From Glycera tridactyla (lineage: Eukaryota), in assembly GCA_965644265.1 (NCBI GenBank), contig OZ286459.1:135532001-135596000 (forward strand): a stretch of 64,000 nucleotides of DNA, read 5' to 3'. The stretch's first letter is position 1, and each line of letters starts with the position of its first letter. Of the stretch, positions 1 through 64,000 are shown one piece after another. Made by a program: the position numbers and the translations under genes. A model generated the notes under the pieces. The model was not told the DNA's origin. It worked only from the letters and a program-made list of their open reading frames with translations, and searched no databases.

Positions 1-8854: not shown

Positions 8855-11152
8855 TACTTCTGTACATTCTATCCCAACCCTGTCCAAAAAGTCGCCTGTC
8901 AAAAATATCGTACTCATAGATGGTCCTTATAATATAACATCCAAATTGGTCTTCGTAGAAAGGTAGAAAGGCCAGGAGGTCTGGATTTGGACATTTATTT
9001 GTCAGACAACTGAGAGAACTTTGGTTCTGATCCTTTCATGATCCGGGAGAGCAGGTAGAACACTCGGGTCATGTAAAATTCATCAGGCTTCCCGTCGGCG
9101 CATTAGACACGCCGGTGCACGAATAGATTACGTGCCCATTAGACCGTGACCGGGAGGACGGACTTAATGTGAGGACTCATGCACACTTAACTGAGGCGTT
9201 TAAACGGTGACCATGCATTCTGTATTCAGTATATAAGTGCACAAGATGTCAGGCCAGTGCCACCGATATCGCCTGATATGTACAGGGCTGTAAGAACAAA
9301 TTGTATCAAAATTCAGGCAGACCACAATCAATTATTCTCTCTACAAATCTGAACAGATGGGTAGAAACATGGGGGTATTTTGATGACTACGAGTGAAATG
9401 TTTGTGAGTTATACGAGTGGATAAATTGTTCGCTTCATTTCGCACAAAAAGTAGAGCTTGCGGATTATATAGTCTGGCATAGATTCTCCCATGTGATATT
9501 GGTGGAATGTATCCTTGATGCCCGATTCAATTTCGTCACTCTGCCCTGAGGTACCCATTTAACCAGAGCTTCTTCGGAAGGACATCTACTCACACAACTC
9601 TGAATGATTGCCACAGAATGGCAGAATATTGGCAAATGGTGTTTTATTTCAGTCAAAGATGTCGGTCAATACAGGGTGCTGCGAGGCACCTTGCTAGTGA
9701 CAATTTACTGTCAGGCAGGTTCGGAGTTGAATGTATCCTTATTATATGTTCTACGCCCGCGTTGGGAACGCTCAATTATTGAGCAAGCGTGTGTTGTTAT
9801 GTTTGTGCGACGAAACAAAATAAATATATCAAATCAAATCGTGATCCGATACAGCAGCTTCCGTGGCATGACCCTGTCTGGTAACCCTTGGATTTTGAAA
9901 GCCACAAATTGGAAAAAGCACCAAACTGAAAACTAGGGCTGCTAAATTTGACAAAGGGAAGCATGATACCATCACAATCGACTCCCAGTCTGTCAGATCC
10001 AAACATGACAGAAACGTGTCACACGCTCGGGTCACCAGTTCTCAACCGATTCTAGTTCCAACTATCAGACTGGATTATATATAATCTCCGACGATTATCG
10101 GACCTAATCACAAATCACGTGCATGTTTTTGAATATGATGTGCTGCCATTCCATTGACATTATACGACGAATCTGCCAACAGTATGGGTTGTCCTTCGTG
10201 CATGGAACGTTGGACGCGCGGAAGTGACCATAGCTTGCCAGTGAGTCTCCTTTCAATCTTAGTTCATGTACTGAGGTGAGGGAAGATTTTTGATTTGCCT
10301 GACTTTGACCTGAGATCTGTGGGTCGGGAGGGAGAACTCGCACGGCCGCGTGCATGATCCTGTCACAGCGTGGGCCCTGTCATAGGGCCATGACATCGAA
10401 CACCCAGCTGGCGCTATCTCATTGAGTGTAAGGTGTCAATGTTGATTGTTTGAGGTCAGACTGGGTCAATCAGTCCGTGATAAATTCCACACAGACAGGA
10501 GGCTCACTCACGACTACAGTAGGTATGTGAGTGAGTGAGTGTGTGAGTGAGTGAGTGTGTGAGTGAGTGAGTCAGTGAGTGAGTGAGTGAGTCACTCAGT
10601 GAGTGAGTGAGTGAGTCAGTCAGTAAAGGGGTGGGCGAAGTTGTGAGTGACTAGGGTGCGAGTAACCGAATGAGCATGTGGGGGGGGGGGAGTGGGGATG
10701 TAGTGAGTGAGTGGGGAGTGAGTGAGTGGGTGAGTAAGTGTGCATCTAAAGTTTCACACATACACACTGTCATTTTGTCGCATCAATGAAGGAATGAAAA
10801 TATATTTTTTTCAATGATGACTTTTATTTTCAATGTGGCAAAACATGATGACACATAATCTCCGGTTGTATAATAGTGGACGTCGATTACTCGTCATTTG
10901 ATTCAAAATTCATAAATCGAGAAAAAAAGCATTTGCACGGAATGATGTGTTGCTGCTATCTAGTTGAAACTAGCAAACAAAAAAGACACAAAACTGTACA
11001 ATGTTTGCACATATGCACGTAGAAACATATACACAATGTGTTACAACTCACACTTCATTAGATTATATTCAATATGAATACGTTATCTGGGAACGACTTC
11101 ACTAAAGTCTAGTTACCAGCAGTTCTTGTCTGTGATGAATCCAAAATGAGTA

Positions 11153-11270
11153 CAGTCATTCCTGTCTACAAAATCCACCCATGCTCGCTTGACAAGTGGT
11201 CTTAGTCGATGGTGCCCGTTGTGGGCAGGTGACAGTTGTGGAGAGGTGTCCTATGTAGTAGGTTCAACTG
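11153..11270. mobile_element. Degenerate MITE, CAGT..ACTG type
   Basis: ta|cagtcattcctgtctaca ... tgtagtaggttcaactg. Confidence 0.5.
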
Positions 11271-14022
11271 CATACGGTTTCGTTGGGTTCTACCATGTAT
11301 TCCTGTTGTACAGTATCGTTCAATATAGGTGGATTCTCGTCAAATGATCGATCGAGATGTTTGGGTGGATGGACATTGGCACATTGATCACACTCGTGAC
11401 TCACACAGGAGACTGTGGCGGGGGTTGCGTCATGGAGGATTGATTGATTCAGTTGGGCTCAACATCTCTTCAACCCAGGCAGGATTATTTGAGACTATCA
11501 TGAGGGAGGTCCCATCCATTGGAAAATGAATGTACAGCATGCATTTTACAACAAAGCTTTCCGCTGCTTTTNNNNNNNNNNNNNNNNNNNNNNNNNNNNN
11601 NNNNNNNNNNNNNNNNNNNNNNNNNNNNNNNNNNNNNNNNNNNNNNNNNNNNNNNNNNNNNNNNNNNNNNNNNNNNNNNNNNNNNNNNNNNNNNNNNNNN
11701 NNNNNNNNNNNNNNNNNNNNNNNATACATGAACATATGTATACTGTTTTATACATCACAATTGCTTAGCTCATTCGAAATAGACTCGAGACCAAGAACAT
11801 TTGCTCAAAATCCGAGCATATTTGTGCCTCATTGGAAAGGGGCCCGAGATCCCGCTCGTCGGAAGGAATTTATCATATTGACAAGATACAAAAATCATGA
11901 CTGGCAACATGAGAGGACTACCTCAGTCCTCAGGTCATTTCCTCCAACTGGAATGCAAAAAATGATATGTGTATAATGGAAAATTGGAAACCTACCCGGA
12001 ACAAGTGTATGTATATATAGGATATATTCCACACGCAGTTGTTATTAGCCACGATACATCTACTTCACATCACATGGTTGGTGATACAGACAGGGTCACT
12101 TAACATATATATGCTGTATTCATCCGGCACATCATGAAACATATTCCACACAGGATAGAATCGATATTTGTACGTCATAACTCAGCATCTCGTACACCCC
12201 ACGTGTTCTTCCTACGCTTCATGCCCCGCCCCCCATGCAAGCAGGTCCAAGCGTATAACCGCGGACGCCCCTCGCATCAGGTCGCTTGTTTGCATTTACT
12301 GGCATAATTGAAAAAAATCCTCAGTGATTGGCAATTGACCAGGCACCGAAGTCAACGTGAACGTGACTGTGACCTAAACTCCCTTCAAAACGTATCTTTG
12401 TTGAGTGATGGATAATCTGTCTCGATATTTAGAATTATATATGCCTTGTTTACCCCGGATTCCACAAAGGATTTCTTAGCCATCAGATAAATCATTTTAA
12501 CAGGTCCTGTAGCAAATTATACAAAAGTAGAAGTAGTAGCGTATTCATACACGCCGCTAACGACATCTCAAACTCACCTCTCAAATCGAATTATACTTTG
12601 GCGTATCAATTTCATTTGTTTTATAAATCAGTTCCGGTAAAAAAATGAGCAATGTAGTCAAAAAGGTGTGCAATGGTCTGCATATGGAACTACAGTTATA
12701 TCACTCTAAACATATTTCACTTGATGAGTACAGCCATGTGCTTGAACGATTTCACGGGGGACACTGCTTTAACTATGTGAGTACCCGGTGTTGATCTGTT
12801 TCATTCTTTGAGAATGATCAGCCATATGAGTGTACGAAGCTGGAAATATTTAGGTTGCGATGAATAGTTGATAATTGATGAATATCTCCCATGTACCCAC
12901 GTCATTATTTGTACAAATGCACGACATAGATGTACACACGCACACACTTACAGACTGAATCACACGCAAACGCACACGCACACGCACATACACATGCACA
13001 CACACTGTTCTCACTGCACACACATTATTCTATCTGCACNNNNNNNNNNNNNNNNNNNNNNNNNNNNNNNNNNNNNNNNNNNNNNNNNNNNNNNNNNNNN
13101 NNNNNNNNNNNNNNNNNNNNNNNNNNNNNNNNNNNNNNNNNNNNNNNNNNNNNNNNNNNNNNNNNNNNNNNNNNTGATTTTGGGATGATCATCTCGTGAA
13201 GACATGACGTCAGCTTGACGCAGAAGCACGTGACCTTGACTTCACAACAAGTCGACGTCATCTACATACAATGCACTTCCGCCGTCAGCAAGAGTTACAA
13301 AATATACACTGGCAAAAAGCCCAACCAGCCCCGGCCACCTCCAGCACACACAACGAACAACCAATTTACTCAATCCTTCTTGGGGTCTCTCGTGTTGCTC
13401 GCGATGACTGGCCATATCCATGTGAATGCCTGCTTTTCAATCGGCTACCAGATGTAAGAGGAAGCATCTTCCCGATATGCATGTACCTCGGGTTGAGAAC
13501 TTCATCTTACCATAGTCATCGTATGCAGATTAACCTACATCAGTGTATGGCCCTCCGCGACCACGCACGCTAAACGACATTTATCAGCATAAGCAACTTG
13601 TTGAAAGCTGGCAGTCATTGGGCTTATGAACATTCGATGGGTAATTGGTGACTTCTTTGAGCAGCATCAGAATTTTTCTGTCATCTTCCCGAGGCCCGGT
13701 TTGTTTATTTGTTACTGTCACCTCAGAGCAAGCAGAAGAGCGCCCTCTTTGAACACCTATAGCAGCACCTTTTTCAACTACGCGAGATGGCAGCACAAAG
13801 CTGTCTCCCGAAAACATCCTCCCCGCAAGGAACGATCTGCTGATATGGCACATCAAAACTGGGATTCGTGTAGAAAGCTAGAATTGAGGACGCTATGTCA
13901 CCAGCATGAGCGAAGTCAGGACGGTCTCGTGCAGGACTTCTGCTGAAAGGCATTCGATTCCTGGCATTCAATTCAGAATTGGTAGGATAAACCAATGAGA
14001 GAATACTGACTGATCGCGGGTC

Positions 14023-14200
14023 TCAGGTGCCCTGCCCTAAGCCAATATCAATCAACTGGCCCTTAGTTCGTGTAGGTCTGTTTAGTTCTATCAACTGTGG
14101 TCGGATAGGGCGACTTGGTTGGTATTTGGGCGAGCGTCCCAGTAAAAGTAGAATTGCATCAACTGTTGTGCATAGTTCCGACTCAAAATTGTTCATACGC
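14023..14200 (-). CDS. erg: ERG last coding exon: second half of the coiled coil to TGA
   Basis: tgttttttcag|(E)[25 protein letters not shown]; phase 2 completes GA+G. It matches the ERG coiled-coil pattern (hERG RLETRLSADMATVLQLL). AATAAA on the minus strand at 13709-13704. Confidence 0.85.
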
Positions 14201-17200
14201 CTGAAAAAACAAAAGACATACATTTAATCCATGTAGAATATAAAGCAGTAATGTGTGCCCTGGCCTTACACGTGACAACAGAAAGTATTCATATTCCTCA
14301 CTATCGAACTTCCATTTCGATTGAAAATTCCAGCGACTTATTTAGACTTTTTCAGAACTTTCCAGCCTGACTGTGCTCTTTATGTCCACTGTCCCAGGGA
14401 TGTTGAAATATTCATTATTCGATGGGCGAGTATTTCACTGATGCATGGGGTGACATTTTGCGTACTGAATGCTCTTATTTTATCAAGTCAAGGAGCATTT
14501 AGCCGCTCATGTATGATGCGTCTAAAGGAGAGGCATGGGGTTCTCAGGATTGCTTGCCAGAGAGCTTGTAGCGACTATGCATTCTCTTGTATATGCTACC
14601 AATGAACGTGACCGCGATATGTGAGGTAGTATCAACATTTTCGGACCACATTCACCACCACCACCACCGCCCAACCACCACCACCACCACTACTACAACT
14701 ACCATAGTTGAAGGAGGGCAATGCGAAGATAATTAAGTAGATACTCGAACTTCATTCATATGGTCTTTCATACTATGAACGTAGAAAGATACTGAGCATG
14801 ATATACCCCGTCCTCCTAATAATTATGATCGAATACAGTATAGGATATGATTGGGTTTCACTCACTCTGTTATACTGTGTTACCGATTATCAATATCCTC
14901 TAACTCACTCTATTATACTGTGTGACCAATCATCAATAACATCCCTTACTCACTCTGTTATACTGTGAAACCAGCAATATCCTCTTACTCACTCTGTTAT
15001 ACTGTGAAACCGATTATCAATATCCTCTTACTCACTCTGTTATACTGTGTAACCGATTATCAATATCCTCTTACTCACTCTGTTATACTGTGTAACCGAT
15101 TATCAATATCCCCTTACTCACTCTGTTATACTGTGTAAGCGATTATCAATATCCCCTTACTCACTCTGTTATACTGTGCAACCTATTATCAATATTCTCT
15201 TACTCACTCTATTATATTGTGTAATCGATTATCATATCCTCTTACTCACTCTGTTATACTATGTAACCCATTATCAATATTCTCTTACTCACTCTGTTAT
15301 ACTGTGTTACCCATTATCGATATTCTCTTACTCACTCTGTTATACTATGTAACCCATTATCAATATTCTCTTACTCACTCTGTTATACTATGTAACCCAT
15401 TATCAATATTCTCTTACTCACTCTGTTATACTGTGTAACCGATTATCAATATCCTCTTACTCACTCTGTTATACTGTGTAACCGATTATCAATATCGTCT
15501 TACTCACTCTGTTATACTATGTAACCCATTATCAATATCCTCTTACTCACTCTGTTATACTATGTAACCCATTATCAATATCTTCTTACTCACTCTGTTA
15601 TACTATGTAACCCATTATCAATATTCTCTTACTCACTCTGTTATACTGTGTAACCGATTATCAATATCCTCTTACTCACTCTGTTATACTGTGTAAGCGA
15701 TTATCAATATCCTCTTACTCACTCTGTTATACTGTGTAACCGATTATCAATATCCTCTTACTCACTCTGTTATACTGTGTAAGCGATTATCAATATCCTC
15801 TTACTCACTCTGTTATACTATGTAACCCATTATCAATATCCTCTCACTCACTCTGTTATACTGTGTAACCGATTATCAATATCCTCTTACTCACTCTGTT
15901 ATACTGTGTAACCGATTATCAATATCCTCTTACTCACTCTGTTATACTGTGTAAGCGATTATCAATATCCTCTTACTCACTCTGTTATACTATGTAACCC
16001 ATTATCAATATCCTCTTACTCACTCTGTTATACTATGTAACCCATTATCAATATCCTCTTACTCACTCTGTTATACTGTGTAACCGATTATCAATATCCT
16101 CTTACTCACTCTGTTATACTGTGTAAGCGATTATCAATATCCTCTTACTCACTCTGTTATACTGTGTAACCCATTATCAATACTCTCTTACTCACTCTGT
16201 TATACTATGTAACCCATTATCAATATTCTCTTACTCACTCTGTTATACTATGTAACCCATTATCAATATCCTCTTACTCACTCTGTTATACTATGTAACC
16301 CATTATCAATATCCTCTTACTCACTCTGTTATACTATGTAACCCATTATCAATATTCTCTTACTCACTCTGTTATACTGTGTAACCGATTATCAATATCC
16401 TCCAGACTATTGATACGACTCGGGTAGTGGTCAGCGTTGGCATGCACGTCGTATTCGATGGCTAATGGTGGGCCCATGATGTCGAGCTGGCCCGTACTTG
16501 AGCTAGATTTGGGCAGACACGAGGTGGAGCTGGAGATGGAAGCGATGGGGGAGAGACCCATACCACGTGGGTGATGAGGATGTCGCGTCACGGCCGCAGA
16601 ACGTTGGTGTGACGGTGGCGAAGCACGTCGACGTCGAGGTCGACGTTCGCTGCTCGACGAGTCCAGAATACTACGTTGACCCACGGAGTTGGCTGAAAAT
16701 GTCAATACCAGAGATTGCAATTAGTAGTGTGAACAACCAGTTCATTGTCCATTCCACATTTTGAGACAAACAAAACATAAACCATCACGATGAGAATGTA
16801 TTTTATCTCTCGGGGGCAGATATTGAGGGACCTCATTTGTCGAAAATCAGATTTCTCCATTGATTTCTGAGAATTTGTTCGCAAATTCTCTTATGGCATC
16901 ATCGTCAAATCACTTCTTTGCATAATTACCACCTTCTTTGCGCTGTCACGAAATATTAATGATTGTAAAATGATGTCGTTAGTACCTACATCTAGCCTAA
17001 TCTGTCGAAACAATTCTATCCATCATGGAAATCGAGCAAATGGGCAATTTAAGCGATTCAATCATTTGATCATGTCGTTTTTGGTGCTGATTACTGAATA
17101 GCACAGCCTTTTTGAATAGTGTCATCGCTCATATAAATGATCTCATGTTTGCATGATGAGAGCCTTGTGAGATCACATGGCAGGATCATCAAGTCGAATA

Positions 17201-20069
17201 GGATCCGTTCTACTCAATCTCTGTGCACTCGCACCGCTTACCTCGAAAAGATCGTGCGGGTGATTTTCTATAGATTTTCCTGGCCATACTTTGAGTGTGG
17301 ATAGTGCTCTAAGTGGTGTTATGCCAACCTCCAAGTAAACTGGCACAGGTCACTTGGTTGGAAGGTGTAGTTATAGATGTGTCCAATGAGAGAGTATGTC
17401 AGTTTGAGGCGGAGCAGCTTCATTGAAACATTGAATACATTATCTTCTGTGGGAATGCAGGAGATTGAGAGCAAACTCTCTAAACTCCAAACCTGGTGAG
17501 CCCTATCCCTACGCCTCAAAATGAGAAATTTGAAAAAGATTGTCTCATCACATGAACCTGGAGATTGGGTTTACATCTCAAAACAAGCGATGGGATCTGC
17601 TGGTTTCCATCTCTGGTATACATTAGCGTGTCGTAAGCGGTGGGTAGTGTGGTAATAAATAGGAAATAAGTACGGTGGCCCATCATGGAGAACATTTCAA
17701 TCTCCATCGTACTACACATTTGTACCGTGATGGAAATATTACCACTTTGGTCATCAATTTCCTCCTAAGTTGAAATGTTTCCACCGCAGTGGAAATATTT
17801 CCACCATAGTTGAAACGTTTTCACCGTAGTGGAAATATTTCCACCATAGTTGAAACGTTTTCACCGCGTTTGAAATTAGTGATACTATGGAGATTGAAAT
17901 TATATCCACTCTTGGCACTTATGGGCCACCGTGAATAGGTGCAGTTGACTAGGGTGTGTGAGTGAGAGAACGCGTGATTAAAGCTCAGTGCCAAGGAAAC
18001 AGTCGAAATCATACAATTGCCTAAAAAATATCATCTGAGTAGCTCATTCTACACCAGTCAGAATAACATTCTACACCAGTCAGAATAACATTCATCGTGA
18101 TCGTCGTGATAATGAGGTATGTCGGAGTGAAACCAACTTCGTATCAACTTTTTTTTAGGCATGACTTCCATGCCAAACTTCTGCACTTCTTTGCAATGGA
18201 AATTGAGTATTTGCATTCCGGAGAGATGGGGGGGGGGGGGGGGGGGGGCGGTGTTGAAACAACAACATACTACCCTAGCATGTATCAAATATGTCATGCG
18301 AGAAATGGGTATAATTCTCATATAGAGACATGCTTGTATAATCTCTGTTCGAGTTTTCGAATAAGGAAATACAAAATACTTTCATGCATTTGATCAATAT
18401 GTTTCAGTACTCAAATGAAAAAAAAGCTTGAAGATCATGTCAAGTACCAGTTTACGATAGTACTGAATGAGAGAGGAATGAGATAATGAAATGAAGAAAA
18501 ATGGCGATGATGAATGTGAGGGTGGATGGTGTTGATTGTGAAGGGTAGTCAGGTGACTGGATTGTATTTGTGGTCATCACCAATAAAGTCGTGAAATAAC
18601 ATAGTCCCTTGATATGTTTAGAGAGAGAGTGAAGAGAGGTAGACAGCGACAGAGACAGAAGCAAAAGAGTACCTGCATATCTAAATAGCGACCTACGTTT
18701 GGCCTCACCGTCGGACAGGTCGGAACTGTCCGCCTGGTGGCGGTGTGAGGCACCAAGGGCAGCGTGTGGCGACAGCTCGACGATGCCCAAACTATGCTGG
18801 TCGTCGTCACTAGACTCCTCCATCGACGACGGCCTCTGGCGGTCAGCACTAGAACTACGTCGTCCTACGAAACCACGACGGAGCGCCGACGATCGCTGAC
18901 CTACGTGCAGACAAAACGTAAATTCATGCGATTCTTCCTGTTCATCCAGTCACACCGATGTAAAATCGTGATGGATATTTCCGTAAGAGCCCATTTTCAC
19001 TAAATAAAATCTCTCTAGCATATGAGGTGAAAATGTCAAGAAATTCCATTAACAAAACCTGAATGAAATTCCATCGAGAGACTTTCTTCAGTAACGGCGT
19101 CCTTTCACCCTCAGCCTTAATGAATACACTATTAAGAAACCGTAAGATATAAGTGAAAAAATCACACGATGGAATATGGCTTTTGCCGCAACAGTGATAT
19201 ATCAACAATGTGGGATATCCGCTACAATGAATATGTAGTTCAATCGTTTCAATGCACTAAATACAATATTGAAATGTGTCATGGCTTTTGCCACAATAGT
19301 CAGATACCAACGATCCCGAATATCTGCTCCAACGTATTTGTAGTTTTTACCGTTGAAATCCACTAAATACTGTTGAAATATATCATGGCTCTCGCCAGTG
19401 AAATATCAACGATTTGGAATATATGCCCCTTCATATATGTAGTCTCAATCGTTTAAATTCAATAGATAGCGTTGAAATATTACGGCTGTTGTCGCTACAG
19501 TGAGATAACAACAATTCAGACTATCTGCTGCAACATATATGTAGTCTCAATCCCTAGAATGCACTGAATTGTGTTGAAATATCTTCCTCAACCAATTGCA
19601 TGCCGACTGGTATATCAAAAGCTGGCCGTGTGTATAGGAGTCTATTCCCGTATGCCTGCGGCAGCGGTTCCTCCTTTCTTCAGCATTTTCAGTTCTTCAG
19701 TCCGATATAACCCAGTGTGGTTGAAAGGACGTTAAACCCAAACGAACAAACAAAGGATGTCGAGGCTCTTATCGCAATAGTGAAATATCAAACTTCCAGG
19801 ATATCTGCTCCATCATATACATGTATGTAGTTTCTGACTAATTTACTGACTAATGTTTAGAATTAGAATTAGAATTAGAATTAGAATGGCGTGACTGACC
19901 TCGTTCATCGTAGCGGCCTCCTGTGCCACCTTTACACTGTAACCTCGGCCTTCGCTGTCGGATAAACTTGAGTGTCTCCTCGTCCACCGAGGCCGGAGCG
20001 TAACTCGCCAGAAGATCACCCTTCAACAAGCAATTCGACATTGTCAAACTGTATATATATATATATATT

Positions 20070-20129
<60 letters not shown>

Positions 20130-22253
20130 GGTGCATACATGCACATGCACTTTGAAGATAGCGTTCGAAATCCAACATGTTTATTATGCCACACCTGTGT
20201 GATTTTCTATGTGTTAAAGTGGTATGTGATATCACTTGAAATACTCCCCAACCGTCGGGACTACCTTTGCTGATCATTAGCTAACTGGTACCCCAGCCTC
20301 ACATGATATATGAAACTATGTGCTGTTGGATAGGGTACCTATGAGCATGGAAGGTAAACAAGAATTGAAACATGTTTAGAAATCTGTCGTCTCCAAAGTG
20401 GAAAATCAAGTGGGAACAGGAATCATGTTAGAGGGTTCCATTACAATTCAATAAACGTATTTCATGCACGCATACATGTCATATTCATGCATCTAGNNNN
20501 NNNNNNNNNNNNNNNNNNNNNNNNNNNNNNNNNNNNNNNNNNNNNNNNNNNNNNNNNNNNNNNNNNNNNNNNNNNNNNNNNNNNNNNNNNNNNNNNNNNN
20601 NNNNNNNNNNNNNNNNNNNNNNNNNNNNNNNNNNGGTCTATAATAGGTTTGGTGCAGTTATAAAGGAGTTATCCAGCGGGCAATTAATTGCTGCCCTTGG
20701 GCGGGTATCCCTGCCTCTTATTCATCTTCCTGGGATGACCGGCTGATTGGACATGATGAAGAGCCAGCCCGCAGCCAACCTCGCGGCTAAAGCTATCTTC
20801 CTCCAATCTACAATCTTTCTCGTGTCATCAGAGAGAACTACTCGAGCAACAGTAGTCATTTCAAAAAGTCTCGAATGACCTCGAGAAATGAATGCTAGGG
20901 CACCCGCTCTGATTTAGAATATACACAGGCCCTAATCAAAGTGGTATCAAGTACTTTAATGCCAGAAGAGTCCACTTGAAAAAATCAGATGCTTGTGCAG
21001 AGAGATTTCACTCGGACTTTGGTTTTGTGGAATTCAATGGCTGTCCCCTGAGTTGGATACGGTTGATGTGATCTCAAAATCACGAGTTGGTGCTGGAAGC
21101 AAGTTCACTACACCTGAGGATGAGACATATGGTCAAGGAATGTACGAAATACCTACCTCACGCAGGTCGAAGGTCACCCGGAATTTATTGAGAAAATCCC
21201 CGGCGAATTCTGGATACATGTCGAGAATCTCGTGTAAGTCTGTCAGTGTCACCTTGTGGAGATCACAGTAACTAAGTGCTCTGACGCAGTAGTTGGATTT
21301 CCCTATACTAGCGGGGTCGCCCACTATTTGCGGCCTCAAATTCTCGCCAAATATATCATCCTGGCCTGAAATAGAAAAATTATGATGAGTCGATCCAAAT
21401 GTAGCAATCACACGCCTAGTGTAGAATATATGCTTTAATTACAGTCAAACTTGTCCTAAGCATGGAGCCAATGGATGTGAAAAGTGTCCGTGCTTGGTGC
21501 AGGTCTACGCTTAGTACAGGTCAGATATGGTGAAAAATACTCTGGTGGGATGAATAGGATCCCGTCGCTTAGTACACGTCTTGCTTAGGTCAAGTTCAAC
21601 TGTAGGTCAAAAGCGATTCATCGGCCGACAGATGAATATCTTCGACTTTCTGTGATGAAGTCTACAGATGAAAAACTACAAACCGAGACCAGTTGCATTC
21701 ATAGTAATAAATCGCTTCTTGGATGGTGGACCTTATCGTCATATATATCGAACTGAAATTTCATCTTCTGTTGAGGACGCCAATGTAGGAGTCCTGGAAG
21801 AACCCACCCATACGCATTTCATTGGCGTCTCAATATGGCCCTGGTGGTGTTCATGAGATGTATAACGATGAACAACCTGTCTAATAGTGCGGTTGGATCC
21901 ATTTGAACTCACCAAGAATGGCCATGACGATGTCCTCGCGTAATATCTCTATGGAGCCACGTGCGATGAAATAGATGGCGTCGAGAATATCACCCGGATG
22001 TATTAATGTGTCACCAGGTGGCGCGTGAGTCGACTTGAACTTCATGGACAACACACGTAAACAACCTGCAAACAAGATTGAACTAGTCTTCAGTCTAGTG
22101 GCTATCATTCTCTTACTTTCATGCTGATTTGTGATTGCAGGAATTTTCCAGCATGCACCAAGCCTAGCTTTAACGGATATTCGATTCCAAAAACAATATT
22201 ATTTTATTCTTCAAGTAGTTCATCAGTCATTATATTGGTTGACAAGTGAAACC

Positions 22254-22345
<92 letters not shown>

Positions 22346-25300
22346 TACAGGCTCAAAGGGACATGTGTAGCCAGACAGATGGACAGACAGTCAGAAATAG
22401 AGATAAACAGATAGACGAATGGACAGCCAGACAAGATGATACACTGACATTCGAAAGATAGACAGACGATACACTGACAGTCAGAAAGATAGACAGATAC
22501 ACAGATAGACAAACATGTAGACAGAAAGACAGACAGACATCCAGAAAGACAGACATACAAATAGACAGATAGAGAAATAGACAGACAAATAGACCGACAG
22601 ACACTGGAACGCTTTAGATTAGCTCAACGACGGACAGTTCCAAGTATGTTAAACGAAATGCGTCGAAAGAACGTTGATTCCATGCTTAAAATATGTGTGT
22701 ACTATGTAGCAAATATAGCCGGGGCAAAAAATACTTGTCACAAGTTCAGTGATGTTTGAAGTTAAACAATGATATGAGTAAACGTTTCCGAATTGCATCT
22801 ATCGTGTTTCACATGGCAGAAGGAATCGTTCGGTGGAGATGGATGTTTGGTACTGTGAACCATACCTGGACTGGCCCCCTTGAATGCAGGGCAGTTATAA
22901 AGTAGCGTGCGGTTGAGGTGTAAGCATATATCTGCCTGTAGGCACTCAGGAAAACTCTTCAGTACCTGAAAAACAGAAGAATTATAATTGACAGTCAGAT
23001 ACACCAGGGAATACACACATAGCGGTAGATGAAAGAGTTGGCACAGTAAAGTAAGAATTCTGCATTGTAGCATCAAGCAGGTTATCCGTTCCTGATGACA
23101 TTGATCTGGTCATATACAAATGGATTGTACATGCTAGATGTTCTCCCAGGTGTGATCATCAAAAAGTGTCAGATGCAAGATACCATATATGAATACTCCA
23201 TCGATACAGGTGTGTACCGAATATATATATACACGAGCACAATAGGAAGAAATAATATGGATTCCTTGCATCAGTCTATAAGCCTACTCTCCCTCTGTAA
23301 CCTTTGCTCTATATGTGTACTGTGTACCACGTATCATCCATCTGTACGTATTACAAAATCAAATTCAACTAAACAATATTAATATCAACTATTGAGGGGT
23401 ATATATTGAAATTGGCATGTCTTGTGAGGCTGTCGAAGTTGGCAAGTGGAAGAAACGTAGATAGCCCCTGATCCCACATTGTTTGGCATATGAATTTCAG
23501 TGAACTGTATAAATGGGTTTGGTAGCAATATCAAGTCCTTACCGCAACAATAGGGGGTCATTTGAGAGAATAGTTGGCACATCTCTCTGTACTATATGGC
23601 TCTGTAGTTCTTTGTTTCAAGCACCGCGTGTTGCTCAAAGATAAAGCTTGAGTATCAGCTTCCAGCCAGTTACACAGATGGATATGACATATTTAGTTTC
23701 ATCCTATTCTGGTTAGATAGGTAGAGGTATATCTGAACTGTCAGCTGATTCCCCATTTATCCTGTACTCATGCTTCATGGAAGTGATGTCTGTAGAGGAC
23801 AGAGGATCTAGCTTCCACTGACCAGGAACACACGGCGTATATATTTCTTGGATCAACTCGTATATTCCCCTACACACGTACTGTACAGATTTCTGAACGT
23901 GTATTTATGGACACTGGATGGGTAACCGGGGGACGTACATCGTCAATAATATCTACACGACGTCACAAGAAAGTCCTAGATTAAAGAAACAGCAAGAGTG
24001 GTCAATGTACCTTAGATTTCCATCCATGCGTATCAGAAGGCCGCAGGGCTTCAGAGAAATAGTCTCTGCCCCTAGGACATCTTCTTCCGTGTACATGGGA
24101 ATGGTTCCTAATCTGATACTAAAGGGCTATTGTTATGGCTGAAATGACCCCCAGAAGTTGGCATAGCAACGTTGATGTGTGCATTTTGGAGGTGGAATAC
24201 AGCTGTCAGCCCCACACTGAGTGACTTCCGCTGGTCACAGTTGCGCGCTTCACCACCGGAAGTTGTCACGGTCGGTTGATCACGTGTGAGGCACCGCATT
24301 GCATACGGATGACTGGAATATCACGTGATTAGCATGGGAATCACGTGGACACTAGCTCAACCCCAGGAGATCAAATATTTCATAATTCAATTCAAACCCA
24401 TACCATTTTCATGCTCATTTTCATGCTCAAATGATGAGNNNNNNNNNNNNNNNNNNNNNNNNNNNNNNNNNNNNNNNNNNNNNNNNNNNNNNNNNNNNNN
24501 NNNNNNNNNNNNNNNNNNNNNNNNNNNNNNNNNNNNNNNNNNNNNNNNNNNNNNNNNNNNNNNNNNNNNNNNNNNNNNNNNNNNNNNNNNNNNNNNNNNN
24601 NNNNNNNNNNNNNNNNNNNNNNNNNNNNNNNNNNNNNNNNNNNNNNNNNNNNNNNNNNNNNNNNNNNNNNNNNNNNNNNNNNNNNNNNNNNNNNNNNNNN
24701 NNNNNNNNGTACACAAATAGTCACGGACTGCATACGAGGTCAGGGCTCCCAAGTATTGATCTTAAAATAGAGAAGCAGCCATAAGATACATGTCACTATG
24801 ATTGAATGATGGCGTGAGTTCCTATCTTGGATCTGGAATTGATGGTCCTCTGCTAGCGGTGGTGCTATAATATGTGACTGGAAAGCAGTAACAATCATAC
24901 CCCTCCTCAGCTTACACAGAGGAGAGTTTAGAAATGTTCTCAGTCATGACACCCAGGAAGCAACTACTCCGAATATATTCAAGCGCAAATTTGCGCCTGA
25001 CCCGCAATGTGTCTCACACAACCAAGTCAGAACAACTAAGTATTTGAACAAGCCAGTTATCTACTTATCTGACGTCTGGATACAGGCAAAAGCGTAGGTC
25101 GCATGCTGCACATATGTGCCGAGGGTCCCAAAGACTGGTCCACCGTGTACCAGCTCACTCGGGTCCACCCGGGCATGGGCGCATCATGAGATCTCACTTT
25201 GCATAATGAAATATATTATCTTCAACTGAAATCTAGCACATAGCATGACAATGCATGCATTCTGGCCGGAATGCGCTGTGGACATATGAGGGTAAGCGGA

Positions 25301-28300
25301 AGGTTGGTGCACCGTGTAGCAGTCCACTCGAGCTTGCTGGAATATGAACACAGCGCATTCAAGGCCACTACCTCGAAATCAGAGACCTGAGATCTCCAGC
25401 TAGTTCATGAATAAATATCTATTACACATGCCATTGATGCGGGACAGGGAATGAGTGAGTGAGTGGAAAGACTAACAAAATTGTATTCGGAGCATTTAAT
25501 ATATGTTATAAAAAGCTGGATTCAATGATATACTATGCGACACTGTATCACCATGTATTACAATTACCTCACTTTAATATTTCAACTAGATATGTATTGT
25601 ATGTTGTGAGTAGTTTAACATCTTAACACGACCCTGCAAGGTCAATCCACTTTTGCCGAAATGAAAGTTTTTCAAGTTTTCAAGTTCAGGAATCTGATAG
25701 CAGCTTGGGATAGCAAGAGTAGTGGCAGCAAAACTTGGAGTGTCCATAACTAAACAGACTTTTGGACAGTGCAGTGTAGGGCCAGCTTCAACCAAGTCTA
25801 AGTGTACTCGAATATCTGAGGTGGCGGTCTTGGTTGACATAGTAATGTGTTGTACGATTAGGAAACCATAGCAACAAATGAGGTGTTCCGCAATCTCAGG
25901 TTCACCTAGATCTGACTGAAACCACCACACAGGGGATTAACTCTGTAATTCCTCTAATCCCAGCTACTCATCCCCACTTAACCAAATTTGAATTCGCCAT
26001 TAGGTTCTTGGGACGTGACTATTTTAGAACATTAACCATCCACTCTTACCCAAGTTATCATAATGGCAGTGACATTATCTTACATTAAGTGTGGCTCACA
26101 TGAGCAGTTTTGGCATTGCAACCTGATTCGTTGGTCAGATCTGTTTGCAGGTTCGGGAAAGCGACGACTTCGTCTCAGTGAGATGGATCTGAAGTATTTG
26201 TCTGAAAGGACATGCGGTCAAGTATCAAGATAATTGAATCCCTAAAAAACCCCACCCATTGGATCACACCCATACTGCAGATACCGACTCACACGACACC
26301 TACAATTTCAATGCAATCATAACTAAATGTGGTGCGATGGTTCTTTTATGATGAATCGTTCATTAGATAGGAATGACCTTACCTCGATTTGAGACCACCT
26401 ACAGCAGGGGCTCATTTTTTTTTTATACTTTTATACTTCAAGATACAGAGGGAAGCATTACGTCGTCATTTATGTTAGGAAATAAGCTGGAGAGGTATTG
26501 GGAATTGTTTCATCATATTGATGTTTGTGACCTGGACGGAAAACCGTTTTTCTCCATCGGATTCAAGGTATTCTTCACCGGTGATCACGGAAGTTAAAAT
26601 GGGTCAGTTTACATAATCAGGTGCCAACATTCTGAAATAAAAATGTAATCCAGTCGGAAATGGCCCAACCCGTTTCAGACACTTAAACAAAGACATTTCC
26701 GGAGGGAATAGACAGTAAGTTATGAGATCGACTGTGAACTGTGGAGAAGGGGAGAAGGGGAGAAGGGTTCCAATATTTCTAGAATTTCTTTTTCGAGATA
26801 TTTATGAGGAATGTGACCACCAAGTTGTATGTTGAAAGATCGGGTTGCACAATTAAGCGATGACTCTCGCGCACTGTATACGACCTAGTTTGTCGAATGA
26901 ATGTGCCTGACCGATGCAATCGTTCAATTACTCCACCACGGGTCTGGGCCGGCTTCCCCATATCTATCTCTGTGATGCAGTACTTGGTCCTGGAGTTTCC
27001 TCAGATTTGTTTTACTATTGTCCAATGTCGTGCTGAATTCTTCTATCTCCACAAATGGTCTGAAAAATCGTGAGCTTGACAGAAATATTGTTTGGTTTTT
27101 ATATCCTCTAGTCTTATCATCCTCTTAGTCGCATCACTCGTAACGGTTTTTGGTTACATCAAGCTTCATCATTCCGTCAAACAGAGGTCTCGATATCTAC
27201 ATGTTCCTTTATTGGGATAGTCGTAAAATGGAATGGCAAGAATCTAGTCCAGGGTATACTTACTCTAACACATTTGACTGACCATTGTTATCAATTACCA
27301 TATCTTTAGACTTCGATTCACTTCCAGCTATGAATTGCTTCATAGATCATGAATTCATCTCGGAGCCCTCCCCATTATATGATCAACGGCATTGTGTTTA
27401 TAGGAGTATAAGTACTATCGACTTGAGTAATGAAAAAGGAAGTCGCACGAAACTGCAGGAAACTTATGCACATCTTCATGTCTGCAAGAATTTCTGATTG
27501 TGCCAAAATGCAAAGAATAATATGATCATATCAATGAAAACACATGCTTTGCTGATAGATATAAAATAATTAATGTTACTTGTCTGACCTCAGTTATTCT
27601 CCAGTTGAGGTTTACATATTCCCGCTATATTGATATCACTATTTGAAGTAGTTGATTGAATGGCAACAAATCATGCAGAATCAGGGTAAGGCCGATATAA
27701 AGCCATCATATACGGGTCTTACAATCATCATTTCAAACTCAAACCATGGCAACTCAACATTTGGGACATGATTATCACTGAAACCAAATTATCCAACTCT
27801 AGTGAAAAAATATAGATATAGTCCCCTCAGTTCAATTGTAGCATACCGCAGTCCATGTGCAAAACACTTTATGGCTCAGTATGAATAGGCAGATGGAAAT
27901 GAGCACAGCAATCCTTATTATGAATTCATGTATGTATCTTCTTTATGTTAGAGCATACTGGTGACCTTCATTTTCATCTCCCTCTCACCAATATGACGAA
28001 TATGAGAACAATCCTTCATATTACAGGCGCGTCGTTAGATGAGCTATATCTGTGGTGTACCATGGCCCCCAGTGGACTCATGCAATACGTCAGGGCCAGG
28101 GCCAATCACTGTAGACAATGGAGATGGGTATCGATTTTGATATATACATTTATATACATAAATATGTTTGTGTCAATGTATTTTCTGCAACTATATATAC
28201 ATATTTGTGTCAATGTATTTTCTGCAACTACATAGTGTCTAATCTCAATGCATATTACTATATAACCGAGACTAATACAGACAGTGATCGACATAGTGTC

Positions 28301-28997
28301 TAATTTCAATACATATCACTACATAACCGAGACCAATACAGACAGTGATCGACAGGAATCTAACATTGAATGTAGCCCATCTTGGGGCACAGGCTGATAT
28401 ACATCCCACGAAACTTTCATGTCGCGTAGTACTACATAGACTCATAAAAGCAATAAATGAAAGAAGAAGATTGACTTCTTGGAGAGAACAGGCACAGCAA
28501 GTAATAGGCGATGTAACTGCTAACATAAGAGTGGGTGTACTGGGTGAGTATGTCAGCATTTGGTGGAAAGGGAACTTCGTGGGATGTATTTCAAACTATA
28601 CCCCAAAGGTTTCTAGCTTCAACGACAACGACGATGATTGACTGGGATACTCACGCTATTCATATCGATTCCGTTAGTGTAAGACCATGTGTGCTGGTAG
28701 GACTCAATGAGACGGTTTGCTAGTGGCTTGGGAATGTGATGGAAGAGAATAAACTCCTTGATGGACGTTTGCATCTCATGGTACTCCTCTGTACCCTGGT
28801 AAAGACGTAACATGATGGACGAAACATTGCCAAAGATCGCCGCACTCATCAGCGCTGCAAGCCAATATCAAATCTGGGGTTACACAGGGTGGATATATCG
28901 GTAAATAGACAGACAGAAAGGCATACGAACGGGCATGGAGGCACACATATGGAGATGGATGGATGGATGGATGGATGGATGGATGGATGGATGGATG

Positions 28998-29038
<41 letters not shown>

Positions 29039-32000
29039 TGACAAAACAGATATTTGACTCGATGATGGACAATACGAGCGATATTATGACAAGCCAAATA
29101 CTTATGTTGCCTGAGAGGATGAGGATTGGAAATTATCAGAAGTTAATCAGTCTCAATACAGCAATGTCTGACAAAAATTCTCCCATCTCATATACAAATG
29201 CAGACAAAAGGGACACCTTCACCGGAATATTTGATCTCGCTGGTTCAATGAATCACATTTTTAGGAAGACATTGAGTTCAGGGCTAGTTGTCCAGCAAAT
29301 GGACACAATGACAATGACGATGAAATCTTAATGATTCTGGAGATTTGAGCTTTTACCGAATTTGAAAACGACCGAGACAATAATTGCCACTGGAAAAGGA
29401 CGACACCCAGTTCTCCTGAGTAGATTTGACATTGTTGCCTCTACCAATTGTGTGCTTCCATAAGCAGAGTCAGAGTGGATTACCAGAGTCAGGGTGGATT
29501 GAGAAGAAACCGAATACCGACCCCCTCTCTCACACCTTGGGGAATTATATATCTGTAGTGTGAGACGAGATATTATCTGAAATATGCTTGTTCCACCATG
29601 ATGGTACTACCAAGTCGCTGACATAGAGAGCACAGAGATTTTCTGAGAGAAACTATCAAGATGCCAATCAGACACGCCTCGAAGACTTCTGGATACGGGA
29701 GCCACCCTTATGTGTCTTGGGAATGGTTACAGGCCGTTCACTGAGACAAAACGAGACAAAACATTTGTTCTCTGTTGTTTTCATTGGGAAAAGTTATATT
29801 TGAGAGAACACACTATTATCGGTGATGTCTGCGAAATGTCCAGAAAGGCATGTGTCAGCAGGTAAAGTCACCGTTTGACCTATGCTTTATTCGTTCCACA
29901 AATGTACCAAAGGAGCGTGGGCACAGTACAGGGGTATCTCCATGAGAAATGTATCGGCTTCAAGCAATCACCGAGTTGCCAACGTGGTTGTCCTGTCTAT
30001 CGAAACCCGTAACTCTCACCCACCTGACCATGAGTACCAACACTGGCACTGAACGACATCACGATATAGGGCACCCAAGGCAAAGATGGGCCGCCCCAAA
30101 CATACCTTTGAATGTGAGCATGCCTTATATTTGCCATTCAGTGAATGGCGGGTTGGGTGTATAACGTATCATTGGACCAGCTGGACTATATTGAGATGTC
30201 AATGCTATGCGCATGGATGAGCTCCTTCATGAAACATTGATCTGGGGCCTCGACGGAAATGAAAATTACAGGCAATGGATATCATTTCTTGACTGCATTC
30301 ATTGGATAATTCCACCATAGTTGATGGCAAACCCGGTAATTAAGGGGTTAATACGGGCTTTCCTCACTACTCTCTTCCTGACCTCAGCAGGGGTTCAGGC
30401 ATGCGCAGACAGCCTGATAATTCTAGTTCCGGCAACAAGGCCTCCTCACTATCAATGGTAACCAGTAGGGGTATTACTTTATATCCTATTTTTCATATTT
30501 ATCCATTTTTCACGGGCTCTTCACAGCTTCCATATATATAAATAGGGAGACAAGTTATCATTCTAGAGAATATGGGAATAATTGCACGAGAGTGAACTAG
30601 GAAATTTCTGGTTTGAAATTAGCTATCTTTCTGGATTTCTGCTCTGAGTAATCATATGCAGAGTGATAGAAGTCAACACACCCTTCCTCCTCCTCCAAAC
30701 ATAGCCGCCTGTGATGTTGGTATGTGGTTATTACCTCACAGCTCAGATCAATGGTCAGCTGGTGAGAGTGAAATCAGATATGTGACTTTTATTATCACAA
30801 CTTCCAGTTACATGACAGGGAGAGCTAGTGACCACAATACATTTTTACAAGGGGGTCGGGACTAACTCACCAGGAGGTCATTGATTAAAGCGCCTTATCT
30901 GGAATTACTGAATTTTAATGAGATAACCCTGTTGCATTACACAAGCAGGCTTTCATCATCGTCTCCGGAACAAGTATTATTGCCACTCATTTCACCCTCC
31001 AAGACTAGAGAAGAGCTAGTGAGGAAAGCCCGTATTGATTCAATGGGTGATTCTTAACGTCTCTTCAATCTAGGTAACAGTTGAGGAGTACTCACAACCC
31101 AGTAACATGGCGAATATGGAGAAGATCTTCTCGGCGTTCGTGTTCGGCGCCACGTTGCCGAATCCTATACTGGTGAGACTGGTGAAGGTGAAATAGAGTG
31201 CTGTGATATACTTGGACCGAATATCTGGTCCCGTGGTAGAGTCATTAGCTAAATAAGGCGTGTTTGTGCTATTGGCTAGCCCGTCTAGCCAGCTGATTGG
31301 CTCTTTCAAACGAGGTCGCTCCACGTAGGCGATTGCATAGAATATACACGCCAGCCAATGAGCGATGAGCGTGAAGGTTGCCATGAGCAACAACAACACG
31401 GCCGCTCCATATTCGCTGTACTGGTCGATTCGCCTGGCAACCCTTAGCAACCGCAATAACCGAGCTGTTTTGAGCACACCCGTCACCGTCATAGTCTGCA
31501 ACAGGAGCAATAATTGAAGAAATGAATAACTGGTCTCATCGAGGTACATCTGCTCCCGCCTACGAACAGAAACTTAAGATTGATGAGAGAAACGATGACG
31601 TGAAACTAAGGTCCTCTTTAGAATTGTATGATGCTTTCCTATGATCGAGCACACACATCCTGAGCGTCAGTTCCAATTTCATTGATCTCGATTCTTTCAG
31701 GGAGAAAAGAATCGAGCACCGTCAATGCTGGGACTTTCAGGTAAAACTACAATCCACCGATGATGAGAATGTTTATATATGAAGCTGAATGTGCTCATTC
31801 CATGTAGATTAAATAGCTTGTAAAACGCATGAGAACTGAATCTGAAAGGTGAGAGTTATAGTTGTGAATAGCAAGATGTAAGATTATATTTGCGGAAAAT
31901 CATATAAATGAGGAGAATGTTGATGATGAATGATATATGAGCGATGATGTGGAAAGTAGTAATGCACTGCACACTCACCTGGACAGCGAATCTAATGAAG

Positions 32001-35000
32001 GATGATATGTCTCACACGAGGTGGGACAGGGAAAAGGGATCAAATGGAGACCTATACTACACCTTTCCAGATACCCATATCATATAGGGGCGAAGGACAT
32101 CAAATGTAACCCCCCTCAAACAGAGAGTATAGTTCTGCATTGGCCTGTCCCTATATTACAATTGCATAGACAGAGAGAGAGGCTGATTAAAATTGGAGAC
32201 ATGGCAATGATGCTTGAGAACAAAGATGGCTACCAACTGGTATTTGTTGCAAAATACCTCATCCCTTGAATTTCCACAATGTATACAACTCTACAATGAT
32301 TTGAGTGTAGTAAAGAGATCACTGCATGGTTCTTTTCTTGATAAATCCCTCTTGGGAGAGCAGGAGGAGCTTTAAACCTCAGGCCCTTTGCAATCACGCT
32401 CCCTCTACACGTCCTTGGTTCTGATACCGCCATCGACACCACCCAGGGCGGGGGCATCATGTCATATTATCCCATATTCCTCTTATCAGAAATCCCATTG
32501 TAACGACATATGATGTGATCGATCGATCGCCCATGTGTATGCACGTATTGACCACCGAAAGGCGTTCGATTGGCTTTGTCATGTGCCCTGCAGGTTGGCA
32601 GTAGATTTAGCCATCGATGAATGAATGACATAGACTTTATTTAGCCTGGTGAAATGTAGCAAAAGTTTCGCGTAACATAGATACCTTGACGAGACATCGA
32701 GAAAAACCAGCCTGAGCTGATATTGGCTACGACCAGGGTATGTAGAATGACAAACCATGAGTGTCACTTTATCAGACTGGTACTCGTCAATAGATATGAG
32801 TGGCTGGTCAAACTGGGAATTTGGAGTAAGGAGAATAAGATCACATATCAAAGTAGGTGACTCACACCCGTGTGGGGTCCTTTGGAAGAACTACTATCGA
32901 TTGACACTCCCAACCTTCAAACTGATGAATTGTGAGGACATATCTTGAACAAACATGAAGCATGGACATGTTCTTCCAATTAACATTCGAACAGATTAGA
33001 TATGTCAGGCGATATATATTACTGGAAGAAGACATTACCAAAATATATAAATTGATCACAGGGTGATGAAGCATCCATTGATCCTCTAGTCACCTTCCTT
33101 GCAATGTTTAGCCTTCCCTGCGCACCTTCCACAATTTTACATTTGGTTTAATTTTACAGTTCTCCTATTCTACATTGGCTAAACCTTGAAACCAGGATAC
33201 AACAGCATTGGATTAGTTGTATATGGACAATCATACAAATACGACTTTGATATAAATCGAAATACACTTACTTGATATTGCACTCAAATTTTCGATTTAT
33301 ATAAAACACTCAATTTTATTGACACCTCCTCAAAATGTATTGGGCACAACACAATTCTCCGACTATGATATACTTTCTGAACTGGTGCTTTGTGCAGTAT
33401 TAGTAACAGTGAAAGGTTGGTTACATTAGTAATAAAGACTTCTTTGCTGAGGCGAAGACGCAAGCTTGTCTTCGCAGAATCCGAAATATACTTATCTATG
33501 CCCACACGGTTGCACATGCATTTTCAGTACCAAAATAATTCAAAATAGTGCTATTGAAAAAAGCTGTTATCTAGATTGAGCAAAGGTAGTCACACTGAAA
33601 GATCTGTATGCGAAATGCAAGATAAAATGCTTGCAAAATGAACATCATGCCAAACTATATAGGTAAAGTGTCTGATGAGCATACTCTATTTGACTTATAT
33701 AGTTAGAAAATAGAACCCTTAATGGGAAAGAATTTCAGACTGTGACAATGCTTCAAACAGTTGAGCCCAAGTCCTGCTGCAGTCTCTATCAAAAATTGTC
33801 CCGATGCTACTATGTTCTCATACAAATCCGATTATTAGGTTTTGAAAAAATCGATCGTGTAGGGGTATCGCTTCACAGAATAGACCCAGGAGAGAGTCTG
33901 TTCCCTGAGCAGTCATCGCACCCCACCAATTCAGGGGTTCCCTACAGTCTATATTTGATACAGTACATTTTAAGGCCAGGATATAACAAGATGGTGGGGG
34001 TGATAGTTTGAATTCGGAAAGGAATTGATCGGAATCCATGGATCAGGAAACGCGACAGGCTGAACAATACAGAACATTTAGACTAATCTGTGGAGAGTTT
34101 GGCTGCAGCAATGCGCAGGTTCGAACAACAAAAATACGGGTGAGCTCGTAGAAAAATTTCGTATCCACTCACACATCTGAAGAGAATAACTGGGTGGAAA
34201 GAGGACTATTTTATTTCGTCTAATTTACATTTGTTATGAGCTTCTGCATAAGTTACACACGGAGTGAGTCATGGATGAACATTTGAGAAGAAAATGACAT
34301 TCCCTGTGGACCATTCGTTTGAGAAGTCAGATCAGTGAGACCATGGATGAAAAGAAATTCATTTCGTTGAGACATTTTCGGTTTGACCCTTTGTCAATAT
34401 CTGACAAAATTCATGAAGTTTAGAACAGCTTTTATCAACTCGATCAGGGAAGTTACAGCCAATGGATAATCAGCTGGATTGATCCAAGGTTCATGAAATA
34501 CCTGTAAAATGGCAGGTGGGCTATTAACTATATACTTCAACACAGCCAACCCCTCTGACATGGAGAGATGGGACTATAATTATATCTGAATCATGAAATT
34601 TGAACGAATCATCATGAGGTACAGTAGAAATAATCTCTGTCAAGTTTTAGGGGATCGAGGTGGATGAGTTTCCGATCATGAATGGATCAGTGGTAGGAAA
34701 AAGGCAAAATAGATATGCTATAATATCATGAATGCATGCCTGAAGGTTTGTGGAAGTAACCATATAGTAGTCATCGCAATTCACAATATCACACCATTAC
34801 TTACAATCAGAGTATAACACCGAGAATATTAATCGATTGAATGATGCCTAACTTCTCTCTTCAACCCAGACCGGTTTGTTTGAGACTTGAAGGATGTCTC
34901 GGTTCCCAAATGTATTGTCGAGACAATACTAGGAGTACAAAAATAAATTACTGGTGAGACCATAGATGTCATATGGACAAACTTTATTCCATGAGGGGAC

Positions 35001-38000
35001 TAAATATAAAAGCAGTTGGCATTGCTGTTTTTTTGAAGCTGATAGCAATGCACTGAACATGTTGAAATGAATGTGCCAGATGTTCTAGTCAATCTGCAAC
35101 CACAGGGACATGGTGTCTGGCAAATCTGCATGATTGAAATGAATGAATGACAGGATAGAAATGAGATGTGCGTATTCTTTCAAAGAACAAGCATTATCCT
35201 TGGAATATTGTCGGTGAAAGGGTGCATGTGTATGAAAGAGAGCCGAAATGAATCCATGTGAGGCATTCAAATTATTCATGCATTCATAAAACACATACAT
35301 TCTGATCATGTTCATTATTTAATATGCATAGCTGTATAAGGTATGTTCTAGTAAATGTAATACGTATAGGAAGTTATATTCACCACTGCCTATATCTCAA
35401 ATGAGGCACCATATATGGCGCTCCGATTACATATGTATAAGATGTTGCATGTTGTTGTAAATTATAAACTTGTATCATTAATATGAGGAACCAAATCACA
35501 TTTGAATAATATGTAAGAGATGAAATAATATTTGAATAATTCACATTTTCCTAACTCTCGTTCAGTTGGCTAGTGGCTAGTAGACAAACAAACAAGATAA
35601 GACACAAATTATTGCAGTTTTGGGGTGGGAACCTGGATTTCACGAAGACGAGTCAAAGTCCTTCCAATCCAAATTTCAAATGATGTATGCTTTACCCAAT
35701 GTTAGGTTCCAAATACGGTTTGGGCAAATCAATCATATTATTGGCTGCTCTGTAGATCCATATACACATGGAATATAGAGGAAAGGCAGAGGAGTGAGAA
35801 AAGCATACAATAGGGTACAATGCTACCCGAAAGCATTTGAAGGCTTGACTTTCTTGAAGCCGATTACTCGGAGAGACGGCTCTCTGGTGATAAAGTGAAT
35901 AAATATTGGATTTGCAGCATGCAACAGATTTCCAAATCATCATTTATTCCATGGAGGAATCTTGAGTTTGTCGAAACAGTTTGCTCGGTACAGACTTGGC
36001 AAGATCCTAATGTAACCAAACACTCCCGATGAGGGCTATACCGATGAAGCCAACTAGAATACCCCTCGCATCGCCTACAAACATTCAACAGCCCGCAAAA
36101 ATCAAATATGTAAACAAAAATGTCCTGCAAAAACAATGAAGAATCAAACACCAAAGGCCTGCTGGGATGCATTTCATCATGCGTGATATGTCTCCAACCC
36201 CTATGTCGCTGGATATTTTGCTTCTACAATATCAATATTATGGCTGATACATAAGGAAGAAAGAAACAGTGATATATAATCGTAAATAATGTGATACTGA
36301 GTGGCATGTCAAGTAAGTAAAACCTGTCAAATCAAATTGTGATCATATCAAAAATGATATTGTCAAGCTAATAGCTGAATATCATCCAGATAATGGCCAC
36401 GCAAGGTACCATACAACTAAGCACTTGCAATTCATTCATTTCACAGGAATCCTTCACGAATGGTAATTATCACCCTTATATGAACAATAAACATATACAC
36501 ATAGTTGCATGTGGATAGCCTCGTCGGAAATTGCATGTTCACATTTCCATGCCTTTACAGTCTGATCAGGATAGAAACAAAATCACATTATGATACGATC
36601 ACAGCTAGTATTTGACAGACCTTGGAGCTGCAAGTATGAAAACAATCAACCAGAAATAGCAACACATCAACATAATCAATGCAAAGAAATACTCAGTATA
36701 TCATGAACATTGACAGTAGAAGTACTTCCCCATAAAGTGCCACGTCATTGACTTGAGAGGTGAGAGAGGAACCTAAACTCGTTCGAGAGTTAGTGAGGAC
36801 ATTTGGACATGAAAGATTTGGGTAATGGGATGGAATGATGTTGGTATCGTATTGTATGTCTAACTCGCCGATGTTTGGTTGGATAGGGGTAAGGGTGGGC
36901 AGAATTAGTGTGGGGGTAGAGTGGGGTGGAAACAACTGAGGTGGATACATGTGGAGAGGTTACAGACAAGTGATACATCAGAACACCAGGGACCTCTCTC
37001 ACTGATAGGTCAGTACACCCGAAAAGGCGTTGGTGCACTTAATTACCATGTTTATTTTTTAAAGTAAGCGATGGTAATTGGGAGAACCTAAGCCATTATA
37101 ACCTCAGTGAAACAGTCTACTAGCACGAGGATATTGTCAAAGATCGCGGAGAATTCCAAGTATCATTATTTACAGACTCGCTGAAGCCTTCAAGGTTTTT
37201 CAACATCACAGGTACGATTTATCTTTCATACACAGAAACTCGTACTTGATGTTGATTCGAATCCATCAGGTCTGACACTGTTCATCGATCATTTCCAACT
37301 CAATTCCATGCAAATTACACTGCGTAGAGCACAGTTGATGGTGTACGCCTTTGTCAAATGAAAACGGCCAGACAATGAAAACTGCAACCGTTGTATTTTC
37401 GGTTTCAATCATTCATGAAAATCATCACTAACATACATCCAGCCCTGTTTGGTAGTACCCACTATGTAGCTGTGGACATAATATCGTTGTCAATGGATAC
37501 AGCACACTAATGTCAACTGAAGTCACCCACAACATGGTAACCTAGATGATAGCATACACAAGATCGAAGAAGAACTGCGATCATATGACTGATCCATTTT
37601 GACATTGGACATCCATCATCTCTTGTCTGAAATTCAGAAAATGAACATTGGATTCATTCCTATCTTCAAGTATGGACATCTTTTGATTCGAATCTTAGTG
37701 ACTTTCTCTCGATAAACAGAAGTCACAATGTGTCAAATGCCTTTGATAAATAATGATTGATCAAAGAAAGGACAGCGTATTCTTTACAGACAGGTATCAT
37801 TAGAAGAGGCATCAAGCATCCGACAGTCATGAGCCAGGCCCTGATGATAGAGAATGGATAAAGGTGAAAGAGTATTTGACAGGAATGGTGGAAGGGGGTG
37901 AGGTAGAGGTGGGGATTGGAATAGGGACTGTTAGCAAGTGTAGCACGTTAGGGGTGATAGAAATAATCGTGGTGATAATATACATGCAACGCTCCTTACA

Positions 38001-64000: not shown

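Follow-up and report, generated by a model that had tools for sequence, protein, structure and literature searches.

The last intron of an evidently ERG (KCNH2)-type K+ channel gene, located in the 64,000-nucleotide window of DNA analysed here, starts inside a 43-bp minisatellite whose 36 units each consist of the end of the preceding exon together with its 5' splice donor. An exon-end/splice-donor array of this form had been described in an earlier note on this DNA, and our analysis confirms that it is real. We regard it, with a probability of roughly three in four, as a lineage-specific exon-intron-boundary minisatellite that is tolerated as a neutral or slightly deleterious by-product of repeat instability, with donor 1 being used and the array leaving with the intron. 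The array is a boundary minisatellite of a kind already known from the F7-type VNTR and from the so-called mirages, and this ERG case is a new one.

An exon-end minisatellite in an ERG-type channel gene

Exon-sized open pieces on the minus strand show the hallmarks of EAG-family channels, and motifs of the C-linker and of the cyclic-nucleotide-binding homology domain are visible in them. When the S4-pore piece was compared with solved structures, human KCNH2 (5va3 and others) was matched with an E value of 6e-52 and 179 bits, compared to approximately 122 bits for KCNH1 and KCNH5. PF00027 (cNMP_binding) on 21884-22198, which is an exon fragment, reached an E value of 5e-5 and 23.7 bits, below the cutoff of 27.5 bits. 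By homology, the host gene is of ERG (KCNH2) type; the placement of the array in an ERG K+ channel gene by the earlier note agrees with the best match of the S4-pore piece to KCNH2 and with the Ion_trans domain found. The gene's 5' part is located either past 58621 or outside the window. The features are listed below in the order of the gene.

58232-58621, minus strand: exon-sized open piece, S1
47961-48248, minus strand: open piece, S2-S3; Ion_trans PF00520, E 1.5e-7, above cutoff
31073-31573, minus strand: open piece, S4-pore with SIGFGNV; KCNH2 structures match
28622-28867, minus strand: exon-sized open piece, S6 and C-linker
22765-23109, 21884-22198 and 21136-21438, minus strand: exon-sized open pieces, cyclic-nucleotide-binding homology domain
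18697..18902, minus strand: upstream coding exon, joined to 16692 by RNA contigs and probably beginning at 18900, after a TAG acceptor
16368..16692, minus strand: penultimate coding exon, 325 nt, ending in GA (acceptor from the RNA joint 16692>18697; X1 contig 16368-16518; orthologous exon ends)
14858..16402, minus strand: 43-bp x 36 minisatellite (Tandem Repeats Finder and parsing into units)
16402..16360, minus strand: unit 1, made of the authentic exon end and 8 nt from the start of the intron (unit parsing)
16366..16367, minus strand: GT of the authentic first 5' splice site, context AGA/GTGAGTAA, the slash here and below marking the splice junction (unit parsing; intron position and phase common to 7 relatives)
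16364..16366, minus strand: in-frame TGA met when donor 1 is unused (translation)
16359..14858, minus strand: units 2-36, copies inside the intron with one GTGAGT pseudo-donor each (unit parsing)
14201..16367, minus strand: last intron, 2167 nt, made up of 1510 nt of array (8 nt of unit 1 plus units 2-36) and 657 nt of unique sequence (14201-14857)
14653-14690: (GGT)n microsatellite in the unique part of the last intron
14201-14209, minus strand: acceptor of the last intron, ttttttcag, strong
14023..14200, minus strand: last exon, coding part, G plus 58 codons ending GQGT, with TGA at 14025-14023 (translation; RNA contigs; orthologous last exons)

The 3' UTR extends to at least 13281, as indicated by the RNA contigs 13926-14076, 13812-14031, 13382-13726 and 13281-13503. 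For the last exon, no match was obtained in Pfam, in PDB (searched with the single sequence or with a three-species profile) or in a word search. Downstream of the ERG gene, a minus-strand ORF of 991 aa occupies 960-3932.

Tandem Repeats Finder, run on the assembly, placed the array on the minus strand at 14860-16402, with a period of 43, 36.0 copies, 93% matches, 0% indels and a score of 2571. Parsing into units showed that 35 of the 43 bp correspond to the end of the penultimate ERG coding exon and the other 8 to GTGAGTAA, the first 8 nt of the intron, and that unit 1 is coding, exactly as the earlier note had it. Unit 1 reads GAG GAT ATT GAT AAT CGG TTA CAC AGT ATA ACA GA / GTGAGTAA. It is the authentic junction, and the minisatellite-sized units follow it head to tail and in register. 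About 36 tandem donors, most of them keeping GTGAGT, had been claimed; the motif is intact in 36/36 units. Unit 1 has its donor G at 16367 and unit 36 at 14865; beyond unit 36 the intron is unique, again in agreement with the first description. The -3..+8 context of donors 2 and 3 is the same as that of donor 1.

When the 2.04-Gb assembly was searched with the 43-mer consensus, allowing up to 3 mismatches, 29 matches were found, all of them within the array, and the reversed control gave 0. A 401-bp array probe likewise matched this locus only. Since both probes match a single locus, the unit is not part of a dispersed repeat or transposon, and an origin of this type was ruled out, there being no copies elsewhere in the genome. 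A paralogue of the penultimate ERG exon was not found in the 2.04-Gb genome either.

Several other readings of the intron were considered and rejected. Intronic polyadenylation leading to a truncated isoform would be expected to use a signal, and the intron contains no AATAAA and one ATTAAA, located 28 nt upstream of the acceptor. A hidden gene or RNA in the array was dismissed, as there is no notable ORF on either strand and no Rfam family. As for cassette micro-exons within the array, inspection by eye showed that the sole AG (aacAG/A) comes 1 nt ahead of each donor and follows a purine-rich stretch.

Two side observations concern repeats in other introns of the gene. In the 16-kb intron between the S2-S3 and S4-pore exons, a 32-bp x 6.0 minisatellite with 97% matches is located at 44204-44394; on the gene strand, each of its units has TGTGAGTCAGG with a donor-like GTGAGT, and no adjoining exon is evident. 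At 48253-48446, ATCAGC is repeated 32 times at the 3' end of the preceding intron, directly upstream of the S2-S3 exon on the gene strand.

Donor choice, the junction in relatives and RNA evidence

When donor 1 is joined to 14200, GA/G restores the reading frame. Reading past donor 1 gives ACA GAG TGA, and with any of donors 2-36 the TGA at 16366-16364 is in frame and lies 39, 82, 125 ... 1498 nt upstream of the junction, so that the product would lack the last 58 residues. Translation thus bears out the earlier statement that the first donor alone is in frame and that GAG TGA lies beyond it.

Across 8 species, the C-terminal tail is best conserved in the block that the last intron splits. With the two exon translations placed side by side, its hydrophobic residues follow a spacing of 3-4 on both sides of the junction. 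KCNH channels are known to contain a tetramerizing coiled coil at the C terminus (PMC4683259). The split block would fit such a coiled coil of KCNH type, with which it shares the 3-4 hydrophobic spacing, whereas the block itself is without a match to solved structures.

An exhaustive search with the 58-aa translation of the last exon returned one match (P0001), on the 4.1-kb contig L008. There, the exon ends in YADIDKRLGEIN-GA/gtaagt and is followed by a 203-nt intron, after which the next exon begins (E). The same contig carries, at L008:3429-3944, an intact intronless ORF for Tctex-1 (dynein light chain) on the same strand, 2.7 kb downstream of the ERG stop. When the penultimate exon was used in a word search, P0002 on L009 was found, where the exon end SLADIDERLENIN-GA/gtcagt is followed by an 86-nt intron and the next exon begins (E). 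A profile of the three penultimate exons retrieved 20 exon-sized ORFs from other assemblies. Thirteen of these (14 counting L008) end in L..I(N)E-stop or L..L(H)E-stop, reading through GA/GTAA or GA/GTGA. Most of the remaining ORFs (P0009-P0011, P0014, P0017, P0018) stop at this point too, their final residue being A, S, M or T.

The DNA across the junction was compared in seven relatives (L008, L009, L015-L019). All seven have a phase-2 intron at the same codon, after RLxxIN-GA/GT, and a last exon that starts with RM..FE..LC.TVD.IL. The boundary is single-copy in 7/7: a 28-nt probe (up to 5 mismatches) gave one match per locus, and no tandem repeat spans the junction. A check for a single-copy state in related species had been suggested in the earlier note, and this is the state that all seven display. 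Because the seven relatives share the intron position with a single-copy boundary, the site that is ancestral and productive is donor 1, and the 43-bp array is a derived, lineage-specific feature. The closest relative found is 61% identical in the penultimate exon; therefore, the expansion is not datable more finely.

Contigs from three RNA runs of small size (X1-X3, with 6-7% of the words of a 7.2-kb stretch) were placed on 13200-19150, where they fall only on exons, the 3' UTR and dispersed repeats. X1 and X2 contain a joint 16692>18697 that reads CT..AC on the plus strand and GT..AG on the minus strand, indicating that X1-X3 are RNA and that the penultimate exon is 16692..16368. A contig of X1 covers 16368-16518 with 0 mismatches and stops exactly at the last base of the exon. 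Coverage of the last exon and the 3' UTR extends from 14076 to 13281, with a depth of 2-6, the same as that of the upstream exons.

No array sequence was detected in the RNA contigs of the three runs (bins 14792-16184 are zero), at a depth of 2-6 where contigs show presence, not absence. The unique part of the last intron was also without an RNA contig in the three runs (depth 2-6). The sequence of unit 2 is in no contig, and the bin 16185-16383 is covered by the last 16 nt of the exon only. A contig spanning the junction 16368>14200 was not found in the three runs at this depth of 2-6. Retention of the array in mature RNA would make the 31-mers common to its units up to 35-fold deeper than words of the exons, and they should then assemble. 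The lack of array contigs therefore argues against a major use of distal donors.

It should be noted that the X2 contig carrying the 18697/16692 junction ends at 16401, one base into unit 1. A branch at this point would fit a polymorphism at 16400, which is unit position 3 and is variable among the array units. In the upstream intron, a dispersed repeat at 16869-17425 has RNA contigs in all three runs, with a depth of up to 54. These contigs have loose ends into other sequence and probably represent an expressed transposon family.

Variation among the units

Six other units have exactly the sequence of unit 1, which is also the array consensus. Altogether, 17 unit types were distinguished, the common ones being the exon type CGG/CAC, GGG/CAT with or without GAT>AAT, and CGC/CAC. 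The types are interspersed along the array (ABCCBDEACCEA...) with recurring two-unit motifs, and indels occur only in the distal units 28, 34 and 35. Interspersed types and a degenerate distal edge are the ordinary picture of minisatellite turnover by slippage or unequal exchange, with edge units escaping homogenisation. Edge units are likewise left unhomogenised in the amphioxus mirages (PMC3087553, PMC3902484).

Every variant named in the earlier note was found among the units. The commonest is C>G at unit position 16 (CGG>GGG), which occurs in 15 units and only in intronic copies; G>C at position 18 (CGC) is present in 5 units, G>A at position 4 (GAT>AAT) in 9 and C>T at position 24 (CAC>CAT) in 13. 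In the exon, CGG>GGG would change an arginine that is R in the three-species alignment and in 15/19 further relatives. It had been suggested that conversion within the array could rewrite the codons. This is possible in principle, but it has left no sign, as unit 1 equals the consensus and the R is kept.

The variants are unevenly distributed along the unit. After multi-base indels had been collapsed, 26 distinct variant events were counted. Unit positions 1-24 account for 22, which leaves 4 for positions 25-43, the last 11 exon nt and the 8 intron nt (11.5 expected; P 0.002, in a post hoc test on one array that assumes uniform mutation). None of the 26 events lies in -3..+6 across the 36 donors (P 0.002, by the same post hoc test). 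When the three degenerate units were excluded, positions 25-43 held 1/14 events (P 0.003) and -3..+6 held 0/14 (P 0.04). The variable half of the unit has its only CpG and the slippage-prone GATATTGATAAT. Low variation of the donor-bearing half may reflect mutation bias or constraint, two causes that one array cannot separate.

Origin of the array and known counterparts

According to the reading that we prefer, tandem duplication would have affected 43 bp lying across the 5' splice site of the penultimate exon. Slippage or unequal exchange would then have led to 36 units, in an ancestrally short intron. Unit 1 would have stayed the coding exon end with a working donor, and the 35 downstream pseudo-donors would be removed with the intron. 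We infer near-exclusive use of donor 1 from orthology, from the lack of array RNA and from the analogy with the systems described below. The array would also be neutral; pure neutrality with uniform mutation, however, would predict more variation than is present in the donor-bearing half of the unit.

The closest experimental counterpart is intron 7 of human F7: its VNTR has monomers of 37 bp, and the first of these lies across the exon 7/intron 7 boundary (Borensztajn et al. 2006, PMC1557585). In 50 constructs, the pseudo-sites of F7 were found to be functional but silent; the most upstream of 5-9 identical donors was selected in several cell types, and it won even against pseudo-sites strengthened to 91% of the consensus value (PMC1557585). 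In both F7 and the ERG array, unit 1 lies over the exon-intron boundary and is followed by identical intronic pseudo-donors and a single downstream acceptor. However, F7 has 5-9 units of 4 exon and 33 intron nt, whereas the ERG array has 36 units of 35 exon and 8 intron nt, and each ERG copy, unlike those of F7, carries the exon-side context too. Exclusive use of the first donor is an experimental result in F7 and is inferred in the ERG array.

Comparable introns are listed in the introduction of the same paper. Intron 2 of IFI6 (6-16) has 25 pseudo-sites and intron 13 of CBS has 15-20 repeats, and in both cases the authentic site and the two nearest pseudo-sites are used, while in LMNB2 and PDGF the authentic site alone is used (PMC1557585). 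IFI6 and CBS resemble the ERG gene in having many pseudo-donors after the authentic one. They differ in that their two nearest pseudo-sites are used constitutively, whereas none was seen in use in the low-depth RNA contigs of the ERG gene; moreover, any use of a pseudo-donor in ERG meets a stop codon at once. In amphioxus, so-called mirages have been described in Adh3, the globin genes BflGb6/9, troponin C and PGBD5; they occur in many genes of one genome and show concerted evolution and diverged edge units, and splicing is not visibly disturbed (PMC3087553, PMC3902484). The globin mirages have 3-6 units, compared to 36 in the ERG array, which belongs to another lineage and a 2.04-Gb genome.

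The precedent of IFI6 and CBS (PMC1557585) raises the question of leaky proximal pseudo-donors: donor 1 would dominate, and donors 2-3 would be used constitutively at a low level, yielding minor stop-containing transcripts as a mere cost. The -3..+8 context that donors 2-3 share with donor 1 is consistent with such leakage, and so is the X1 contig end at 16368, which looks as if it came from a branch of the assembly graph. However, the sequence of unit 2 is in no contig, and F7 uses its first donor exclusively (PMC1557585), as do LMNB2 and PDGF. We therefore consider leakage unlikely.

The depletion of variants around the donors could also mean that the pseudo-donors are not inert, either because U1 binding along the array matters in cis for the ERG transcript or because a process linked to splice sites seeds or amplifies units with intact donors. 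To this we attach a small probability only. The more specific proposal of the earlier note, namely a tuning of splicing, dependent on copy number, by about 35 decoy U1 sites, is unsupported by our data. On this view, U1 binding at the pseudo-donors would send some transcripts, in a proportion set by copy number, towards products that contain a stop, are prone to NMD or are truncated, and ERG output would thereby be tuned. The 36/36 intact donors with 0/26 variant events in -3..+6 (P 0.002, post hoc), the TGA that any later donor leaves upstream of the junction, and the use of pseudo-sites in IFI6 and CBS reported in PMC1557585 are all compatible with it. Yet the array is not conserved, being absent in 7/7 relatives, and alternative donors, which like cross-species conservation would be expected of regulated unproductive splicing, did not appear in RNA: the contigs of the three low-depth runs contain no array sequence, though the flanking exons are present. 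Furthermore, the pseudo-sites of F7 do not compete even when strengthened (PMC1557585), and IFI6 and CBS use the two nearest only. Since the analogues use the first donor, or the first and the two nearest, 35 copies would not be expected to exert a dose effect. The uneven variation along the unit may itself be mutational, given that the only CpG and GATATTGATAAT are in the variable half. Taken together, copy-number-dependent tuning appears highly improbable.

An assembly artefact, in which the array or most of its copies would be missing from the DNA of the animal, is scarcely credible: one mis-assembled mirage has been reported by the amphioxus authors, but here the units are non-identical, with 17 types in structured interspersion and decay at the distal edge only, and the array lies within a contig of more than 135 Mb.

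As a boundary minisatellite, the ERG array represents a clean case, with 36 donors identical in -3..+6, each preceded by 35 nt of near-identical exon context; they share a single acceptor, and every wrong choice runs straight into a stop. The array thus provides a natural test, in a distant invertebrate and at high copy number, of the rule derived from F7 in mammalian cells that the most upstream site wins.

The array also bears on models of intron gain and on intron growth, from 86-936 nt in 6/7 relatives to 2167 nt here. The orthologous introns of the seven relatives are 86, 182, 203, 361, 524, 936 and 2463 nt long. The longest of them, in L016, contains an unrelated 9-bp x 171 minisatellite (TTCCCCGTG) at L016:4618-6160, clear of the splice site. 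The orthologous last intron has evidently been swollen independently in L016, by a different repeat.
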